Positions 1 through 64,000 of a stretch of DNA of 64,000 bases are shown here, piece by piece. The stretch lies in NCBI GenBank assembly GCA_016776605.1, contig JADHTB010000009.1, positions 31,453-95,452 on the forward strand, written 5' to 3'. The notes beneath the pieces are model-generated. The model had not been told where the DNA came from. It saw only the letters and a list, made by a program, of their open reading frames with translations, and searched no databases. The stretch is from Alphaproteobacteria bacterium. GTDB lineage: Bacteria; Pseudomonadota; Alphaproteobacteria; GCA-2731375. Positions within the stretch are counted from its first letter, which is position 1. Each line of letters opens with the position of its first letter. The position numbers and the translations under genes were made by a program.

Positions 1-386
1 CCTCGGTCGTGACGGAGGCCCGATTGTGTATCGGCCTCTATGTCACCGCCTTTGCCGGCGCCCTCGCCCTTGGCAGCGATCTATTGCTATGGACCTGGGT
101 CATTCCGGCCCTGCTTGGCCAGCCGTTCCTGCGCGCCTATCTGCTGGCCGAGCATACGGGCTGTGCGGAAGTGGCCGATATGTTCGTGAACACCCGCACC
201 ACATACACTTCGGCCCTGGTGCGCTTCATCGCCTGGAACATGCCCTATCACATCGAACATCACGCCCTGCAGACCGTGCCGTTCCACAAGCTGGCAGCCT
301 TCCACCGCCACACCCGGCCCTACCTGAAAGTTACCGAAAACGGCTATCTGAACGTTCACCGCAAGATTTGGGCAGGGTTGGATTAG
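1..386 (+). CDS. Fatty-acid desaturase family protein, C-terminal fragment (5' end lies upstream of the window)
   Basis: ORF 9..386 in the track begins at an internal GTG. The translation carries the third His box of membrane desaturases (HIEHH) preceded by hydrophobic segments. Stop TAG at 384-386. Confidence 0.55.
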   Translation, partial: SVVTEARLCIGLYVTAFAGALALGSDLLLWTWVIPALLGQPFLRAYLLAEHTGCAEVADMFVNTRTTYTSALVRFIAWNMPYHIEHHALQTVPFHKLAAFHRHTRPYLKVTENGYLNVHRKIWAGLD

Positions 387-1147
387 CGGAAATCGAAGCC
401 TTGCGCCTTCAGTTGCTGACGCAGATTGTCGCGCAGTTGCGGGTCGAACTTCTTGTCCATGTCATGGGTCCAGGAATCCGCCGTGGTCGCCTTGCCGATG
501 TCTTCGTAATGCGCCGCCAGGGCCGCATCATAGTCGCCCAGGGACTGCGCCACGTCGCGGTTGTCCCGCAGGCCGCCATAGCGTTCGTAATGGACCATGC
601 TGGCATAATCCATGCGCGGTTTTTGCGGCGGCGCCTCGTCCGGCCAGCCCAGGCACATACCGAACACGCAATAGACCTGTGACGGCAGACCCAACAGCTT
701 GGCCGCCGCCACCACGTCATTGCGCACCGCGCCGATCATGACGCCCTTCAGGCCGACGGACTCGGCGGCCAGATAAGCCGACATGCCCACCAGTGATGCA
801 TCGATGGAAGAGACCAGACCGATCTCCATATTATTGTTCGCGATCGTGTGGCCGTGCTTGGCCAGGGCATGTTCAATGCGTGTCAGATCGGCGCAAAAGG
901 CCAGAAACACCGGTGCTTCGATCACGTGTTTTTGGTTGCCGGTCAGCACCGCCAATTGCTCCCGGATGGCCGGATCGTGGACGACGATCACACTGTAGGA
1001 TTGGATGTTGGAGGAGGTCGGCGCGCGGAAGGCGGCATTCAGCACTTCATCGATCAGCGCCTCGGGCACCGGATCGGATTTATATTTTCTGACGCTGACG
1101 CGGTTGTTCAACAGGGCAATGGTCTCGCTGGAGTAACTCACGGACAT
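383..1147 (-). CDS. NAD(P)H-dependent oxygen-insensitive nitroreductase (NfsA-like family)
   Basis: 254-aa ORF. The N-terminal 'RVSVRKYKSDPVPEALIDEVLNAAFRAPTSSNIQ' is typical of the NfsA/FRP nitroreductase fold. High GC3 coding bias. Confidence 0.7.
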   Translation of the reverse strand: MSVSYSSETIALLNNRVSVRKYKSDPVPEALIDEVLNAAFRAPTSSNIQSYSVIVVHDPAIREQLAVLTGNQKHVIEAPVFLAFCADLTRIEHALAKHGHTIANNNMEIGLVSSIDASLVGMSAYLAAESVGLKGVMIGAVRNDVVAAAKLLGLPSQVYCVFGMCLGWPDEAPPQKPRMDYASMVHYERYGGLRDNRDVAQSLGDYDAALAAHYEDIGKATTADSWTHDMDKKFDPQLRDNLRQQLKAQGFDFR

Positions 1148-1187
1148 GGTCTCTCACTTTTTTCAGAATCGATTTTAAAGCTGGGTT

Positions 1188-2468
1188 TCAGAGCACCTTG
1201 ATGGCGCCGGCAAAGGCATCAAGGGTTTTCGCCACATCCGCCTCGTCGTGGGCCAGGGAGATGTAAAATTTGCTGTCCCCCTTCAATACGCCGCGTTCAC
1301 GCAACAGACCATTGAAGCGCTTGGCGCGGTCCAGGTCGTTGCCCTGCATGCCGCGATAGTCCTTGATATCGCCGCTGGTGAAGAAAACGTCAAACAGGGG
1401 CGGCTCGCCAATCACCTGGGCCGGGATACCGGCCTCTTGCAACAGACCGTCCAGACCCTGCATCAGCTTGGTACCGGTGGCAAAAATTTTCTCGTAGGCG
1501 CCCGGACGCTTAAGTATCGCCAACGTGGCCAGACCCGCGACGGCGGCAACGGGATTGCCGCTGAGGGTGCCGATCTGCGGCATGAAACTTTCATCAGCCA
1601 CGGCATTGCGGTCGAAATGCGCCATAATATCCGCCCGGCCCATGATGGCGGCCAGGGGAAAGCCGCCGCCGATTACCTTGCCCATGGCGCAAAGATCGGG
1701 CGTTACGCCGTAATAGGCCTGGGCCCCGCCATAGGCAAAGCGAAAGCCGGTCACCACCTCGTCAAAGATCAGGGGAATATTGTATTCGCTCGCCAGTTTC
1801 CGCAGGGCCTCCAAAAAGCCCGGCTGTGGCGGCAACAGCCTCTGGAAGGGCTCGACGATGATACCGCCCAACTCATCGTGATGTTCCCGGATCAGGCTGG
1901 CCGCGGTCTCGGCATCGTTGAACGGGGCGATCAGAACTTCATCGCGGATCCTTTGCGGGATGCCGGCGGAATCCGGCGTGGCCTGCGGAAAATTGCCGGG
2001 CCGGCTCGGCGCCATGCTCATCAAGGCGTAATCGCTCATGCCATGATAACCGCCCTCGAACTTCAGGATCTTGTCGCGCTTGCGGTGCGCGCGGGCCAGA
2101 CGCATGGCGTAAAAGGTTGCCTCGGAACCGGTCGAGACATAGCGCACCTGATCGGCGCAGGCGACGGCATCCACAATTTCCGCGGCCAACCGAATGCCCG
2201 CTTCATTGTTGGCAAAGAACGTTGTGCCGCGCAGCACCTGTTCCTGCACCGCCGCCAGCACCTCTTCGTTGCAATGGCCAACCAGCATGGGGCCGGAGCC
2301 AATCAGAAAGTCTACATATTCGTTGCCGCTGACATCCCAGACCCGTCCGCCATGGCCCTTTGCAATGACAATATCGGAAGCCAGGTTGCCAAAACCTCCC
2401 GCCGGTAGAACCCGTTGGGCCAGTTCCACCAGCGCCTGTTCGCTATCGCTACGGTTCAGCTTGTTCAT
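1188..2468 (-). CDS. Class-III (PLP-dependent) aminotransferase
   Basis: ORF 1188..2489. Start trimmed to ATG at 2468, which is preceded by GGAG. Class-III aminotransferase hallmarks: 'GGYHGMSDYAL', 'DEVVTGFRFAYGG', 'LSGNPVA'. Confidence 0.75.
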   Translation of the reverse strand: MNKLNRSDSEQALVELAQRVLPAGGFGNLASDIVIAKGHGGRVWDVSGNEYVDFLIGSGPMLVGHCNEEVLAAVQEQVLRGTTFFANNEAGIRLAAEIVDAVACADQVRYVSTGSEATFYAMRLARAHRKRDKILKFEGGYHGMSDYALMSMAPSRPGNFPQATPDSAGIPQRIRDEVLIAPFNDAETAASLIREHHDELGGIIVEPFQRLLPPQPGFLEALRKLASEYNIPLIFDEVVTGFRFAYGGAQAYYGVTPDLCAMGKVIGGGFPLAAIMGRADIMAHFDRNAVADESFMPQIGTLSGNPVAAVAGLATLAILKRPGAYEKIFATGTKLMQGLDGLLQEAGIPAQVIGEPPLFDVFFTSGDIKDYRGMQGNDLDRAKRFNGLLRERGVLKGDSKFYISLAHDEADVAKTLDAFAGAIKVL

Positions 2469-2510
2469 GTGTCTTCTCCTCGGCGACAAAAATTAAGGTC
2501 ACGCTATGGT

Positions 2511-3767
2511 CTATCTGATCATGTTTCGGGGCACGTCACGGAACGGCCGGTCGGTGTCATTGCGGGGTTCCTTGGGCATGCCCAGAACCCGTTCGGAGAT
2601 GATATTGCGCTGAATTTCGTCGGTGCCGCCGGCGATGGAAATGGCGGGCGTCGAGACCAGAATTTCCGCGATAACGCCATCCATGGGACTGTCCGTGCCC
2701 GTCAACATGGCGTCGGCGCCACTGATCAGGGTGTGTACATGGTTGCCCAGGCGCGCCACGTGGCTGGCCGCCAGTTTGCCGATGGAGCCCTCGGGCCCCT
2801 GGTTACGCCCCTGGGCCTGGGCCTCGCGGGCCCGCCGCGCCGTCCATTCCGCCGATTTGGCCAGGATCAGCAGTTTAGCGATTTCCTGGCGCACCGTCGG
2901 GTCGTCGAATTTATCCGTGGCCTTGGCCCGCTCGATCACCAGATCGACCCGGCCCATGCGCTGGGGATACCATTTATAGGGCGCCATGGCCGTGGCCAGT
3001 TCGGTGCGTTCCTCCACATAGGCCCGCTCCGGCCGGTCGGTACCCATGGCCCAGCGGCGCAGCCCGTCGGCGCCCCGGCGTTCATGCATCAAGGTCGTCG
3101 TCGCGATCTTCCAGCCATCGCCAAGGCCTTCCACCATGAATTCCGGCGCGATCTCCGCATCGGTGATAAACACCTGATTGAACGAGGCATGGCCGTTCAT
3201 TTGCCGCAGGGGCTGCACCTCGACGCCCGGCTGTTCCATATCCAATACGAAATAGGTCAACCCCTTGTGCTTTGGCACGTCCCAATCGGTCCGCGCCAGC
3301 AGCAGGCCGAATTGCGCGTGATGGGCCGAGGTCGTCCAGACCTTCTGGCCGTTGATGATCCACTTGCCGTCTTTCAGATCGGCCCGGGTTATCGCCCCCG
3401 CCAGGTCCGAGCCGCTGCCCGGTTCGCTGAACAACTGGCACCAGGTGTCTTCGCCGGTCAGGATGCGGCGCAGAAACTTCTGCTTGTGCATCTGGCTGCC
3501 GTGTTCCAGCAGGGTGGCGGCGGCCAGCATGCGAATGCCGGCCCGGGCCACGCCGATCGCGCCGATGTTCTGAAACTCTTCCTCGACCGCGGTGCCCAGC
3601 CCGCTGGACATACCCTTGCCAAACCATTCCGTCGGCCAGGTCGGCATGCCCCAGCCGGAATCCGCCAGCTTGTTACGCCATTCCACCAGGCCCTGATTTG
3701 GGTCCCAGTTGGCCTCCAGCCAAGCCCGTACGTCCGCCCGAACCAATGCTTCCGTGTCTTCGCTCAT
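2511..3767 (-). CDS. Acyl-CoA dehydrogenase family protein
   Basis: 418 aa. ACAD N-terminal, middle and C-terminal domain signatures (e.g. 'GGTDEIQRNIISERVLGMP' at the C-terminus). Confidence 0.8.
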   Translation of the reverse strand: MSEDTEALVRADVRAWLEANWDPNQGLVEWRNKLADSGWGMPTWPTEWFGKGMSSGLGTAVEEEFQNIGAIGVARAGIRMLAAATLLEHGSQMHKQKFLRRILTGEDTWCQLFSEPGSGSDLAGAITRADLKDGKWIINGQKVWTTSAHHAQFGLLLARTDWDVPKHKGLTYFVLDMEQPGVEVQPLRQMNGHASFNQVFITDAEIAPEFMVEGLGDGWKIATTTLMHERRGADGLRRWAMGTDRPERAYVEERTELATAMAPYKWYPQRMGRVDLVIERAKATDKFDDPTVRQEIAKLLILAKSAEWTARRAREAQAQGRNQGPEGSIGKLAASHVARLGNHVHTLISGADAMLTGTDSPMDGVIAEILVSTPAISIAGGTDEIQRNIISERVLGMPKEPRNDTDRPFRDVPRNMIR

Positions 3768-3787
3768 CCTACCGTTCCTCTACCTAA

Positions 3788-4918
3788 TCAATCCTGCCAG
3801 CGCTGCATCATCAGTTCCCGGTGATAACTGGGATCGCCCAGAAACACTTCGGAACTTTTCGCGCGCTTGAACCACAGATGGGTGTTGTTGTCCCAGGTGA
3901 AGCCGATACCGCCATGGATCTGGATGGCATGAATGGCGGTCTGCATATAGGCCTCCCCCGCGCCCGCCTTGGCCAGAGAGGCCATCGCCGGCAGGTCACC
4001 ATCGTCAGCGTCCGCCGCGGCGGCGGCATAGTAGGCCGCGGACTTCGCCAGCTCCACATCGATCAGCATATCCGCCGCCTTGTGCTTCAAAGTTTGAAAC
4101 GAGGCGATGGTGCGGCCGAACTGCATGCGCAGCATGGCGTAATCCAGGGCCTGCTCCCGTAGCAACTCGGCCCCGCCCACCATCTCGTTGGCCAGACAGG
4201 CTGCCGCCTGATCCAGGGTGCGGGACAGCGGTGCCGCCGCCCCGCCGGCATCGCCCAGCAGTGTGGCCGGCACGCCCTGAAACTCCAAATGGGCCAGCTT
4301 GCGTGTGCTGTCGGTGGATTGCAGCAGGCGCCGCGTCAGGCCCTCTGCCTTGCCCGGCACCGTAAAGAAGGACAGGCCGTCCTCTCCCGTTGATCCGGGC
4401 TGTCGGGCCAGGACCACCAGCAGATCGGCGGTGTGCCCGTCCAGCACGAAACTTTTGGCGCCGTCCAGCTGATAGCCGCCGTCCATGGGCGTTGCCGTCA
4501 TCGCCACGCCGGCGGCATCCCAGCGGCCATTGTCTTCCGTGAAAGCCAGGGCGGCACGGCTATCGCCGGCGGCGATGGCCGGCAACAGGTCACGCTTTTG
4601 CGCCTCATCGCCGGCATTCATGATCGCCGTTGCGGCCAGCACGATGGACGAGAAATAGGGCGCGCATAACAGCGCCCGGCCCATTTCCTCCAGCGCGATG
4701 GCCAGTTCGACAAAGCCAAAGCCCTGGCCGCCATATTCCTCGGGGATGTGGATGGCGGTCAGGCCAAGACCCTGGCTCAACTGGCGCCAGACTTCCTGGT
4801 CATAGCCGGTTTCGGTCTCCATCAGGCGCCTGACTTCCGTGGTTGGTGATTTTTCCGCCAGAAAGCGCCGCAGAACCGAGCGGAATTCCGCCTGTTCATC
4901 GGTAAAACTGAAACTCAT
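3788..4918 (-). CDS. Acyl-CoA dehydrogenase family protein
   Basis: 376 aa starting 'MSFSFTDEQAEFRSVLRRFLAEK'. C-terminal 'IQIHGGIGFTWDNNTHLWFKRAKS' is typical of ACADs. Co-oriented with the ACAD at 2511..3767 and the aminotransferase, so probably one operon. Confidence 0.8.
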   Translation of the reverse strand: MSFSFTDEQAEFRSVLRRFLAEKSPTTEVRRLMETETGYDQEVWRQLSQGLGLTAIHIPEEYGGQGFGFVELAIALEEMGRALLCAPYFSSIVLAATAIMNAGDEAQKRDLLPAIAAGDSRAALAFTEDNGRWDAAGVAMTATPMDGGYQLDGAKSFVLDGHTADLLVVLARQPGSTGEDGLSFFTVPGKAEGLTRRLLQSTDSTRKLAHLEFQGVPATLLGDAGGAAAPLSRTLDQAAACLANEMVGGAELLREQALDYAMLRMQFGRTIASFQTLKHKAADMLIDVELAKSAAYYAAAAADADDGDLPAMASLAKAGAGEAYMQTAIHAIQIHGGIGFTWDNNTHLWFKRAKSSEVFLGDPSYHRELMMQRWQD

Positions 4919-5007
4919 ATCGGTTACCTCCCTGACACCACTGTAAACTGAACAGACAAGTGGGTGAAGACTGCTATCATGGCGGCAGATTTTCCGGGAG
5001 AGATAAA

Positions 5008-6411
5008 ATGACCCAATCAGCCCTTAATCCCACTTTTATGACCGTGCATGCCCTATCCGCCGCGATCAGCGACGGCAGCCTGACCTCCACCGGCGTCGTC
5101 GAACATTGCCTGCGGCAGATCGCAGCCCATGATGGCAAACTGCACGCGTTCGTCGAAGTCTATTGGGAGGAGGCCCGTCTGGCAGCCCAGGCGGCGGATC
5201 AGGCGATCCAGTCCGGCCATCGCCTTGGCCCCCTGCACGGTATTCCCATTGCCCTGAAAGACATCATCGATATGGAGGGGCGCATCACCACGGGCGGCTC
5301 CAAGGTATGGGAGAACCGCCGTTCCCCAACCACGGCAACGGTGGCCCAGCGGCTGATCGGGGCCGGCATGATTATCATTGGCAAGACCCATTCGGTGGAA
5401 TTCGCCATGGGCGGTTGGGGCACGAATACCCACATGGGCACGCCCTGGAACCCCTGGGATATGGAGACCCATCGCACGCCGGGCGGCTCCTCCGCCGGAT
5501 CGGGCGTCGCGGTCGCAGCCGGCATGGTGCCGGCGGCCATTGGTACGGATACCGGCGGGTCCGTGCGCCTGCCCGCGTCATTTTGCGGCCTGGCGGGGTT
5601 AAAAACCACGGTCGGCCGGATCAGCCTGCACGGCATCCTGCCGCTCTCCACCACCTTGGACACGCCCGGCCCCATGACCCGCTCGGTCGAGGATGCGGCC
5701 ATGATCTATGACGTCCTCCAGGGGCCTGACCCCCTGTGGCCGCCGACCCTGGCCCACGGCACCCACGATCCGTTTTCCAGCCTGCGCCGCGGGGTCAAGG
5801 GTTTGCGCCTGGCCGCCATTTCCGCGACCGAGCGCGCCGGCGTCGATGGTCCCACCCTGGCCGCCTTCGATGCGGCGCAAGCAACATTGCGGGACCTGGG
5901 GGCCACCGTCACGGAAGTCGAGATGCCCCGGCCTTTCACCGCTTTCGCCGCCATTGCCGGCCGGATCATCGGTGCCGAGGGCTATCGTTTCGTGGGCGCC
6001 TTGACGGACGATCCGAAGCTGCCCGTCGATCCCAACGTCAGGCCGCGCATTCAACTGGGCCGGGATATCAAGGCCCATGAATATCTCGATGCCCTGGCCG
6101 AACAGCAGGCGGCTAAGGCGGAATATGCCGAGGCTATGATGGATTTCGACGCCTTGTTGCTGCCCAGTACCGAGACGCCGGCCATTCCGTTATCCCAGGT
6201 GGATGAAGGCGGCACCCCGGCGCGCTTCACCCGTGCCGGCAACTGCCTTGAATTATGTGCCCTGTCCCTGCCCAACGGCCTATCACCCGAGGGCCTGCCC
6301 ACATCCCTGCAAATCGCCTGCATGGGGCATGAAGAGGCCATGGCCCTGCGCATCGGCTGGGCCTATGAACAAGCCACCGATTGGCATCGCCAGCACCCGG
6401 CGCTGGATTAG
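5008..6411 (+). CDS. Amidase (amidase-signature family)
   Basis: ATG at 5008 is preceded by GGGAGAGATAAA. Amidase signature 'GGSSAGSGVAVAAGMVPAAIGTDTGGSVRLPASFCGLAGLKTTVGRIS'. Confidence 0.8.
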   Translation: MTQSALNPTFMTVHALSAAISDGSLTSTGVVEHCLRQIAAHDGKLHAFVEVYWEEARLAAQAADQAIQSGHRLGPLHGIPIALKDIIDMEGRITTGGSKVWENRRSPTTATVAQRLIGAGMIIIGKTHSVEFAMGGWGTNTHMGTPWNPWDMETHRTPGGSSAGSGVAVAAGMVPAAIGTDTGGSVRLPASFCGLAGLKTTVGRISLHGILPLSTTLDTPGPMTRSVEDAAMIYDVLQGPDPLWPPTLAHGTHDPFSSLRRGVKGLRLAAISATERAGVDGPTLAAFDAAQATLRDLGATVTEVEMPRPFTAFAAIAGRIIGAEGYRFVGALTDDPKLPVDPNVRPRIQLGRDIKAHEYLDALAEQQAAKAEYAEAMMDFDALLLPSTETPAIPLSQVDEGGTPARFTRAGNCLELCALSLPNGLSPEGLPTSLQIACMGHEEAMALRIGWAYEQATDWHRQHPALD

Positions 6412-6497
6412 GATCACTTTTTGGTGAGGCGGTTGCAAAGCCCGGCACGCTCTGTTCCAATCCCAACAGCAAATTTATTTAGAGGGAGCTATTCAAC

Positions 6498-6977
6498 ATG
6501 ACAGCAAAATTGGCCTCTGGTGACAGCTTTCCCAATATGTCACTGGCTCTGGTCGGGGGCGGCAGCATCGAATTGCCCTCGGACCTGAAGACCAGCTATT
6601 CCGTCATCCTGTTTTATCGCGGCCACTGGTGACCCTACTGCCGCCGGCAGTTGGTCGGCATGGAAAACGAACTGGAAACCTTGAAAAGCCTGGATGTTTC
6701 CGTCATCGCGGCCAGCATTGATGACGAGGAAAAAGCAGCCGAGGTCGCGGCCGAGCTGTCTTTTCCCGTCGCCTATGGCGTGACGCGGGCACAGGCTGAC
6801 AGCATCGACGCCTGGTGGGAAGACAGGCGCAGTATTATACAGCCCAGCGAGTTCCTGCTGAATGCGGGGCATAAGGTCATCTTTTCCACCTACAGCTCCG
6901 GCCCCCTGGGCCGTATGAACCCACCCGATGTGGTGAAGATCATTCAGTTCCTGGAAAAACAGAAACAGAGTGGCTAG
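6498..6977 (+). CDS. Prx-like (AhpC/TSA-redoxin family) selenoprotein candidate; in-frame TGA at 6630-6632 read as selenocysteine
   Basis: ATG 6498 (RBS AGAGGGAG). Translation MTAKLASGDSFPNMSLALVGGGSIELPSDLKTSYSVILFYRGHW-[TGA]-PYCRRQLVGMENELETLKSLDV... stays in frame through the TGA into ORF 6651..6977 (153 nt = 51 codons). The TGA sits at the resolving position of the conserved redoxin 'W-C-P-x-C' motif. Confidence 0.7.
6638..6650 (+). other. SECIS-like stem-loop immediately 3' of the in-frame TGA (CUGCC-GCC-GGCAG)
   Basis: Perfect 5-6 bp inverted repeat ctgccg/cggcag beginning 6 nt after the TGA. Larger alternative pairings are possible (GCCG...CGGC). Confidence 0.3.
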
Positions 6978-7058
6978 ACCGGATCAGTGTTGAGTGTTGA
7001 GTGTTGACGGGGCCGCTTTCGGGTGGTTCGATCGACCCTATTATTCTCTATTCAAGGC

Positions 7059-7163
7059 CTAGAGCATTTTCATTCTGAAAATGCTCAGATCTTTAGAATT
7101 AGAGCAATTTTTCCAATCACTTAGAATCGCTTCGCGATTCTCATTAATTCGGAATTGCTCTAG
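7059..7163. repeat. Copy 1 of a ~104-bp three-hairpin intergenic repeat (MITE/REP-like) with CTAGAGC termini
   Basis: ctAGAGCATTTTCAttcTGAAAATGCTC...AGAATCGCttcGCGATTCT...AATTGCTCTAG. Same architecture as the copies at 20471, 44549 and 49271, with compensatory base changes in hairpin arms. Overlaps the last 6 codons and stop of panC. Confidence 0.75.
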
Positions 7164-8007
7164 CGGCGACGGAAACGTTGTCTATTAGACGGGTAGCGCC
7201 CAACCAGGCGGCGGCAAATAGGCGGGATGGCCGCTGCAAATTCACGGCTGGAGCCAGGGTTTCTGCGTCACGCAGCTCGAAATAGTCAATTTTAGTGAAA
7301 CCGGATTCCGTGAGCCGTTGCAATGCCGCGGCGGTTTCAGCTTCGGGCTCGCCACGCCCTGTTTCGATGTTTTCCGCTGCCGTGCCGAGGCTGCGGAATA
7401 ACGCCGCTGCCTGTTGGCGTTCCGCCGTACCGAGATAGGCGTTGCGCGAGGAAAGCGCCAAACCGTCCTGCTCCCGCACAGTGGGGGCGCCGATGATGTC
7501 GACGGGAATGTTGAGATCCCGCACCACGCGACGGATCACCAGAAGCTGCTGGTAGTCCTTGTCGCCAAACACCGCCACGTCAGGCAATGCTTGCAGAAGC
7601 AGTTTGCTCACCACCGTGGCCACGCCGTCAAAAAACCCTGGCCGCGACAGACCGCAAAGGCAATCAGTGATCCCGGATACTGTCACATTGGTGGCAAAAT
7701 TCTCCGGATACATTTCTCCCACATCGGGGGCGAACAGCAGATCTACCCCCGCAGCCTCAAGCTTTGTCACATCGTCGGCCTCGCCCCGCGGGTACGTCGC
7801 GAAATCCTCCGATGGGCCAAACTGGGCTGGATTGACAAAAATCGTCGCGACCACCCGGTCACACGTTTCCCGTCCCTGGTGCACTAGCGACAAATGCCCC
7901 GCGTGCAATGCCCCCATTGTCGGGACAAGCGCGATTCTCTGGCCGGCGCGCCGCCACTCATCCACCTGATCGCGAAGGGTGGCCACGGTCCTTACGATGT
8001 CGAGCAT
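7144..8007 (-). CDS. panC: Pantoate--beta-alanine ligase
   Basis: 287 aa. 'PTMGALHAGHLSLV' HIGH-type motif and overall PanC collinearity. Confidence 0.9.
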   Translation of the reverse strand: MLDIVRTVATLRDQVDEWRRAGQRIALVPTMGALHAGHLSLVHQGRETCDRVVATIFVNPAQFGPSEDFATYPRGEADDVTKLEAAGVDLLFAPDVGEMYPENFATNVTVSGITDCLCGLSRPGFFDGVATVVSKLLLQALPDVAVFGDKDYQQLLVIRRVVRDLNIPVDIIGAPTVREQDGLALSSRNAYLGTAERQQAAALFRSLGTAAENIETGRGEPEAETAAALQRLTESGFTKIDYFELRDAETLAPAVNLQRPSRLFAAAWLGATRLIDNVSVAARAIPN

Positions 8008-8271
8008 TTTGATTTGTTACCTTTTGCTTCACTGTAGGCGATTGGCAAACCCCATTAACGTCTCAAAATCCCAAATTCAACCCGCCCCCCCCTGATACCG
8101 CATCAATCCGGGCCATATAGTGCGATGAGTTAGCCCGATCTGACAAAAGCAGGGGAAAAACAGGGTGACGGTAGACAATGACCCAAACACGGCTGGGTTA
8201 ATCCATAATGATACATTGCGGGGCGGGCGGATTGGGTTGAAAATGGCTCTTTCCGAAATTGGTGAACCATA

Positions 8272-9348
8272 TTGATGTCCTTGCGCCTGCAATTCCTGAT
8301 CGTCGCCCTGCTAGCCGCCGCCCTGGCCGCCGGCTGGTGGTCGCTCGACAACTGGAAAGGCGATGGAGGCGGGCAGAAGAAAGCCACAACGTCGAGCCAG
8401 ACTCTGGTGCTGGTCGAAGCGATTGAACTGACCGACGACCATATATCGCTGCGGGTCGTGGGCACCGGCAAGGCCATCCGTTCTGCCGCACTGCACCCGG
8501 CGGTGGCCGGGGAAGTGCGCGAAATTGCCTTCAAGGCGGAACAACGGGTAAAAAAAGGCCAACCCCTGATCCGCCTGGACGACAAGCATCAGCGCCTGAA
8601 GGTGCAGCTGGCGGAGGTTGCCGTCACCGAGACGAATAGACAGATGCAGCGGATGCAAAGGTTGGCCCCGTCCGGCCATGCGGCCCGCGCGCGCCTGGAT
8701 ACCGCACAGGCGGAACTGAATACGGCCAGACTGCACCTGGAACAGGCGAATGCCGAACTGCGGGACCGCACCATCTTTGCGCCGTTCACTGGCGTGATTG
8801 GCATGACCGATCTGAACCGGGGTGATCGGGTAACCGAGGATACCATGGCCGTTACCCTGGACGACCGCGCGACCATATTGGTGGAATTCAGCGTACCGGA
8901 GACCTATGCCGGCAAAATCAAAGTGGCCGATACGGTCATCGTCAGGCCATGGTCGGCGTCCGAGGGAGACATCGAGGGCAAAATTACCGCCCTGGCCAGC
9001 CGGATTGACCGAGCCACCCGTTCCCTGCGGGTGCGGGCCGAAATCGCCAATATAAATGACCGCATCCGCCCCGGCGGCTCGATCGAAGTGCGGCTTTCCT
9101 TTACCGGCAAGGCCTATCCCATTGTCCGCGAGGTTGCCGTCCTGTGGAGCCGGGACGGCGCCTATGTGTGGCGGGTGGTGGATGGCAAGGCGGACAAGGT
9201 ATTCGTCACCTTGGTACGGCGCGACAAAGGCCGTGTGTTGGTGGATGGTCCCCTCCGGCCCGGCGAATTGATCGTCGTGGAAGGCGTGCAGGGGCTGCGC
9301 CTGGGCCAAAAAGTAAAAACCGCGCCCTTCAAGGCCGGGGCGTCGTAA
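8272..9348 (+). CDS. Efflux RND transporter periplasmic adaptor (membrane fusion protein, HlyD family)
   Basis: N-terminal TM/signal segment, coiled-coil region and beta-barrel/lipoyl-like segments. Stop overlaps the start of the downstream permease (TAATG). Confidence 0.8.
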   Translation: MMSLRLQFLIVALLAAALAAGWWSLDNWKGDGGGQKKATTSSQTLVLVEAIELTDDHISLRVVGTGKAIRSAALHPAVAGEVREIAFKAEQRVKKGQPLIRLDDKHQRLKVQLAEVAVTETNRQMQRMQRLAPSGHAARARLDTAQAELNTARLHLEQANAELRDRTIFAPFTGVIGMTDLNRGDRVTEDTMAVTLDDRATILVEFSVPETYAGKIKVADTVIVRPWSASEGDIEGKITALASRIDRATRSLRVRAEIANINDRIRPGGSIEVRLSFTGKAYPIVREVAVLWSRDGAYVWRVVDGKADKVFVTLVRRDKGRVLVDGPLRPGELIVVEGVQGLRLGQKVKTAPFKAGAS

Positions 9349-12300
9349 TGGTGCGCCTAAGCGATCTGCCGTCACTCTCCGTGCGGCGGCCCACCCTGGT
9401 CGTGGTGTTGAATCTGTTGATCATCGTGGCCGGACTGGGCGCCCTGTTGGGTGTGGAAGTCCGCGAACTACCGGACGTGGACCGGCCCTGGGTCAGTGTC
9501 CGCGCCTTTTTCCAGGGCGCCTCGCCGGAAACCATGGACGCCGAGGTCACGTCCGTTCTCGAAGGCGCGGTGGCCCGGGTTTCGGGCATCAGAACCATCA
9601 ACTCGGCCAGCGAAGAGGACAATGCCCGTATTTATGCCCAGTTCGCGCCCAACGTCGATCTGGACGTGGCCGCAAACGATGTGCGCGAGGCCGTCGCCGG
9701 GATCGAGCGGAGCCTGCCCGAAGGGGTGGAAGACATTGTCGTGGTCAAGGCGGACAGTGACGCCCGCCCCATAATCCGGCTGGCGCTCACCTCCGAGCGC
9801 CTCAGCCAGGAAGCTCTGACCCAAATTGCCGAGGAAGACGTGGCGCCCGAACTGGCCGCCATCACCGGCGTTGCCCTGGTTCATTTGTTCGGCGACCGGG
9901 CCAAGGTGCTGCGCGTGGTGGTCGATCCCATGCGCCTGGCCAGTTATCACCTATCGGTCGATGATGTCGCGCGGGTATTGCGCAGCACCGATATGGATGT
10001 GCCGGCGGGCAGTTTTAAATCCGACGATCAGATGCTGCTGGTCCGGGCCGACGCCTCGCTGTGGCGTCCGGAGGATGTGGAGCGCCTGGCAATCAACGAA
10101 AATGTCCGTCTGGGAGACGTCGCCCGCGCCATCTATGGCCCAGCGGAAGCCTTGAGCCACACCCTTTTGAACGGCCGCAAGGTAATCGGCATGGGCCTGA
10201 TCCGTAAGGCCAAATCCAACACCATTGCCATTTCCAACGGCGTGGACAAGGTCATTGCGCGCCTGAACAAGCGGTTGAAGGGCGCCGAAGTCATCAAAAT
10301 TTCCGACGATGCCCGTTTCATCCGCGGTTCCATCCGCGAGGTGGTCTATAGCCTTGGCATCGCCACATTGGTGGTGATCGCGGTGATCTTCGTCTTCATG
10401 GCTGCCATCCGCCCCACCTTGATCCCCGCCCTGGCCATACCCATTGCCCTGGCCGGCACCATCGCGGCGATCTGGCTGCTGGGCTTTTCCATCAATATTC
10501 TGACCCTGCTGGCCCTGGTGCTGGCGACCGGAATGATCGTCGATGACGCCATCGTGGTGGTGGAGAATGTTCAGCGCCAACGCTCCCTGGGTTTACCCCC
10601 TCTGGCGGCGGCGGTGGTCGGCACCCGGCAGGTGTTCTTCGCCGTGCTGGCGACCACGGCCACCCTTGTCTCGGTGTTTCTGCCCATCGCCTTTCTGCCC
10701 TCCATTGCGGGAAAGCTGTTTAGCGAATTCGGCTTTGTCCTGGCGATCGCCGTGGCCATATCCTCGTTCGTGGCGTTGACCCTGGTGCCCATGCTGGCCG
10801 CCCGGCTGCCGGCGGACTGGGGTGCGCCCAGGCCGGACGGCGTGGGCGGTCCCGGCCCCCTGGCCCGTCTGGGCGGCGTTGCAACCAGGTTTTACCACCG
10901 GCTGCTGGATTTTACCCTGGCCGCGCCGGCGCTGATCCTGGGCGGCGCCATCCTAATCGCGCTTTGCGCCGTGGCGGTGTTCCCCACCATTGACCGGGAA
11001 TTGCTGCCAAAAGAAGACCGGGGCGCCATAGTCATCTATATGCAGGGGCCCGACGGCGTGGGCCTGGACTATATGGACCGCCAATCGGCCCAGGCCGAAG
11101 CCCTGCTGGAGCCGCTGCGCCAACAGGGCGAGGTTAGCAATATTTTTGCCATCGTCGGGCGCTGGGACCTTAACCGGGTGTTTCTGCTGGCCCCCCTGAC
11201 GCCTTGGTCCGAGCGGGACCGTAGCCAGGCCGAAATCGCCGACGCCCTGCACGGCCCGTTAAAGGCCATTCCGGGCGCCACCGCACGGGTCAGCCAGCCC
11301 AACAGCCTGAACCTGCGGCGCTCCGGCGGGCGCATCGAGTTTACCCTGACAGGTGGCAACTATGGCGCCATCGCCGCTGCCGCGGATGACTTTCTGGTGG
11401 CCATGCATGAACGGCTGCCGAATTTGGAAGACCCGGAAATTGAGTATCAGCAGACCCAACCGCAGCTTTCCGTGAAAGTGAATCGGCAACGGGCCGAGGA
11501 TTTAGGCATTCAGGTGGAAGGTATCTCCGATACCCTGCGCGCCATGGTCGATGGCCTGGAGGTGGCGGAATTGAATGTAAATGACCGCTCCATCCCCGTG
11601 CGTATCGAATCCGCCGCCGGCGCCATCGACGACCCCAGCGATTTGAGCAACCTGTTCGTGCCATCGGCCACGGGTGATTTGGTGCCCCTGTCCGCCTTCA
11701 TCACCCTGGAGGAGGTGGGCGTGGCGGCGGAATTGGACCGGGCCGGGCAAAAACGCGCGATCGAGATCGACGCCCCCCTGGCGCCCGACTATACCCTGCC
11801 CCAGGCCATGGCCGACGTGCAGGCCCTGGCGGACGAGACCCTGCCGCCGGGTATCGGCCTGCATTTCATCCGCGAGGCCGCCACCCTGCAGGATACCTCC
11901 CAGGATGTGGTGATTACCTTTGCGGTGGCGATCCTTGTTGTCCTGCTGGTCCTGGCGGCGCAATTCGAAAGTGTTTTTTCCGCCCTGGTCATCGTGTTGA
12001 CCGTGCCGTTCGGTCTGGCGGCGGCGGTCTTCGCCCTGAAATTCACGGATTCGAGCCTGAATATCTACAGCCAGATCGGGCTGGTCATGCTGGTCGGCCT
12101 GATGGCCAAGAACGGTATCCTGGTGGTGGAGTTCGCCGATCAACTGCGCGACAAGGGCCTTTCCGTGCGCGAAGCGGTCCGCGAAGCCGCCCAGACCCGC
12201 CTGCGCCCCGTGATGATGACCATGCTGTCAACGGTTCTGGGCGCGCTGCCATTGATCCTGGGCAGCGGCCCCGGCGTCGAGGCCCGTGCCGCCATCGGCT

Positions 12301-12479
12301 GGGTGGTGTTCGGCGGCCTGGGCATGGCGACCGTCTTCACCCTGGTGTTGATCCCGGTCCTCTACAGCCTCCTCGCCCCCTTCCGCGCCCCCCGGGCTGA
12401 CGCCGGCCTGCGCCTGCACCGGGAACTAAGCGAAAGCGAAGAAGCCGCCGACATCACGTTAGGCAAAGCGGCGGAATAA
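9348..12479 (+). CDS. RND efflux permease (AcrB/HAE1-type, 12-TM)
   Basis: ATG 9348 overlaps the adaptor's stop. N-terminus 'MVRLSDLPSLSVRRPTLVVVLNLLIIVAGLGA' is the canonical RND start. ~1044 aa. The track's longer ORF starting at 9144 is an upstream extension. Confidence 0.85.
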   Translation: MVRLSDLPSLSVRRPTLVVVLNLLIIVAGLGALLGVEVRELPDVDRPWVSVRAFFQGASPETMDAEVTSVLEGAVARVSGIRTINSASEEDNARIYAQFAPNVDLDVAANDVREAVAGIERSLPEGVEDIVVVKADSDARPIIRLALTSERLSQEALTQIAEEDVAPELAAITGVALVHLFGDRAKVLRVVVDPMRLASYHLSVDDVARVLRSTDMDVPAGSFKSDDQMLLVRADASLWRPEDVERLAINENVRLGDVARAIYGPAEALSHTLLNGRKVIGMGLIRKAKSNTIAISNGVDKVIARLNKRLKGAEVIKISDDARFIRGSIREVVYSLGIATLVVIAVIFVFMAAIRPTLIPALAIPIALAGTIAAIWLLGFSINILTLLALVLATGMIVDDAIVVVENVQRQRSLGLPPLAAAVVGTRQVFFAVLATTATLVSVFLPIAFLPSIAGKLFSEFGFVLAIAVAISSFVALTLVPMLAARLPADWGAPRPDGVGGPGPLARLGGVATRFYHRLLDFTLAAPALILGGAILIALCAVAVFPTIDRELLPKEDRGAIVIYMQGPDGVGLDYMDRQSAQAEALLEPLRQQGEVSNIFAIVGRWDLNRVFLLAPLTPWSERDRSQAEIADALHGPLKAIPGATARVSQPNSLNLRRSGGRIEFTLTGGNYGAIAAAADDFLVAMHERLPNLEDPEIEYQQTQPQLSVKVNRQRAEDLGIQVEGISDTLRAMVDGLEVAELNVNDRSIPVRIESAAGAIDDPSDLSNLFVPSATGDLVPLSAFITLEEVGVAAELDRAGQKRAIEIDAPLAPDYTLPQAMADVQALADETLPPGIGLHFIREAATLQDTSQDVVITFAVAILVVLLVLAAQFESVFSALVIVLTVPFGLAAAVFALKFTDSSLNIYSQIGLVMLVGLMAKNGILVVEFADQLRDKGLSVREAVREAAQTRLRPVMMTMLSTVLGALPLILGSGPGVEARAAIGWVVFGGLGMATVFTLVLIPVLYSLLAPFRAPRADAGLRLHRELSESEEAADITLGKAAE

Positions 12480-12496
12480 TCTGCCGGGATTAACCG

Positions 12497-13642
12497 TTAG
12501 GGCCTAAAAATATACTCCGGGCCAAGTTCGGCCTGGGCGGGGCAGCCCATCTGGCCCATGACCAGATCAAATTCCTTGCGCAGAATTTCGAGCGCCTTGG
12601 CAGCCCCCGGGGTGGCGCCGGCGGTGACGCCATACAGGGTGGCCCGGCCGACAAAGACAAATTTGGCGCCCAGGCACAGGGCGGTGACGATGTCGGAGCC
12701 GCGTTGCACACCGCTGTCCAGCATCACGGTCATGCGGTCACCTACCGCCGCGACGATACTGGGCAGGACCTCTACGGCGCCGGGCGCCCGGTCCAGTTGC
12801 CGCGCGCCGTGATTGGAGACGACGATACCGTCGCAGCCTAGTTCGGCGGCACGCACCGCATCATCGGGGTGCATGATGCCCTTGATGACCAGGTTACGGG
12901 GCCACATGTCACGGTACCGCGCCACATTGTCCCAGGTCAGGGGCGCCGTGACTTGCGAGGAGACGAGGTCGGCGATATCGTTTGCACTGGCCCCCTTTCC
13001 GGCATAAGGCCGCCAGTTGGCAAGCACGGGCATGCCTTTCGCCAGGTACCCGGCCAGCCATCCGGGGTAACTCAACGCATCCAGCTTGGTGCTCCAACCC
13101 AATTTCAGGGGGCGCGTGAAGCCGTTGCGGAAATTACGCTCCCGGTTCGAGTGCACGGGCACGTCCACGGTCAACGCCAGGGTGGATAGCCCCGCGGCCT
13201 CGGCACGGTTGATCAGGTCGCCGGAAATGTTGTCGTCCCGGGCAGCGTAAAGCTGATACCAGCTATGCTCTGGCGCCACCTTGGCCAGATCCTCGACGGT
13301 GCAGGTGGCGGAGCCGGACATCACGAAGGGGACATTGGCGTCACGTGCGGCCTGGGCCAGCATCAGGTCCGCGCCGGGGCGGAACAGCCCGGCCAGCCCG
13401 GTGGGCGAGATGCCGAAGGGGCTGTCATAGGTGCGGCCGAACAATTCCGTCTTCTGATCGATGCCATCTATATTGCGCAAATAACGCGGTACCAGGGCGA
13501 TATCGCGAAAGGCCTGCTGGTTGCGGTCCAGGCCGATCTCGTCGTCGCAGCCGCCTTCAATAAAATCAAAGGCGATCTTGGGCAGGCGTTTTTTTGCCAG
13601 CCGGCGCAGGTCGTCGTAATTAATGGCATCATCGATACTCAT
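12497..13642 (-). CDS. FMN-dependent alpha-hydroxy-acid dehydrogenase (L-lactate/glycolate oxidase family)
   Basis: Start trimmed to ATG 13642 (GGGGA RBS). 'MSIDDAINYDDLRRLAKKRLPKIAFDFIEGG' and 'SNHGARQLD' motifs of the FMN alpha-hydroxy-acid dehydrogenase family. Confidence 0.8.
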   Translation of the reverse strand: MSIDDAINYDDLRRLAKKRLPKIAFDFIEGGCDDEIGLDRNQQAFRDIALVPRYLRNIDGIDQKTELFGRTYDSPFGISPTGLAGLFRPGADLMLAQAARDANVPFVMSGSATCTVEDLAKVAPEHSWYQLYAARDDNISGDLINRAEAAGLSTLALTVDVPVHSNRERNFRNGFTRPLKLGWSTKLDALSYPGWLAGYLAKGMPVLANWRPYAGKGASANDIADLVSSQVTAPLTWDNVARYRDMWPRNLVIKGIMHPDDAVRAAELGCDGIVVSNHGARQLDRAPGAVEVLPSIVAAVGDRMTVMLDSGVQRGSDIVTALCLGAKFVFVGRATLYGVTAGATPGAAKALEILRKEFDLVMGQMGCPAQAELGPEYIFRP

Positions 13643-13801
13643 GGTTTTCCCCTGAACGTTGGCCAAAATTTTTTGCATTGCATTTGTTGGCGGGTATTCT
13701 GGCCTGGAAGATGGTCCGCGCCAAGGGTCTGTTTACACCCAGCTTCACATAGCCGCCGCGATAGTGGACAATGACGCCCATAAAATAGGGGAGAAAACGA
13801 G

Positions 13802-14764
13802 ATGTCGCTGATATTGGGAGACGGTGATTACCGCTACCGGGTGGTGGAAGATTGGGCCAAGCTGCCCGATGGCTGGGAGTTCCGGGATGTTGCCGGCGTC
13901 GCCGTTGATAGCAAGGATCAGGTCTATATTTTCAACCGCGGCGAACATCCCATGATGGTGTTCGACCGAGAGGGCAACTTTCTGCGTGCCTGGGGCGAAG
14001 GGATCTTTAACCGCGCCCATGGCCTGCACGTCGGGCCCGACGATGCGCTTTATTGCACCGACGATGGCGATCACACCGTGCGCAAATGTACCACCGAGGG
14101 CAAGGTACTGCTGGAAATCGGCGTGCCGGGCAAACCCGCGCCTTACGTTAGTGGCGAGCCGTTTCACCGCTGCACACACACGGCCCTGTCGCCGGATAAT
14201 CATATTTTCGTTTCCGACGGCTATGGCAATGCCAGGGTGCACAAGTACACGCCGGACGGCAAACTGGTCATGTCGTGGGGCGAGCCGGGCAGCGACCCCG
14301 GCCAATTCAACATCGTCCACAATATCGTGGCGGACGATGACGGCTGGATCTATGTAGCGGATCGGGAGAATCACCGCGTCCAGGTATTCGACACAAACGG
14401 CAAATACGAGACCCAATGGAACAACCTGCACCGGCCCTGCGGCCTGTTCATGCCACGGGGCAAATGCCCCCATTGCTTCATTGGCGAACTGGGGCCCGGC
14501 ATGCCGGTCAACCGCCATATGCCCAATCTGGGCCCGCGCCTGAGTATCGTCAGCAACGAAGGCAAGTTGATCGCCCGTCTGGGTGGCAAGGAAGGCCTGG
14601 TCAACGAACCCGGCAAGTTCATGGCGCCGCACGGTCTGGCCGTGGATGGGCATGGCGATATTTATGTCGGCGAGGTCAGCTATACCAACTGGCCGGCCTC
14701 GTTCGGTGACAAACCCATGCCAAAGCTGCTGCACACATTGAAAAAACTGGAAAAGCTGCCTTAG
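13802..14764 (+). CDS. NHL-repeat (six-bladed beta-propeller) protein
   Basis: Repeated NHL-type motifs ('IYVADRENHRVQVFD', 'IFVSDGYGNARVHKY', 'IYVGEV'). RBS GGGGAGAAAACGAG before ATG. The antisense ORF 13745..14734 is judged a shadow. Confidence 0.6.
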   Translation: MSLILGDGDYRYRVVEDWAKLPDGWEFRDVAGVAVDSKDQVYIFNRGEHPMMVFDREGNFLRAWGEGIFNRAHGLHVGPDDALYCTDDGDHTVRKCTTEGKVLLEIGVPGKPAPYVSGEPFHRCTHTALSPDNHIFVSDGYGNARVHKYTPDGKLVMSWGEPGSDPGQFNIVHNIVADDDGWIYVADRENHRVQVFDTNGKYETQWNNLHRPCGLFMPRGKCPHCFIGELGPGMPVNRHMPNLGPRLSIVSNEGKLIARLGGKEGLVNEPGKFMAPHGLAVDGHGDIYVGEVSYTNWPASFGDKPMPKLLHTLKKLEKLP

Positions 14765-14790
14765 CGAAGTTCACCGGATGTGAACTTCGC
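14764..14790 (+). terminator. Hairpin directly after the NHL gene stop (GCGAAGTTCAC-cggat-GTGAACTTCGC), followed by TATTGCGTT
   Basis: Perfect 11-bp inverted repeat with a 5-nt loop overlapping the stop codon. Weak T-tract. Confidence 0.45.
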
Positions 14791-14923
14791 TATTGCGTTC
14801 AAGCGCCCAACATACCGCACCTGGGGCTGCGCGCCTCAATGGCGCTAGAGCGTTTCCGGGGTATTCTGGTCCTGGTCAATATTGGCTTGTGCAGCCAATA
14901 TTGACAGCGTCCGAATACGACTA

Positions 14924-15751
14924 TTACCCGGCGAACGGCTCGCGCGCATCGTACAGGCCGGCGGCCTGTTCCATGGTCATGAATTCCGCGCCCAGGTCCT
15001 GCAGCTTGCTGATGAATTTTTCCAGCATCAGCATGCGGTGACCGCGGCCAATGACGTAGGGGTGGCAGGTGTAGGTGATGACGCCCCAATCGCTACAGCG
15101 GGTCATATAGACGAAATCATCCACCCAGTTTTCCAGCACACTGTTGGCGTTGCGGTGGCCAGGCCGGGCGCCGGTCATTTCAAAATGGGGGTGGTCGTCC
15201 TGTGACCAGCTAATAGGCATTTCGATCAACCGGGTTTCCGCGCCAAAAATCATCGGCTTTTGCAATTCGATCACATCGCCCTGACGGGCCCGGTAGGGGG
15301 AATAGTCATGCCCCATCATCGAACTTTCATAATAGAAATCATGCCGCAACAGTAGTTCCAGGGTATGGGGACTTAAATCCCAGGCGGGAGAGCGATAGCC
15401 CCGCGCCCGTTTGCCGCACAAACGTTCAATGGTGTCGTTGGCGCGGATCATCTCGGATTCTTCCTGTTCCCGCTCCAACAGCGCCGGTTGCACATGGGTC
15501 CAGCCGTGATGGCCAATCTCGTGCCCCTGATCGGCAACCTGGGCGCAGGCGTCAGGATAGGTCTCGATCGTGAAACCGGGGATGAACCAGGTCGAGGCGA
15601 TATCGCGCGCCTGCAACAGAGACAAAATGCGGCCCGCGCCCACGATGCCAAACTCGCCACGGGAAATCGGCGTCGGCGTGGTCATGCCCCGGGCGATATG
15701 CCCCGACATGACGTCAAAATCGAACGTCAAACAAACAATATGCTGTGCCAT
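14924..15751 (-). CDS. Polysaccharide deacetylase (NodB-homology) family protein
   Basis: 'VCLTFDFDVMSGHI...', 'HGWTH' and Asp/His metal-site spacing typical of CE4 deacetylases. Confidence 0.75.
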   Translation of the reverse strand: MAQHIVCLTFDFDVMSGHIARGMTTPTPISRGEFGIVGAGRILSLLQARDIASTWFIPGFTIETYPDACAQVADQGHEIGHHGWTHVQPALLEREQEESEMIRANDTIERLCGKRARGYRSPAWDLSPHTLELLLRHDFYYESSMMGHDYSPYRARQGDVIELQKPMIFGAETRLIEMPISWSQDDHPHFEMTGARPGHRNANSVLENWVDDFVYMTRCSDWGVITYTCHPYVIGRGHRMLMLEKFISKLQDLGAEFMTMEQAAGLYDAREPFAG

Positions 15752-15816
15752 GAACCCATTTACCTAATTTTCACAATAGCTTGCAAGGATTGTGCGATCA
15801 GATTGGAATTAACGCA

Positions 15817-18366
15817 ATGTACATTTCGGAACTATTTTCACGACACGGCCTATCTAGACACGACCTGTTTATGATGCTTGCCGTCGTGCCAGGCCTGTTG
15901 TTTGCCGAACCTGGAATGTTATCGGCCAAACCTGGACCGTTATCGCCGGATGGCCCCTTAACAGCCGAGGAACGAAGCGCCTTTGAAGCCATGCTGCCGG
16001 CTGCGACCAAAGGCATAAAGCTGCCCGCCATACCGTCGCGCAAGGCCATGACCCCACATTTAAGCAATGTGGGCACAGCCCTGGGCATGCCGTTCACCGA
16101 CCGCATGAAGGAGGGCTACGACGCCTTTATGAAAGGCGATACGGACCGTGCCCTGGCCTTGCTGGATGAGGGCATCAAGGATGCCTGGGGCGATCAAATG
16201 AGATTTCGCCTGTCGCTGATCCGGGCGGACTTGCTTGCCAGAACCGACCGTATCGCCGATGCCGAGATATTCATTCTGGACACGGCCCGGCTGGAACAGG
16301 AATTTTGGGACGATACATTTTTGAGCCGTGCCGTCAGGGGCGACATACGGGCCCGCCTGGGGGACCGGTTGGCGGCGGAGGCGGATCTGGCCCGCGTGGC
16401 CTTGGCCCAAAAGGACTGGCAACTGGCCACCGAGTACGATGAGGTACCGAATATCCTCAGTATCCTGATGAATACCGAGGCAAAATACAGGGCCGCCTTG
16501 GGCCTGGCATCCCTGTACATCCGCGACGGCCAATATGCCAAGGGGCTGGCCTGGGCGGTGGAGTTGGAGCAGCATTTCGTCCGCCTGTTTACCCTGGCGG
16601 ACAACGGGGAATACGGCGACATGGTGCCGTTGCTCCCGGAATTTTACATAGCCCGCGGCGAAAATTTGGCCTATCTGGGCGCCGGCACCCTGGCACTGAT
16701 GGACGCACCGGAACGCGCGGCACCCTATTTCGCCGCCGCCGAGGGCTTTTTCAAGGCCATGGGCTATACCCAGGGTCGGGCCGTAACCGCGGCTCTACGG
16801 GCAAGGGCCCTGTATGACACCGGCCGCAATGACGCTTTCGAGGCCGCCGCCGTGCCGGCCATCGCACTGGCCGTCGAAGCGGGCCTGGGCGAGCTGGTCT
16901 GGCGGCTGGAGGCACTACGGGGAGAGCGGCTTTACCTTGCCGGCAAAATTGATCAGGCCGAAGGGGCCCTGCGCCGGGCCCAAACCGCCGCGACCTTGGT
17001 TAGCGGCGCGCTTTCCAGCGATCAATCAAAGCTGCGCTTCGGCGTTGGCAAGGAGAAGCTCACCCAACTACTAGCCGCCATCGATCTGGAGCAGGCTGAA
17101 CACGGCAATCTGTTTCAAGACATGGAACAGGGCCGGGCCCGTGCCTTTATCGATATGCTGGCCAATCAGGCCATCGCGTCTGGCAGCGAAGCCACCTTAA
17201 TGTCCGAAATCAGGCGGCTGGAACGAGACATCCGGCGCCAACGCCTGGCCAATGCCGTGCCACGCGCGGCCGGCCATGGCGGGGTGGCGCGGGAACGCGG
17301 GCTGTTGCGGCAGCGCGGGGCCGCGGTTGCCAAACTGCGCCAGTCCAATTCGGAGCTGGCCGATGCATTGTCCGTGGCGACCATTGGCTTGGCCGAGGTT
17401 CAGGCCCAATTGGGCCCGGGCGAAACACTGGCCTATGCAGTGCCCACGGCGCCCGGCCTCACGCTAAGCTGGCTGCTGGTCGAGAAACAGGCTACGCGGG
17501 TTGTCAAAATGCATGCCACGCAGGCGGATCTGGCCAAACGGTTAGGGGCGTTTGCCGATGCGGTCGCCCAGGGCGCCGTGGGCGCCCAACAAGAGATCGC
17601 GGTGCAGCTGGCCGATCTATTGGGGATCGCGCAATGGCGGGCCCGCAAAGGCGTCTATGTGGTGCCGGTCGGCAATCTTTATTTTGTCCCATGGGGGGCC
17701 TTGGGTACGGATTATTTTGTTACTGTCCTGCCCATGGGCGGCTGGCTGAACCGGCCACCGGCGCCCAGCACCATGAGTGGCCCGGCCACTGTGTTGGGCG
17801 ATCCAAATTATTTTGGCCAACTGGCCCAACTGCCGGGCGCGCGGGTGGAAGCAACGACGATTGCCGGGTTTTACAGCGTCATGCCGTTATTGGGCGATGG
17901 CGCCACCGAGGCGGCCCTGCGCAAGGCTATCGGAACTGGTATCGGGGTATTGCATCTGGCCACCCATGGCAGTTTCGATGCCGATAATCCCCTGAATTCA
18001 GAGATCATATTGTCGGGCCAGGACAAGGTGCGGCGGCTAACGGCGGCACGCCTGTTCGAAGCGCCGCTGCGGGCCGGTCTGGTTGTCTTGTCGGCCTGCG
18101 AGACCGGCGTGGGCCGCGCCGTGGCGGGTGACGATTTTTTAGGCCTGACACGCAGTTTTTATCTAGGCGGCGCCCGCACTGTGCTCAATAGTTTATGGCC
18201 GGTGGAAGACAAGGGCACCCAGGCCTTCATGACCCGGTTTCACGCCTTGGCTCGAAACGGCGACTATGGCGCGGCCTGGCTGGGCGCCCGCGACCAGGTG
18301 AAACAACAAGGTTATGCCCCCTCCGTCTATGGCGCTTTCACCCTGGGCGGGGCTGCCCGGCGCTAG
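15817..18366 (+). CDS. TPR-repeat protein with C-terminal CHAT (caspase-like) domain
   Basis: Long helical TPR-like N-terminal region. C-terminus 'VLHLATHGSFDADNP...GLVVLSACETGVG' gives the CHAT His/Cys dyad. Start uncertain (track ORF begins at 15781; first ATG is 15817). Confidence 0.7.
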   Translation: MYISELFSRHGLSRHDLFMMLAVVPGLLFAEPGMLSAKPGPLSPDGPLTAEERSAFEAMLPAATKGIKLPAIPSRKAMTPHLSNVGTALGMPFTDRMKEGYDAFMKGDTDRALALLDEGIKDAWGDQMRFRLSLIRADLLARTDRIADAEIFILDTARLEQEFWDDTFLSRAVRGDIRARLGDRLAAEADLARVALAQKDWQLATEYDEVPNILSILMNTEAKYRAALGLASLYIRDGQYAKGLAWAVELEQHFVRLFTLADNGEYGDMVPLLPEFYIARGENLAYLGAGTLALMDAPERAAPYFAAAEGFFKAMGYTQGRAVTAALRARALYDTGRNDAFEAAAVPAIALAVEAGLGELVWRLEALRGERLYLAGKIDQAEGALRRAQTAATLVSGALSSDQSKLRFGVGKEKLTQLLAAIDLEQAEHGNLFQDMEQGRARAFIDMLANQAIASGSEATLMSEIRRLERDIRRQRLANAVPRAAGHGGVARERGLLRQRGAAVAKLRQSNSELADALSVATIGLAEVQAQLGPGETLAYAVPTAPGLTLSWLLVEKQATRVVKMHATQADLAKRLGAFADAVAQGAVGAQQEIAVQLADLLGIAQWRARKGVYVVPVGNLYFVPWGALGTDYFVTVLPMGGWLNRPPAPSTMSGPATVLGDPNYFGQLAQLPGARVEATTIAGFYSVMPLLGDGATEAALRKAIGTGIGVLHLATHGSFDADNPLNSEIILSGQDKVRRLTAARLFEAPLRAGLVVLSACETGVGRAVAGDDFLGLTRSFYLGGARTVLNSLWPVEDKGTQAFMTRFHALARNGDYGAAWLGARDQVKQQGYAPSVYGAFTLGGAARR

Positions 18367-18584
18367 ACCCGTTTCGATATTCATCGAACCAGGTCTAGCT
18401 TTACGCGCTCACGCTTGTGCGCCAAAGCGCGCCGCTCCGCGGGGGCGGCGCAGGGGCGCCGGGCCGCCGTCACGGCCTGGATAGCGTATTTCAAAATCGA
18501 AAACGGTCTAACCTCTCATTCCTTGCCAATTCATCCCGGCACTGGGGTATAGTTGGGAAAACATGATCCAAGGATGAGGGAAAA

Positions 18585-19517
18585 ATGGAATTACGCAGCT
18601 TTGGCAAGACCGATTTAGAGGTTTCCGTGTTGGGATTCGGCGGCGCGCCCGTTGGCTTCCTGGAAACGGAACAGAACGAAGTCGCCGAGATTCTCAATAA
18701 TTTGCTGGATCAGGGTGTCAATCTGATCGATACGGCTGCCGGCTACGATGGTTCCGAGGAGATGATCGGCAAGACGATCAGCCATCGCCGGGACGAATTT
18801 ATTTTGGTGTCGAAATGCGGCCGGGCGATGGATGATCTTGCAGGCGAGGCATGGTCGGCGGCGGTGATCGAAAATACCGTTGAGCGCGCCCTGCGGCGAT
18901 TAAAGACCGATCATCTGGATGTGATGCTTTTGCATTCCTGTGATCTGGAAACCTTGCAAAAGGGCGAGGCCATTGCGGCGCTGGTCAAGGCGCGGGATGC
19001 CGGCAAGATCCGTTTTCTGGGCTATGCCGGGGACAACGAGGCGGCGGCCTATGCCACCGGGCTGGCTGACGTGGCGGTCATCGAAACCTCGATCAATATG
19101 TGTGATCAGGCCAACATCGACGATGTGCTGACCCTGTGCCAGCAGAATAACGTGGGTGTCATCTCCAAACGCTCCATCGCCAATGCCGCCTGGAAGGGCG
19201 CCGCGCAGCAAAGGGGTATGTACGTGAACTACGCCGAGACCTATGCACAGCGGCTGGCGCAAATGGCGATCACACCGGAAGACCTGGGCTTTCCCGGCGA
19301 GGCCGCGCAGGCCTGGCCCGAAATCGCCCTGCGCTTTACCCTGGCACAGCCGGGCTTGAGTACGGCGATTATCGGCACCACCAAAGCCAGCCATGTCACG
19401 ACCAATCTGGCCGCTGCCGCCAAAGGCCCGCTGCCGGCAAACAGCGTCAACGAACTGCGTGCGGCATTTCAACGGGCCGAGGCCGCCTCGGGTGAAAAAT
19501 GGCTGGGGCAGCAATAG
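18585..19517 (+). CDS. Aldo/keto reductase
   Basis: 'MELRSFGKTDLEVSVLGFGGAPVG...LIDTAAGY' AKR N-terminal signature. 310 aa. Confidence 0.8.
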   Translation: MELRSFGKTDLEVSVLGFGGAPVGFLETEQNEVAEILNNLLDQGVNLIDTAAGYDGSEEMIGKTISHRRDEFILVSKCGRAMDDLAGEAWSAAVIENTVERALRRLKTDHLDVMLLHSCDLETLQKGEAIAALVKARDAGKIRFLGYAGDNEAAAYATGLADVAVIETSINMCDQANIDDVLTLCQQNNVGVISKRSIANAAWKGAAQQRGMYVNYAETYAQRLAQMAITPEDLGFPGEAAQAWPEIALRFTLAQPGLSTAIIGTTKASHVTTNLAAAAKGPLPANSVNELRAAFQRAEAASGEKWLGQQ

Positions 19518-19520
19518 ACC

Positions 19521-20462
19521 ATGGCACATCTCATCGAGGCCCGGCCGGATAACATACATTGGGGCTATTTCGAGGCGGCCCGCCCCGCCGTGGCGGAAAT
19601 CGCCTCTGGCGAGCGGGTCACGTTTCATACGGTTTCGGGCGCGGCCAATGTAACGCCCGCCGACGGCGGCCCCTTTACCGTTGCCCCCGAACAGCGCGCG
19701 ATCCACGCTCAGGTGACGCGGCAAATGCTGCCCGGACATATCCTGACCGGCCCGGTCGCGGTGCGCGGCGCCCAACCGGGCATGGTGCTGGAAATCCGCA
19801 TCATCGATATCGAATTGGGCGCTGATTGGGGTTGGAATGTGATCCGGCCCGGCGCCGGCGCCCTGCCCGACGATTTCACTGAAAACCAGCTGTTTCATAT
19901 TGGTTTGGACGCAAAGCGCCAGATCGGCACCCTGCCCTGGGGTCAGGAGGTGCCACTGGCACCGTTTTTCGGTGTGATGGGTGTTGCCCCCCCGCCCGAG
20001 CGCGGCACCTTAACTTCGATCATACCGGGCGATTTTGGCGGCAATCTGGACCTGAAGGAACTGCTCCCCGGCAGTATCCTGTACCTGCCCGTATTTGTCG
20101 AAGGCGCGCTGTTTTCCGTCGGCGATGGTCACGCGGCACAGGGCAATGGCGAGGTTTGCGTGACGGCAATTGAAACGGGCCTGAACGGTACCTTCGAGTT
20201 GATCGTCCGCAAAGACCTCCATTTCACCATGCCACGGGCGGAAACCCCAACCCATCACATCACCCTAGGCATCGACCCGGATTTGGACGAAGCCGCCCGC
20301 CAGGCCCTGCGCGAGATGATTACCTTGATCTGCGAGCGGACGCCGCTATCCCGCGCGGAAGCCTATGCGCTGTGTTCCATCTGTTGCGATCTGAACGTGA
20401 CGCAATTGGTCAACCAGCACAAAGGCGTGCATGCCATGCTGTCCAAGGAGCGGTTGAAATAA
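19521..20462 (+). CDS. Acetamidase/formamidase (FmdA/AmdA) family protein
   Basis: 313 aa, collinear with FmdA_AmdA family members. Starts 4 nt after the AKR stop. Confidence 0.7.
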   Translation: MAHLIEARPDNIHWGYFEAARPAVAEIASGERVTFHTVSGAANVTPADGGPFTVAPEQRAIHAQVTRQMLPGHILTGPVAVRGAQPGMVLEIRIIDIELGADWGWNVIRPGAGALPDDFTENQLFHIGLDAKRQIGTLPWGQEVPLAPFFGVMGVAPPPERGTLTSIIPGDFGGNLDLKELLPGSILYLPVFVEGALFSVGDGHAAQGNGEVCVTAIETGLNGTFELIVRKDLHFTMPRAETPTHHITLGIDPDLDEAARQALREMITLICERTPLSRAEAYALCSICCDLNVTQLVNQHKGVHAMLSKERLK

Positions 20463-20470
20463 ACGCAGCC

Positions 20471-20572
20471 AGAGCGCATTCGAAGAAAATGCGCTCTGAA
20501 TCTTAAAAGTAGAGCAATTGAACCAATCACTTAAGTCGCGAAAGCGACTTCAGTTAATTGAAAATTGCGCTA
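20471..20572. repeat. Copy 2 of the ~104-bp three-hairpin intergenic repeat
   Basis: AGAGCGCATTcgaagaaaATGCGCTCT...AAGTCGCgaaaGCGACTT...TTAATTGAAAATTGCGCTA. The terminal CTA is the TAG stop (minus strand) of the aldolase gene. Confidence 0.8.
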
Positions 20573-21343
20573 CCCCTTCAAGGCCTTGATGCCGGCGGTC
20601 AAGCCGTCTCCCAACAGGCCCATATCGTGGTTATAGGAGATCATGCGGTAGCCACGGTTCAGGAGATCCTGGCCCCATTCCAGGGTCGGCGCCATGCCGC
20701 CCGCCGCTTTGCCGACTTTGGCGGCGGCTTCGACGATTTTGTCGATGCCGCGCTGCAAATCCGGGTGATCGAACTGGCCGGGAATACCCAGGGACAAGGA
20801 CAGGTCCGCATGGCCCAGATGGGCCGCGTCGATGCCGTCGACGGCCATGATTTCGTCGATGTTGTCCAGGCCCGCCTTGGTTTCGATCAGGGCCAGGGTA
20901 AACGTACGCGCCATGGCGGCGGCGGCCTTATCAGCCATCTCGCCGCCCGTGTAATCATCATGGGCGCCGCCAAACACGGCGCCGCGCACACCGCTGGGCG
21001 GATAGCGCGTCCAACTAACCAACTCGCGCGCTTCCTCGGCACTGCCCACCATCTGATACAGCAGGCCAAAGGCGCCCACATCAAGCAGACGGGCGGTAAA
21101 ATTATAAGCCTTGCCGGGTGGGCGGACCAGGGGAACCAGGCCAACGGCGGCACAGAGCGCGAATTGCGTCTTCATGTCTTCGATGGTGAAGCCGCTGTGT
21201 TCCAGGTCATAGAGCGCGAAGTCGGCGCCGGAATTGGCCAGAATGCGCGGCAGGCCAGGGCTCAAAAATTCGAAAATCATGGTGCCGTAAACAGTTTCGC
21301 CGGCAGCCAGCTTGGTCTTCACGGGATTGGATCGCATGGGCAT
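20570..21343 (-). CDS. HpcH/HpaI-family aldolase (2-keto-3-deoxy-acid aldolase)
   Basis: 257 aa. 'KLAAGETVYGTMIFEF', 'DFALYDLEHSGFTIEDMK' and 'IETKAGLDNIDEI' match the HpcH/HpaI aldolase fold. Confidence 0.75.
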   Translation of the reverse strand: MPMRSNPVKTKLAAGETVYGTMIFEFLSPGLPRILANSGADFALYDLEHSGFTIEDMKTQFALCAAVGLVPLVRPPGKAYNFTARLLDVGAFGLLYQMVGSAEEARELVSWTRYPPSGVRGAVFGGAHDDYTGGEMADKAAAAMARTFTLALIETKAGLDNIDEIMAVDGIDAAHLGHADLSLSLGIPGQFDHPDLQRGIDKIVEAAAKVGKAAGGMAPTLEWGQDLLNRGYRMISYNHDMGLLGDGLTAGIKALKG

Positions 21344-21367
21344 CTCTTTCCTTAAAAGGGCGCCGTC

Positions 21368-22204
21368 TCAAACGATGAATTCAAGGACGGAATCGAAAGC
21401 CGGCTGGCGCACCACCACCCGGTCCGCCTCGTCGATCGTGGGTACCGGGTTCGCCATACCGGCCACGATACCGCGAATTTTATCCAGGCTATCGCTGCGA
21501 AAGACCAGTGCGCCAAAGAATGAACTGCGCCCCGCCATGGGCGAGGCCAGGGCGCCATAGCGTTCGCCATAGGCCGCCGGGGTCATAACGCTGATGTGGC
21601 CGCCCTTATACGCCACGCCGAGGCTGTCGCCCGCGCCGTCTACCTTTGAATGCAGCAGCCGGGCGAAATTTTCCGCTTCCTGTTGATGGTCCGTGGAGGC
21701 AACAACGAATTCCGAAATCGACTGGGCACCGTTACCATGGTTTTGCCATTCCGGTCGCCAGACCAGTTCCGGCGTCCCATGCTCGCAATAATAGACCCGG
21801 CCGCCGGGGAAAATACCGGGACGCACGGCAACAGTTCTGAAAGCGGCATCGGCCTCGCCATCAGCCAGTTTCACCGGTCGGGTAAAGGCTTTGGGCGGAT
21901 CGCCGGCCATATCCAGGGCCTGCAAATGCGCGAATGTCTCATCCACGTCCGGGGTCTTGAAGACCAGACCGTTGATGCCGAACGGCGCTTCCGCCACATC
22001 GGCACGGGGGTTCTCCATACCCGGCGGCAAGCCGATCAGTTCCAGATAATCGGTACCCAACATCATCAAATGATTGATCGAGCCCAGTGAATGATAGCCT
22101 CGATCCGTCAGGAAAAACCCCAGGTCGGCAAACAGCCCCTGGGCCCGGTCCATATCAAAGCGAACGTTGATAACCGTATGATCCAATTGCGCCTGTTCCG
22201 CCAT
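21368..22204 (-). CDS. VOC (glyoxalase/bleomycin-resistance/dioxygenase) superfamily protein, two-domain
   Basis: Two tandem VOC-like halves. 'LDHTVINVRFDMDRAQGLFADLGF' is a typical first beta-alpha-beta-beta-beta module. Confidence 0.55.
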   Translation of the reverse strand: MAEQAQLDHTVINVRFDMDRAQGLFADLGFFLTDRGYHSLGSINHLMMLGTDYLELIGLPPGMENPRADVAEAPFGINGLVFKTPDVDETFAHLQALDMAGDPPKAFTRPVKLADGEADAAFRTVAVRPGIFPGGRVYYCEHGTPELVWRPEWQNHGNGAQSISEFVVASTDHQQEAENFARLLHSKVDGAGDSLGVAYKGGHISVMTPAAYGERYGALASPMAGRSSFFGALVFRSDSLDKIRGIVAGMANPVPTIDEADRVVVRQPAFDSVLEFIV

Positions 22205-22224
22205 GTCCTATCCTCCCAAAGTTT

Positions 22225-22662
22225 TTAGCCAACCAATGTTGCGTAGGTGCCCCGGCCAATGGCCACCAGGGACTGCTGTTCGTTCAGAACATCAATATCG
22301 ACAATGGTCACCGTCCGCCCGGTCCGGCGCACCTTTGCCACCGCCACCAGGGCATCGCCCACGGCGGGCTTCAGATAATCGATGCGGATATTGATGGTTG
22401 GGACGCCACCGCCCAGCAACATGCCAATGGCGAAATCACCCACCGTATCAATGAACGAGGCGATGGGACCGCCATGAAACTGCTTGGTGCCCATGGCGCG
22501 CTCCAGGCCGGGGTTCATGGGCATCCTGACCGTCAATTCAGATGCCTGGTAATCCATGGACAGCACCACCAGCCCCAAGGTCGCGATGAATGGTGAATTG
22601 TCAAAGCGCGCCTGGATCTGTTCCTGGCTCAAACGTTCGGGTGTTTCATTCATGGCCGGCAT
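22225..22662 (-). CDS. PaaI/YbgC-type hotdog thioesterase
   Basis: 145 aa. 'HGGPIASFIDTVGDFA' and '...VAKVRRTGRTV' match hotdog 4HBT-like thioesterases. Confidence 0.7.
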   Translation of the reverse strand: MPAMNETPERLSQEQIQARFDNSPFIATLGLVVLSMDYQASELTVRMPMNPGLERAMGTKQFHGGPIASFIDTVGDFAIGMLLGGGVPTINIRIDYLKPAVGDALVAVAKVRRTGRTVTIVDIDVLNEQQSLVAIGRGTYATLVG

Positions 22663-22664
22663 CC

Positions 22665-23675
22665 TTAAGGCGTGAGCACGACTTTGCCAAAGACCACCCG
22701 GTCTTCCAGCAGGCGAAAGGCCTCGTTGACCTCTTCCAGGGGCAGGGTCTTGTCGATCACCGGCTTCAACGAGCCATCGCCCAGCAGATCAAGCAAGGTC
22801 ACCAGATCCTCGCGCAGCCAGCCGTTGGCGCCCAGCACCTTCAACTCGTAAGACCAGATAAACCGTAGATCCTCGGCCGGGTCATAGCCGGCGGTCGCGC
22901 CACAGGTCAGCACCTTGCCGCCCCGGTGCAAGACCCGCAATCCCTTTACCCAGGTATCGCCACCGGTGAAATTCACCACCACATCAACGCCGTCTTCATA
23001 ACGGCGCCGGTGCGGCTTGCCGAATTTTTCCCAGACCGCCTTCATGAAATCTTCTTCGACGTAGTTAATCAGATGATCCGCGCCGATGCCGGCCAGACGG
23101 TCCAGCTTGTCCTGGTTGGAGGCGCAGGCAATAACCTCGCAGCCGACCCGCTTGGCCAGTTGCACGGCGCAGGTCCCCACCCCGCCCGAGGCGCCCAGGA
23201 TCAAGACCTTATCGCCGGGCTGAACATCGCCGATGGTGTACATCATGCGCAACGCCGTGCCATAGGCCACGGGCAGACACGAGGCGGCCTGGTAGGACAC
23301 GTTGTCGGGCAGATGCACCAGATGGTGGCTGGGCACCTTGCAATATTCCGCCAGCCCGCCGTGCCACATTTCGCCGATCAGGCCACCGGGACCAACCCGG
23401 TCCACCGGGTCGATCATCACCCGGTCGCCAACCTTCCAATCGGTGATATCCGCGCCGACCTCGACAATTTCACCGGAGAAATCCAGCCCCATGATACAGG
23501 GCATGGGCACTTTGATACCGGGCATGCCATTGCGGGTGAAGATGTCGTGATAATTGAGCGAGGTCGCGCCCACCTTGACGATGACATCCTCGGCACCCGG
23601 TTGCGGGTCCGGAAAATTTTGCTCGATCCGGATTGACCCCGGACCGCCGTGTTCACTGATAACCGCCGCTTTCAA
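22665..23675 (-). CDS. Zinc-binding alcohol dehydrogenase / quinone oxidoreductase (MDR family)
   Basis: 336 aa. 'MKAAVISEHGGPGSIRIEQNFPDPQPGAEDVIVKVGATSLNYHD' and the Rossmann 'LILGASGGVGTCAVQLAK'. Confidence 0.75.
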   Translation of the reverse strand: MKAAVISEHGGPGSIRIEQNFPDPQPGAEDVIVKVGATSLNYHDIFTRNGMPGIKVPMPCIMGLDFSGEIVEVGADITDWKVGDRVMIDPVDRVGPGGLIGEMWHGGLAEYCKVPSHHLVHLPDNVSYQAASCLPVAYGTALRMMYTIGDVQPGDKVLILGASGGVGTCAVQLAKRVGCEVIACASNQDKLDRLAGIGADHLINYVEEDFMKAVWEKFGKPHRRRYEDGVDVVVNFTGGDTWVKGLRVLHRGGKVLTCGATAGYDPAEDLRFIWSYELKVLGANGWLREDLVTLLDLLGDGSLKPVIDKTLPLEEVNEAFRLLEDRVVFGKVVLTP

Positions 23676-23733
23676 ATTCGCTCCTCGTCCCTTCCCGTGG
23701 CGCCATGGCCAGGGGTTCGGATCCCATCTAAAT

Positions 23734-25248
23734 TCAGGTTGATGCTTGCCGCCAAATTTCCCGCCCGCGGGTTTCCAGGCCCTTGCGATCTATCTTGCCC
23801 GGACCGGCCAGGGGTAGTTCGTCCATGAAAATAACCATGCGGGGGTGCTGAAAGGCCGGTGCATTGGCCAGGGCATGTTGCTTGATCTCGTCCTCGTTGA
23901 CACTCGAGCCGGGCCGCCGCACGACAAAGGCGATGGGTTTTTCGCCCTTGATCTCGTCGGGCACGGGCACGACACAGCTTTGTTCCACATCCGCATGCCC
24001 GACCAGAATGCTTTCGACCTGACCGGGATAGATATTCTCGCCGCCGCAGACGAACATATCGTCATCCCGGCCAATAAAATAGTAGGCGCCATCCGGTTCG
24101 CGGCGAAAAACATCGCCGGAATTGTACCAGCCATCCGGCGTAATTACTTCGGCGCTCTTTTCCGGCAGGTTGAGATAGCCCGTGGTATTGGCAGGCGTGC
24201 GCTGCCAACAGACGCCTTCATCAGCCTCGTTGCCGTCCTGGTCGATCAATTTGACATCAACGCCGGGCATCAATCGCCCCACGGACAGGGCGGGGACCGG
24301 TTTGCCCCCCGCCGCGCCAAACACCATGGGGCCGGCTTCCGTGGTGCCATAGCCGTTCATGACGTTGGCGTTGGGGAATATTTCCTCCACCCGCGCCCAT
24401 AGTTTGGGCGAGACCGGGGCAGATCCCATGCGCACGATGGAGACCGAGGACAGATCCAAACTGGCGACCAGGTCCTCTTCCATGAAGGCCATGGCCAGCA
24501 TGGTGGGAACCGAGGTGATCCAGGTGCATTTGAAACGCGCAATCGCCTCCAGGTAATGCCGGGCATCGAATTCCGGCAGGATCACGGTGGAGGTGGAGGC
24601 CGCATGGCCAAACAGACAGGTACACAGCGCGTTCATGTGATACATCGGCGCCGCGATCAACAGGCGGTGATGGGTAAAGGGCCAGGCGGCCATGCGCCCG
24701 CGCAAGGCCCACAAATGCCCCTTATGGGTCAAAGGCACGCCCTTGGGCCGGCCGGAGGAGCCGGAGGTGTAGAGCACCATGGCGACTTCGTCGTCCCTGG
24801 GCCGCACGGTCTCGAACGGGCCCCGGTCCAGTAGTGCTGCAAAGCCCTGATCGCCGGCATCGTCAAAATCCGTCAACGGTATATCCGTGGCAATGCCACC
24901 CCGGCGCGGGCTGTCGCAGAAAATATGCTTGGCGGCGGAATCGCCCAGAACGAAGTCGATCAATTCGCCGGGAAATCTGTAACTGATCGGCACGGCGATC
25001 ATGCCGGCCCGCAAAATGCCCAGATAGGCGATCAGATATTCCGCCCGGTTGGCCGATAACATCGCCACCGCATCGCCCCGGACCAGGCCCCGGCCCCGCA
25101 AACCGCGGGCACAGGCATTGGCAAGATCGTCGACCTCCCCGTGACTGTATTCGCGGGGCGCATTCCAGTCCTGGCAATCGATCAACGCCAGATTATCGCC
25201 CCCCAACTGCGGATCGAAAAGGGCGCCAAGATTATACGCGGTGATCAT
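23734..25248 (-). CDS. AMP-dependent synthetase/ligase (acyl-CoA synthetase)
   Basis: 504 aa. AMP-binding motif 'LYTSGSSGRPKGV' and the C-terminal '...PGKIDRK' lysine motif. Confidence 0.8.
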   Translation of the reverse strand: MITAYNLGALFDPQLGGDNLALIDCQDWNAPREYSHGEVDDLANACARGLRGRGLVRGDAVAMLSANRAEYLIAYLGILRAGMIAVPISYRFPGELIDFVLGDSAAKHIFCDSPRRGGIATDIPLTDFDDAGDQGFAALLDRGPFETVRPRDDEVAMVLYTSGSSGRPKGVPLTHKGHLWALRGRMAAWPFTHHRLLIAAPMYHMNALCTCLFGHAASTSTVILPEFDARHYLEAIARFKCTWITSVPTMLAMAFMEEDLVASLDLSSVSIVRMGSAPVSPKLWARVEEIFPNANVMNGYGTTEAGPMVFGAAGGKPVPALSVGRLMPGVDVKLIDQDGNEADEGVCWQRTPANTTGYLNLPEKSAEVITPDGWYNSGDVFRREPDGAYYFIGRDDDMFVCGGENIYPGQVESILVGHADVEQSCVVPVPDEIKGEKPIAFVVRRPGSSVNEDEIKQHALANAPAFQHPRMVIFMDELPLAGPGKIDRKGLETRGREIWRQAST

Positions 25249-25350
25249 AATTATATTACTGAAGTCTATTGTCTGCGGGAGCGAAACACTAAGTGCCCCC
25301 TGCCGTCCAAGTCAAGGCAGGGACCGTTGCGGTCATGGCAGTCATTCCAG

Positions 25351-26292
25351 TTATGGCCGCGCGGGCGCCGTCCCCACCTTTACAATACCGCTTTGCACGA
25401 CGAACATGGCGGCAACAATTATTGCGATGCCGGGCAAGGTCATCGCCGATGGCAGGCCCTTGCCCAGAGCCCATTCAATGGCCAGGACGAACAGCGGCGT
25501 CAAATAGTTATAGCTCATCACCCGGGTCGGCCCCAGGTGCAGGGTCGCGTGCTGTATGATGAAAAAGCTGATAATGGTGGTAAACATGGCCAGATAGGCG
25601 ATGCCGGCCAGCACGCCGGGCTCTACCGCCAGCCAATCGGTCCGGAACAGCGCCACGTTGTTCAACAGCAACAGCCAGACGGTCCCCATCGCCATGGTCC
25701 AGAATGCCATTACGGCGGCCGGCTCGTCCCGGCGAAAGCGCTGAACCAGGGGGGTGTAGAGCCCCATGGCAAACAGCCCGGCCAGGAAGATCAGGTCGCC
25801 CTTGTTGACGGCAAGGCTGAGGAACAGGTCCAGATCGCCGCGGAACACGACCCAAAGCGCGCCCACGGCGCCAAGGATCAGCGCCACCAGACGATGCCTT
25901 CCCAGCCGTTCCCGAACCAGGACCGCGGCATACAGAGCCGCGATGCCCGGCAGAACCGTAAAGAGTGCCGCCGCGTTCAGGGCGGAGGTCAGGCGCAGGG
26001 CCGCGAACATGCACCAGAAGAACACGACGAGGCTGCCCGCGATCGCCGCATAACCGGCCAGCGCCTTGGCGGAGGGGATAGCTATGCCATGGCGCCAGGC
26101 AACATATGGCGCGAACAGCAGGGTCGCCAGCGCGAAACGCACCAGGGTCAAAAGCTCGGGCGGCAGGCCATGGGTGATGGCGGCGCCGACGGGAAACGAG
26201 GTCGCGACCAGGGCGCGCGCCAGCAACACCTGTCCGTGCACCCGCATCAGGGGCGCCTGTCCGGGCCTCGCTATTATTTGCGGCATGTTCAT
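25351..26292 (-). CDS. DMT-superfamily (EamA-like) transporter
   Basis: ~10 predicted TM helices with two EamA-type halves. Start trimmed to the ATG at 26292 (MNMPQII...). Overlapping ORFs 25141..26325 (+) and 25508..26386 (-) are rejected. Confidence 0.6.
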   Translation of the reverse strand: MNMPQIIARPGQAPLMRVHGQVLLARALVATSFPVGAAITHGLPPELLTLVRFALATLLFAPYVAWRHGIAIPSAKALAGYAAIAGSLVVFFWCMFAALRLTSALNAAALFTVLPGIAALYAAVLVRERLGRHRLVALILGAVGALWVVFRGDLDLFLSLAVNKGDLIFLAGLFAMGLYTPLVQRFRRDEPAAVMAFWTMAMGTVWLLLLNNVALFRTDWLAVEPGVLAGIAYLAMFTTIISFFIIQHATLHLGPTRVMSYNYLTPLFVLAIEWALGKGLPSAMTLPGIAIIVAAMFVVQSGIVKVGTAPARP

Positions 26293-26431
26293 GGCCGCCA
26301 AGTATCGATGATTGGCCGGCAATAAGCCATGCGGACGTGCGCCAGCAGGCAAACGCTGGCGCCTTTCCCTTGGCAGCGGCGGCCATAATCCATTACCGTC
26401 CCCTATGTTTGTGTATTGATTGGAGAGTTTG

Positions 26432-27508
26432 ATGCAATTTGGCTGGCTTACCCTGGCGCTTTCCCCCTCGGGGGATGAAGACGCCGCCCGTATCCATCAA
26501 CAGATCGAACAGGTTTGTTATGCCGAAGAGCTGGGCTTTAGTGACGTCTGGCTGACGGAACATTATTTCACCGGCGAGAGCGTCTATAATGACGCGGTAG
26601 TGTTCGCCGCCGCACTGGCCATGCGCACGGAACGTATCCGCATTGGTTTCGCGGTGGTGCAGATGCCCTTTCACCATCCCGTGCGCCTGGCCACGCAACT
26701 GGCCCTGTTGGATAATCTTTCCAAGGGGCGCATCGACGTGGGCGTGGGCAAGGGTACCATCTACAACGAATATGAATTCGTCGGCCATGGCCTGCGCAGC
26801 GATGACAGCCGCGAGCGCATGGAAGAGGCCGTCGATATCCTGGAGCAGGCATGGCGGGGGGCCTGGACCGAAGCGCCGCTCACCTACAACGGTAAGTTTC
26901 ACCAGGTGGAGATACCGCAGCTGCGCCCCCGGCCCTATCAACAGCCCGGTCCGCCCCTGTGGCGCAGCGTTATTTCGCCGAATTCATTTACCGAATGCGG
27001 CCGCAAGGGCATCCCCATATTGACGGCGCGGCTGGGGGTAGAACGCATCAAGGAGCGCTGGGCGACCTATGCGGCGGGTCTGGAAGAGGGCGGCCATGAC
27101 GAGGCCACCCGCGCCCGGCTGATGGCGCAGATCGCGCTATGGCGTAACGTCTATGTCGCCGAGAGCGATGCTCAGGCGGAGGACGAGCTGTCGCAGCTGC
27201 TTCTCGATACGCGCAGGCACATGCTGCACGTGCGCGAGATGTATAACCCCAAGGATTTCGTGATCGATCCCATGATGCTCAATCCCTGGACCGACCCGAC
27301 GGTCGGTGAAGGCGAGTCGCTGGCCTATACCCTGGAAACCGGCTGCCTATACGGCTCGCCCCGGCGGGTGGGCGAGCAGGTGGCCGAACTGCGGGACGCC
27401 GGCGTGCAGCATCTGCTCTGCCAGACCGGCTTTGGTGATATGAGCCAGGAACAAAACCTCGAATCCATGCGGCGCTTCGGCGAACAGGTGATGCCGGCGT
27501 TTAACTAG
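26432..27508 (+). CDS. LLM-class (luciferase-like) flavin-dependent monooxygenase
   Basis: ATG 26432 preceded by GGAGAG. 'MQFGWLTLALSPSG...LGFSDVWLTEHYF' is the LLM N-terminal signature. Confidence 0.75.
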   Translation: MQFGWLTLALSPSGDEDAARIHQQIEQVCYAEELGFSDVWLTEHYFTGESVYNDAVVFAAALAMRTERIRIGFAVVQMPFHHPVRLATQLALLDNLSKGRIDVGVGKGTIYNEYEFVGHGLRSDDSRERMEEAVDILEQAWRGAWTEAPLTYNGKFHQVEIPQLRPRPYQQPGPPLWRSVISPNSFTECGRKGIPILTARLGVERIKERWATYAAGLEEGGHDEATRARLMAQIALWRNVYVAESDAQAEDELSQLLLDTRRHMLHVREMYNPKDFVIDPMMLNPWTDPTVGEGESLAYTLETGCLYGSPRRVGEQVAELRDAGVQHLLCQTGFGDMSQEQNLESMRRFGEQVMPAFN

Positions 27509-27586
27509 AGTAGTTCCGGGCATTTCCAGATTGACAGGAAAGGTCTTAAGATTGGTGGTTCCGCAATCGTTTAGGAGTGCGTTGAA

Positions 27587-28459
27587 ATGGCCATGACGAT
27601 CAGACAGGTCGGTCCGTGTTTCGCGGGCGAGGTCGATGGGATCGATTTGATGCAGCCGCTGTCCCGCGAAGACGCGGCGGCCATCCATGCGGGAATGGAT
27701 CAATACGCCGTTCTGGTGTTTCGCGAACAAGCATTGGAAGACGGCCAGCAGATGGCGTTCACCCAATCTTTGGGCGGTATCGAGCATGCCATTGGCACCT
27801 CCCTGCGCGGTCCCAACGAGAACCGGCTGCCCACCACTTTCGCCGACGTCTCCAATCTTGATAAGGAAAACAAACCATTTGCCCGCGAGGACCGGCGCCG
27901 CCTGTTCGCCATTGGCAATCAATTGTGGCACTCCGACAGTTCTTTCAAGGAGACCCCGGCGAAGTACTCATTGCTGAACGCCCACGCTATCCCATCAAAG
28001 GGCGGCAATACGGAATTCGCCGATATGCGGGCCGCCTATGATGCCCTGGACGATGAGACCAAGGCGCGGGCCGAGGGGCAGATCTGCGAACATTCACAAG
28101 TCTATTCGCGGGGCAAAATTGGCTTCACGGATTTCACCGACGAGGAGCGGGCGCGGTTTGCCCCCGTGCGCCAGGTATTGCTCCGCACCCACCCGGTGAC
28201 GGGCCGCAAATCGCTTTACCTGTCATCCCATGCGGGCAGCATCGTCGGGTGGCCGGTGCCCGAGGCCAGCATATTTCTGCGCGACCTGGCTGAACACGCC
28301 ACGCAACGGGAATTTGTCTACGCCCATGAATGGCGGGTCGGTGATCTGGTGATCTGGGACAATCGGCAAACCATGCACCGCGCGCGGCCGTTTCCAGCGG
28401 AGGAGCCGCGCGATATGCGGCGTACCACGCTGGCCGGCGACGGCCCCACCGTGCCTTAG
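27587..28459 (+). CDS. TauD/TfdA-family Fe(II)/2-oxoglutarate dioxygenase
   Basis: 'WHSDSSF' HxD facial-triad motif plus a distal His and Arg. 290 aa. Confidence 0.8.
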   Translation: MAMTIRQVGPCFAGEVDGIDLMQPLSREDAAAIHAGMDQYAVLVFREQALEDGQQMAFTQSLGGIEHAIGTSLRGPNENRLPTTFADVSNLDKENKPFAREDRRRLFAIGNQLWHSDSSFKETPAKYSLLNAHAIPSKGGNTEFADMRAAYDALDDETKARAEGQICEHSQVYSRGKIGFTDFTDEERARFAPVRQVLLRTHPVTGRKSLYLSSHAGSIVGWPVPEASIFLRDLAEHATQREFVYAHEWRVGDLVIWDNRQTMHRARPFPAEEPRDMRRTTLAGDGPTVP

Positions 28460-28504
28460 AGCAGTTCCGGGTTAGAAAACCTGTTATCCGGGTTAGACAA
28501 CCTG

Positions 28505-29194
28505 TTAATGGCCGCCACCGCCGCCGCCGACGTCACCGGATGAGTCGCTATCATCCGGATCCCCCAGGCCTGGATCTTCAGGGGCTGCTGCCGCCTGACT
28601 GACTTGCACACTATTGCCGGCGGCACCTACGGTGGCGCCTTGCCCGGCGGTAACCGTTGCCGCGGCACCGCCATTCACCGGCGTGACGACCACAGCACCC
28701 TCTGCCACCGCGACCTGCGTCGCGCCGTCCTCGGCAACAACGACTGTGAAATCCGTGCCGCGTATGCCGATGTGGCTGGTCGGCGTTCTCAAGCTGACGC
28801 CTTGCTTCTGGATCTTGCCGGTGATGAACCGAAAGACGCCCCGCGACATTGAAGCGACCAGCTCCCCGGCGTTGGTTTCCGCGTTGTAGACGAATTTGTC
28901 CAGAGTAACCGTCGTCGCGGAGCCTAAACGCAGGTCTGTATCGTCGCGAAACAATATGTGCAGGGCGCCCTGACTGATGGTTTCAACGACTTCCTGCGCA
29001 AAGACGGCATCATCGAGATAAATCGGCTTGCGATCGGCGCCCGGCGGACGGCCATAGGCGTATTCGACGACGGCATTTACGGCGCCGATACTGTCCGCCG
29101 CCTGGGCGCCGGCCGGAAAGATCAGCACAGCCAAAAGAAGCAGACCCCCTATCAGAGGTCCCGTAGATAAATTGCGAAGATAATTTTGCATCAT
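28505..29194 (-). CDS. Secreted FecR-domain protein with Gly-rich C-terminal tail
   Basis: Signal peptide 'LIGGLLLLAVLIFPAGAQA'. The central region resembles the FecR/sigma-regulator periplasmic domain. C-terminus '...SSGDVGGGGGGH'. Confidence 0.5.
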   Translation of the reverse strand: MMQNYLRNLSTGPLIGGLLLLAVLIFPAGAQAADSIGAVNAVVEYAYGRPPGADRKPIYLDDAVFAQEVVETISQGALHILFRDDTDLRLGSATTVTLDKFVYNAETNAGELVASMSRGVFRFITGKIQKQGVSLRTPTSHIGIRGTDFTVVVAEDGATQVAVAEGAVVVTPVNGGAAATVTAGQGATVGAAGNSVQVSQAAAAPEDPGLGDPDDSDSSGDVGGGGGGH

Positions 29195-29565
29195 ATTAGC
29201 GCTTCCTTTAGCTCAGGCATCTGAGAGTTATTGAAATCCCGCACGCCAAACTGGTGCGGTGGTCACGCACCAACTTGCACCGTCCCGAGACTTTCATCCA
29301 CACCAATTACGTCGCCGTAAAATGACTACGGCGAATATAGGTCGTGCGATTTAAGAGTCCGTAAGGACTTGTTGGGCTGGTTTCCCGCCCATCTTCCTGG
29401 CGGGATGAATTTGTTTTCTCTGATGCCGCATATTTTGGCTTTTGATTGCTGAATTAATATCAAATGCGTTGCGGTGAATTTCCGCTTGTGATTTCACATA
29501 ATAATATTACTGTAACTAAATTAACACAATTACGCTGCGTCGGCTTGGCGAAGGTGGGGGATTCA

Positions 29566-29679
29566 AATGAAAATTTTAGCTGCGATTAGTCTCATCGTCA
29601 TCTGCATTGGGTTTGGAGCAACGGCAATGGCATGCCCGGCAGGGCAGGTGCCATGCGGGGACAATTCCTGCTGCCGCTA
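29566..29679 (+). CDS. Small secreted Cys-rich peptide precursor (37 aa; not in the ORF track)
   Basis: Strong SD AAGGTGGGGGA 8 nt before ATG. MKILAAISLIVICIGFGATAMA|CPAGQVPCGDNSCCR: a canonical Sec signal peptide with an AxA site, then a 15-aa 4-Cys tail. Lies in a low-GC islet. Confidence 0.4.
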
Positions 29680-29754
29680 ACCTGCTGCCGGTAAATGGCG
29701 ATTTAAAAATTCCATTCTTGATTGGTAAGGCTCTCACTCAAATGGAGTAGTTCC

Positions 29755-30468
29755 ATGCTGAAAGTGCTTCAAGGTCTTGTTCCATCAACAAAGAAGGCTG
29801 GCTTGGCGGTCGGTATGTCTGTGTTGATTTTCCTGATTGTGTCACTGGGCGTATTGCTAAGTGATGTCACACGGGATGACGTGACAACGCTTCACAACGG
29901 ACTTGACGGCACAAAATTTGCGAATGCGGAAGTGGGCTCGTTCTTTGAAGTTTCGACGGATCGGGTACTTGGGCCTCTGTGTGAAGAGGTGTTTTCTAAC
30001 AATGATCAGAGGCTACGGATTCAATCTAAAATCGTGACTGTAATCAACAAACTTGGAGAGACGCTTCCGCTGCTTACCGCATTGACGAACGCGGTGTCTG
30101 ATCCGCCGGATAATAAGAATAATGGACCCAAAATTTCCAATATCCTGAGTTTGCCGGTAATTGAAAATTCCGTGACGTCGGCGACGCTGTGGGAGTATTC
30201 TCGGAATATAATGAATAACAAAGGCGGTAAATGCAGAAAGTATATTGATACGCGAACGAAATTTAGAGAAGTTAGAATTTGCCCTGTCTCTCGTGTCTGG
30301 AAGAACAAGGGTGGCGAAACTGAAGCGGTCTTCTTTGATTCATATGCGATTAATGGGTGCCCCGGCAATGATCCATCCTGCACCGATAAATGCCCGCAAT
30401 TTGCCACTGAACAGTTCTGGACGACAGTAAAAATACAATTTGATCTGCTCGAATCCCGACACAACTAG
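29755..30468 (+). CDS. Hypothetical membrane-anchored protein (N-terminal TM helix), no recognisable family
   Basis: ATG 29755 preceded by GGAG. 'GLAVGMSVLIFLIVSLGVLL' TM anchor. AT-rich codon usage unlike the neighbouring genes. Track ORF 29722..30468. Confidence 0.45.
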   Translation: MLKVLQGLVPSTKKAGLAVGMSVLIFLIVSLGVLLSDVTRDDVTTLHNGLDGTKFANAEVGSFFEVSTDRVLGPLCEEVFSNNDQRLRIQSKIVTVINKLGETLPLLTALTNAVSDPPDNKNNGPKISNILSLPVIENSVTSATLWEYSRNIMNNKGGKCRKYIDTRTKFREVRICPVSRVWKNKGGETEAVFFDSYAINGCPGNDPSCTDKCPQFATEQFWTTVKIQFDLLESRHN

Positions 30469-30486
30469 AACAGTTTCAGAACTGCG

Positions 30487-32535
30487 CTAAGCCGCCGCGA
30501 CCTGCACACGGGTATCGTTGTAACAGGCGCCTTCGGACAGATCGGCCTTGGTGGTGGGGGCCAGGGCGGAGACGGTCTGGCCGTTGGTCGTGGTCCGCAT
30601 CCAGGCACCCTTGTATGACAGCAATACGCCCCTGGCCACGCTGTCGGTGATTTTCAAAGGCAGGAAGACTTCGCCAAGGCCGTTGAAGACGCGCACCTGT
30701 TGGCCGTCCGCAAGGCCACGGCTGCCCGCGTCATCGGGATGCATTTCCAGGGTCGGTGTGGGGTCGGACTTGCTCAGACCGCCGAACATGGAATTGGTTC
30801 GCCAATTTGACGACGGCGTCAACAAGGCAAAGGGATAGGTGCCGGCGGTATCCTCGTCTTCCGCCAAGGTTTGGAAACGGGGCAACGGGGCCGCGAAGTT
30901 TTCCTCCAGATAGGCTGATTTCAACTCTATCCTACCGCTTTTGGTGGTTGGTTTGTATTCATAGCCAATCCGCGGCCCAGGGGTGGCCATGGATAACACC
31001 GTCCCCGTCGGCAATTCGCTGGGCCGCACGCCGCCCAGACGAGGATCGTCGCCGTCAATGGCATCGTCTATCAGTTGCGCATCGCTGGCCTGGAAAATCG
31101 GATCGTTGAAGCCAAAACGCCGGGCCAGACGGCGGAAGATTTCCGTATTGGGCAAGGCCTCGCCGACCGGTTCGATGACCGGCGCGGCCCGTTGCAGATA
31201 TTGCTGACCATAGGCGCAGAATATATCGTCATGTTCGAAATGGCTGGCCGCCGGCAGCACCACATCAGCGTAGGCCGCCGAGTCCGTCAGGGCGATATCC
31301 ACCACCACGGTAAAGACATCTTCGCGGGCCAGGCCGCGCCGCATGGTGTTCTGATCGGGGTGCACCACCAACGGATTATGGTTGTAGATCACCAGCCCAC
31401 GGATCGGCGGGTCGATATCGTCATCGGCCAGATGTCGGCCCACATCGATGATGTTCAAGGTGCGCGTCCCCTCGGGGATCAAATCCGGGCGCTGCAAACG
31501 TTTCGGGGTCTTGGGGAATAGAGTGCCCGCGCCACCGATCAGACCGCCGGCGGGATGGCTAAACTTGCCGGTCAGGGCCGGCAGGGCAAAGATCGCACGC
31601 AGACCGGCGCCGCCGTTGCGGTTCCGCTCCAAACCGTTGCCCGAGGCGATCACCGCCGGCTCCGCCGCATGATACATTGCGGCCAGGGTTAGAATGTCCT
31701 CGGCCGGAACACCGGTGATCCCGGCGGCCCGTTCGATGCTGAATTGGCGCGCTTCGGCCATGAAGTCTTCGGCGCCCTCGACCGCATCCGCGATGAATGC
31801 GGCATCGAATGCGCCGCGCCTCTCCAATTCCGCCGCCAGGGCAAAGGCCAGCACCACGTCGGTACCGGGCCGGGGTGCCAGATGCAAATCCGCCTGCTCC
31901 GCCACCTTGATCCGCTTGGGATCCACCACCACCACCTTGCCGCCGCGGTCCCGGATACGCTGGATCACGGGCGCCAGGTGCAGGTTGGAAAAGGTGACAT
32001 TGTTGCCCCAGACCACGATCAACTGGGCGCTTTCCACGTCCTCCATCTGGGCCCCCGCGATGGAGCCAAAGGTGCCCAGCCAGGCCTCCGTCTTGATGCC
32101 GCCGCACAAGGGCCGGCGCGACAGGATCGAGGCGCCCATTTGATGGAAGAAGCGCAGATCCATGGAGCCCATGGCCAACAGACCGTGGGGGCCGGCGTAA
32201 TTCAACGGCAGAATGGTTTGCCGACCGTGTTTCGCAATGGCTTCCTGAAACCTGTCATGGATTAAATCCAGCGCCTCTTCCCACGAAATCGCCTCGAAAC
32301 GGCCCTCGCCCTTGGGGCCGACGCGCTTCAGGGGCCGGGTCAGGCGGTTGGCGCCATGGACAAATTCCGGGTAAAGCTTGGAAACCTTGCCGCAGATCGC
32401 GCCTTGGGTCAGCGGATTGACGTTGGAGCCGCGCACCTTGCTGATCTTGCCGTCTTCCACGGTGACGTCCAGGGAACAGGTATCGGGACAATCCAGGGGG
32501 CAGACACTCGCCATTTGCTGGGCCAAAAGAGACAC
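30487..32535 (-). CDS. Molybdopterin-dependent oxidoreductase (MopB superfamily, N-terminal 4Fe-4S)
   Basis: 682 aa. N-terminal 'CPLDCPDTCSL' Fe-S motif and MopB catalytic-domain collinearity. The reading frame is continuous, so it is a Cys-type enzyme and not Sec-containing. Confidence 0.75.
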   Translation of the reverse strand: MSLLAQQMASVCPLDCPDTCSLDVTVEDGKISKVRGSNVNPLTQGAICGKVSKLYPEFVHGANRLTRPLKRVGPKGEGRFEAISWEEALDLIHDRFQEAIAKHGRQTILPLNYAGPHGLLAMGSMDLRFFHQMGASILSRRPLCGGIKTEAWLGTFGSIAGAQMEDVESAQLIVVWGNNVTFSNLHLAPVIQRIRDRGGKVVVVDPKRIKVAEQADLHLAPRPGTDVVLAFALAAELERRGAFDAAFIADAVEGAEDFMAEARQFSIERAAGITGVPAEDILTLAAMYHAAEPAVIASGNGLERNRNGGAGLRAIFALPALTGKFSHPAGGLIGGAGTLFPKTPKRLQRPDLIPEGTRTLNIIDVGRHLADDDIDPPIRGLVIYNHNPLVVHPDQNTMRRGLAREDVFTVVVDIALTDSAAYADVVLPAASHFEHDDIFCAYGQQYLQRAAPVIEPVGEALPNTEIFRRLARRFGFNDPIFQASDAQLIDDAIDGDDPRLGGVRPSELPTGTVLSMATPGPRIGYEYKPTTKSGRIELKSAYLEENFAAPLPRFQTLAEDEDTAGTYPFALLTPSSNWRTNSMFGGLSKSDPTPTLEMHPDDAGSRGLADGQQVRVFNGLGEVFLPLKITDSVARGVLLSYKGAWMRTTTNGQTVSALAPTTKADLSEGACYNDTRVQVAAA

Positions 32536-32799
32536 TCCTTAATCGCATGCTGGATCGGAGGCTGACCATCTTCCAAAAGTGGCTGGAATAAAAGAGCCAT
32601 TTCAGACTATTTTATAGGGCCAATTTATGAGACTGCGGAGCAGCCGAAAATTGCGTCAGATTGAAGCAGCAGGCAGGATCGGCAAATTCGGGCTGTTTGA
32701 TCGCGGCGATTGGTGAAACAATTCCCCTGATGATACCGGATACCGATGCCGGATACCGGCGGCACGCACGGCGCCCCGCGCCGATAAAGGAGGCAGTCC

Positions 32800-33216
32800 A
32801 TGACGAAGAAAATCAGCCATATAGGCATTCTAGTGCACGACGCGGACGCCGCCGTCACGCACTGGACGGAAGCGTTCGGTTTCAAGAGGTTCGAGGACCG
32901 CAGGATCGAGGTTGAAGGTATCCGCAGCGTTTTCATTTCCGTCGGCGGAAGCTGGGACGAAATGGTCATCGAGATCATGGAGCCCTTGGACAAATCGAAC
33001 ATGGAGAACGCCTTGTCCCGGCGCCTGGCCAAGGTTGGCGAAGGCTTTTACCACATCTGCCTGGAAGTCGATGATGTGGAGGGCAGCGGCAAGGCGTTGC
33101 GCGACCGCGGCATGACCGTGTTGATGCGCGATCCGACCGAACCCGGCGCCTCGCCCCGATGGCTGGTCCACCCCAAGGACGCCAACGGCGTCATGGTTGA
33201 GGCCCTCAAGCGCTAG
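32800..33216 (+). CDS. VOC/glyoxalase-family protein (methylmalonyl-CoA epimerase-like)
   Basis: 138 aa. 'ISHIGILVHDADAAVTHW...FGF' and 'GFYHICLEVDDV' paired VOC modules. Confidence 0.65.
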   Translation: MTKKISHIGILVHDADAAVTHWTEAFGFKRFEDRRIEVEGIRSVFISVGGSWDEMVIEIMEPLDKSNMENALSRRLAKVGEGFYHICLEVDDVEGSGKALRDRGMTVLMRDPTEPGASPRWLVHPKDANGVMVEALKR

Positions 33217-33237
33217 AGCAGAGGCGGTGGCAGAAGC

Positions 33238-33258
33238 GGGGGCGGGGCAGCCCCGCCT
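33238..33258. terminator. GC-rich hairpin between convergent genes (GGCGGGG-cag-CCCCGCC)
   Basis: 7-bp perfect stem with a 3-nt loop, 20 nt after the VOC stop. No clear U-tract, so it may be a bidirectional or Rho-assisted terminator. Confidence 0.35.
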
Positions 33259-33991
33259 ACAACTTGGCATACAGCGCGAATAACCGTTCCCAATGACGCT
33301 CGGCGGCGTCTCTGTCGTAAACCTTGCGGTCCGGAAAGGCGAAGCCGTGATGCACGCCCGGTTGGATTTCGATCTCGCCCGGCGCGCCCGCCGCCTCGAA
33401 CAACCGGCGCAATTCGTCGACCATGTCGAGAGGTGCGAGGGCATCATGTTCGGCACACGAGATATAGATCTCGCCCTTGACCTGGGCAAAGGTCAGATGC
33501 GGGCTTTCCTCGGCGTCATTAACCAGCCAGGTGCCGTAAAACGAGGCGGCGGCCTTGACCCGGTCGGGATAGCGCGCGGCGGCGGCCAGGGCATAGGGGC
33601 CGCTCATGCAATAGCCGTGCGCACCCACCGGCCCCGCCTTGGCCATATCCTGGCCGTCCACATAGGCCAGCATGGCACCGACATCCTCCATCACCGGGGG
33701 AATGGTCATCTTGGTGCGGACGGCGCGCATGGCGGTGTGGTCATCGCTGCCCGCCTCCAGCACCGTCGGCCCATACATGGTGTCCCGGCCGGCCCGATAG
33801 TACAGATTGGGCAGCAGCACATAGTAACCCACCGTCGCCAGGCGCCGCGCCATGTCGCGCAGTTCCTCGCGGATGCCCGGCGCATCCATCAGCAGAAATA
33901 TCGCCGGATATGGCCCACCCCGTTCGGGATGGCAGACAAAGGTCTCCATCGCGCCGTCTTTGGTGGTGATATCCAATGTCGCTTCAATCAT
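33257..33991 (-). CDS. Dienelactone hydrolase family protein
   Basis: 244 aa. 'GYCMSGPYA' nucleophile elbow in a DLH-like alpha/beta fold. Confidence 0.75.
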   Translation of the reverse strand: MIEATLDITTKDGAMETFVCHPERGGPYPAIFLLMDAPGIREELRDMARRLATVGYYVLLPNLYYRAGRDTMYGPTVLEAGSDDHTAMRAVRTKMTIPPVMEDVGAMLAYVDGQDMAKAGPVGAHGYCMSGPYALAAAARYPDRVKAAASFYGTWLVNDAEESPHLTFAQVKGEIYISCAEHDALAPLDMVDELRRLFEAAGAPGEIEIQPGVHHGFAFPDRKVYDRDAAERHWERLFALYAKL

Positions 33992-34092
33992 TTTGCCGGC
34001 TCCCCATTTTTTTTATGCTGGCGTGACTATATGGTAAAACGGATTTTCAATGGCATACTATGACCCGACAATAAATTGGGAAGGGTACGACC

Positions 34093-35136
34093 ATGGCGCA
34101 TACCGATGACTGGCTGGCACTGACAACGGAAGCGACCCTGGAACCGGATTTGCCGATCTGCGATCCCCATCACCACCTTTGGGATGCGAGCATTGATCCC
34201 GCCGCGCAATTCCGCAACGATCAGGTGGAAAGCCGCTATCTGCTGGATGAATGGCTGGCCGATATTAACAGCGGCCATAATGTGGTCTCGACCATTTTCA
34301 TCGAATGCGGCTCCATGTACCGGGCCGATGGCCCCGCTGCCATGCGGCCGGTGGGCGAGACGGAATTCGTCAACGGCATCGCCGCCATGAGCGCCTCGGG
34401 CCTGTATGGCCCCGCCCGCGTTGCCGCCGGTATCGTCGGCTTGGCTAATCTGAATTTGGGCGCCGGCGTCAGGGAGGTGCTGGAGGCTCATATCACCCTG
34501 GGCGGCGGGCGCTTTCGCGGCATTCGCCATGCCGCCGCCTGGGACGCCAGCGATGAAATTCGCAATTCCCACACCAAACCGACCCCGGGCATGCTGGCGG
34601 ACCCCACCTTCCGTGAAGGCTTCGCCCAACTGGCGCCCCTGGAGATGACGTTCGAGGCCTGGTGCTATCACACCCAGATCCGGGAGATGACGGATCTGGC
34701 CCGGGCTTTCCCCGACACCACGATGATTTTGAACCATTTCGGCGGGCCCATCGGGATCGGTCCCTATACCGGCAAACGCGAGGAAATTCTGGCCCAGTGG
34801 CGCCTCGATATTGATGAACTGGCGAAATGCCCCAACGTGGTGGCGAAGCTGGGCGGCATTAATATGAAGGTCAATGGCTATGACTGGGATTTACAGGCCC
34901 AGCCCCCCGGCAGCGAGGCGCTGGCCGCCGCGACGCGGGTCTATTACGACCATTGCATGGACCGTTTCGGGGTGGAGCGGTGCATGTTCGAATCTAATTT
35001 CCCGGTGGACAAGCGGACCTGCAGCTACAACGTGCTGTGGAATACCTTCAAACGCATCGCGTCGGGTTGTTCGGCAGGGGAAAAAGCCTCTCTTTTCCAC
35101 GACACCGCCGCGCGGGTCTATCGGGTCAATGACTAA
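34093..35136 (+). CDS. Amidohydrolase-2 (ACMSD/TIM-barrel metal-dependent hydrolase) family protein
   Basis: 'CDPHHHLWD' HxH metal motif near the N-terminus. 347 aa. Confidence 0.7.
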   Translation: MAHTDDWLALTTEATLEPDLPICDPHHHLWDASIDPAAQFRNDQVESRYLLDEWLADINSGHNVVSTIFIECGSMYRADGPAAMRPVGETEFVNGIAAMSASGLYGPARVAAGIVGLANLNLGAGVREVLEAHITLGGGRFRGIRHAAAWDASDEIRNSHTKPTPGMLADPTFREGFAQLAPLEMTFEAWCYHTQIREMTDLARAFPDTTMILNHFGGPIGIGPYTGKREEILAQWRLDIDELAKCPNVVAKLGGINMKVNGYDWDLQAQPPGSEALAAATRVYYDHCMDRFGVERCMFESNFPVDKRTCSYNVLWNTFKRIASGCSAGEKASLFHDTAARVYRVND

Positions 35137-35154
35137 TCAGTATCGGATGAAAGC

Positions 35155-36051
35155 ATGACCGAGAAAATTGCGGTAATTGGCATGGGCCAGATGGGCTCCG
35201 CCATGGCCCGGCGGTTGAGCGAGTCCCAGCGGGACGTGATGGGTTACGACATCAACGAAACCGTGCGCCAAAACCTGGCGGCGCAGGGCGTGAATATGGC
35301 CGATAGTCTGGCCGCCGCCCTGGCCGGGCGCACCACCGTCCTAACCTCGCTGCCAGACCCGAAAGCCGTGCACGAGGCCTGGCTGGGGACCGGCGGCATC
35401 GCCGCCCTGGCCGAACCGGGCAGTTTGCTGGTGGAATTGAGCACCATCGATCCCGATACCATGAAAGCCGTGGGCGGTCAGGCGACAGCGCTGGGCCACG
35501 CGGTTCTGGACTGCCCGGTCAGCGGCAGCCCGAACGAGGCCGGCACCGGCAAGTTGGTATTATTGGTGGGTGGCGAGGCAGCGGTACTGGAACGCGCCGG
35601 GCCTTTGTTTGATATTCTGGGACAGACCTGGCAGCACACCGGTGCGGTCGGCACCGCCAAGGTGGTCAAAATCGTCAACAATATGATGTCCATGGGCAAC
35701 GTCCTGGTCGCCTCGGAGGCATTTGCCCTGGGCGTCGCCGCCGGCGTCGATCAGCAAAGGCTGTTCGAGGTGATCTCCGTCTCCGGCGGCCGCTCGCACC
35801 ATTTCACCAAACGTTTCCCCAACGCCCTGAAGGACGATTTCGCCCCTGGCTTCAAGATGGAACTGGGCGAAAAGGACCTCTCCCTGGGCATCGATCTGGG
35901 CCGCGCCATGAAAATGCCCACCCCCACCGCCTCCCTGGCCCGCGAGATGTACGCCCTGGCCCTGGCCGAAGGCTACAGGGGTCAGGATATCGTCGCGTTG
36001 ATGGACATGTACCGCCAATGGGCCAAGGGCCGCGGGACGTCAGAAGAATAA
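35155..36051 (+). CDS. NAD(P)-dependent 3-hydroxyisobutyrate/6-phosphogluconate dehydrogenase-like oxidoreductase
   Basis: 'KIAVIGMGQMGSAMARRL' Rossmann motif and 'VVKIVNNMMSMGNVLVASEA' of the HIBADH family. Confidence 0.8.
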   Translation: MTEKIAVIGMGQMGSAMARRLSESQRDVMGYDINETVRQNLAAQGVNMADSLAAALAGRTTVLTSLPDPKAVHEAWLGTGGIAALAEPGSLLVELSTIDPDTMKAVGGQATALGHAVLDCPVSGSPNEAGTGKLVLLVGGEAAVLERAGPLFDILGQTWQHTGAVGTAKVVKIVNNMMSMGNVLVASEAFALGVAAGVDQQRLFEVISVSGGRSHHFTKRFPNALKDDFAPGFKMELGEKDLSLGIDLGRAMKMPTPTASLAREMYALALAEGYRGQDIVALMDMYRQWAKGRGTSEE

Positions 36052-36084
36052 CGCCTGGGTCCATGGCGCCCCGTAAACAACAGG

Positions 36085-36456
36085 CTAATTCGCGGCGTAA
36101 AAGGCCAGTTTATTGCCGTCCAGGTCGCGTGCGTACGCAAAGGTCATGCCGCCGCCGCCCCTCGGGCCGACTTCGCCTTCATCGCGGCCGCCCAATGCCA
36201 ACGCCTTGGCATGAAGTTTCGCCACGGTTTCGGCATCGTCCACCATAAGAGCCACCATGGTGCCGTTGCCAGCGCTGGCGGGCTGGCCGTCAAAGGGCTT
36301 GATAACGCCAAGCATGGCGGCGCCCGCCTTGCTCGACCACAGCACCAGACGTTCGTTCGGGACAATTTTCTTCAGCCCCAGATCGGCAAACAGGGCATCG
36401 TAAAATGCCGTGGCTTTTTCGAGATCGTTGGTTCCAAGGGTGGTGTAGCCGATCAT
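36085..36456 (-). CDS. VOC/glyoxalase-family protein
   Basis: 123 aa. 'MIGYTTLGTNDLEKATAFYDALF' and 'MTFAYARDLDGNKLAF'. Confidence 0.65.
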   Translation of the reverse strand: MIGYTTLGTNDLEKATAFYDALFADLGLKKIVPNERLVLWSSKAGAAMLGVIKPFDGQPASAGNGTMVALMVDDAETVAKLHAKALALGGRDEGEVGPRGGGGMTFAYARDLDGNKLAFYAAN

Positions 36457-36543
36457 GGTTCAGGTATCCTTTGTGATTGAATGAGGCGATTTGCATTGGA
36501 ATATGACGAATAAATCCGCTCAGGTCTGGTTTTTTTGCTGCCG

Positions 36544-37065
36544 CTAAGCTTCCATCAGAATTGGCAGGGCCTGGGCATAGGCGGCCTCGGCCAGGGTCTT
36601 GATTTCAGGCAAGGTGCGGCTGCCGATGGGGTGCTCGACCATGATGAAGGGATAATCGGGCAGACCCAGCATGCGGGCAATGTTCCTGACCGTCACCTCG
36701 AACGGTTCGGTACAGACAACAACCGCACGCTTGCCTAGTTGTTCGAAGCTGATGCCGTCATGCAAACTGCACGTTGAGCAACTGCCTCAATCTCCCAGAC
36801 CGGTAATCAGGAAATCCACGTCATTTGCGGCCGCCTGCAATGTTTTGCCGGGTGCGGGCGCCGAGGCATTGCTCTTTGAGAAGATCGGTAGAATGATGCA
36901 GCCATGGCGCTGTTCGAACAGCGCCGCGGTCTCCCGCAGCATGTTGGTGGCGTTTAGCTTACCATTCTCCAACAGCCCGATGGTCTTGCCCTCCAGGTCC
37001 GGCAACGGCGCTGCGCGGGCATAATTCCGCTCCGGCCCCGTTACGGTAGGGTCATAGAGTTGCAT
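36544..37065 (-). CDS. UGSC-motif selenoprotein candidate (in-frame TGA at 36787-36789 read as Sec; motif D-U-G-S-C-S-T-C)
   Basis: Track ORFs 36787..37206 and 36544..36765 (minus) are in the same frame, separated only by TGA plus 7 codons (GSCSTCS). Start trimmed to ATG 37065 with a GGAGGAGAAAC RBS. ~173 aa with Sec at residue 93 in a UxxCxxC context. Confidence 0.65.
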
Positions 37066-37108
37066 GTTTCTCCTCCAATCATTGTTCTTGCTGCTGTCAT
37101 GGCAGCAA

Positions 37109-38188
37109 TTAGTCGCAATCAATGCAGACGCCAATGGGCTTCGACTGCATGATCGAGCTGCGGCCGCGACTCCAGGACGGGATAAAGCACGAGTGGCCCC
37201 CGGCATCGCCGCCGCCCATGACCACCAGAATATCGTCCGGGCTTAATCCCCGGTGCATCTTGCCGGCCTCCACCAGGGGGCTGCCGCCGCCCTCTTCGTG
37301 CTGTTTATCGTACTCGCGCTGCCTATATTTGCCGACCGACTGCATACCTTTGACCGTGCGGGTCGCTTGGCAGAAAAGGAATTCCCGCACTTGTTTCTTG
37401 CTCCAGCCGGTAGAGGCAATAACCCGGACATGCTCCGGCGACAGCACGACAACCGATTGGCCAAGCGTAATACAGCCATAATTGGCCATCGCGTCGGCAA
37501 TGGAGCCCAGGACCTGCTCCGGTGTGTTGCCGCCGTGGTTTTCCACATTGCAAAAACCACCACCCGCGAACACGGTCACGCTGCTGACGCCTGGGGGATA
37601 GTCCAGATCTTCGACCAGCAGGGGCCAGGGATTGCCCCGCGACCGCTCGGCGATACAAAAGCTGAACTTGCCGGGATTGCCCTGGGTCGATTTGTCGGAT
37701 ACGCCCGGGATCATCCGGAACACATTCATTAGGATCAGGCGCACGGCACGGCCGATGGTGGCGTTGGCGCGGTTACCGGGGCCGAACAGGTTCACATCGG
37801 CATTCATGCCGATATCGTCGATCACAGGTCCGCTGACCACCAGCAAGGGCGCCGAGCCCCCCGTACTGGCGGTCGAGCCATGAAAATTGAAGCCCGGTTC
37901 GTTCATCGCCTCGATCGCCGCAACGACGACGGGGAAGAATTCCGGCTTGCAGCCGGCCATGACCGCATTCACCGCCGCCGCGTGCGCTGTGCATTCAAAT
38001 CCCGTGGCCGGATGGGCCGCCAGCACGGTTTCCGGCGGCCGCCCCTCAAACAACAGCATCGCCTCGACGCGCTGCACGTCCGGCGGAACAACCGGCAAGC
38101 CGTCGGTCCAGCCTTGCTCGTAGCAATAGTCGATAGCGGCCAACAGATCGTCCTCGACCTCATGGATCCGGGCTGTCGCGTGCGCCAT
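37109..38188 (-). CDS. Conserved hypothetical protein (~360 aa), co-oriented 43 nt upstream of the UGSC selenoprotein gene
   Basis: Start trimmed to ATG 38188 (GGGAGAT RBS; 'MAHATARIHEVEDD...'), because the track ORF's N-terminus would overlap the divergent TauD-like gene. Good GC3 bias. No family recognised. Confidence 0.45.
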   Translation of the reverse strand: MAHATARIHEVEDDLLAAIDYCYEQGWTDGLPVVPPDVQRVEAMLLFEGRPPETVLAAHPATGFECTAHAAAVNAVMAGCKPEFFPVVVAAIEAMNEPGFNFHGSTASTGGSAPLLVVSGPVIDDIGMNADVNLFGPGNRANATIGRAVRLILMNVFRMIPGVSDKSTQGNPGKFSFCIAERSRGNPWPLLVEDLDYPPGVSSVTVFAGGGFCNVENHGGNTPEQVLGSIADAMANYGCITLGQSVVVLSPEHVRVIASTGWSKKQVREFLFCQATRTVKGMQSVGKYRQREYDKQHEEGGGSPLVEAGKMHRGLSPDDILVVMGGGDAGGHSCFIPSWSRGRSSIMQSKPIGVCIDCD

Positions 38189-38342
38189 GGCATATCTCCC
38201 AACGTTGCGTCCCTGGCAGGCAGAATACACCTTGGCCAAATTCAGTGGGCAAAATTTATAAAGGTGCAAATCCAGCGGCTTTGCCCGATCATATGGCAGC
38301 AATGGGTCGAAATCGACGTTGTATCCTCGGAAAGGAGTTCTC

Positions 38343-39164
38343 GTGAGCATAACCGTCACACCAATCACCGGCGCCCTGGGGGCGGAAATTGGTGGGGTGA
38401 ACGTCGCCGAAGACCTGGATGACGGCACCGTCGCGGCGATCCGCCAGGCCCTGCTGGATCATGGCGTGATCTTTTTCCGGGACCAGACCCTGGACGTGGA
38501 AAGCCACAAGGCGTTCACCCGGCGCTTTGGCGAATTGTTCGTGCATCCCAACTTTCAGTTCGGCCAGGAAAATCCAGAGATGGTGTATGTGCGCCGGGAA
38601 CCGGGTGACGCAAAGGTCGTGGGCGGGGATTGGCATGCGGACACCACCATGATGGCCACGCCGCCCATGGCTGCGATCCTGTACGCCATGGAAGTGCCCG
38701 CGGTAGGCGGTGATACCCTGTTCGCCAATCAATACCTGGCCTACGAGGCATTGTCCGATGGCATGAAGCGGCTATTGGCGCCGCTGCGCGCGGTGCATAA
38801 CGACAGCCGCGTCGCCGGGCCCCAGGCAGGACTTAACGCCCAGCGCGCCAGTCAGATACGCGAGGACGATGCCTGGCGAAAGACCGAAAGCATCCATCCG
38901 GTGGTGCGCAGCCACCCCGAAACCGGCCGGAAACATCTGTTCGTGAACCGGGTGTATGTGCACAATTTCGAGGGCATGACCGTGGCCGAGAGCCAGCCGC
39001 TGCTGGATTATCTATATGCGCACGCGGTCCGGCCCGAATTTACCTGCCGCTTTCGCTGGCGGCCCGGCTCCATCGCCTTTTGGGATAACCGCTGCGTCCT
39101 GCACCTGGCGGTGCATGACAACCACGACGACGCCCGCCACATGCGGCGCACCCAAATCGCCTAA
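38343..39164 (+). CDS. TauD/TfdA-family Fe(II)/2-oxoglutarate dioxygenase
   Basis: GTG 38343 after AAAGGAG. 'DWHADTTMM' HxD motif. Collinear with the paralogous gene at 27587. Confidence 0.75.
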   Translation: MSITVTPITGALGAEIGGVNVAEDLDDGTVAAIRQALLDHGVIFFRDQTLDVESHKAFTRRFGELFVHPNFQFGQENPEMVYVRREPGDAKVVGGDWHADTTMMATPPMAAILYAMEVPAVGGDTLFANQYLAYEALSDGMKRLLAPLRAVHNDSRVAGPQAGLNAQRASQIREDDAWRKTESIHPVVRSHPETGRKHLFVNRVYVHNFEGMTVAESQPLLDYLYAHAVRPEFTCRFRWRPGSIAFWDNRCVLHLAVHDNHDDARHMRRTQIA

Positions 39165-39275
39165 TATCCATAGGCGAAGTTTATTTTGGACGTATCTAGT
39201 GGGAGGGCTGGATCGTATCCTGTCCGGACAAAATCGGCCGACACCGTTTTAAACTTTTAAATCAGAAGACTGACC

Positions 39276-40112
39276 ATGGTGAAAGATATCAAACACATTC
39301 ACAGCTATTACTCGCCGAATGATTTGTATAACAAAATCATTGCGGGGCTTAACAAACTTGGCAAGGATTTGTCGCAGGTCACACTGGATGATCTTCAGCC
39401 CGTGGATGAATTTCATATCCGTGGCGATACCGCGACCAAAGAACTGATTAAACTTTCCGGTTTTACGCCAGACATGCATATCCTGGATGTGGGCTGCGGC
39501 ATCGGCGGTTCCACACGTCGTTTGTCACATGAAACAGGTTGTCGCGTAACCGGTATAGATTTGAGCGATGAATACATTGATACCGCGCAACGATTGACAC
39601 AATTGCTCAACATGCAGGAACGGGTAACGTTCCATGCGGCCAGTGCGCTGGCACTGCCGTTTGACGACAATGCCTTTGACGGCGTCTGGTCGCTGCAGAT
39701 GAACATGAATGTCGATGATAAGCTGTCCTGGCTAAAGGAAACCTATCGTGTTCTCAAACCCGGTGGGCGGGCGGTTTTGTATGAAGTATGCGGCAATAAA
39801 AATACGCCGCTGTATTTTCCGGTGCCATGGGCGCAGGACAGTTCCATGAGTTTTCTGGTGCCGCCGGAATCCTTCCGCGATGTCATAACATCCGCCGGTT
39901 TTGATATCACTGTCTGGAATGACAAGACCGGCCTTGCACGGCAGGCCTTTGCACAAGTGAAGGCGCCTGTGGGCGAGCTGAACCTGCCGGTACTGGGCGT
40001 CTATCTGCTGGTGGGTAACGATATCAGCACCAAGGCCTATAATCTGCATCGTAATCTTGATGAAGAACGCGTCAGCCTGATCGAGACCGTAGCGGTAAAA
40101 CCTGATTTTTAA
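39276..40112 (+). CDS. Class-I SAM-dependent methyltransferase
   Basis: 'ILDVGCGIGGSTRRL' motif I, plus post-I acidic and motif II regions. The gene body is markedly more AT-rich than its flanks. Confidence 0.75.
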   Translation: MVKDIKHIHSYYSPNDLYNKIIAGLNKLGKDLSQVTLDDLQPVDEFHIRGDTATKELIKLSGFTPDMHILDVGCGIGGSTRRLSHETGCRVTGIDLSDEYIDTAQRLTQLLNMQERVTFHAASALALPFDDNAFDGVWSLQMNMNVDDKLSWLKETYRVLKPGGRAVLYEVCGNKNTPLYFPVPWAQDSSMSFLVPPESFRDVITSAGFDITVWNDKTGLARQAFAQVKAPVGELNLPVLGVYLLVGNDISTKAYNLHRNLDEERVSLIETVAVKPDF

Positions 40113-40322
40113 AGCCGCTAGAGCGGTTCGTACCGCGTAATTGACCGGTCGCGATGTCTTGTCGTCCGGGTTCAAGTTTGCGACGATGCACGCACGAATG
40201 CGACGAGGTCGATTGGCGTGTCGCGCGAAGCAGCGTTAATTTGCGCGATACCGTTACCATGCGCACCGTGGCCACGAAATACACCACGCACCAAATACAC
40301 CACGCACTGGGGAGATCCGACT

Positions 40323-41072
40323 ATGCCGATATACGAAAACGGTCCCGTGAAGATTCATTACGAGGAGGCCGGCTCCGGCTTTCCGCTGCTGGTCATTCCC
40401 GGCGGCGGTCTAAATGCGACCATAGCCGGGCTCGCTAACCATGCCTTCAATCCGCTGGAGGAATTCAGCGACACCTATCGCGTCGTCGCGCTGGACATAC
40501 GCAACGCCAATGGCGGCAAGACGGAGGGCCCGCTCGAAATCGAACGGACCTGGGACGGCTTCGTCGACGACCAGCTCGGCCTGATGGACCATCTCGGCAT
40601 CGACCGGTTCATGGTGATGGGCTTCTGCATCGGCGGTCCGATGATCTGGAACCTGCTGAAACAAGCAGGCGACCGGGTCGTCGCCGCCACGCTGGTGCAC
40701 CCGAGCGGGTTTACCTCCAGCCATCCCGACATCTACTATAACAACAACATCAACGGCTGGGCGCCCGCGTTCATTAAGCGGCGGCCCGAGATCACCATGG
40801 AGATGGCCTCGGAATTCCTCAACAACATGTACACAAAGCGGGCGGATTTCGTGTTCACCGTCGACCGCGACTTCGTTCGGAATTGCCAGACACCGGTGCT
40901 GGTCCTGCCGGACGACATACCGGCGCACCCCTATGCGACGGCGATGGAGACGGCGCTGCTGGCGCCGAACGCGCAGGTCAGCCTCTATCCCTGGAAAGAG
41001 AACGACCGAAAGATCGCGCTCGCCTTGCGCCACATCCGCGGCTTCATGGCGACGAACGCCCCCGCAGTCTAG
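40323..41072 (+). CDS. Alpha/beta-fold hydrolase
   Basis: ATG 40323 after GGGGAGAT. 'LLVIPGGG', 'VMGFCIGG' nucleophile elbow (Cys/Ser-type). Confidence 0.65.
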   Translation: MPIYENGPVKIHYEEAGSGFPLLVIPGGGLNATIAGLANHAFNPLEEFSDTYRVVALDIRNANGGKTEGPLEIERTWDGFVDDQLGLMDHLGIDRFMVMGFCIGGPMIWNLLKQAGDRVVAATLVHPSGFTSSHPDIYYNNNINGWAPAFIKRRPEITMEMASEFLNNMYTKRADFVFTVDRDFVRNCQTPVLVLPDDIPAHPYATAMETALLAPNAQVSLYPWKENDRKIALALRHIRGFMATNAPAV

Positions 41073-41866
41073 AGCAATTCGTCCAGAAACGCCCGCAACG
41101 TCGCGCTGCATTCGCCGGCGTGGGAGAACGGCAGTCCATGGCGGGCATGGGGGAAAATCCGCAGCCGCGCATTGGGCAGCAGCGCATGCAGATCCGCCAT
41201 GATGGGCACCGGGATGAACGGAGAGGAATCCGGGTGCATCAGCAGAGTCGGCAGCACAACGTCAGGTAATTGTTGGCTCTGGTCCGTACCCACGAGTGTT
41301 TTCAACAGAGCCAGTACGGTGGCCGGGTCGGCGCTGGCCTGTTGCGCGCGGTACCAGGCCGATACCGGTTCCGCCAGGGCGCCGTCGAAAAACCGATGGG
41401 TCATCATGCGGTCGGACCAGGCGGCCATGCCCTCGCCCTCGATCAACTCGTGCCAGAAATCCAGGTTCTGGATTGTGCCGCCCATATGGGCGCCGTTGCT
41501 GACGGTCAGGCTCAACAGGCGGCCGGGATGTTCGATCGCGGTTTGCAGGGCCACGGTGCCGCCGACGGATTCTCCCACCAAATGAAACCTGGCGCAATCA
41601 ATCCTGTCCGCCAGGGCGATGACATCGCTCACCATGGCCTGGATGGTGATAGCGCCATCGCCCGGCTGAGACTGCCCATGGCCGGGCAGATCAAACGCGG
41701 CCAGGCGATAACGGTCCAGCAAGGCGGGCATCCAGCCCTGCCAACAGCGCCAGTTGGCGCCGACGCCGTGATGGAAAATGATCGTCTCCGGCGCCTCGAC
41801 CCACGGCGCCGTCTGATCGATAATTTCGTAGTGCAGGCGATGTGCGCCGGTATTCAGGTCTGGCAT
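41069..41866 (-). CDS. Alpha/beta-fold hydrolase
   Basis: 'IIFHHGVGAN', 'LVGESVGG' GxSxG elbow. Its stop overlaps the stop of the convergent hydrolase gene by 4 nt at a CTAG. Confidence 0.7.
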   Translation of the reverse strand: MPDLNTGAHRLHYEIIDQTAPWVEAPETIIFHHGVGANWRCWQGWMPALLDRYRLAAFDLPGHGQSQPGDGAITIQAMVSDVIALADRIDCARFHLVGESVGGTVALQTAIEHPGRLLSLTVSNGAHMGGTIQNLDFWHELIEGEGMAAWSDRMMTHRFFDGALAEPVSAWYRAQQASADPATVLALLKTLVGTDQSQQLPDVVLPTLLMHPDSSPFIPVPIMADLHALLPNARLRIFPHARHGLPFSHAGECSATLRAFLDELL

Positions 41867-41868
41867 TG

Positions 41869-42750
41869 TTAGGCGTCTCCGTCGGTTTCCATGGGCAGGC
41901 TATGATCGTTGGCCCATTCCGATAGGGAATTGTCGTAAATACCCACATCGTCATGGCCCAGCAGGACCAGAGCGAAGGCATCCGCCGTGGCCGCGATACC
42001 GCCGCCGCAATAGGTCAGCACTTTTTGCTCCATGCCGATCCTGGCCTCGGCGAACTTGCCGCGCAGGGCGGCTGCATCCAGAAAGGTATTGCTCTCGCGG
42101 TCCACTAAATCCAGTCCCGGCAGACAGACACTGCCCGCAATCCGGCCCGGCCGGCCATAATGGGTTTTTGAGGTGCCCGCGTGCTGGGCCTGGGTCAGGG
42201 CATTGACCACCACGGCGCCCTCGTCAGCCAGCGCGTCCAGCACCGCGTCCCTTGCCACGATGCGGCCGGGCTGGGCCCGGGCGGTAAAAGAGGCGGCGGC
42301 GTACTGGCAGGCAGCCGTATTAGTGGGGCGCCCCTCGGCCTGCCATTTTTGCATGCCGCCATTCAGGACGGCGGCATTTTCGAAGCCAAAGGCGTACAGC
42401 ATCCACCAGATGCGCGTGGCCCACCACATGGTCCCGCCGCTGTACAGCACGATGCGGAAATCATCACCCAGGCCTTTTGCGCCCACGGCGGCGGCAAAAG
42501 CCTCCGCGCCGGGGGTAGTGAAGCGAAAGGCGCCGGCGGGATCGGACAATTCACCCTGCAGGTCCAAATAGCCGGCGCCGGGAATATGGCCGGCCTGGTA
42601 ATCCGCCAGACCGCTTTCAACAGTGAAAACCTTGTCCGGATCGGGCCTTAAATGGGTTGTGCAATCGAAAATCCGCACCTTCGGATCATCCAGATGATCC
42701 GCCAGCCAGTCCGTTTCCACCAAAATTTCCGGTCGCGCGTAGTCGTTCAT
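41869..42750 (-). CDS. Two-domain rhodanese sulfurtransferase (thiosulfate/3-mercaptopyruvate type)
   Basis: 293 aa with tandem rhodanese domains. Catalytic Cys loop 'TYCGGGIAA'. Confidence 0.75.
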   Translation of the reverse strand: MNDYARPEILVETDWLADHLDDPKVRIFDCTTHLRPDPDKVFTVESGLADYQAGHIPGAGYLDLQGELSDPAGAFRFTTPGAEAFAAAVGAKGLGDDFRIVLYSGGTMWWATRIWWMLYAFGFENAAVLNGGMQKWQAEGRPTNTAACQYAAASFTARAQPGRIVARDAVLDALADEGAVVVNALTQAQHAGTSKTHYGRPGRIAGSVCLPGLDLVDRESNTFLDAAALRGKFAEARIGMEQKVLTYCGGGIAATADAFALVLLGHDDVGIYDNSLSEWANDHSLPMETDGDA

Positions 42751-42804
42751 GGCTCGCCTCCCCTGCTATTAACGCTTAGCATAGCGCAACAGGGAGGACG
42801 GGAC

Positions 42805-43794
42805 ATGAAGATTTGCATTATCGGCGCGGGCGCCATGGGGGGGCTGTACGGCGGCCGTCTGGTACTGGCGGGAAAAGACGTCCAATTCATTGAAATCCGC
42901 CAGGCGGCGGTGGATGCCCTGAACAATGGCAGTTACCTATATGACGGCATTGATGGCGAACACCGCATCAAGGCGCCCGCCGCCACCACCGCCGATGCGC
43001 TGCCCCCCCATGGCGCCCGGGCCGATATCGCCTTTATCCATACAGACAGCAACAATACCCGCGCAGCGGGGGAGCACGCCAAGGCGGTGCTGAAGCCCGA
43101 GGGCTGGGCCGTCACCTTTCAAAACGGCGTCGGCAATGTGGAAACCCTGTGCGAGGTATTGGGGGCCGAACGGGTGGTTGGCGGCATCAGCTATCACAGC
43201 GCCGCCTCGCCCAAGGCGGGACATGCCACCCATACCAACGCCAACAAGACCTGGATCGGCGAGTTGGGCGGCGGCGGCAGTGAACGGGTGGAACAACTGC
43301 GCGATCTATTGGCCGAGGCGAAGTTCGATCCGCACATCGCAGAGGACATCCAATCGGTGATCTGGACCAAGTTCATGCTGAATTGCGCCGTCAATCCCCT
43401 GTGCGCCATCACCGGCCTGCGCTCGGGCGAGGTTGGCGGGGATGCGTCGGCCATGCAAATGCAGGAATTGGTATTGGATGAAACCCTGGCGGTGATCGCC
43501 GCCAAGGGCATCGCCCTGACCGATCCCGACCCCAAGGCCTCCATCAAGAAAATTCTGGGCCGGGCCTTTAACAAGCCTTCCATGTTGCAGCATATGGAAG
43601 CGGGCCTGCGCACGGAGATCGATAGCCTGAACGGCGCCGTGGTGCGCGAGGGCGCCGCCCTTGGCATCCCCACCCCCTACAATCACGCCCTGACCATGCT
43701 GATCAAGGCCCGCAACGCCAACATGATCCGGCAAATGCACGAACCGCCCATCGATTACGCGGCGTTGGAGGCGGCGGCGAAGGCGAAATCCTGA
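42805..43794 (+). CDS. panE: 2-dehydropantoate 2-reductase (ketopantoate reductase, ApbA/PanE family)
   Basis: ATG 42805 after AGGGAGGACGGGAC. 'MKICIIGAGAMGGLYGGRL' Rossmann motif and PanE C-terminal domain. Confidence 0.75.
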   Translation: MKICIIGAGAMGGLYGGRLVLAGKDVQFIEIRQAAVDALNNGSYLYDGIDGEHRIKAPAATTADALPPHGARADIAFIHTDSNNTRAAGEHAKAVLKPEGWAVTFQNGVGNVETLCEVLGAERVVGGISYHSAASPKAGHATHTNANKTWIGELGGGGSERVEQLRDLLAEAKFDPHIAEDIQSVIWTKFMLNCAVNPLCAITGLRSGEVGGDASAMQMQELVLDETLAVIAAKGIALTDPDPKASIKKILGRAFNKPSMLQHMEAGLRTEIDSLNGAVVREGAALGIPTPYNHALTMLIKARNANMIRQMHEPPIDYAALEAAAKAKS

Positions 43795-43845
43795 CGCGCC
43801 AAAATCGCGCAAGCAATCAGAGACCATTGGTATAAGAGGAAACCC

Positions 43846-44526
43846 ATGTCCGACGAGCATCTCGCCTATCTCGCGCCAGGTCCCACCGTGGAAAGCGGGC
43901 ATCCCGACATCGTGGCCTTTGCCACGGCCGCCGCCGGGGATGCCGCGACACCGAAGCAGACGGCGATCGCGCTGTATTATGCGGTGCGCGACGATATCCG
44001 CTACAACCCCTATATCTCGGCGATCGAGGTCGAGGCCTTCCGTGCGACCAAAACATTGGCGGATAAGGAAGGCTATTGCGTGGCCAAGGCGATACTGTTG
44101 GCCGCCGCCTGCCGGGCCCTTGGCGTGCCCGCCCGCCTTGGTTTCGCCGACGTGCGCAACCACCTATCAACGGAAAAGATGCGCCAGCGCATGAAAACAG
44201 ATCTGTTCTATTGGCATGGCTATACCTCCATCTATCTAGACGGCAAATGGGTGAAAGCAACGCCTGCCTTCAACATCGGGCTGTGCGAAAAATTCGGCCT
44301 GAAGCCGCTTGAGTTCGACGGCGAGGAAGACTCGATTTATCATACGATCGATGTGTCCGGCAGCCGGCACATGGAATACCTGAATTACCGCGGCGAGTTC
44401 GCCGAACCGCCGCTGGCCGAAATTTACGCAACCTTTATGCGCGAGTATCCCCATTGGCGCGACCGAAGCGCCGCGTCCATCGGCGATTTCGAGGCGGAAG
44501 TAGAAGCGGAAACCAGCACCGCCTGA
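43846..44526 (+). CDS. Transglutaminase-like (papain-fold Cys/His/Asp) family protein
   Basis: 'EGYCVAKAILLAAACR' places Cys in the transglutaminase-core context. 226 aa. Confidence 0.55.
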   Translation: MSDEHLAYLAPGPTVESGHPDIVAFATAAAGDAATPKQTAIALYYAVRDDIRYNPYISAIEVEAFRATKTLADKEGYCVAKAILLAAACRALGVPARLGFADVRNHLSTEKMRQRMKTDLFYWHGYTSIYLDGKWVKATPAFNIGLCEKFGLKPLEFDGEEDSIYHTIDVSGSRHMEYLNYRGEFAEPPLAEIYATFMREYPHWRDRSAASIGDFEAEVEAETSTA

Positions 44527-44548
44527 GGCGGCGCGGTGACTCAAAAAC

Positions 44549-44656
44549 TCTAGAGCGCATTCGAAGAAAATGCGCTCAGACTCTTAAAAATAGGACAATT
44601 GAACCAATCACTTAAGTCGCGATAGCGACTTCAAATAATTGAAAATTTCTCTAACT
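44549..44656. repeat. Copy 3 of the ~104-bp three-hairpin intergenic repeat
   Basis: ctCTAGAGCGCATTcgaagaaaATGCGCTC...AAGTCGCgataGCGACTT...TAATTGAAAATTTCTCTAA. The right end is degenerate. The terminal CTA is the TAG stop of the RidA gene on the minus strand. Confidence 0.75.
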
Positions 44657-45043
44657 AAATACGGCGACGAAATCGCATTTTACCTGGGACGGGCCGGCTT
44701 CGGTTAGGGATTGGGTATGGCGGGCCGGACGGGAATTCTCGTCCGGGAACATTTTTTCCCATTCTTCGTTCAGCGCGCCGCGCCCGGTGGCCGGATCCCT
44801 GATCCAGAAGGTGATCTTGAGAATATCGTCCGGCGAGCCGCCCGCCGCTTCCACCGCGCTGCGCACATGGCTGAAGATATTGACGATCTGCTGGTCCAAT
44901 TCGTCGGGCATCTTATTGCTGGCCGGATCGCGGCCGGCGATCACGCTGGACATCATGATGTTGCCGATCCGGCTGGCGCCCGGAATCGGGTTGGCGTGGC
45001 TGAAACCGGGGAATTCGATGCTTTGACGCTTAGACATGCGCAA
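44651..45043 (-). CDS. RidA/YjgF (Rid family) reactive-intermediate deaminase
   Basis: 130 aa. '...ITFWIRDP...' and the C-terminal Rid signature. Confidence 0.7.
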   Translation of the reverse strand: MRMSKRQSIEFPGFSHANPIPGASRIGNIMMSSVIAGRDPASNKMPDELDQQIVNIFSHVRSAVEAAGGSPDDILKITFWIRDPATGRGALNEEWEKMFPDENSRPARHTQSLTEAGPSQVKCDFVAVFS

Positions 45044-45067
45044 CTAACCTCCACTGCGGAATAGTAT

Positions 45068-45676
45068 TTAATCGTTGCCCACGGCACCAAATACTGGATT
45101 ATCCTGGGTCTCGTCGACCAGGGCTTCCGGGCCTTCGTTGGGCAACGGGCGCACCCAGTTCAGGGCCGCATCGATGTCACCGCCCCATACCTCGCGGGGC
45201 AACTCGTACAACAGTTCGACGCCATAGCCGTTGGGGTCGTGGATATACAGGCTGTGGGTCATGCCATGATCAACCCGGCGGTCGAACTTGACCCCCTTGC
45301 TCTGTAAAAAGGCGAGCTGTTGCAGCCAGGCCTCGCGGCTTGGCAGCGTGATGGCGATATGATTGACCGCGATGGGCATGCCGAACATGCTCCAGTCGGC
45401 GGGCGGTTCCGGCAGTGCCGTATTTTCAACCAGGGCCACATCGTGGTGATTGTCCAGGCCGTCATGATCACCGCTGTAAAAGCGCATCTTCGGCGGGTTT
45501 GGCCGCGCCGCCGTGGCGTGCAGTTCGCCCACCTGATTGAAGCCCAGGATTTCGGTCCAGAACTGGTGGGATTCTTCCAGGTTCCGGACGTTAAGCACTA
45601 GGTGGTTCAGGCCGGACGGCGTCACCGCCTTATGCGGCACGGCCCCGGCTTCGGATTTTGCGTCTGTCATTTGCAT
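45068..45676 (-). CDS. VOC-superfamily protein (glyoxalase/extradiol dioxygenase-like)
   Basis: Start trimmed to the ATG at 45676 (MQMTDAK...). 'LNHLVLNVRNLEESHQFWTEILGF'. Confidence 0.55.
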   Translation of the reverse strand: MQMTDAKSEAGAVPHKAVTPSGLNHLVLNVRNLEESHQFWTEILGFNQVGELHATAARPNPPKMRFYSGDHDGLDNHHDVALVENTALPEPPADWSMFGMPIAVNHIAITLPSREAWLQQLAFLQSKGVKFDRRVDHGMTHSLYIHDPNGYGVELLYELPREVWGGDIDAALNWVRPLPNEGPEALVDETQDNPVFGAVGND

Positions 45677-45885
45677 ATCCCCTGATCGTGAGTTCGTCGG
45701 CAATGATGGGGACTGTAACGGCGGTAGCGGATCGCTGCACCCCAGCAATTACGCGGCCCCATCCCCACGGCCACTGTCCGCGCCGTCATGCTATACCGGC
45801 AAATTACAACTTGTCGAGCCGGCATCGAGGTTCACGTACCGTACGTTTCCATGATCACGGAGCAAGATCCCGTTGCATCGAAAGC

Positions 45886-46329
45886 CTATTCAGAAATCTC
45901 GCCGAAACGTTCCATGATGCGGCGGCGCAGATCGTCGCGGACCTGGCGGTAGGCATCCAGCATAACCTCGCGGCTGCCATCGATGCCGGTTGGGTCCAGG
46001 CTGGGCCAGTATTCCAGATCGACGGCCATGGTGCGGGTCAATTCCACCGCCTTGTGCTGGGCCTCGGGCGTCAGGCTGATGACCAGATCGAACCCGGTGC
46101 CCTGTAGATCATCAAAGGTCTTGGCGTCATGCTGGGAAATGTCGATGTCTATCTCGGCCATGGCCGCGATGGCGAAACCATCGACACTGCCCTGGCGCAC
46201 CCCGGCGGAATCGAAAAAGATCCCGTCACCGAACAGATGCCGGCCCAGTCCCGCCGCCATGGGCGAGCGCACTGAGTTAAAATTACAGGCAAACAGCACA
46301 CTGCCGGGCCGCCGCGACATTGCCATCAA
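45886..46329 (-). CDS. Low-molecular-weight protein-tyrosine phosphatase / ArsC-like (LMWPc)
   Basis: '[15 protein letters not shown]' CX5R(S) P-loop and a downstream DP motif. Confidence 0.75.
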
Positions 46330-46799
46330 GTCCTGATCTGCAAAATGCAGACAAGAGTGAACAGGCGCCGGGCGGTTTCGTTGTCGACCACCACCTTGCC
46401 ATCCAGGCGTTCGCGTAACAAATCCGAGCCTTCGTTGTGCAAACCCCGCCGGCCCATGTCGATGGCCTCGATCTTGGAGGGCGAGGCGGATTTGATGGCC
46501 TGAAAATAACTTTCACAAATGGTGAAATAGTCGCGGATAATGCGGCGAAACGGCGTCAATGGCAGCAAAATGCGGGTCAGGGGCGCATCGCTCTCGTCGT
46601 GGATATCCAGGGCCAGGCGGTTTTCCTCCATGCCCATGAGGAGGTGGTAGGGACCGGTAAAATCACCGACCGGCTGAAAGCTGTTGGCCTCCAGCAAGTC
46701 ATAGATCGCCACCCGGCGTTCATGTTCAATATCGGCCGAGCGGCGGATAACCGTGCGCTCATCCAAAGTAATATGGGCGATGCGGTGTGGGTTGGACAC
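46326..46799 (-). CDS. UPF0262-family protein (conserved alphaproteobacterial protein between hisD and the LMW-PTP gene)
   Basis: 157 aa. Position and sequence are consistent with UPF0262. Overlaps the neighbouring genes by 4 nt at both ends. Confidence 0.55.
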
Positions 46800-46808
46800 A
46801 GCCCCGCG

Positions 46809-48149
46809 CTAGTCCTGCTGGTCCTGGCGGTCCTGGCGTTGCAGGCGCACGGAGATGGCGCGGGCATGGGCCGATAATCCTTCGGCCTCGGCCAGGATGA
46901 TGGCATCGGGCCCCAAATGGGCCAGACCGGCGGCATCGCAGCGGATGATCGAACTGCGCTTCATGAAATCCAGCACCGACAGGCCGGAACTGAAACGCGC
47001 GCCGCGGGCGGTGGGCAGCACATGGTTCGGCCCGGCGATATAATCGCCAATGGGTTCGGGGGTATGGGCGCCCAAAAATATCGAACCCGCGTTGCGCACG
47101 CGAGCCAGCATGCCCTCGTAATCAGCCAGGGCGATGGCCAGATGTTCCGGCGCGATACGATCTACCAGCCCGGCCGCTTCTTCCCAGTCCCGCACGATAA
47201 TAACACTGCCATACCGGTCCCAGCTGGCAGCCGCGATCTCGGCCCGCGACAAGGTGCGCAGATGCGCCGCCACGGCGGCCACCACCTGGTCGGCAAAATC
47301 AGCATCGTCGGTCATCAGAATGGCCTGCGCCGCGCTGTCATGTTCCGCCTGCGACAATAGATCGGCGGCAATCCAGGATGGGTTGTTGTCTCTATCCGCC
47401 AGCACCAGAATTTCCGATGGCCCGGCAATCATTTCTATGCCGACGGTGCCAAAGACCTGCCGTTTCGCCGCCGCCACATAGGCATTGCCCGGACCGACGA
47501 TTTTGTCGACTGCCGGGATTTGCTGGGTGCCATAGGCCAGGGCGGCAATGGCCTGGGCCCCGCCCATGCGGTAAATCTCGTCCACCCCGGCGATCCGCGC
47601 CGCCGCCAGGACCAGGGGACTAAGCTGCCCGTCGGGGGTCGGCACGGCCATGGCCAGGCGCGGCACGCCGGCCACCTTGGCCGGGACCGCATTCATCAAC
47701 ACCGACGAAGGGTAGGCGGCCAGGCCGCCAGGCACATACAGCCCCACGGCGGCCACGGCGGTCCAACGGTGTCCCAGTTCGATGCCGTTGGCGTCGGTGT
47801 AGCGGTCGTCCCGGGGCAGCTGTCGTTGGTGATAGGCGGTAATGCGGTCATGGGCATGGCGGAGGGCCTTGATCTGTTCCCCAGGCACGCTTTCCATGGC
47901 GCGGTCCATCTCCGCCACGGGCAGGCGCAGATCCGCCGCGCCATAGTCAACCCGGTCGAATTTCCGGGTATAATCCAGCACGGCGTCATCGCCCCGGCAT
48001 TGCACCTGGGCCAAAATCTCTGCGACGCTTTGATTTACGTCCACGGCTGTTTCGCGCTTGTCAGCCAGAAAGGCCGCGAAACCGGCCTGAAAATCCGCTG
48101 CCCGGCTATCCAGTCTAAGGTTCTGGGACTTACGCTGCTTATCGGGCAT
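46809..48149 (-). CDS. hisD: Histidinol dehydrogenase
   Basis: 446 aa. N-terminal '[17 protein letters not shown]' and the Zn/NAD-site motifs of HisD. Confidence 0.85.
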
Positions 48150-48795
48150 CGAGCGCGCCTTGAAAACGTTCGATCCAGCCGGCCAGATGCTCCGGCCTGG
48201 TCTTGGCGGCGGCCCGGTTGACGATTAGCCGCGAAGTGACCTCGGCAATGCGCTCTACTTCCACCAGGCCATTGGCGCGCAGGGTTGCACCGCTACTGAC
48301 CAGATCGACGATGCGGCGGCACAGGCCTAGGCTGGGCGCCAATTCCATGGCGCCGTTCAGGTGAATACACTCGGCCTGTACCCCACGGGCGGCGAAATGG
48401 CGGCGCGTGATACCAGGATATTTGGTGGCGACGCGAATATGGCTCCAGCGCCCCGGATTATCCTCAGCCAGCAACGCCACGGGTTCCGCCACCGCCATGT
48501 AGCAACGGCCGATGTCCAGATCCAGGGGGGCGTAGATTTCCGGATATTGGAATTCCATCAAGACATCGTTGCCGGCAATGCCCATGTGCGCCGCGCCGAA
48601 AGCCACGAAGGTGGCGACATCGAAACTGCGCACCCGGACGATATCCAAATCCGGCATGTTGGTGGTAAACCGCAACAGCCGCGAGTCGGGATCGTCGAAG
48701 GCCGCTTCCGGTTCGATCCCGGCGCGGCGCAACAGCGGCATCGCTTCCTTCAGGATACGGCCCTTGGGCAGGGCAATGATCAGTTTCTGGGGCAT
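48139..48795 (-). CDS. hisG: ATP phosphoribosyltransferase (short form)
   Basis: Start trimmed to ATG 48795 ('[18 protein letters not shown]...'). Canonical HisG N-terminus. Stop overlaps the hisD start. Confidence 0.85.
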
Positions 48796-48797
48796 CT

Positions 48798-49250
48798 CTA
48801 AACTCTCTCGTCGTCCAGGCCATGGTCTGGCCGGCTGGGCGTTGGCCAACCCTGATCAATATCGGCGAGGCTGCAGGTCACCGCCTCTGCCTCCAGCAGG
48901 ATAGAGCCTCCGCCGCCAAATTGCAGTTTCACGGCGACGCCATAGTCCGCTTCCGCGCAGGTGATCGCCAGCAATGGCAATAGACCGGCCCTGTCCGTCA
49001 TGTCGATACCTTGCGCGCGGACCCGCAGAACATCGTCGAAATGCACGCCGCAACGCACGCGCAAACCACCCTCGTCACCCATTTTGTCGGCCAATTCCCA
49101 ACGAAAGCGGGTCGCCACCATGGCGAAGCGGCGCAGACGCGGGATATAGGCCATATCATCGATGCGGGCGATAGCATCCTGCAGACAAGTGGAGATGACC
49201 TCCAGATCAGCCGCTTCCTCAGCTTTCAGACGTAAAAGTGAATTGATCAT
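48798..49250 (-). CDS. Conserved hypothetical protein (DUF2948-like, commonly upstream of hisG in alphaproteobacteria)
   Basis: 150 aa with good coding bias. RBS GAAGGAGCG immediately abuts repeat copy 4. Confidence 0.45.
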
Positions 49251-49270
49251 GTCCCGCGCACCGCTCCTTC

Positions 49271-49373
49271 AGAGCGCATTCGAAGAAAATGCGCTCAGAC
49301 TCTTAAAGATAGAGCAATTGAACCAATTACTTAAGTCGCGAAAGCGACTCTAGTTAATTGAAAATTGCTCTAG
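49271..49373. repeat. Copy 4 of the ~104-bp three-hairpin intergenic repeat
   Basis: AGAGCGCATTcgaagaaaATGCGCTC...AAGTCGCgaaaGCGACTC...TTAATTGAAAATTGCTCTAG. The terminal CTA (49370-49372) is the murA TAG stop on the minus strand. Confidence 0.8.
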
Positions 49374-50680
49374 TCGACCAGCCGCACGATATCCGCGCCA
49401 CAGTCCGAAAGTTTTTCCTCCAACCGCTCGTACCCACGGTCCAGATGATAGACCCGGCTGATCACGGTCTCGCCCGCCGCCGCCAAACCGGCCAGCACCA
49501 GGGACACCGAGGCGCGCAAATCCGTCGCCATCACCGGCGCCCCATGCAGGCCGCCGCCAACCGATCCCGCCGGTCCGCCACGGCCACGAACCATGGCGTT
49601 GGCGCCCTTGACCGTAATATCGGCCCCCATGCGCATCAGCTCCGGCACATGCTGAAAACGATTTTCGAAGATCGTTTCGGTGATCATGGCGGCACCATTC
49701 GCCGTCGCCAACAGGGCCATCAACTGGGCCTGCAGATCGGTGGGGAAACCGGGATAGGGCGCTGTCGTGACATTAATACCGCTCAGACCGTCGCTGCCGG
49801 CGCTGACCAGAACGCCGCAATCGGTTGGCTGCATGCGCACATTGGCACGGGCCAGGGCGGCCGCCACGGCCTCCATCAACTCCCACCGGGCGCCCAGCAA
49901 TTCGACCTCGCCGCCGGTTATGGCCGCGGCCATGGCATAGGTTGCCGCCTCGATCCGGTCGGGCAGTACGGCATAGTCCGCGCCCGACAATTTTTCGACG
50001 CCCTGGATCCGCAGGGTATCGCTGCCGATCCCCTCGATCCGGGCCCCCATGCTGTTCAGGCAATTGGCCAGATCGCCGATTTCGGGTTCCCTGGCGGCGT
50101 TCTCCAACACCACTTCGCCCTTGGCCAGGGTGGCCGCCATCAGCAGATTTTCCGTTGCGCCGACGGATACCTGGGGAAATACCACCACACCGCCCTGCAA
50201 CCCCTGGGGCGCCCGGGCTAGGATATAGCCATCATCCAGTTCAATTTCCGCGCCCAGGGCTTCCAGGCCGCCGATATGCATATCCACGGGCCGGGTGCCA
50301 ATGGCGCAGCCGCCCGGCAGGGAAACCCGCGCCTGGCCGCAACGGGCCAGCAAGGGGCCCAGCACCAGGACCGAGGCACGCATCTTGCGCACAATGTCAT
50401 AGGGCGCCTCGGTCGAGCTGATATCGTGGGTCCGCAGCGCCAGGACATGCCCCATGTGGCCGCCGCCGGGATGTTCCCCGGCCATGGACAATTCGGTGCC
50501 GTGCTGGGCCAACAGATGGGTCATGGTCGCGATATCCGCCAGATGCGGCAGATTGCGCAGGACCAAGGTCTCCTCGGTCAGCAAACTGGCCGCCATCAAG
50601 GGCAGGGCCGCGTTCTTGGCCCCGCTGATGGCAATCTTGCCGTGCAACGGCCGGCCACCGCGTATGCGTATCCTATCCAT
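49370..50680 (-). CDS. murA: UDP-N-acetylglucosamine 1-carboxyvinyltransferase
   Basis: 436 aa. '[27 protein letters not shown]' and the catalytic Cys loop. Confidence 0.9.
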
Positions 50681-50927
50681 CTGTGTCCTAACGGCCCCGG
50701 CAACCTAGTCTTTGGGGCCTTTGGGGCATTTACAACCATGCCCGCGCTCTATGTTCCGCAGTTGGCTGGGGTTCTATCCTATCCCGCCCGGCCTGGAAAC
50801 CGGCGTTTTCCCGAAATCATCGGGATGGCGCCACCATGCCGCCGGTCAATTCGATCCCTATATAGCTGAACCAATTGCCATTTCAATTGCGGCAATGATA
50901 GGGCGGCCAGAGCAGCTTCGGGATATT

Positions 50928-51119
50928 CTATTCCCCATCCGCCCGATCAGGCGGGCCGGATAGGCCGACAGCGTCGGTTTTTTCCGCTCCTACAGGCGTA
51001 TTGGCGACCGTCTGTTGCTGCTTGCGGCGGCGCAAATTGTCGCGCAACGCCTGGGCCAGCCGCTGTTGCCGCAGGTCAGCCGCCGATTTTAGGGGTGATT
51101 GTGATTTATTTTCCGTCAT
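50928..51119 (-). CDS. Small basic conserved protein (DUF4169-like), short form of track ORF 50928..51197
   Basis: Arg/Gln-rich 63-aa product starting at the internal ATG (MTENKSQSP...). The longer form would run into the tRNA promoter region. Confidence 0.35.
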   Translation of the reverse strand: MTENKSQSPLKSAADLRQQRLAQALRDNLRRRKQQQTVANTPVGAEKTDAVGLSGPPDRADGE

Positions 51120-51239
51120 GACCGTATCGGTCTCATATCCCGCTTGCCCTGGCAAGGGCACTTGTGGCAGTTTGCCGGACCGTTGCCAGGGTGGCAAGAC
51201 ATGGTCTTAGGCCACGCCGTCAAACCGCCAGGGCACCCG

Positions 51240-51314
<75 letters not shown>

Positions 51315-51436
51315 TTTCCCCGCCGGCAGCGGTCTTATTCGATGGCGCCCCAGGGGCAGATGCCCTGAGCGATAGCGCCAAACGCGGCGGCGGCGCTTTG
51401 AGAAACCATGTTTTGGCAATACAGGCTTTGCACGCC

Positions 51437-51787
51437 TTATCCCGGCTCTCCCGTCAGGCGCGACGGCGCCGGAATATTGCACCGGGCGGCAGCCTGGCCC
51501 GGGCGGGCGATGGGGGTCAGGGGCAGGACCAGCCAGACGCCTTCGCGTGTCCGTGCCGTTACCGCCTGCAATACGGCGATGGGATTGTGCCTGTGCCGGG
51601 ATGGGGTTTTCAGCGATAGGCAGGTCAGGGTCAGAATTTCCCCCGGATGCATGAAGTTCCGCATGCGGTCATCGGGGAAATAGCCCGGCGCCAAAACCTC
51701 GGCCGGGCGGTCCGTGGTGCTGTAGGCCCAGTGCGAGGCCCGGCTGTTACCGGCCACGCACATCAGGTTGGAGGCATCATAGGGCAA
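51437..51787 (-). CDS. Hypothetical protein (116 aa) whose promoter carries the same operator-like repeats as the adjacent repressor gene
   Basis: Strong GC3 bias. No recognisable family. Confidence 0.35.
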   Translation of the reverse strand: MPYDASNLMCVAGNSRASHWAYSTTDRPAEVLAPGYFPDDRMRNFMHPGEILTLTCLSLKTPSRHRHNPIAVLQAVTARTREGVWLVLPLTPIARPGQAAARCNIPAPSRLTGEPG

Positions 51788-51931
51788 ATTCGGATCCTTC
51801 CGCCGATCACAGCCCGTATATATACCTTATCGTATAAATAAATACAAGAAATATTGGAACTAGCGTATATTTAGCGGCCCGCCCCGGCCACCCTCGCGAC
51901 CACATTCACGGCCACCTTCACGACTTTGTGG

Positions 51932-52588
51932 CTATCGGTAGACCCTGTGTGCGCCGACGATCAGATGCATGGCGGCAACCTCTTCGGGGACAAACCGCAC
52001 CTCCTTGGGGGGATTATACTGCTCCAATATAATGGCCCGCTGGGTTCGCCGCCGCAGCAATTTGATAAAGGCCCGGTCATCGGTGGTTTGCACGACAACG
52101 TAATCGTTCGGTTGCACGGGGATGTTCGGGTCGACCTCGATTATTTCACGCGGTTCATAGCGCGGCCGCATTGAGGAATTATGCACGATCAGGGCATAGG
52201 CGTTGGTCACCCCGACCAAATTCGCCGGCCGGCCCGCAAAGCCTGTAATTGTGCCATTATCCAGGAATGTACCGTCTTCCCCCGCCTCGGCATGGCCGAG
52301 GATTGGTAAATCCTGTACCCGGCCGGGCGGACCGGGGATTTCCGTTGCGATCAGATGATCGGACACGCCCGGCGCCGGCCAGGGCGCCTCGCCCGCCGAT
52401 GCCGCAGCGGCGCCCGATTGTCCACTTAGGGCGGCGATGGCGCGGGATTGCTCCCGGTCCGGCCCCTGCTTGCCCGCCTCCCAACGGGAGACGGTCGCCT
52501 GGGTCGTCCCCAGGGACGCCGCGAACTGCGCCTGTGTCTGCCGCCGTTCCCGACGCAGCCCGCGCACGGTAACTGCCCAATCAACCAT
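51932..52588 (-). CDS. Autocleavable S24-peptidase repressor (LexA/CI-like) with N-terminal XRE-type HTH
   Basis: HTH 'QAQFAASLGTTQATVSRWEAGK'. Ala-Gly cleavage site 'HAEAGEDG'. Ser nucleophile in 'NSSMRP' and Lys in 'AFIKLL' about 40 residues later. AT-rich repeat-bearing flanks on both sides. Confidence 0.7.
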   Translation of the reverse strand: MVDWAVTVRGLRRERRQTQAQFAASLGTTQATVSRWEAGKQGPDREQSRAIAALSGQSGAAAASAGEAPWPAPGVSDHLIATEIPGPPGRVQDLPILGHAEAGEDGTFLDNGTITGFAGRPANLVGVTNAYALIVHNSSMRPRYEPREIIEVDPNIPVQPNDYVVVQTTDDRAFIKLLRRRTQRAIILEQYNPPKEVRFVPEEVAAMHLIVGAHRVYR

Positions 52589-52673
52589 AATATATAAGAT
52601 AAAGCATTTTTATACGGATGCAAATACGAAATAGAATAATTTTCTTGTATTTTATACGTTAGCGTATATTATA

Positions 52674-53000
52674 TTGCCCATGACAGACCCCACCACCCCT
52701 ATAGATGATCCCTTAGACGATCCTCTAGATGAGCGCCCGGGCGCCGGCAAATCGGCGCGCCCGGCGGCCCAACAGATCGCCGGCTGCCGCTGGATCGACG
52801 GCGATGTACAGACCCCGGCGTGGCGCTATTGCCAGGCACCGCGATTGCCCGGCCGGTCTTATTGTGCAGCACACCATGTGCGCAGCATCAATCCCGATGC
52901 TGACCGGCAATTCACGGCGGAACTGGCGGAATGCGAGCTTTACTTAGGCGATCTGCCGCCCCCGGAAGACGCGTTGGACGACGAATTGGATGGGGCATAG
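52674..53000 (+). CDS. GcrA-like protein containing only the C-terminal (sigma-70-interaction) domain
   Basis: 'CRWIDGDVQTPAWRYCQAPRLPGRSYCAAHHVRSI' matches the conserved GcrA C-terminal Cys-W-P-I-G-D...F-C...Y-C-x-x-H block. The N-terminus is Pro/Asp-rich with no GcrA DNA-binding domain. Confidence 0.5.
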   Translation: MPMTDPTTPIDDPLDDPLDERPGAGKSARPAAQQIAGCRWIDGDVQTPAWRYCQAPRLPGRSYCAAHHVRSINPDADRQFTAELAECELYLGDLPPPEDALDDELDGA

Positions 53001-53621
53001 ATGATGGGCGACGGGGAACAGCCCAAATCCCCCGGCGGCAAGGGGACAAATCGCCGCCGCGCGAGCCGGCGGCAGGCGCAACGGGGCCGTCTGCAACTAA
53101 GTGGCAATGGCGGGCCGACCAATTTGCGCCTGCAGCATCACCCCTTGGGGGAGGACAGCCCCGCCCTGGTGCGCGCCGATATTGCTGCCGAGGACGGACG
53201 CGGGCCCGTTACCTATGCCCTGCGCGCGCCCGATACGATCGACGCGCTGGTGAACAAGGGCCGCATCGACCACCGGGCGGCGGCGGGCGCCCGTAAGTTC
53301 GAGGGCATTTTTCAGCGCGCCAGCCTGAACGGTCTGGTCAACCGGGATATCCGCGTAACACCGGGTGCCTTTAACCCTGGGGGTGGCGAGCCGCACCGCA
53401 TTCTGGCCGCCCGCGACGAGGTCTGGAGCGCCATACGCGCCCTGGGCGGCATCGGCACGCCCGGCGCCAATGTGGTCTGGGATGTCCTGGGCCTGGGCAT
53501 GACCATCAAGGCCCATGCGGAGCGTTGCCAGTTTGGCAACGGCCGCTCTCTCAACCCCATGACCGCCACCGGCATTCTGGTGCAATCCTGTTTCACCCTG
53601 GCTGCGTATTATGGCACGTAA
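53001..53621 (+). CDS. Hypothetical protein (206 aa), translationally coupled to the GcrA-like gene (TAG-ATGATG)
   Basis: Starts at the nucleotide after the upstream stop. Good GC3 bias. No family recognised. Confidence 0.4.
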   Translation: MMGDGEQPKSPGGKGTNRRRASRRQAQRGRLQLSGNGGPTNLRLQHHPLGEDSPALVRADIAAEDGRGPVTYALRAPDTIDALVNKGRIDHRAAAGARKFEGIFQRASLNGLVNRDIRVTPGAFNPGGGEPHRILAARDEVWSAIRALGGIGTPGANVVWDVLGLGMTIKAHAERCQFGNGRSLNPMTATGILVQSCFTLAAYYGT

Positions 53622-53711
53622 CCCTATGGGAAAGGGCCGGCAAGTGCGCTAGTTTCACCCTACCATGCTCAGATGGGACGGGCATTGGGAGTGCAGTAGG
53701 GGAGCGCAAGA

Positions 53712-55160
53712 ATGGTGGTGCGGATCGATCCGGTAATCCTGTCAGGTGGTTCGGGCACCCGGTTATGGCCCCTGTCACGGGCCGCGTACCCCAAGCAACT
53801 TTTACCCCTGACCGACAGCCACAGCATGTTGCAGGCCACGGTATTGCGGATCTCGGACCCGGCCCGGTTTAATCCCCCGACCCTGATCTGCAATGACGAA
53901 CACCGCTTTATCGTAGCCGAACAATTGCGCGCCATTGCTGTCGAGCCCGCGGATATCGTGTTGGAACCCATGGGCAGGAATACCGCCCCCGCCGCCACGG
54001 TGGCTGCCCTGCTGGCAGCGGCCCGGGCGCCGGATGCGATGATCCTGATACTGCCCTCCGACCACAGCATCGCCGACACGCCTGCTTTTCTGGCGGTGAT
54101 CGACACCGCCGCACAGGCCGCACAAGGGGGGGCGCTGGTCACCTTTGGCATCACGCCCACGTCGCCTGAAACCGGCTATGGCTATATCAAGCGCGGCGCG
54201 GCTCTGCCGGGCCTTGATTGCTGCCACAAAGTTGCTGAATTCGTTGAAAAACCCGAACGGGACAAGGCCGAGGCGATGCTGGCGGCGGGCGGCTTTGATT
54301 GGAACAGCGGGATGTTCCTGTTCCAGGCCGGGCACCTGTTGGCGGAGATGGAACGTCTGGCCCCCGATATCGTGCGGGCCTGCCGGAACGCCGTGACCGC
54401 CGCGCAGCGGGATCTATCCTTCATGCGCCTGGATGCCGCGGCGTTCGCGGCCAACCCCAACATCTCTATCGATTATGCGGTGATGGAAAAGACCATGTCG
54501 GCGGCGGTTGCCAGCGCCGATATAGGCTGGAGCGACGTCGGCTCCTGGTCGGCCTTGTGGGAACTGGGGCTGGAAGCTGGCGGGGCCGGCGATGACGCCA
54601 ATAACGTGACCGTGGGCGATGTCATTCTGGACGATGTCGCCAACAGCTATGTCCGGGCGGAAAGGCGCTTGGTGGCCGCCCTTGGGGTCAGGGACCTGGT
54701 GATCGTGGAAACCGGCGATGCGGTCCTGGTGGCCAGCCGGGACAAGGTGCAGGAGGTTAAAACCATCGTCGACCGCCTGAAAGCCGACGGCCGGGGCGAG
54801 TCCGAACAAAACCTCAGGGTCTATCGCCCCTGGGGCTATTACGAGGGTATGGACCAGGGCGACCGTTTTCAGGTCAAACGGATCAGTGTGAAGCCGGGGC
54901 AGAAACTGTCCCTGCAAATGCATCACCACCGGGCCGAACATTGGATCGTGGTCGAAGGCACCGCGAAAGTGACCTGCAACGATGAAACCCGGTTGCTGGA
55001 GGAAAACCAGTCGACATATATTCCCATCGGGGCCTGGCACCGGCTGGAAAATCCCGGCAAGGTCGACCTGAAAATAATCGAAGTACAGTCGGGGAGCTAC
55101 TTGGGCGAGGACGACATCGTGCGCAGCGACGACGACTACGGCCGCGACAGCAAAAGCTGA
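53712..55160 (+). CDS. manC: Bifunctional mannose-1-phosphate guanylyltransferase / mannose-6-phosphate isomerase (ManC/XanB type)
   Basis: N-terminal 'ILSGGSGTRLWPLS' nucleotidyltransferase motif and a C-terminal cupin ('...HRAEHWIVVEGTAKV'). Confidence 0.85.
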   Translation: MVVRIDPVILSGGSGTRLWPLSRAAYPKQLLPLTDSHSMLQATVLRISDPARFNPPTLICNDEHRFIVAEQLRAIAVEPADIVLEPMGRNTAPAATVAALLAAARAPDAMILILPSDHSIADTPAFLAVIDTAAQAAQGGALVTFGITPTSPETGYGYIKRGAALPGLDCCHKVAEFVEKPERDKAEAMLAAGGFDWNSGMFLFQAGHLLAEMERLAPDIVRACRNAVTAAQRDLSFMRLDAAAFAANPNISIDYAVMEKTMSAAVASADIGWSDVGSWSALWELGLEAGGAGDDANNVTVGDVILDDVANSYVRAERRLVAALGVRDLVIVETGDAVLVASRDKVQEVKTIVDRLKADGRGESEQNLRVYRPWGYYEGMDQGDRFQVKRISVKPGQKLSLQMHHHRAEHWIVVEGTAKVTCNDETRLLEENQSTYIPIGAWHRLENPGKVDLKIIEVQSGSYLGEDDIVRSDDDYGRDSKS

Positions 55161-55163
55161 CCC

Positions 55164-56669
55164 CTATTCCGCGACCACTTTCAGGCGCTGTTTTGCCTTG
55201 ATGGTTTGACGCGGGGCAAGGTCGTTCAGGATCCGAAACCAGTCTTCGTTAAGGCGGCCATAAGGCAGGGTGCGGGCCAGACCGGCAATGCTGTCGTCTG
55301 GACGGGCGGTCACCACCAGCAACCGCTTGGCCAGCACGCCGGCCGCCGTGGCGGCGCTGATATGCCGGAACGATTGACCCGATGCACGGAACGGCTTGGC
55401 CCATCTATCGGCCTGTTCGGTTGGCGAAACATACATGAAGCGGTAAAATTTTCCGCTATTCCGCCGGATCGCCAGAAGCCGGATGTTGGCCGCGCCGCTT
55501 TTACCCCGCCCTTCGACCCAGCCCGTGGCGGCGTCACTACCGTCAATAATCAGACTTTCCACATTGCGCAGGCGGGCCCTGGCGGCCCAGACATCGCGTA
55601 AATAAGCCGTCGCCGTGCGTGCGCCTTTCGATTGCCCCATATCGAAGGCCATCCCCACGCCGGGTGAATGGCGCCCCTGGACCTGGGATGGGCTGTTGCG
55701 CAGACGAAAGCCGGGTGGCGCCTCGAATTCAAAGCGCAGCTCCGGATGGATGAACTTGCGCCCCCGCACGACGCCCTGTTTCGGATCATCGCCGAACATC
55801 ATGCCGTCGATCTTGTTTAAATACGCGTCCGCCGCCAAACGTCCCGTCCCGCCCCCCTGGGATGCCGCCTGCTGGGCCTGCCGGACACGTTCCACCGTAC
55901 GCGGATGGGTCGACATGATATTAAATTCATCCACCTGGCCCGGCGGCAGGCCCAGGATCTGGGCTTCTACCTTGGAATGTTCCCGCAAACTGCCCAGAAA
56001 CGAGGCCATGGCGTCGGCGTTATAGCCGGCCCGGCTCATGTAACGGATGCCCAGGGTATCGGCTTCGAACTCGTGCTCGCGGGAATAACCCTTGATCGCA
56101 GCCAGGGCGGCGGTCTGACCGATCTGCATAAGATCCGACGGCAGACCGGCGGCGCGCAGGCCCACGGCCCCCAACAACAGGCCCAGTTGCGCGACCTGCT
56201 GGGCGGTGCGGCGTTCAGCGCCATGGCGGGCCGTGACGTGGGCCAGTTCGTGGCTTAAAACCCCGGCCAGCTCGGCCTCGCTGGAGGCCAGGGCCAGCAA
56301 GCCGCGGGTGATATAGACATAGCCGCCCGGCAGTGCGAATGCATTGACGATCTGCGTGTTTAATATAGTGAAACGATAGGGGTATTGCTGATATTCCGTC
56401 TGTTTCGCCAATCCCAGGCCGATCTTCGTAACGTAGCCGGCAAGACGGGGATCATCGTAGGCGCCACCGAAGGATTGCAGGATTTTTGGATGGTTCTGGC
56501 GGCCCTCGGCGATGTCGTCTTCGATGGAACGAAAGCCGGTGAAGCTATCCCGCCCCGATGCTGCGTTGGTGGCCACGCAGCCGGATGTCCCGGCCAAGGC
56601 GGCACCACTGGTCAGGCCGGCCAGAAGCTGGCGCCGGTTAAGCCAATGTTCGGGACGGTCAATGCACAT
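55164..56669 (-). CDS. M48-family zinc metalloprotease (BepA-like) with C-terminal helical-repeat domain
   Basis: Lipoprotein/Tat-like N-terminus. 'LSHELAHVTARH' HExxH motif. 501 aa. Confidence 0.7.
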   Translation of the reverse strand: MCIDRPEHWLNRRQLLAGLTSGAALAGTSGCVATNAASGRDSFTGFRSIEDDIAEGRQNHPKILQSFGGAYDDPRLAGYVTKIGLGLAKQTEYQQYPYRFTILNTQIVNAFALPGGYVYITRGLLALASSEAELAGVLSHELAHVTARHGAERRTAQQVAQLGLLLGAVGLRAAGLPSDLMQIGQTAALAAIKGYSREHEFEADTLGIRYMSRAGYNADAMASFLGSLREHSKVEAQILGLPPGQVDEFNIMSTHPRTVERVRQAQQAASQGGGTGRLAADAYLNKIDGMMFGDDPKQGVVRGRKFIHPELRFEFEAPPGFRLRNSPSQVQGRHSPGVGMAFDMGQSKGARTATAYLRDVWAARARLRNVESLIIDGSDAATGWVEGRGKSGAANIRLLAIRRNSGKFYRFMYVSPTEQADRWAKPFRASGQSFRHISAATAAGVLAKRLLVVTARPDDSIAGLARTLPYGRLNEDWFRILNDLAPRQTIKAKQRLKVVAE

Positions 56670-56685
56670 TCAGAACACCCCCGCG

Positions 56686-57615
56686 CTAAAGCGCGATGAT
56701 TTCCGCCGGTTCAGCGTGCGGCGCTTCATCGCCCTCCCGCCACAGCCAATAGGTTAGTTGTTTTTCAGCGTTCAAGGCGACGACCCGATGGCGGCCGGCG
56801 CGGTCGATAGCATGCAGCGTAATGCGTTGTAGCAGGCCGCCGCGCAATTGGCGCAGGTCGTCGATGGCCTCGTCGACGGCGGCCTCCAGTGACAGTCCCA
56901 TTTTCATATACAGCACAATGGCCCGCGAAGAGCCGGCGCGGATGGCCATTTCGCCCGTCCCCGTACAGGCCGCGGCACCATAGCGGCTGTCGGCATAGCA
57001 GCCCGCGCCAATAACCGGGCTATCGCCCAGGCGGCCGGGATACTTCCAGGCCCAGCCGGAAGTGGAGACACCCGCCATGATCTCCTGCTGACTGTCCAAG
57101 GACAGGAAAACAGTGGTGTCCATGCCCTTTTCCGGATCGATGGCCTGTTGGCACAATGCGGCCAAAGGTACATCGGGCCACTTTTCCCGGTCCGCCGCCG
57201 GCACGTTCTCTTCGAACCATTCACGCCAGACCCGTTCGGAATCCGGGATCAGGTTGTTTGCGGTCTCGGCGCCGATCTCGGCGGCGAACCTGGTGGCACC
57301 CTCGCCCACCAGCAGTTCATGGGGCAGGCGTTCCAGCACCGCGCGGGCAACGGAGATGGGATGGAGGAAACCTTTCAAGGCGCCAACCGCCCCGCTGCGA
57401 AAGCTGCTGCCGTCGATCATGGCGGCATCCAATTCAACTTCACCCAGCAGGTTGGGCCAACCGCCCCGGCCCACGGTACGAATGGAGGTGTCCGCCTCGA
57501 CCAGCCGGATACCCGCCTCGATCGCATCCAGGCCGGCCGCGCCCGCCGCCAGCATTTCAGCCGTCTTTCCAACCCCGGGCGTACCTTCGGAATTGGTCAC
57601 TAAAATCCGCGCCAT
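56686..57615 (-). CDS. Ntn-hydrolase isoaspartyl peptidase / L-asparaginase family protein
   Basis: Start trimmed to ATG 57615 (GAGGACGCCA RBS; 'MARILVTNSEGT'). The Thr nucleophile context 'IRTVGRGG' is tentative and was not aligned. Asparaginase_2 fold collinearity. Confidence 0.7.
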   Translation of the reverse strand: MARILVTNSEGTPGVGKTAEMLAAGAAGLDAIEAGIRLVEADTSIRTVGRGGWPNLLGEVELDAAMIDGSSFRSGAVGALKGFLHPISVARAVLERLPHELLVGEGATRFAAEIGAETANNLIPDSERVWREWFEENVPAADREKWPDVPLAALCQQAIDPEKGMDTTVFLSLDSQQEIMAGVSTSGWAWKYPGRLGDSPVIGAGCYADSRYGAAACTGTGEMAIRAGSSRAIVLYMKMGLSLEAAVDEAIDDLRQLRGGLLQRITLHAIDRAGRHRVVALNAEKQLTYWLWREGDEAPHAEPAEIIAL

Positions 57616-57749
57616 TGGCGTCCTCACATAATTGCCACGAAATACCGCCTGGCCCGCTATTGACCTGCAGGCCCTGACGGCAACATATAGTTGGCTGCCG
57701 GCCCCGGTACAATCCAGGATACACGGCAATTTCGTCTACAGTATGACAG

Positions 57750-58976
57750 ATGGTGGGGACTGATATGGGGATGTCGGTGCGGCAATCGCGCAAAATGTGG
57801 GTTTTAGTCGCGATTGGTGGCCTAATAGCCCTTTTGGGCCTGGGTATCCGCGCCAATTTCGGATTGTTCCTGGCGCCCATGTCAGCCGATTTGGGCTGGG
57901 GGCGCGAAGTTTTTGCCCTGGCCATCGCCATTCAAAACCTGATGTGGGGCCTTGGCCAGCCCCTGGCCGGCATGGTCGCCGACAGGTTCGGCACGGCCCG
58001 GGTTCTGGCGCTTGGTGGATTACTCTATGGCCTGGGCGTCTATGGCATGGCGCAGGCTTCCAGCCCTTCGACGTTGTATATGACGGGTGGCCTATTGGTG
58101 GGCCTGGGCATGTCCGCGGCATCCTTTTCCCTGGTCCTGGCAGCCCTCGGCCGCATAGTGCCGGAACGCTACCGCACCCTGGCCTTTGGCATTACCACTG
58201 CCGCCGGCTCCATGGGGCAATTCCTGCTGGTCCCATTGGGACAGAAATTCATGGAGGCTTACGGCTGGTCCACGGCCCTGATTTTCCTGGCCGTGATCGT
58301 CGCTTTAATTATCCCCCTATCGACCGCCATGCGTGGCCGGGCCGAAGAGGCAGTCGGCGCCATGAAGCAATCCATGGGCGAGGCGTTGCGCGAAGCCGGA
58401 CAGCATTCGGGCTATCTTTATTTAACCGCCGGTTTTTTCGTCTGCGGTTTTCATGTCGCCTTCATTGCCACCCATTTGCCGGCCTATATCACGGATCGCG
58501 GGCTCTCGGCGGAGATTGGCGCCTGGTCCCTGGCGACCGTCGGGCTGTTTAATGTGTTCGGCGCCATTATGGCCGGCGTCCTGGGCAATCGCTTTCAAAA
58601 GAAAAATCTTCTGAGCCTGATTTACTTCTCCCGCGCCGTGATCATCGCCCTGTTCGTGCTACTACCCATTAGCTCCACGACCGTGTTGCTGTTTTCCGCC
58701 GCCATTGGTCTGACCTGGTTGTCCACGGTCCCCCTGACCGGCGGCATCGTCGCCCAGGTGTTTGGCCCGCGCTACATGGCGACCTTGTTCGGATTCGTCT
58801 TTCTATCACACCAGTTCGGCTCGTTTCTGGGAGTCTGGCTGGGCGGCTATCTATTCGATCACACCGGTTCCTATGACATTGTCTGGTGGCTTGGCGTTGC
58901 CCTGGGTCTGTTCGCCGCCCTGGTGCACCTGCCCATCAACGAACGTCCCGCCACCCGTTTGGCGGCCGCTGAATAG
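57750..58976 (+). CDS. MFS transporter
   Basis: 12 predicted TM helices. 'GMVADRFG' motif-A-like loop between TM2 and TM3. Start may be the ATG at 57765. Confidence 0.75.
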   Translation: MVGTDMGMSVRQSRKMWVLVAIGGLIALLGLGIRANFGLFLAPMSADLGWGREVFALAIAIQNLMWGLGQPLAGMVADRFGTARVLALGGLLYGLGVYGMAQASSPSTLYMTGGLLVGLGMSAASFSLVLAALGRIVPERYRTLAFGITTAAGSMGQFLLVPLGQKFMEAYGWSTALIFLAVIVALIIPLSTAMRGRAEEAVGAMKQSMGEALREAGQHSGYLYLTAGFFVCGFHVAFIATHLPAYITDRGLSAEIGAWSLATVGLFNVFGAIMAGVLGNRFQKKNLLSLIYFSRAVIIALFVLLPISSTTVLLFSAAIGLTWLSTVPLTGGIVAQVFGPRYMATLFGFVFLSHQFGSFLGVWLGGYLFDHTGSYDIVWWLGVALGLFAALVHLPINERPATRLAAAE

Positions 58977-59044
58977 ACCTTTTTAAATTTGATACGGATC
59001 AGTTCGTGCTGGCTTGTCAGGACAACGGTTCCTATCATCAGGCG

Positions 59045-59605
59045 ATGAAAAAATGGGCTGGCATGCTTGCGCTTCTCCTGCCGCTGACTTTCGGACCGGC
59101 GGGTAGCGCCTGGGCGGATCAAACCGATCCGCGGCTGGATGAATTATTCGTCCATTTGCAAGATGTCGAAACCTCCGCACAGGCCCGTTCGGTCGAACAA
59201 TTGATCTGGAACGTCTGGCTGGAAAGCGAAAGCCCGACCCTGAGATTGCTCATGGGGCGGGTGGCCACGGCCATGGGGCAGCAGAATTTTATCGCCGCCC
59301 TGAAAATCCTGGACAGCGTGGTCGCCATCGCCCCGAATTACGCCGAAGGTTGGAACAAGCGGGCCACGGTCTATTTCCTGCTGGGTCAATATGAAGACTC
59401 CATGACCGATGTGGAGCGCACCCTGGCCCTGGAACCGCGCCATTTCGGCGCCTTGAGCGGCCTAGGCCTGATCTATATCCGGTTGAAAGACAACGCTGCC
59501 GCCCTGGACGCCTACGAACGGGCCCTAACGGTCAATCCCCACCTGGTGCAAGCCAGGGCAGAGGTGAAACGCCTGCGCCGCAAGGTGAAGGGCGAAAATA
59601 TCTAG
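59045..59605 (+). CDS. Secreted tetratricopeptide-repeat protein
   Basis: ATG 59045 (MKKWAGMLALLLPLTFGPAGSAWA signal peptide), followed by ~3 TPR units ('AEGWNKRATVYFLLGQYEDS'). Confidence 0.6.
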   Translation: MKKWAGMLALLLPLTFGPAGSAWADQTDPRLDELFVHLQDVETSAQARSVEQLIWNVWLESESPTLRLLMGRVATAMGQQNFIAALKILDSVVAIAPNYAEGWNKRATVYFLLGQYEDSMTDVERTLALEPRHFGALSGLGLIYIRLKDNAAALDAYERALTVNPHLVQARAEVKRLRRKVKGENI

Positions 59606-59635
59606 CCCATACCGGGATTGATTTGGGAAACGCCT

Positions 59636-61051
59636 CTAGGGCACCCAGGCGATGCGGAGGCTGTTGGTGGCGCCGGGGGTGCCGAACGGGACGCCGGCGG
59701 TGATCACCAGACGGTCACCGGATTCGGCGATGCCGCAGTCGGCGGCGGTGCGGCAGGCCCGATCCACCATATCCGTAAAACCCGAAGCATCCGCGCTATG
59801 CACGCATATAAGGCCCCAGGCCACGGCCAGGCGCCGGGCCGTGATCAGACTGGGTGTCAGCACCAGGATTGGCACGGGAGGCCGCTCCCGCGCCGCACGA
59901 AGGGCGGTGGAGCCGGACGTGGTGTAGGTGACGATCGCGGTCGCCGAGATGGTTTCCGCGACCTGGCGGGCGGCGGCGGTAATGGCATCGGCGGATGTCG
60001 CCTCCGGGTCCGCATGTTCGGCGTCCATGAATTTGCGGTAGCCGGGATCCCCCTCGACCTGGGCCGCAACCCGGTCCATGACCGCAACAGCGGCAATAGG
60101 ATAGCCACCCGATGCGGTTTCGCCTGACAGCATGACCGCATCGGCGCCATCATATACGGCGGTCGCGACGTCGGAAACCTCGGCTCGCGTTGGCACTGGC
60201 GCAGCGATCATGCTTTCCAGCATCTGGGTCGCCACGACCACCGGCTTGCCGGCACGCCGGGCGCGGCGCACCAGATCCTTTTGCAAGGCCGGGACTTCCT
60301 CCACCGGCAATTCCACCCCAAGGTCGCCACGCGCGACCATGATGGCATCGGCCAGTTCGATGATCTCGTCGATCTGGTGCAATGCCGCCGGCTTTTCTAT
60401 TTTTGCCATAATCGCCGCACGGCCGGCGATCAAGCGCCGCGCCTCGGCAATATCCTCGGGCCGTTGCACAAACGACAAGGCAACCCAATCCACGCCGGCA
60501 TCCAGCGCAAAGCGCAAGTCGGCCTGATCCTTGACCGTCATCGGGCCCACGGGCAACAAAGCCTGCGGCAGGTTGACGCCCTTGCGGTCGCTGAGATGCC
60601 CGCCCGTGATGACCTTGCATTCGGCGAAGTCAGCGCCTGACCGGATGACGTTCAGGCGGATGCGGCCATCGTCGATCAATAAATCCATGCCCTGTTCCAG
60701 AGCCGCAAAAACTTCTGGATGGGGCAGGGGCGCCCGGTGACCGTCCCCCGACGCGCCGTTCATATCAAGTCGGTAGGCGCTGCCGACGGCGAGATCCACG
60801 CCGCCGCCCGTAATCGTACCGATGCGGATTTTCGGGCCCTGTAGATCCGCCATGACACCAATGGGTACGCCGACGGATTGTTCAACCGCGCGTATGGCCG
60901 TCAATCTGGCCTGATGGTCAGCATGCACGCCGTGGCTGAAATTCAGCCGGAACAGATCAGCCCCAGCCGCATGCAGTCCAGCGATCGTATCGAAATCACT
61001 GCTAGCCGGGCCCAGGGTGGCGATAATCTTGGTGGAGCGTTTTCTCTGCAT
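59636..61051 (-). CDS. pyk: Pyruvate kinase
   Basis: 'KIIATLGPAS', 'MVARGDLGVE' and the K+/Mg2+ site motifs. 471 aa. Confidence 0.9.
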   Translation of the reverse strand: MQRKRSTKIIATLGPASSDFDTIAGLHAAGADLFRLNFSHGVHADHQARLTAIRAVEQSVGVPIGVMADLQGPKIRIGTITGGGVDLAVGSAYRLDMNGASGDGHRAPLPHPEVFAALEQGMDLLIDDGRIRLNVIRSGADFAECKVITGGHLSDRKGVNLPQALLPVGPMTVKDQADLRFALDAGVDWVALSFVQRPEDIAEARRLIAGRAAIMAKIEKPAALHQIDEIIELADAIMVARGDLGVELPVEEVPALQKDLVRRARRAGKPVVVATQMLESMIAAPVPTRAEVSDVATAVYDGADAVMLSGETASGGYPIAAVAVMDRVAAQVEGDPGYRKFMDAEHADPEATSADAITAAARQVAETISATAIVTYTTSGSTALRAARERPPVPILVLTPSLITARRLAVAWGLICVHSADASGFTDMVDRACRTAADCGIAESGDRLVITAGVPFGTPGATNSLRIAWVP

Positions 61052-61060
61052 GAATTCAGC

Positions 61061-62347
61061 TTACACGGGATCAATTAATATTGCGCGAAAGTCATTAACG
61101 TTGGTCAGGGTTGGGCCGCAAATCACCAAGTCATCCAGCCCATGAAACAGCCCATAGGCGTCATTATTGGCCAACAGAGCGCCTGGGTTCAAGCCGGCTG
61201 CCGCCGCCCGGGCCAGGGTATTGGGCAAAACCACGGCGCCGGCATTATCTTCCGTGCCATCGATGCCATCGGTGTCGCAGGCGATGGCGCTGATACCCGC
61301 GCGCCCCTCCAGAGCCAAGGCCAGACCCGCCAGATATTCGAGATTACGCCCGCCGCGTCCCGTCCCATGCACCGTGACCGTGGTCTCGCCGCCTGACAGC
61401 AGCGCCGTTCGCCGCCCGGCGGCCTGCCCCGCAATTTGGCTGGCCCGGGCCATCTCGCCATGCCGTGCACCCAGCTCGCGGGCTTCCCCTTCCAGGTCAT
61501 CGCCTAACATCTCCACCTGATAACCCGCCGCCGCCGCGACCTCTGCCGCCGCCGCGAGGGAGCGCGCCGGCGTGGCGATCAGCACGGTCCGGTTATTGGC
61601 CAGGCGGGGATCACCCGGTTTCGGCGTTTCCATTTCAGCCGCCGCCAGATGCCGGGCCACGGCGCTGGGCGGCGTAATCCGATAGTCCGCCAGGATTTTT
61701 CGGGCCTGGGCGAAAGTGGACGGATCGGCCACCGTGGGTCCGGACGCGATGATCGCGGGATCGTCGCCCGGCACGTCGGAAATCAGTAAACTGACAACCC
61801 GTGCCGGGGCCGCCGCCGCGGCCAGCCAGCCGCCCTTGATGGCGGAAAGATGCTTGCGCACCACATTCATTTGGTCGATCGGCGCACCACTGCGCAACAA
61901 TGCCTGGTTCACCGCCTGTTTGTCCGCCAGGCTAAGGCCGGGGCTGGGCAGGCTCAACAACGACGAACCGCCGCCCGATATCAATACCAGCAACAGATCA
62001 TCAGGGCCCAGACCGAATGCCGCCGCAAGGATGCGCGCGGCCGCGGCTGCACCGGCGGCATCGGGCACCGGGTGGGCGGCCTGGATCACTTCGATATAAC
62101 GGGTCGGCAGGGCATGGCCATAACGGGTCACGACCAGACCGGTAATGGCCTCAGGCTCATGATGGTCTTTGGGCCAATGCCGCTCCACCGCCTGGGCCAT
62201 GCTGGCGGCAGCCTTGCCGGCGCCCAGCACCAATGTTCGTCCCGTGGGCGGGGCGGGCAGATGCGGCGGCAGGCAAATCGCCGGATCCGCCGCCGCCACG
62301 GCCGTCTGAAACAATTGGTTCAACAAGGCCCGCGGTTGCGCCGTCAT
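61061..62347 (-). CDS. Glycerate 2-kinase (MOFRL family; hydroxypyruvate reductase-associated)
   Basis: 428 aa. MOFRL N- and C-domains ('LVLGAGKAAASMAQA', 'LLSGGETTVTV'). Confidence 0.8.
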   Translation of the reverse strand: MTAQPRALLNQLFQTAVAAADPAICLPPHLPAPPTGRTLVLGAGKAAASMAQAVERHWPKDHHEPEAITGLVVTRYGHALPTRYIEVIQAAHPVPDAAGAAAAARILAAAFGLGPDDLLLVLISGGGSSLLSLPSPGLSLADKQAVNQALLRSGAPIDQMNVVRKHLSAIKGGWLAAAAAPARVVSLLISDVPGDDPAIIASGPTVADPSTFAQARKILADYRITPPSAVARHLAAAEMETPKPGDPRLANNRTVLIATPARSLAAAAEVAAAAGYQVEMLGDDLEGEARELGARHGEMARASQIAGQAAGRRTALLSGGETTVTVHGTGRGGRNLEYLAGLALALEGRAGISAIACDTDGIDGTEDNAGAVVLPNTLARAAAAGLNPGALLANNDAYGLFHGLDDLVICGPTLTNVNDFRAILIDPV

Positions 62348-62483
62348 GAGGTTTGCGCCGCAGCCCGTTCGACGGGGAATTCCTGTAAGAAATAGATTTT
62401 AATCGTCATGCCTTCTTCCATCGCGCCCGCCGCATTGCAAAGGGGCTGGGCATTGCCCGGATTAATTCAGCGAACTGGATGCC

Positions 62484-63365
62484 ATGCACAAATTTATCAC
62501 TCAGACATCCAAAGATCCTCGGATAATTTTTATTTTAATCGCGCAGGAGATTTCAGGTAATATCAAACCCGTGAGACAGACGCCAGATATAGAACACACC
62601 AATATCGCGCAAGATTCTTTCAGTGTTGTTAATTCTGAGAGTGCCGCGCCGGTCTTGATCATCTGCGATCATGCCAGCCGCCATGTGCCACCCGAATACG
62701 GCAACCTTGGTTTGCCGGCGAGCCGGTTATCCCAGCATATCGCCTGGGATATTGGCGCCGGCGAGGTGTCGCGGCGCCTGGCCGCCCTCCTTGATGTAAC
62801 TGCGGTTCTGTGCGGGACTTCTCGTCTGGTGATCGACTGCAATCGTCCCTTTGCCGCTGACAGTTCGATCCCAGCCAGCAGTGACGGCGTGGCGATCCCT
62901 GGCAACGCGGCCATTGACGAGGCCGAGCGGCAGCGGCGGATTAGCCGTTATTTTCACCCCTATCATGACGAGATTAGCCGGCAGATAAACCGCCATATGC
63001 AGCACGGCCGCCGACCGGCCCTGATCTCTATACATTCCTTCACACCGGAAATGGATGGCTTTCAGCGGCCCTGGCATGTGGGCCTGCTGTGGGACCAGGA
63101 TCAAAGCCTGGCCGCCCCCATTGTCCGCGAATTGCGCCGTGATCCGGACTTGGTGGTGGGGGAGAACCAGCCTTATGCCGGCGCCAACCCGCCAGGCTAT
63201 GCCCTGGACGCCCATGCCGCGGATAACGGCCTGCCCATCGCCGTGTTTGAAATTCGCCAGGACCTGATCGAGACCGAACAGGGTACGGACCGCTGGGCCG
63301 ATATTCTGGCCGCTGCCTTGCGGCCGGTGCTGGCGGACCATGCCAACGCGCCCTTATCGGGTTAA
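62484..63365 (+). CDS. N-formylglutamate amidohydrolase family protein
   Basis: 'PVLIICDHASRHVP' and the downstream metal-binding His/Glu pattern of FGase. The first ~30 codons are AT-rich and may be 5'UTR, so the true start could be downstream (e.g. the GTG near 62568). Confidence 0.65.
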   Translation: MHKFITQTSKDPRIIFILIAQEISGNIKPVRQTPDIEHTNIAQDSFSVVNSESAAPVLIICDHASRHVPPEYGNLGLPASRLSQHIAWDIGAGEVSRRLAALLDVTAVLCGTSRLVIDCNRPFAADSSIPASSDGVAIPGNAAIDEAERQRRISRYFHPYHDEISRQINRHMQHGRRPALISIHSFTPEMDGFQRPWHVGLLWDQDQSLAAPIVRELRRDPDLVVGENQPYAGANPPGYALDAHAADNGLPIAVFEIRQDLIETEQGTDRWADILAAALRPVLADHANAPLSG

Positions 63366-63374
63366 GTTGACGCA

Positions 63375-64000
63375 ATGACCATTTCAAGACCGAGCTTTAC
63401 CATGGGCGTGGAGGAGGAATATCTCCTCGTCGACCTAACGACCCGGGATTTGGCGGCCAACCCGCCAGGGGATCTGCTGGCCGAATGCGAAGCCCGCCTT
63501 GGCCACCGGGTCACGGCGGAATTCATGCGCAGCCAGATCGAAGTCTGCACCAGGGTTTGCGCCCATATCGGCGAGGCGCGCGGGGAACTTCAGGAATTGC
63601 GCGGCACGGTGGCCGAGGTTGCAGGTCAATTCGGCCTGGCGCCGATCGCCGCATCGACCCATCCTTTTGCCCATTGGCGCGCGCAAAGCCACACCGACAA
63701 GGAACGCTATGCCGATCTAGCCAACGCCCTACAGGCCACGGCGCGGCGGCTGTTGATATCCGGCATGCACGTCCATGTGGCCGTGGAAGACGAGGACATG
63801 CGTATCGACCTGATGAACCAGGCGACATATTTTCTGCCCCATCTGCTGGCCTTGAGCACCTCATCGCCGTTTTGGGACGGCGAAAATACCGGTCTGATGT
63901 CCTACCGGCTGACCGTGTTCGACGCCCTGCCCCGTACCGGCGTGCCGGAACGTTTCGATTCCTTTGGCGAATACGAACGCCTGGTCAACCGCCTGGTCGG
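63375..64000 (+). CDS. Carboxylate-amine ligase (YbdK / glutamate-cysteine ligase family 2), 3'-truncated by the window edge
   Basis: ATG 63375. 'SFTMGVEEEYLLVD' is the GCS2 N-terminal signature. The ORF runs off the end of the window and is not in the track. Confidence 0.7.
   Translation, partial: MTISRPSFTMGVEEEYLLVDLTTRDLAANPPGDLLAECEARLGHRVTAEFMRSQIEVCTRVCAHIGEARGELQELRGTVAEVAGQFGLAPIAASTHPFAHWRAQSHTDKERYADLANALQATARRLLISGMHVHVAVEDEDMRIDLMNQATYFLPHLLALSTSSPFWDGENTGLMSYRLTVFDALPRTGVPERFDSFGEYERLVNRLV

Follow-up and report, generated by a model that had tools for sequence, protein, structure and literature searches.

In the window, that is, the whole 64-kb stretch of DNA analysed here, a reading frame of 159 codons begins with the ATG at 6498, contains a single in-frame TGA (6630-6632) and ends with the TAG at 6975-6977. 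The 44 sense codons before the TGA are translated as MTAKLASGDSFPNMSLALVGGGSIELPSDLKTSYSVILFYRGHW, and the 113 sense codons after it as PYCRRQLVGMEN...EKQKQSG. The features of this locus are listed in Table 1, together with those of a second gene that is discussed below. Among them is a Shine-Dalgarno-like sequence, AGAGGGAG, whose position supports the ATG at 6498 as the true start. The original prediction described a redoxin gene with an in-frame TGA, and it placed a shorter downstream frame in phase with the same ATG. Both statements agree with what is found, since the mechanical list of open reading frames gives the two halves, 6498-6632 and 6651-6977, in a shared frame, and the TGA falls inside one AhpC-TSA/Redoxin domain. 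When Cys is substituted at this codon, the Pfam family AhpC-TSA (PF00578) matches residues 8-128 with E=7e-19 and 68 bits (cut-off 26), while the Redoxin domain matches with E=1e-13, as a single domain that runs across the TGA and out to residue 136. At the active site the DNA reads GHW-TGA-CCC-TAC-TGC, which would correspond to U45-P-Y-C48. A promoter and terminator scan of 6300-7200 gave no signal exceeding shuffle expectation, and an Rfam scan of the whole window at the gathering threshold returned a tRNA-Thr only, with no curated family at the 6498-6977 locus.

Table 1. Features of the Prx-like locus and of the second putative selenoprotein gene in the window.
Feature	Position	Strand	Remarks
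Predicted selenoprotein CDS, Prx-like thioredoxin-fold oxidoreductase	6498..6977	+	U45-P-Y-C48; 158 residues followed by a TAG stop
Shine-Dalgarno-like sequence AGAGGGAG	6481..6488	+	9 nt 5' of the ATG at 6498-6500; read from the sequence
UGA, codon 45, putative Sec for the first Cys of CxxC	6630..6632	+	From the comparison of the column in homologues
TGC, Cys48, predicted partner (resolving) Cys of UxxC	6639..6641	+	Invariant in full-length homologues
Candidate SECIS hairpin, 17 nt	6643..6659	+	6-bp stem 6643-6648/6654-6659, loop AGUUG 6649-6653; RNAalifold and covariation
Putative selenoprotein gene, UGSC family	36544-37068	-	TGA 36787-36789 at the U of ...GLGD-U-GSC-STC...

A homologue scan restricted to one genome per species yielded 44 collinear full-length matches (L001-L044), and the codon at the TGA column divides them sharply. 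The first 32 (L001-L032) are from MAGs of Alpha-, Beta- and Gammaproteobacteria and encode proteins that share 48-88% identity with that of the window; all 32 read GHW-TGA-P-Y/F/H-C, with the TGA at the same column, and other in-frame stops are present in L018 and L022 only. The other 12 (L033-L044) read GHW-C-P-Y/F-C; their hosts are one gammaproteobacterium, Dehalococcoidia/Chloroflexota, Gemmatimonadota, Ktedonobacteria and the actinomycete Actinoallomurus. That is, the codon at the Sec column is TGA in 33/33 proteobacterial orthologues (the window and the 32 loci) and TGC or TGT in 12/12 more distant homologues, which is the outcome that the original prediction had anticipated for its catalytic-cysteine position. 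Cys forms are also present among the database proteins (P0006, P0019, P0034, P0083 and P0116, of which P0006 and P0019 are the close ones).

The half of the gene that lies 5' of the TGA was also compared with that of its relatives. Over these 44 codons, the first, second and third codon positions show 5/3/15 differences from L002 and 6/4/16 from L003, and, judged from this distribution, the codons upstream of the TGA evolve as coding sequence. Moreover, a 105-aa stub that is 99% identical (P0001) is encoded in at least six independent assemblies (NCBI, ENA, JGI, Logan). In six assemblies, derived from different samples, the gene is ~96.7% identical to the window copy (15-16 differences/480 nt) and has the TGA at codon 45. 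An assembly error, which the original prediction had named as one possible explanation, is therefore excluded, and so is a nonsense mutation private to the window copy.

Then, could the TGA nevertheless be a true stop? The locus would in that case be a pseudogene or two small genes, of 44 aa and ~105 aa, that a nonsense mutation has separated, or else the TGA would be a sequencing or assembly error. The public annotation reads this way. Gene callers split the locus into pieces of 44 aa and 105 aa in every related assembly, the six mentioned above included, and most database entries for the subfamily are 105-aa stubs; among the best 120 database homologues, ~80% are stubs of 98-109 aa, which bears out the expectation that standard callers would annotate the C-terminal part only. 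Furthermore, L018 has an added TAG six codons later, a sign of decay in at least one record, and no Sec machinery is found within the 64-kb window. However, 33 genomes of three proteobacterial classes are not expected to share a nonsense mutation at one and the same codon with the flanking protein conserved, and the TGA is present in each of the six independent assemblies. The TGA also coincides with the column of the catalytic Cys and is followed by a covarying hairpin that is missing in the Cys forms (see below), and truncation of a thioredoxin fold at the active site would remove its CxxC motif. On this evidence we regard a true stop as very improbable.

A hairpin immediately downstream of the TGA had been proposed as the SECIS element, at 6638-6650. 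The inverted repeat CTGCCG/CGGCAG is indeed present there, so that this part of the proposal stands. The perfect hairpin does not, since a single base separates the two arms, so that they can pair only by shortening the stem and leaving a loop of 3 nt; the structure is not conserved, and no compensatory change accompanies it. In the single sequence the fold consists of ACUGCC/GGCAGU with the loop GCC, lengthened at the base by a further stem that takes in the UGA, at -18.4 kcal/mol over 6627-6690; compared with shuffled sequences it has z = -1.28, and 24/200 shuffles are at least as stable.

For the SECIS tests, the 33 TGA forms, the window included, were aligned without gaps. On this alignment RNAalifold picks columns 20-25/31-36, equivalent to 6643-6648/6654-6659 in the window, i.e., the hairpin 6643-6659 listed in Table 1, in which the distance from the UGA is 10 nt to the stem and 16 nt to the loop. 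Compensatory changes are found at three pairs of this hairpin. Pair 21/35 is CG in 23 forms, GC in 6 and UA in 4; pair 24/32 is GC in 16, GU in 12, UA in 4 and AU in 1; and pair 20/36 is GC in 27, GU in 2 and UA in 1, with 3 forms unpaired. The number of double-change cells is 16, against 2.6 ± 1.4 in shuffled alignments, and 0/500 shuffles reach the observed number, although the shuffle controls overstate the significance of the covariation because related sequences share ancestry. When the 3' partner is slid by 1-3 columns, pairing drops from 85% to 14-56%, and this control still favours the proposed pairing.

The Sec and the Cys forms differ strongly at this site. All six pairs form in 29/33 Sec forms and in 0/12 Cys forms, and the mean hairpin energy is -10.8 kcal/mol in the former versus -2.6 kcal/mol in the latter. 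The apical loop of the 33 Sec forms is AGUUG (30) or AGUUA (3). The Leu codon at +7 is TTG or TTA in 33/33 Sec forms, versus CTN in 10/12 Cys forms; among the Sec forms, the Gln codon at +6 is CAG in 32/33 and the Arg codon at +5 is CGG in 28/33. By these codon counts, the synonymous sites over the SECIS are frozen in the Sec forms only. The hairpin also places a constraint on the protein, because codon +8, which specifies Val, Ala or Asp, has its second position base-paired to the third position of codon +5. The SECIS, which lies within the codons of the active-site helix, appears to dictate residue 53 (Val/Ala/Asp) through the third position of codon 50 (Arg).

The minimal SECIS of E. coli fdhF is a 17-nt upper stem-loop that is located 11 nt from the UGA and bound by SelB. 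The predicted SECIS in the window is likewise an in-frame hairpin of ~17 nt just 3' of the UGA with a small loop containing G-U; unlike that of fdhF, it consists of a 6-bp stem with no evident bulged U, its loop is AGUUG rather than GGUC, and its spacer is 10 nt rather than 11 nt. More generally, the apical loop of a bacterial SECIS lies 16-37 nt from the UGA (PMC10778597), is small and contains a guanosine (PMC1088965). The geometry of the hairpin 6643-6659, with a small loop containing G-U at 16 nt from the UGA, fits this published description.

Alternatively, the gene could encode a selenoprotein whose functional SECIS is the structure at 6638-6650 together with the lower stem that includes the UGA. 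When the sequence is folded alone, this structure has the lowest free energy (-18.4 kcal/mol over 6627-6690); over 6630-6665 the competitor that includes the UGA has -15.1 kcal/mol versus -10.3 kcal/mol for the hairpin 6643-6659. Its pairs also form in 82% of cells across the orthologues, a rate that is high because the Cys-Arg-Arg-Gln codons are conserved. On the other hand, it shows zero compensatory pairs in the 33 orthologues, its covariation score equals the shuffled mean and RNAalifold does not select it. Several of its pairs are broken among the 33 sequences (9/32 in 20, 14/28 in 12, 18/24 in 5 and 19/23 in 3). Its loop is just 10 nt from the UGA, outside the range of 16-37 nt (PMC10778597), and would probably be inside the ribosome during decoding of the UGA. 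The site 6638-6650 was consequently rejected as the SECIS, and a selenoprotein gene that depends on it is, in our judgement, highly unlikely. The two hairpins overlap and are mutually exclusive, and the SECIS candidate that is supported by covariation at this locus is 6643-6659.

We also searched for the machinery of Sec insertion. In the 64-kb window, ARAGORN finds a tRNA-Thr alone and no tRNA-Sec, Pfam scans of 38 ORFs, including every one of the size of SelA, SelB or SelD, detect no selA, selB or selD, and tblastn with the SelA and SelB proteins of L009 and L027 gives no match. In the orthologous loci, three adjoin selA/selB, and two of them tRNA-Sec as well. In L009 the order is selA (PF03841, 2e-83), selB (with SelB-specific domains), tRNA-Sec (anticodon TCA) and the TGA gene. 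In L027 the TGA gene is followed by tRNA-Sec, selB and selA on the opposite strand, and in L021 selA/selB are no more than 3 kb from the TGA gene.

A further gene with an in-frame TGA was found on the opposite strand of the window (Table 1). Pfam UGSC matches the upstream half of this gene, up to the TGA. The read-through protein matches the NCBIfam model NF041046, 'UGSC family (seleno)protein', over 145/147 positions with E=1e-34, at 119.5 bits, which is below the curated cut-off of 125. A 6-bp hairpin with the loop GUU starts 13 nt 3' of the UGA, and L027 also has a UGSC gene with a TGA and an equivalent hairpin. Given the linkage in the orthologues and the presence of the UGSC gene in the window, the source genome probably decodes UGA as Sec. 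The scan for other frames with a single read-through TGA gave 108 candidates in the window, of which a few were inspected; among the latter, the UGSC gene is the only second selenoprotein gene. The frame 18417-19517 was rejected, being an ordinary aldo/keto reductase whose start lies after the TGA, and the molybdopterin oxidoreductase gene at 30487-32535 on the reverse strand has no in-frame TGA.

As regards the use of TGA as a stop, it closes 11/52 window ORFs (21%, at 61% GC), compared with 82/156 (53%) of those that flank the orthologues in other MAGs. It should be noted that the lineage might be unusually committed to UGA-Sec decoding, with two selenoprotein genes in 64 kb and rare TGA stops, although we consider this unlikely. 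If it were true, TGA stops would behave as if selected against, limiting the competition of release factor 2 with SelB.

Another possibility is that read-through of the UGA inserts Trp, Cys or Gly instead of Sec, owing to code reassignment or to near-cognate suppression. The database proteins P0002, P0016 and P0026 of the subfamily have W at the Sec column and P0009 has Q, and TGA is unusually rare as a stop in the window ORFs, as described above. Nevertheless, P0009 is nearly identical in sequence to L007 and L018, whose DNA reads TGA at this position, so that the W and Q residues look like translations made by gene callers. The homologues carry Cys at this column, neither Trp nor Gly. TGA terminates ordinary genes of the window, such as those of an aminotransferase (1188-2489), an acyl-CoA dehydrogenase (3788-4918) and ManC (53712-55160); TGA is thus a normal stop in the window, which argues against a reassigned code. 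Moreover, the hairpin of the SECIS type and the adjacency of selA, selB and tRNA-Sec in orthologous loci point specifically to Sec. Consequently, there is scarcely any chance that the codon is decoded as one of these other amino acids.

In our estimation, with a probability of about 0.92, 6498-6977 is one intact gene that encodes a 'Prx-like 1' UxxC selenoprotein, and the SECIS at 6643-6659 recruits Sec decoding. The central claim of the original prediction, a Prx-like redoxin in which Sec substitutes for the first Cys of W-C-P-x-C, is thereby upheld by the Sec/Cys pairs, the TGA in 33 genomes and the published members of the family; the linkage with selA, selB and tRNA-Sec in orthologous loci also backs it. 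As for the hairpin, the SECIS of that prediction at 6638-6650 fails for want of covariation, with pairs broken in the orthologues and a loop too close to the UGA.

The family itself was reported long ago. In the Sargasso Sea survey of 2005, a Prx-like family with a UXXC motif comprised 22 sequences (PMC1088965), and a survey of 2006 detected this family in Geobacter, Syntrophus and Desulfotalea (PMC1794560). The GOS survey of 2008 described 'Prx-like 1, pfam00578, UxxC' with 225 selenoprotein sequences from 37 samples, and the members given under '#Prx-like 1' in its supplement read like MNGKYNVVLFYRGHWUPYCRRQLVAFEE...IQPSEF...YSSGPLGR (PMC2398784). The signature FYRGHWUPYCRRQL...IQPSEF...YSSGPLGR is common to these reads and the window protein. 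The string 'GHWUP' occurs 30 times in this supplement, and the window protein is 56% identical over 126 residues to the 'Prx-like 1' read JCVI_READ_286511 (E=2e-51). In a review of 2026, the 'Prx-like thiol:disulfide oxidoreductase, PF00578, UxxC', with WP_010940744.1 as the type example, is classed as 'predicted with high confidence' and not experimentally verified (PMC13188914). The window protein shares with Prx-like 1 the family pfam00578, the UxxC motif with Sec first, the existence of Cys homologues, a bacterial SECIS within the ORF and a marine proteobacterial origin. There is no substantive difference, and the window copy is merely unannotated as a selenoprotein in the public records. 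Therefore, the gene is a plain member of a published family, and the family, the motif and the SECIS type have been known since 2004-2008.

The fold of the protein was examined on the Cys homologue P0006, which is 58% identical to the window protein and was modelled with AlphaFold. The model (pLDDT 89.5, pTM 0.87) shows one Prx-like domain in which helix 46-57 has the Cys at its N-terminus, and its top matches in the PDB are all peroxiredoxins (Bcp4, Prx1, AhpC), with TM 0.75-0.82. By sequence, the nearest solved structures are variants of B. subtilis ResA (PDB 3c71 and 1st9, E=8e-9). In the alignment with 3c71, WCPYC stands against WCPHC, with Sec at the first Cys, and QPSEFL stands against the cis-Pro loop LPTTFL; the motif of wild-type ResA is CEPC. 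The window protein is thus predicted to be a Prx-shaped thioredoxin fold with a UxxC centre of the thioredoxin type.

Peroxiredoxins have a thioredoxin fold elaborated by an N-terminal beta-hairpin and insertions, and their active site consists of the PxxxT/SxxC motif and a conserved Arg. The window protein resembles canonical peroxiredoxins (AhpC, BCP/PrxQ, Prx1, Prx6) in the overall fold and in having Sec at the position of the peroxidatic Cys. Unlike them, it is without PxxxT/SxxC, reading L-F-Y-R-G-H-W-U instead, so that position -3 relative to the Sec is occupied by Gly and position -7 by Leu; its Trx-type cis-Pro (QPSEF) aligns where Prx has the Arg; and it has a partner Cys of the CxxC type. 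Likewise, true peroxiredoxins that contain Sec have TxxU, in contrast to the UxxC of the window protein (PMC1088965). With ResA/TlpA proteins (B. subtilis ResA) it shares the W-C-x-x-C active site and the cis-Pro loop. Whereas ResA is membrane-anchored, extracytoplasmic and involved in cytochrome c maturation, the N-terminus of the window protein, MTAKLASGDSFPN, shows no hydrophobic segment, signal or anchor when read from the sequence, and the protein is thus probably cytoplasmic. In NCBIfam no curated model reaches its cut-off, the best being ResA with 30.1 bits (cut-off 170), and a SelL-related model has 26 bits. The Prx-shaped fold, the lack of PxxxT/SxxC and the NCBIfam scores below the cut-offs together suggest the designation 'Prx-like', as used in the literature.

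For Sec insertion in the source organism, SelB binding, the location of the protein, its catalytic cycle and its substrate, we infer the following scheme. During translation, the UGA at 6630-6632 would not be read as a stop. While it occupies the A site, the hairpin 6643-6659 would be just outside the ribosome and would recruit SelB-GTP-Sec-tRNA(Sec), leading to the insertion of Sec at residue 45. Located at the N-terminus of the active-site helix, Sec45 would take the position of the attacking Cys in CxxC oxidoreductases and of the peroxidatic Cys in peroxiredoxins, and its selenolate would most likely attack an oxidised substrate, be it a disulfide, a sulfenic acid or a peroxide. Cys48 may then resolve the adduct, leading to an intramolecular selenenylsulfide, which a system of the thioredoxin or glutathione type could re-reduce.

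The value of these results lies mainly in the repair of annotation, and conceptually nothing is new; the second selenoprotein gene of the window and the infrequent use of TGA as a stop are of some residual side value. In the public records, the gene and most of its relatives appear as 105-aa stubs named 'hypothetical protein' or 'peroxiredoxin', or else show W or Q in place of the Sec. As a consequence of such annotations, too few selenoproteins are counted in the marine and soil MAGs of Proteobacteria, and the SECIS pattern described here, a 6-bp stem with an AGUUG loop and a 10-nt spacer, could help to correct the annotation of the subfamily.

The TGA-containing Prx-like gene sits in a Sec island at three of the orthologous loci, L009, L027 and L021, whose extents and gene contents are listed in the table below. 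Within the window, the gene on the minus strand matching the NF041046 family (E=1e-34, 119.5 bits, against a cut-off of 125) is, as judged from its sequence, a further selenoprotein gene and belongs to the UGSC family. Reading through its in-frame TGA gives ...ITGLGD-U-GSC-STC..., and a 6-bp hairpin with the loop GUU begins 13 nt past the UGA. In the ORF list, this gene is represented only by the 139-aa ORF 36787-37206.

Coordinates of the features at the orthologous loci and in the window.
Feature	Sequence	Position	Strand	Remarks
Sec island	L009	66-3468		Order selA-selB-tRNA-Sec-Prx-like gene
Sec island	L027	1139-6309		UGSC gene (TGA), Prx-like gene (TGA), tRNA-Sec, selB, selA
Sec island	L021	2-1497		selA-selB with Prx-like gene (TGA)
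Putative UGSC-family selenoprotein gene	Window	36544-37068	-	In-frame TGA 36787-36789; NF041046 match
Long ORF	Window	2415-3824	+	No Pfam match
Long ORF	Window	13745-14734	-	No Pfam match
Three tandem AGTGTTG copies	Window	6986-7006		9 nt past the TAG stop of the Prx-like gene
panC	Window	7144-8007	-	Convergent with the Prx-like gene

TGA stops are unusually rare in the window for a GC content of 61% (GC3 72%): of the 52 ORFs that are 150 aa or longer, a mechanically defined set with a few spurious ORFs in it, 22 end in TAA, 19 in TAG and 11 in TGA, and ordinary genes are still terminated by TGA. The 32 orthologous loci come from other proteobacterial MAGs, and in the sequence flanking them TGA accounts for 82 of 156 stops.

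Across the window (6645-6656) and the orthologues, residue 53 of the Prx-like protein (Val, Ala or Asp, encoded by codon +8 counted from the TGA) varies with the third base of the Arg codon 50 (codon +5), the combinations being CGG with GTC or GCC, CGT with GAC, and CGA with GTC. Since the third base of codon +5 and the second base of codon +8 pair with each other in the SECIS stem, residue 53 of the protein shows a constraint imposed by the RNA. At L018 (3118-3183), from an uncultured Rhodospirillaceae MAG, codon +6 has changed from CAG to TAG, which gives PYCRR*LADF and falls within the SECIS loop region; this TAG is either an error in the MAG consensus or the mark of a decaying copy.

Downstream of the Prx-like gene, the AGTGTTG copies lie in the 166-nt spacer that separates it from panC, where no terminator-like site was found. 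Each of the two long ORFs is probably the shadow of a genuine gene on the opposite strand, because the corresponding places of L081, a contig syntenic with the window, carry gene calls for a second acyl-CoA dehydrogenase and for an NHL-repeat protein.

Public protein sets systematically truncate the Sec forms of this Prx-like subfamily: of the 120 top-ranking homologues in the database, about 95 are C-terminal stubs of 98-109 aa that begin directly past the TGA. Among the full-length entries, P0002, P0016 and P0026 have Trp at the Sec column (GHWWPYC) and P0009 has Gln (GHWQPYC). The loci L007 and L018, nearly identical to P0009 in sequence, have TGA at this column in their DNA. Consequently, the Trp and Gln residues look like a codon translated under another code by gene callers rather than real substitutions.

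Follow-up and report, generated by a model that had tools for sequence, protein, structure and literature searches.

The window, the whole 64-kb stretch of alphaproteobacterial DNA analysed here, carries four copies of a non-coding repeat without coding capacity, each exactly 105 bp long from terminal tetranucleotide to terminal tetranucleotide. All of them read on the plus strand, in the single orientation first noted and near the positions originally given, and they are listed here on the minus strand, which is found below to be the constrained one. The window holds both subfamilies of the repeat, B with copy 1 and A with copies 2–4.

7059–7163, minus strand: copy 1, subfamily B, 105 bp from CTAG to CTAG; hairpin 1 at 7062–7086, linker at 7087–7099, long hairpin 2 at 7100–7162
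7144–8007, minus strand: panC open reading frame, extending 17 nt inside copy 1, with its stop codon at 7144–7146
end at 20462: FmdA/AmdA-family gene, convergent toward copy 2
20469–20573, minus strand: copy 2, subfamily A, 105 bp, the copy of the original prediction; hairpin 1 at 20471–20497, linker with GAATC at 20498–20509, hairpin 2 at 20510–20572
20570–21343, minus strand: HpcH/HpaI aldolase gene, whose TAG stop is the terminal CTA of copy 2 (20570–20572)
41069–41080, no strand assigned: CTAGAGCAATTC, a 12-nt exact match to the element terminus, possibly a solo end or a preferred-target look-alike
end at 44526: transglutaminase-like gene, convergent toward copy 3
44550–44654, minus strand: copy 3, subfamily A, 105 bp; hairpin 1 at 44553–44577, linker with GACTC at 44578–44590, hairpin 2 at 44591–44653
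44651–45043, minus strand: L-PSP/RidA-like gene, whose TAG stop is the terminal CTA of copy 3 (44651–44653)
49269–49373, minus strand: copy 4, subfamily A, 105 bp; hairpin 1 at 49272–49296, linker with GACTC at 49297–49309, hairpin 2 at 49310–49372
49370–50680, minus strand: murA, whose TAG stop is the terminal CTA of copy 4 (49370–49372)

An nhmmer profile built from the four copies recovers each of them at E = 1e-25 to 1e-31 on the plus strand of the 64 kb, and the original claim of four near-identical copies in one orientation is thereby confirmed by direct reading and by profile search alike. No fifth full copy was found by nhmmer in the whole 64-kb window; the other matches are weak self-matches on the reverse strand, produced because the right half of the element is palindromic. 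A 27-nt core motif occurs three times in the window, against 0.00 expected from shuffles. Copies 2–4 share 90–92% mutual identity, and copy 1 is about 71–73% identical to them. The gene contexts first described also stand: copies 2 and 3 are situated between convergent genes, and copy 4 separates the murA stop from the gene that follows, filling the murA–DUF2948 spacer inside the murA–DUF2948–hisG–hisD gene string. The CTAG at 41069 provides the stop codons of both convergent alpha/beta-hydrolase genes (40218–41072 on the plus strand and 41069–41866 on the minus strand).

Two hairpins, their covariation and the constrained strand

Each copy contains two hairpins, a short one of 9–11 bp and, after a linker of 12–13 nt, an interrupted one of about 63 nt. 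The short hairpin has a base of GAGC...GCTC and an interior that is variable and covarying, and the linker is conserved with a GACTCTTAAGAAT-like sequence. The long hairpin rises from a near-invariant basal stem, TAGAGCAATT/AATTGCTCTA, above which lie a middle stem and then an apical stem that is variable, covarying and sometimes expanded; AAGTCGC-GAAA-GCGACTT forms the apex of this hairpin. The three hairpins of the original prediction are thus reduced to two, with the 'AT-rich spacer' starting at TAGAGCAATT and the 'tail' ending in AATTGCTCTA being the opposite arms of the single long hairpin. In copy 3, the basal stem of hairpin 2 is partly decayed. The folds are far more stable than those of their own shuffles (z = -5.6 to -9.3), and DNA energy parameters give the same two-hairpin architecture. 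Some copies have insertions of 11–14 nt at the apex of the long hairpin, which lengthen the stem and account for the element length of about 104–119 bp outside the window.

Covariation was assessed with a hand-written structure laid over a plain MAFFT alignment of 36 copies, an alignment that was thus not fitted to the structure. In this set, 80.9% of the cells are paired, against 29–43% when the partners are slid by one to three columns, and two-sided changes occur at 18 pairs, including eight of the ten pairs of hairpin 1. None of 500 shuffles reached the observed covariation score. At least five versions of the stem exist (GCGCATT, GCATTTTCA, GCATTTCCG, GCATGTTTC and GCACATT), all of them self-complementary, and a version aligned by covariance model gives the same picture. 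The compensatory changes first noticed in copy 1 are therefore real and extend across the 36 copies. Variation in the basal stem of the long hairpin is slight among these copies, consistent with sequence-specific recognition at this stem. RNAalifold on the MAFFT alignment recovers five pairs, a low yield that arises because subfamilies A and B are one column off register in hairpin 2; subfamily B stays out of register even after re-alignment with the covariance model, and the counts for helices 3–5 are underestimates.

The mismatches that remain in the stems are distributed unequally between the two strands. In the orientation first used, 37 A·C mismatches are found against 9 G·U, counts that are partly dependent since the copies are related to one another; distinct column events split 16 to 9. 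The complementary strand turns the A·C mismatches into G·U wobbles and is the more stable one in 33 of the 36 copies, by a mean of 5.6 kcal/mol. This difference is gone when G·U pairs are forbidden, and it amounts to only 1.3 kcal/mol under DNA parameters. Mutation bias was ruled out as the source of the asymmetry, the transition bias of unpaired conserved columns (18 vs 45) running opposite to that of paired columns (43 vs 39; Fisher p = 0.004). The wobble pairs show that the constrained strand is the window minus strand, and the orientation of the original prediction is accordingly reversed: the wobble-bearing strand is its reverse complement. Such a dependence on G·U pairs, together with the small effect under DNA parameters, suggests that RNA is a more natural substrate than single-stranded DNA. 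The wobble asymmetry suggests that a transcript is under selection, although it is only weakly larger where this strand should be transcribed (one-sided p = 0.06).

Termini, stop codons and insertion sites

The inverted termini of the element are CTAGAGC...GCTCTAG. Among 35 copies, sequence conservation is bounded exactly by the terminal tetranucleotides and the flanks are random; base counts are C27 T23 A24 G34 at the left end and C34 T34 A28 G25 at the right end, with CTAG in most copies and GTAG or TTAG in a few. The most informative feature, on which the original prediction is silent, is the coincidence of the element ends with TAG stops, that is, with CTAG target sites. In 37 copies examined for this purpose, the terminal TAG is itself the stop codon of a long ORF at 11 'sense-5′' ends and 8 other ends, and 3 further ORFs stop 17 nt inside the element. 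In L030, L075 and L028, convergent genes take their stop codons from the two ends of one element.

The window has only about one sixth of the CTAG sites expected (38 vs approximately 227; GATC, 424 sites), 9 of the 33 CTAGs outside the elements are stop codons of called genes, and TAG is the commonest stop codon of this genome. Consequently, the targets that are both available and tolerated are mostly stop codons. Around the copies, with gene calls in the loci made by a simple GC3-based caller, 11 contexts are convergent, 14 co-directional and 6 divergent; the co-directional ones comprise 10 sense and 4 antisense copies, a weak sense bias (p = 0.18). Relative to the upstream gene, 22 copies are co-oriented and 12 anti-oriented. 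The orientation of the element is also weakly correlated with local GC skew (23 to 9, Wilcoxon p = 0.009), a signal that is confounded with gene orientation.

Outside the window, a loose degenerate pattern, CAATTNNNCCAATYACTTA, was scanned over contigs with one genome per species and matched at least 108 loci, about 30 of which are full-length members by nhmmer (E down to 1e-25) and by covariance model. The matches listed include over 30 additional copies, spread over about 13 MAGs of marine alphaproteobacteria. Every host is an uncultured marine alphaproteobacterium, in many cases labelled Rhodospirillaceae by the submitter, and the samples came from Saanich Inlet, the Caspian Sea, the Antarctic, the deep ocean and oxygen-minimum zones. 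An IMG/VR contig carries a further two copies. Subfamilies A and B are found together within single genomes. The repeat is therefore not confined to the copies first seen, and with its strong covariation the objection raised at the outset, that only these copies exist and that their arms do not covary, fails. No copies at orthologous sites were found between the MAGs sampled, and the flanks are unrelated, with flanking genes of unrelated function. Local duplication, considered as a source of the copies, is ruled out by these unrelated flanks.

The site of copy 4 is empty in three related lineages, L109/L110, L111/L112 and L115, relatives that are only 74–78% identical at the DNA level in the flanks. 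The murA–DUF2948 spacers of relatives measure 17–45 bp and the murA stop is TAG, TAA or TGA; the junction reads GAATAG/GAAGG in L109 and has TAA in L115 and TGA in L111, and the window reads GACTAG-(103 bp)-GAAGG, with 103 additional bases right after the murA TAG. No element was found within up to 10 kb of flank in relatives with 76–86% identical HisD. With CTAG on both ends, nearly identical strings would result whether TA, CTAG or nothing was duplicated. The TA-duplication model requires a deletion of 1–2 nt at the far junction of copy 4, and this junction fits a simple insertion after TAG without duplication or indel. In L078, two head-to-tail copies have a terminal tetranucleotide in common, as expected from insertion into a CTAG regenerated at an element end. 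For copy 3, no empty site was obtained from L109, in which synteny ends past the transglutaminase-like gene.

In other assemblies of the same population, contigs often break off after 30–75 nt of the element, as a multi-copy repeat would be expected to cause. No strain polymorphism was seen among contigs with identical flanking proteins, all of which carry the element or break inside it. Separately, L114 departs from the window inside the L-PSP gene, away from the element, and this divergence is probably a chimera or a rearrangement; L159/L163 may represent a chimeric join.

Probable mobility, rival explanations and known repeat families

The original description of a dispersed, non-autonomous MITE/REP/ERIC-like repeat agrees with the CTAGAGC...GCTCTAG termini and with the real covariation. 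The element is probably a 105-bp non-autonomous mobile repeat family, MITE-like with a REP/ERIC-like structure, that targets CTAG/TA; its mobility is inferred from its distribution. In this model, the target would be the rare CTAG, and the duplication would be either TA, in which case the element proper would run from G to C, or the whole tetranucleotide. Insertion at a stop codon would restore TAG and leave the gene product unchanged, and the element would come to lie exactly at a gene's 3′ end, in a gap between convergent genes or between cistrons. The invariant termini and the basal stem would likely be the recognition sites for a transposase supplied in trans. Such an enzyme may be a DDE transposase of the IS630 or IS5/IS427 type, with a preference for TA/CTAG targets, and an autonomous partner would carry CTAGAGCAATT termini. 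The variable stems are probably kept complementary by selection on the folding of one strand, the complement of the orientation first used. The folded species would most likely be RNA, as a 3′ UTR or an intercistronic part of the mRNA of the upstream gene, where it may act as a stable stem-loop, a barrier to 3′ exonucleases or a processing site, and not as a terminator. The mRNA stabiliser of the original prediction may hold as well. A further and less likely reading is that the element is more than selfish DNA, namely a mobile RNA module selected in the sense direction, which on landing at TAG stops would give the upstream gene a stable 3′ stem-loop with the stop in its base.

Pfam matched no transposase, RAYT or integrase in the 60 window ORFs scanned out of 63 from the gene caller (the other three being short), nor between the paired copies of L065 and L073. 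Pairs of termini at long range that might mark a full-length insertion sequence gave chance matches only in the loci examined. Rfam at the gathering threshold detects only a tRNA in the window, and at a permissive E-value its best matches on the elements reach 12–15 bits with E above 1. Searches with blastn returned no match in 72,556 PLSDB plasmids, including rhizobial megaplasmids, even at E = 1, and none in 5,426 complete E. coli genomes. The exact motifs occur in the literature searched only as chance primer matches, and a promoter scan found nothing in the elements.

The strongest competing explanation is a REPIN/REP-like element that an HUH transposase of the RAYT or IS200/IS605 type mobilises as single-stranded DNA. 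The hairpins would then be the recognition structures on one DNA strand, with (C)TAG at their feet like the GTAG of REPs, and no target would be duplicated. Strand-specific folding and stem covariation are in keeping with this origin, as are the TAGAGC at the foot of each hairpin arm, the copy 4 junction, the single orientation of all four window copies and the weak correlation of orientation with GC skew. However, the asymmetry of folding falls to 1.3 kcal/mol with DNA parameters, the GC-skew signal is confounded with gene orientation, and no Y1 transposase is present in the window ORFs scanned or between paired copies. Moreover, the palindromic CTAG at both ends, as a terminal inverted repeat held in common by tandem copies, is what a DDE element that duplicates TA/CTAG would leave. 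An HUH-driven origin is rather unlikely.

Less probable still is a host regulatory RNA motif, a 3′-UTR or intercistronic stem-loop kept for the benefit of the flanking gene, with any mobility being ancient or irrelevant. The wobble asymmetry in private, copy-specific mismatches does point to selection after insertion, many copies begin exactly at a stop codon and point the same way as the gene upstream (the 22 to 12 given above), and some copies are situated within conserved operons. Nevertheless, the orthologous murA–DUF2948 spacer is empty in all three related lineages, no sampled copy is kept at orthologous sites between MAGs, the functions of the flanking genes are unrelated, about one third of the copies face the 'wrong' way or lie in divergent promoter regions, and no Rfam family was matched.

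The bidirectional terminator proposed originally is not upheld and has very little probability left. Strong GC-containing hairpins are indeed located between convergent genes at copies 2 and 3, but neither hairpin is followed by a T/U run on either strand, and a terminator scan of copies 2 and 4 was empty. Furthermore, copy 4 lies between murA and DUF2948–hisG–hisD, all on one strand, and the copies of L073 lie after infB, before rbfA and after truB in the infB–rbfA–truB operon, so that termination between infB and rbfA would cut off essential downstream genes. Least probable of all is a DNA-level protein-binding or methylation module resembling the CcrM-associated repeats of Caulobacter with functional GANTC sites: these are enriched in the 36 copies (1.44 per copy vs 0.4 expected from composition, at two recurrent positions) despite a strong depletion in the window (56 sites, 6 of them within the four elements), but at each position only about half of the copies (18–19 of 36) have the site, 8 of 36 have no site at all, and DNA binding leaves the stem covariation and the G·U asymmetry unexplained.

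Under the preferred reading of a MITE-like mobile repeat, the closest comparison is with bacterial TA/CTAG MITEs, elements under about 300 bp that derive from IS630-Tc1-mariner or IS5/IS427-group elements; the Correia/NEMIS elements of Neisseria are an example that duplicates TA. Both are small non-coding multi-copy repeats (105 bp here) with terminal inverted repeats and ends on TA within CTAG, and in both the sites are empty in relatives, tandem copies have a common target and the transposase is not nearby. In contrast to these MITEs, nearly the whole of the present repeat is taken up by two hairpins, the covariation reaches far past the terminal repeats and the wobble pairs are strand-specific. 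We know of no parent insertion sequence for this 105-bp repeat.

In size and architecture, the repeat also resembles Bru-RS1/2, RIME1/2, CIR, ERIC and REPINs. REP sequences are short imperfect palindromes with a conserved 5′ GTAG, arranged in clusters of inverted pairs, and they stabilise upstream mRNA. The present element has in common with REP, BIME and REPIN the extragenic hairpins, often between convergent genes, the compensatory upkeep of these hairpins and a tetranucleotide at their foot; it differs in having CTAG in place of GTAG, a fixed 105-bp unit with inverted termini in place of variable REP clusters, no RAYT seen in the window and no match in the E. coli genomes searched. ERIC/IRU of enterobacteria and CIR, which are transcribed with neighbouring genes, are likewise intergenic imperfect palindromes of about 100–130 bp. 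In the case of ERIC, no sequence match was found in the E. coli genomes. CIR of Caulobacter, compared here by description, contains GANTC sites as many copies of the present repeat do, whereas in this repeat GANTC is only half-conserved.

RIME1 and RIME2 of Sinorhizobium/Rhizobium, reportedly described by Osteras et al. in 1995, are said to be about 108–109 bp long with two large palindromes, and they are, to our knowledge, reported from Rhizobiaceae only. Their size, their two palindromes and their intergenic and intra-operon positions (chvI–chvG for RIME; murA–hisD and infB–rbfA here) are similar to those of the present repeat, whereas the latter has no match in the 72,556 plasmids with their rhizobial megaplasmids, a comparison confined to plasmid-borne sequences. 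Bru-RS1 and Bru-RS2 of Brucella are palindromic repeats of 103 and 105 bp, which IS711 enters at YTAR with duplication of TA (PMC3163539, PMC2266754). Compared by description only, they have in common with the present repeat an alphaproteobacterial host, a near-equal length, a palindromic structure, an intergenic position and a site of the YTAR/CTAG type. They differ in the host clade, and their CTAG-type site is the entry point of another insertion sequence, undocumented as a boundary of the repeat.

The repeat is no new class of system; its stop-codon ends and the identification of the selected strand by wobble pairs make it a good specimen and no surprise. For an uncultured clade of marine Alphaproteobacteria, it provides a clean and well-delimited case of a structured mini-transposon. 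With ends that double as the stop codons of neighbouring genes, in some cases of both convergent ones, its choice of target would allow a harmless spread in a compact genome. The stems covary and the wobble asymmetry pinpoints the selected strand, a combination seldom demonstrated in repeats of this kind that speaks for constraint at the RNA level. In addition, assemblies break predictably at the element, and a model of it helps to join contigs and to avoid chimeric joins. If the repeat does act as a mobile RNA module, mRNA 3′-end stability, processing or cistron coupling would be altered across many unrelated genes, and living with the element would be tied to the clade's unusual preference for TAG stops and to its CTAG depletion.

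GANTC sites in the window and the elements

The CcrM methylation motif, GANTC, is strongly depleted in the window, with 56 sites against 131-254 for most NN.NN palindromes of the same composition; CT.AG is as rare (52 sites). Within the elements GANTC is enriched, since 6 of the 56 window sites fall inside the four copies, and the mean over the 36 aligned copies is 1.44 sites per copy. Examples inside the elements are as follows.

20498-20502, GANTC
44579-44583, GANTC
49298-49302, GANTC

Other contigs of note

In one contig, recovered as both L159 and L163 (JACKQG010038439.1, the same as GCA_014382515.1 JACNJO010000172.1; region 1960-2090), the sequence matches the window without difference over copy 4 and the DUF2948-hisG-hisD side. 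Across the element, a MarR gene and an RND-adaptor gene stand in place of murA, and the ORF of the RND adaptor stops on the TAG of the element. Either the assembly joined unrelated sequences at the repeat, giving a chimera, or two copies have genuinely recombined. A second contig, L114, is 99.8% identical to the window and then diverges abruptly within the L-PSP/RidA-like gene (L114 3100-3289 vs window 44655-44822). The break lies approximately 167 nt from copy 3 and not at the element boundary, and L114 is either a chimera or a strain-level rearrangement. A contig classed as viral, L167 (IMGVR_UViG_3300033064_003691), carries two copies (45-158 and 263-375) in inverted orientation, separated by 105 bp. 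Both are located near the contig end, and the DNA there may be either host flank or phage.

Other genes of the window

Several further genes of the window are as follows.

15781-18366, large gene for an 861-aa CHAT-domain (caspase-like protease) protein
29722-30468, gene of low third-position GC (0.49), without Pfam match
39276-40112, gene of low third-position GC (0.56), class I methyltransferase
51240-51311, tRNA gene
51932-52588, minus strand, CI/LexA-like repressor gene (HTH and Peptidase_S24), after the tRNA gene

Beyond the tRNA gene, the repressor gene is accompanied by several small ORFs without Pfam match, and a Pfam scan of 60 of the 63 called window ORFs revealed no integrase. The whole of 51240-53621 may form the edge of a prophage or integrated element adjoining the tRNA. 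Third-position GC is approximately 0.75 elsewhere in the window, and the two low-GC genes may be recent acquisitions. The CHAT-domain gene is surrounded by ordinary metabolic genes.

CTAG at gene ends and stop-codon usage

Twelve nucleotides elsewhere in the window exactly match the element terminus.

41069-41080, CTAGAGCAATTC

Two convergent alpha/beta-hydrolase genes share the CTAG of this stretch in their stop codons, and ...GCTCTAG also closes several other minus-strand genes (14845, 33213 and 40118). Such sequences could represent solo ends or footprints, could reflect a target preference that extends beyond CTAG, or could have arisen by chance.

Stop codons were surveyed over the whole window, the compared loci L109, L111, L113, L115 and L116, and the family-bearing loci L002-L102, on genes called by a simple GC3-based caller. 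Among the approximately 61-63 heuristically called window genes, TAG closes 29-32, TAA 23-24 and TGA only 8. Close relatives, by the same kind of calls, use TAG 23, TGA 11 and TAA 10 times, and in GC-rich hisD loci further removed from the window TGA predominates, as is usual (116/53/40). The stop-codon usage of the window is unusual among alphaproteobacteria of 61% GC, and its source could lie in the release-factor biology of the clade.

Follow-up and report, generated by a model that had tools for sequence, protein, structure and literature searches.

A UGSC-family selenoprotein gene with an in-frame TGA, and its conserved partner gene, in an alphaproteobacterial contig

A gene of the UGSC selenoprotein family, interrupted by a single in-frame TGA codon, was found at positions 36544-37065 on the minus strand of the window, which is the whole 64,000-nt stretch of DNA analyzed. 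Comparison with homologous loci indicates that the TGA is real and encodes selenocysteine (Sec), and that the 173-residue protein is the correct call and a further UGSC member. The family is already catalogued and has annotation models, so that the surprise is modest; what remains of interest is the partner family, so far unexplored, and the prediction of a non-thioredoxin fold for an abundant selenoprotein. Taken as a whole, the locus is very probably a two-gene operon, with Sec inserted at codon 93 under the direction of a SECIS element and with the UGSC protein probably serving a two-part enzyme as its redox or nucleophilic component.

The interrupted gene and its family

The two minus-strand ORFs 36787..37206 and 36544..36765 share a reading frame, with one TGA between them; the earlier note had described them as a UGSC-family selenoprotein gene split at its Sec codon, and both coordinates and reading frame were reproduced. 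From ATG 37065 to the TAG at 36546-36544 there is one frame of 173 sense codons, and its sole interruption is the TGA at 36789-36787 (codon 93). The codons around this site are GAT TGA GGC AGT TGC TCA ACG TGC AGT, and the translation across it reads ...DFLITGLGD-*-GSCSTCSLHDGISFEQ.... The start is placed at 37065 and not at 37206 because all 26 homologous loci share the N-terminus MQLYDPT, which agrees with the previously proposed length of about 173 aa with Sec at residue 93. The near-perfect Shine-Dalgarno sequence reported for this start is also present, as GGAGGAG at 37076-37070, 4 nt 5' of the ATG. In annotation, both ORF fragments are to be merged as one Sec-containing gene, and an equal merge is needed at dozens of related loci from metagenome-assembled genomes (MAGs), where the public gene calls end at ...GLGD.

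With U scored as C, the window protein matched the Pfam family PF24696 (UGSC) with 153.3 bits (E=9e-45), residues 3-170 aligning to model positions 2-170 of 172, and thus passed the gathering threshold of 25 bits across the whole domain. Scored in the same way, it reached 119.5 bits (E=1e-34) on NF041046, the 'UGSC family (seleno)protein' model, which is 5.5 bits below the equivalog cutoff of 125; a Cys-type fusion protein of the family (P0315) scored 119.8 bits on this model. In an alignment of 42 sequences, residues G89, G91, D92, G94, S95, C96 and S97 do not vary, and column 93 holds either C or U. The window protein carries the motif G-x-G-D-U-G-S-C-S at the conserved position as GLGD-U-GSCS. 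Actinobacterial homologues, which carry the NCBI annotation 'UGSC family (seleno)protein' and have 31-36% identity, read GVGD-C-GSCS and so align Cys in the TGA column. The full-length match, the Cys at this column and the conserved SECIS element described below together bear out the family assignment made earlier.

The earlier note also took UxxCxxC as the motif that defines the family. The UxxC part of it is conserved, but the third Cys, at +6, is missing both in the Cys-type homologues (GDCGSCSASA) and in the fusion proteins (GDCGSCTSW). The alignment therefore indicates that the family-wide motif is UxxC only and that UxxCxxC is confined to this proteobacterial clade. The codon of the +6 Cys, UGC, is part of the 5' arm of the SECIS hairpin, and this residue may thus be kept by constraint on the RNA rather than by protein function.

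The UGSC-containing selenoprotein was first noted in Hyphomonas neptunium and ocean metagenomes (PMC1976440). The literature counts it among the major selenoprotein families of aquatic environments, with no known function (PMC2398784, PMC1976440, PMC13188914), and a 2026 review still lists it as uncharacterized (PMC13188914). The window protein shows no essential difference from the family as defined by PF24696, NF041046 and Zhang & Gladyshev (2007/2008): the match is full-length, G-D-U-G-S-C is invariant, the size falls within about 173-185 aa, Sec forms come mostly from aquatic Proteobacteria, Cys forms mostly from Actinobacteria, and an uncharacterized domain is fused to the protein or encoded next to it. 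The extra Cys at +6 sets this clade apart, and the window protein scores under the NF041046 cutoff.

Selenocysteine decoding and the SECIS element

Scanning one genome per species gave 26 homologous loci from marine Alphaproteobacteria and Rhodospirillaceae MAGs, with 70-91% identity to the window protein over the N-terminal half. In all 26 species-level loci the TGA at codon 93 is retained, and the downstream frame is intact to a stop near codon 173; the TGA is thus present in 27/27 aligned sequences. Five additional loci from metagenomes and Burkholderiaceae, with three additional distinct sequences among them, retain it as well. In about ten database proteins the sequence stops precisely after ...GLGD, which indicates truncation by gene callers. 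Two other entries (P0001 and P0002) show W at the Sec site, where the gene caller had translated TGA as Trp; the DNA confirms TGA.

That the TGA is a genuine stop, a pseudogene lesion, or a sequencing or assembly error, and the two halves are separate or dead ORFs, seems exceedingly improbable. Such a reading would account for the splitting of the gene by standard ORF calling and for most public gene calls ending at ...GLGD, and TGA does serve as a stop elsewhere in the window. However, independent assemblies from 26 species keep both the TGA and the downstream frame, which is under purifying selection, and this agrees with the view of the earlier note that a sequencing artefact was unlikely. 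Contiguous Cys-type homologues exist, a constrained RNA hairpin lies 3' of the TGA, and in the predicted structure the TGA position falls after strand 3 and before helix 3, midway in one compact domain. An equally slight chance is given to a TGA read not as Sec but as Trp or Gly, by a variant code or general readthrough. The W in the database translations P0001 and P0002 and the rather infrequent TGA stops of the window would fit this; TGA is the ordinary stop in about 13/59 greedily chosen ORFs, which is low for proteobacterial sequence of 61% GC. Nevertheless, in this 61% GC window the other genes checked are intact and have no internal TGA, and several end in TGA. The column holds Cys, not Trp or Gly, in homologues, and the local RNA structure is conserved. 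In-frame TGA occurs in two window genes only; both belong to known selenoprotein families, and in both the TGA takes the place of a redox Cys (UxxC). A variant genetic code was therefore rejected: with several genes ending in TGA and none of the others checked containing it internally, specific recoding is needed. None of the 15 Pfam-checked genes near the locus (e.g. those within 30487-42750) ends in TGA.

The second recoded gene, which had been reported about 30 kb away, is located at 6498-6977 on the plus strand and encodes a peroxiredoxin-like protein with a Pfam AhpC-TSA match (E=7e-19). Its TGA lies at 6630-6632 in the context ...FYRGHW-U-PYC... (UxxC), and ORF calling breaks the gene in two, 6498-6632 and 6651-6977. 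A 6-bp hairpin with a 3-nt loop (CUGCCG-CCG-GCAGUU region) starts about 7 nt after its UGA. This gene shares with the UGSC gene the organism, the UxxC logic and a UGA followed by a hairpin of 6 bp and 3-nt loop. It differs in belonging to an unrelated family with a thioredoxin-type fold and known peroxidase-type chemistry. From the two recoded genes it is reasonable to infer that the organism has a full Sec-insertion system; within the 64-kb window itself, tRNA-Thr was the only tRNA found, and no tRNA-Sec was present.

The hairpin CGUGCA-GUU-UGCAUG proposed earlier downstream of the UGA was located at 36773-36759 (minus strand), starting 13 nt 3' of the UGA, and is kept across loci. Synonymous variation was measured in the 27 sequences as mean entropy per conserved degenerate codon, which is 0.15 bit in codons 98-105 and 1.10 bit elsewhere (Mann-Whitney p=2.8e-6). 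These codons (ACG UGC AGU UUG CAU GAC GGC AUC, 36774-36751) form the lowest 8-codon window for synonymous entropy in the gene. The six-fold degenerate Ser100 and Leu101 use one codon each in 27/27 sequences, against four codons for Ser97 and five for Leu110. The only variable pair of the hairpin is the second, mostly G.U, which becomes A-U in three loci (L026, L029, L030) and G-C in another (L034), and is always a standard pair. Because the frozen synonymous codons coincide with the hairpin, they point to RNA constraint over the coding sequence, and on this comparative evidence the hairpin is the SECIS element. In two Burkholderiaceae MAGs (L032, 3115-3636; L033, 1508-2029), the sequence of the UGSC SECIS hairpin is exactly as in the alphaproteobacteria, and their partner protein (P0103) is 76% identical to the window partner, which is unusually high across classes. 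Horizontal transfer or very strong constraint could explain this conservation.

The minimum free energy fold of a 58-nt stretch (-18.9 kcal/mol, z=-2.2) agrees with the expectation of SECIS features downstream of the UGA. It also predicts a longer stem at 36790-36743 which would draw the UGA into the 5' arm of a lower helix. On the alignment, 97.6% of cells of this extended stem pair, with one-sided changes, a few breaks and zero compensatory double changes, and a shuffle control was uninformative. Since only one-sided changes are present, the lower stem is weakly supported, and the extended structure is tentative.

Bacterial SECIS elements of the E. coli fdhF/fdnG type are described by the bSECIS model of Zhang & Gladyshev, and the hairpin of fdhF starts about 11 nt after the UGA. 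The window element resembles them in lying inside the gene as a stem-loop directly after the UGA, at 13 nt compared with about 11 nt in fdhF, and has G at the first loop position. In contrast to them, its loop has just 3 nt (GUU; 5 nt if the closing A-U pair opens) and there is no evident bulged U. A search of Rfam gave no match to a SECIS family.

A conserved two-gene or fused module

Directly upstream of the UGSC gene, at a distance of 43 nt, a gene on the same strand (37109..38188) encodes a conserved protein of 359 aa without a described family. Homology places its start at 38188, with the N-terminus MAHATARIH, and thereby removes an over-extension. The mechanically called ORF of 439 aa (37109-38428, minus strand) overlaps the divergent TauD/TfdA dioxygenase gene at 38319-39164 (plus strand). 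A MAG 'hypothetical protein' (P0020) has the identical sequence (100%), and among many MAGs the partner shows 73-92% identity. Searches of Pfam, NCBIfam and PDB sequences with the single sequence and a 46-member profile gave no match. The partner family is large, with at least 7,979 database matches and, in a separate count, 5,319 clusters at 50% identity. Family-wide conserved positions are found in GWTDGLPVVPP (D29, P32), MAGC (A78, G79) and R147; C178 and E181 (CIAE) are nearly invariant. The AlphaFold2 (AF2) model of the partner, built on a shallow alignment, is poor (pLDDT of 59), and the fold search made with it was uninformative.

The partner lies directly upstream of UGSC in 25/26 loci, and the remaining neighbors vary. 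Between the two genes, the minus strand showed no terminator-like site. A single locus of the 26, on a complete chromosome (L017, OZ253490.1, about 5000-6600), lacks the partner directly upstream. In Georgenia, Microbacterium and Lipingzhangella, a homologue of the partner (37-39% identity, E~1e-58) is directly downstream of the Cys-type UGSC gene. The gene order in Actinobacteria is thus reversed relative to the proteobacterial loci, with the adjacency kept.

Fusions of the two were also found as proteins of about 540-590 aa, and in 7/8 representatives of about 550 aa a UGSC domain at the N-terminus is followed by the partner domain at the C-terminus. Among the representatives of 410-450 aa, many start with the post-Sec half of UGSC, which indicates Sec-containing fusions cut at the TGA. 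UGSC and the partner therefore constitute a conserved two-gene or fused module. The partner domain is probably the 'Unknown_1' fusion domain of the 2008 paper (PMC2398784). On one low-coverage metagenome contig (L031, 1-624), a PurM-like (AIR-synthase-related) C-terminal region lies upstream of the Sec-containing UGSC gene, and the called N-terminus is aberrant-looking; this may be a chimeric contig or a divergent gene variant.

Predicted fold and proposed function

Structure prediction was performed with AF2 on a homologue of 65% identity (P0001, W at the Sec site), which was used as the first row and stands in for the window protein. The model (pLDDT 92.4) has five beta-alpha units in a flavodoxin-like arrangement, and does not show the thioredoxin fold. 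Its Sec-position residue lies just before helix 94-109, where helix 3 begins, and the invariant C96 follows after one turn. A Trx-like fold and a role in redox chemistry were put forward for UGSC in the 2008 GOS paper (PMC2398784), whereas the fold predicted here is flavodoxin-like, not thioredoxin-like.

The proposed mechanism starts from a minus-strand operon with the partner gene (38188-37109) first and the UGSC gene (37065-36544) second. According to the comparative evidence, UGA codon 93 is decoded as Sec under the direction of the stem-loop within the coding sequence 13 nt downstream. In the model, U93 and C96 may then form a redox-active selenenylsulfide (UxxC), or a pair of nucleophile and resolving residue, at the helix N-terminus. 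The UGSC protein is most likely one subunit of a two-part enzyme, with a redox or nucleophilic role, and the 359-aa partner, with its nearly invariant Cys178 and Glu181, would be the other part.

Two other functions have been considered for the protein. One is a free-standing thioredoxin-like thiol/selenol oxidoreductase, i.e. a general antioxidant or disulfide reductase, to which the neighboring gene would be linked by operon organization only and not as a functional partner. The published suggestion of a Trx-like redox protein, the resemblance of UxxC to the CxxC of thioredoxin and the one locus without an adjacent partner all speak for this. We consider this reading unlikely. The other would make UGSC a GrdB/PrdB-like substrate-binding selenoprotein of a Stickland-type reductase; the earlier note had drawn a resemblance to the UxxCxxC motif of GrdB. 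GrdB carries UxxCxxC, and U-x-x-C-x-x-C is present in the window clade. In the GOS table (PMC2398784), PrdB is listed as UxxC. However, no match to GRDB (PF07355) was obtained even at E<=10, whether with the window protein, with a Cys homologue or with a fusion protein, and the window protein matched PF24696 alone. Searches of PDB sequences with both the single sequence and a profile returned no relevant relative, and no superposition appeared with a fold and active-site geometry in common with solved PrdB or GrdB. Neither the Cys-type homologues nor the fusions conserve the +6 Cys, whose codon lies in the SECIS stem. The proteins also differ in size, and no grd or prd genes are near the UGSC locus. 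The resemblance is thus unsupported as homology, for lack of any GRDB similarity at this threshold; the relationship was rejected and seems highly improbable. What the two systems share is Sec in a motif of UxxC(xxC) type and, by a possible analogy for how UGSC might act, the role of subunits in a multi-protein reductase.

For the two-part enzyme, some indication of its pathway may come from the neighboring genes. In the window, these encode an amidohydrolase-2, a 3-hydroxyisobutyrate-dehydrogenase-like protein, a glyoxalase and TauD; in Actinobacteria, dehydrogenase, CoA transferase, amidohydrolase-2 and LigAB genes are found. The variable neighbors are catabolic enzymes, including the amidohydrolase-2, dehydrogenases and the actinobacterial short-chain dehydrogenase. 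This suggests a redox step on a small molecule, and not a general defence against oxidants, with neighbors too varied to name the substrate. It is conceivable, though we hold it only tentatively, that UGSC and its partner are a widespread two-component or fused selenoenzyme of an undescribed catalytic class. In such an enzyme, a selenenylsulfide pair on a flavodoxin-like scaffold would pass electrons or a covalent intermediate to Cys178/Glu181 of the partner in small-molecule catabolism. The conserved SECIS element, the link to a large family without a model in the libraries searched, the fusions and the confident non-thioredoxin model provide handles for a first biochemistry. Searched against plasmids, the region matched unrelated TauD genes only, over short stretches.

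In Actinobacteria, the Cys-type UGSC gene, the partner gene and a short-chain dehydrogenase gene form a three-gene unit (L027, 6001-8740; L028, 6001-8480; L035, 7001-9494). The dehydrogenases following the partner are orthologous, with 49-64% identity. This operon offers a tractable system for the study of UGSC and its partner. The short-chain dehydrogenase was also considered as a universal third component and rejected, as it is orthologous only within Actinobacteria and absent from the window and the alphaproteobacterial loci. The order in Burkholderiaceae is partner, Sec-containing UGSC and then a dehydrogenase.
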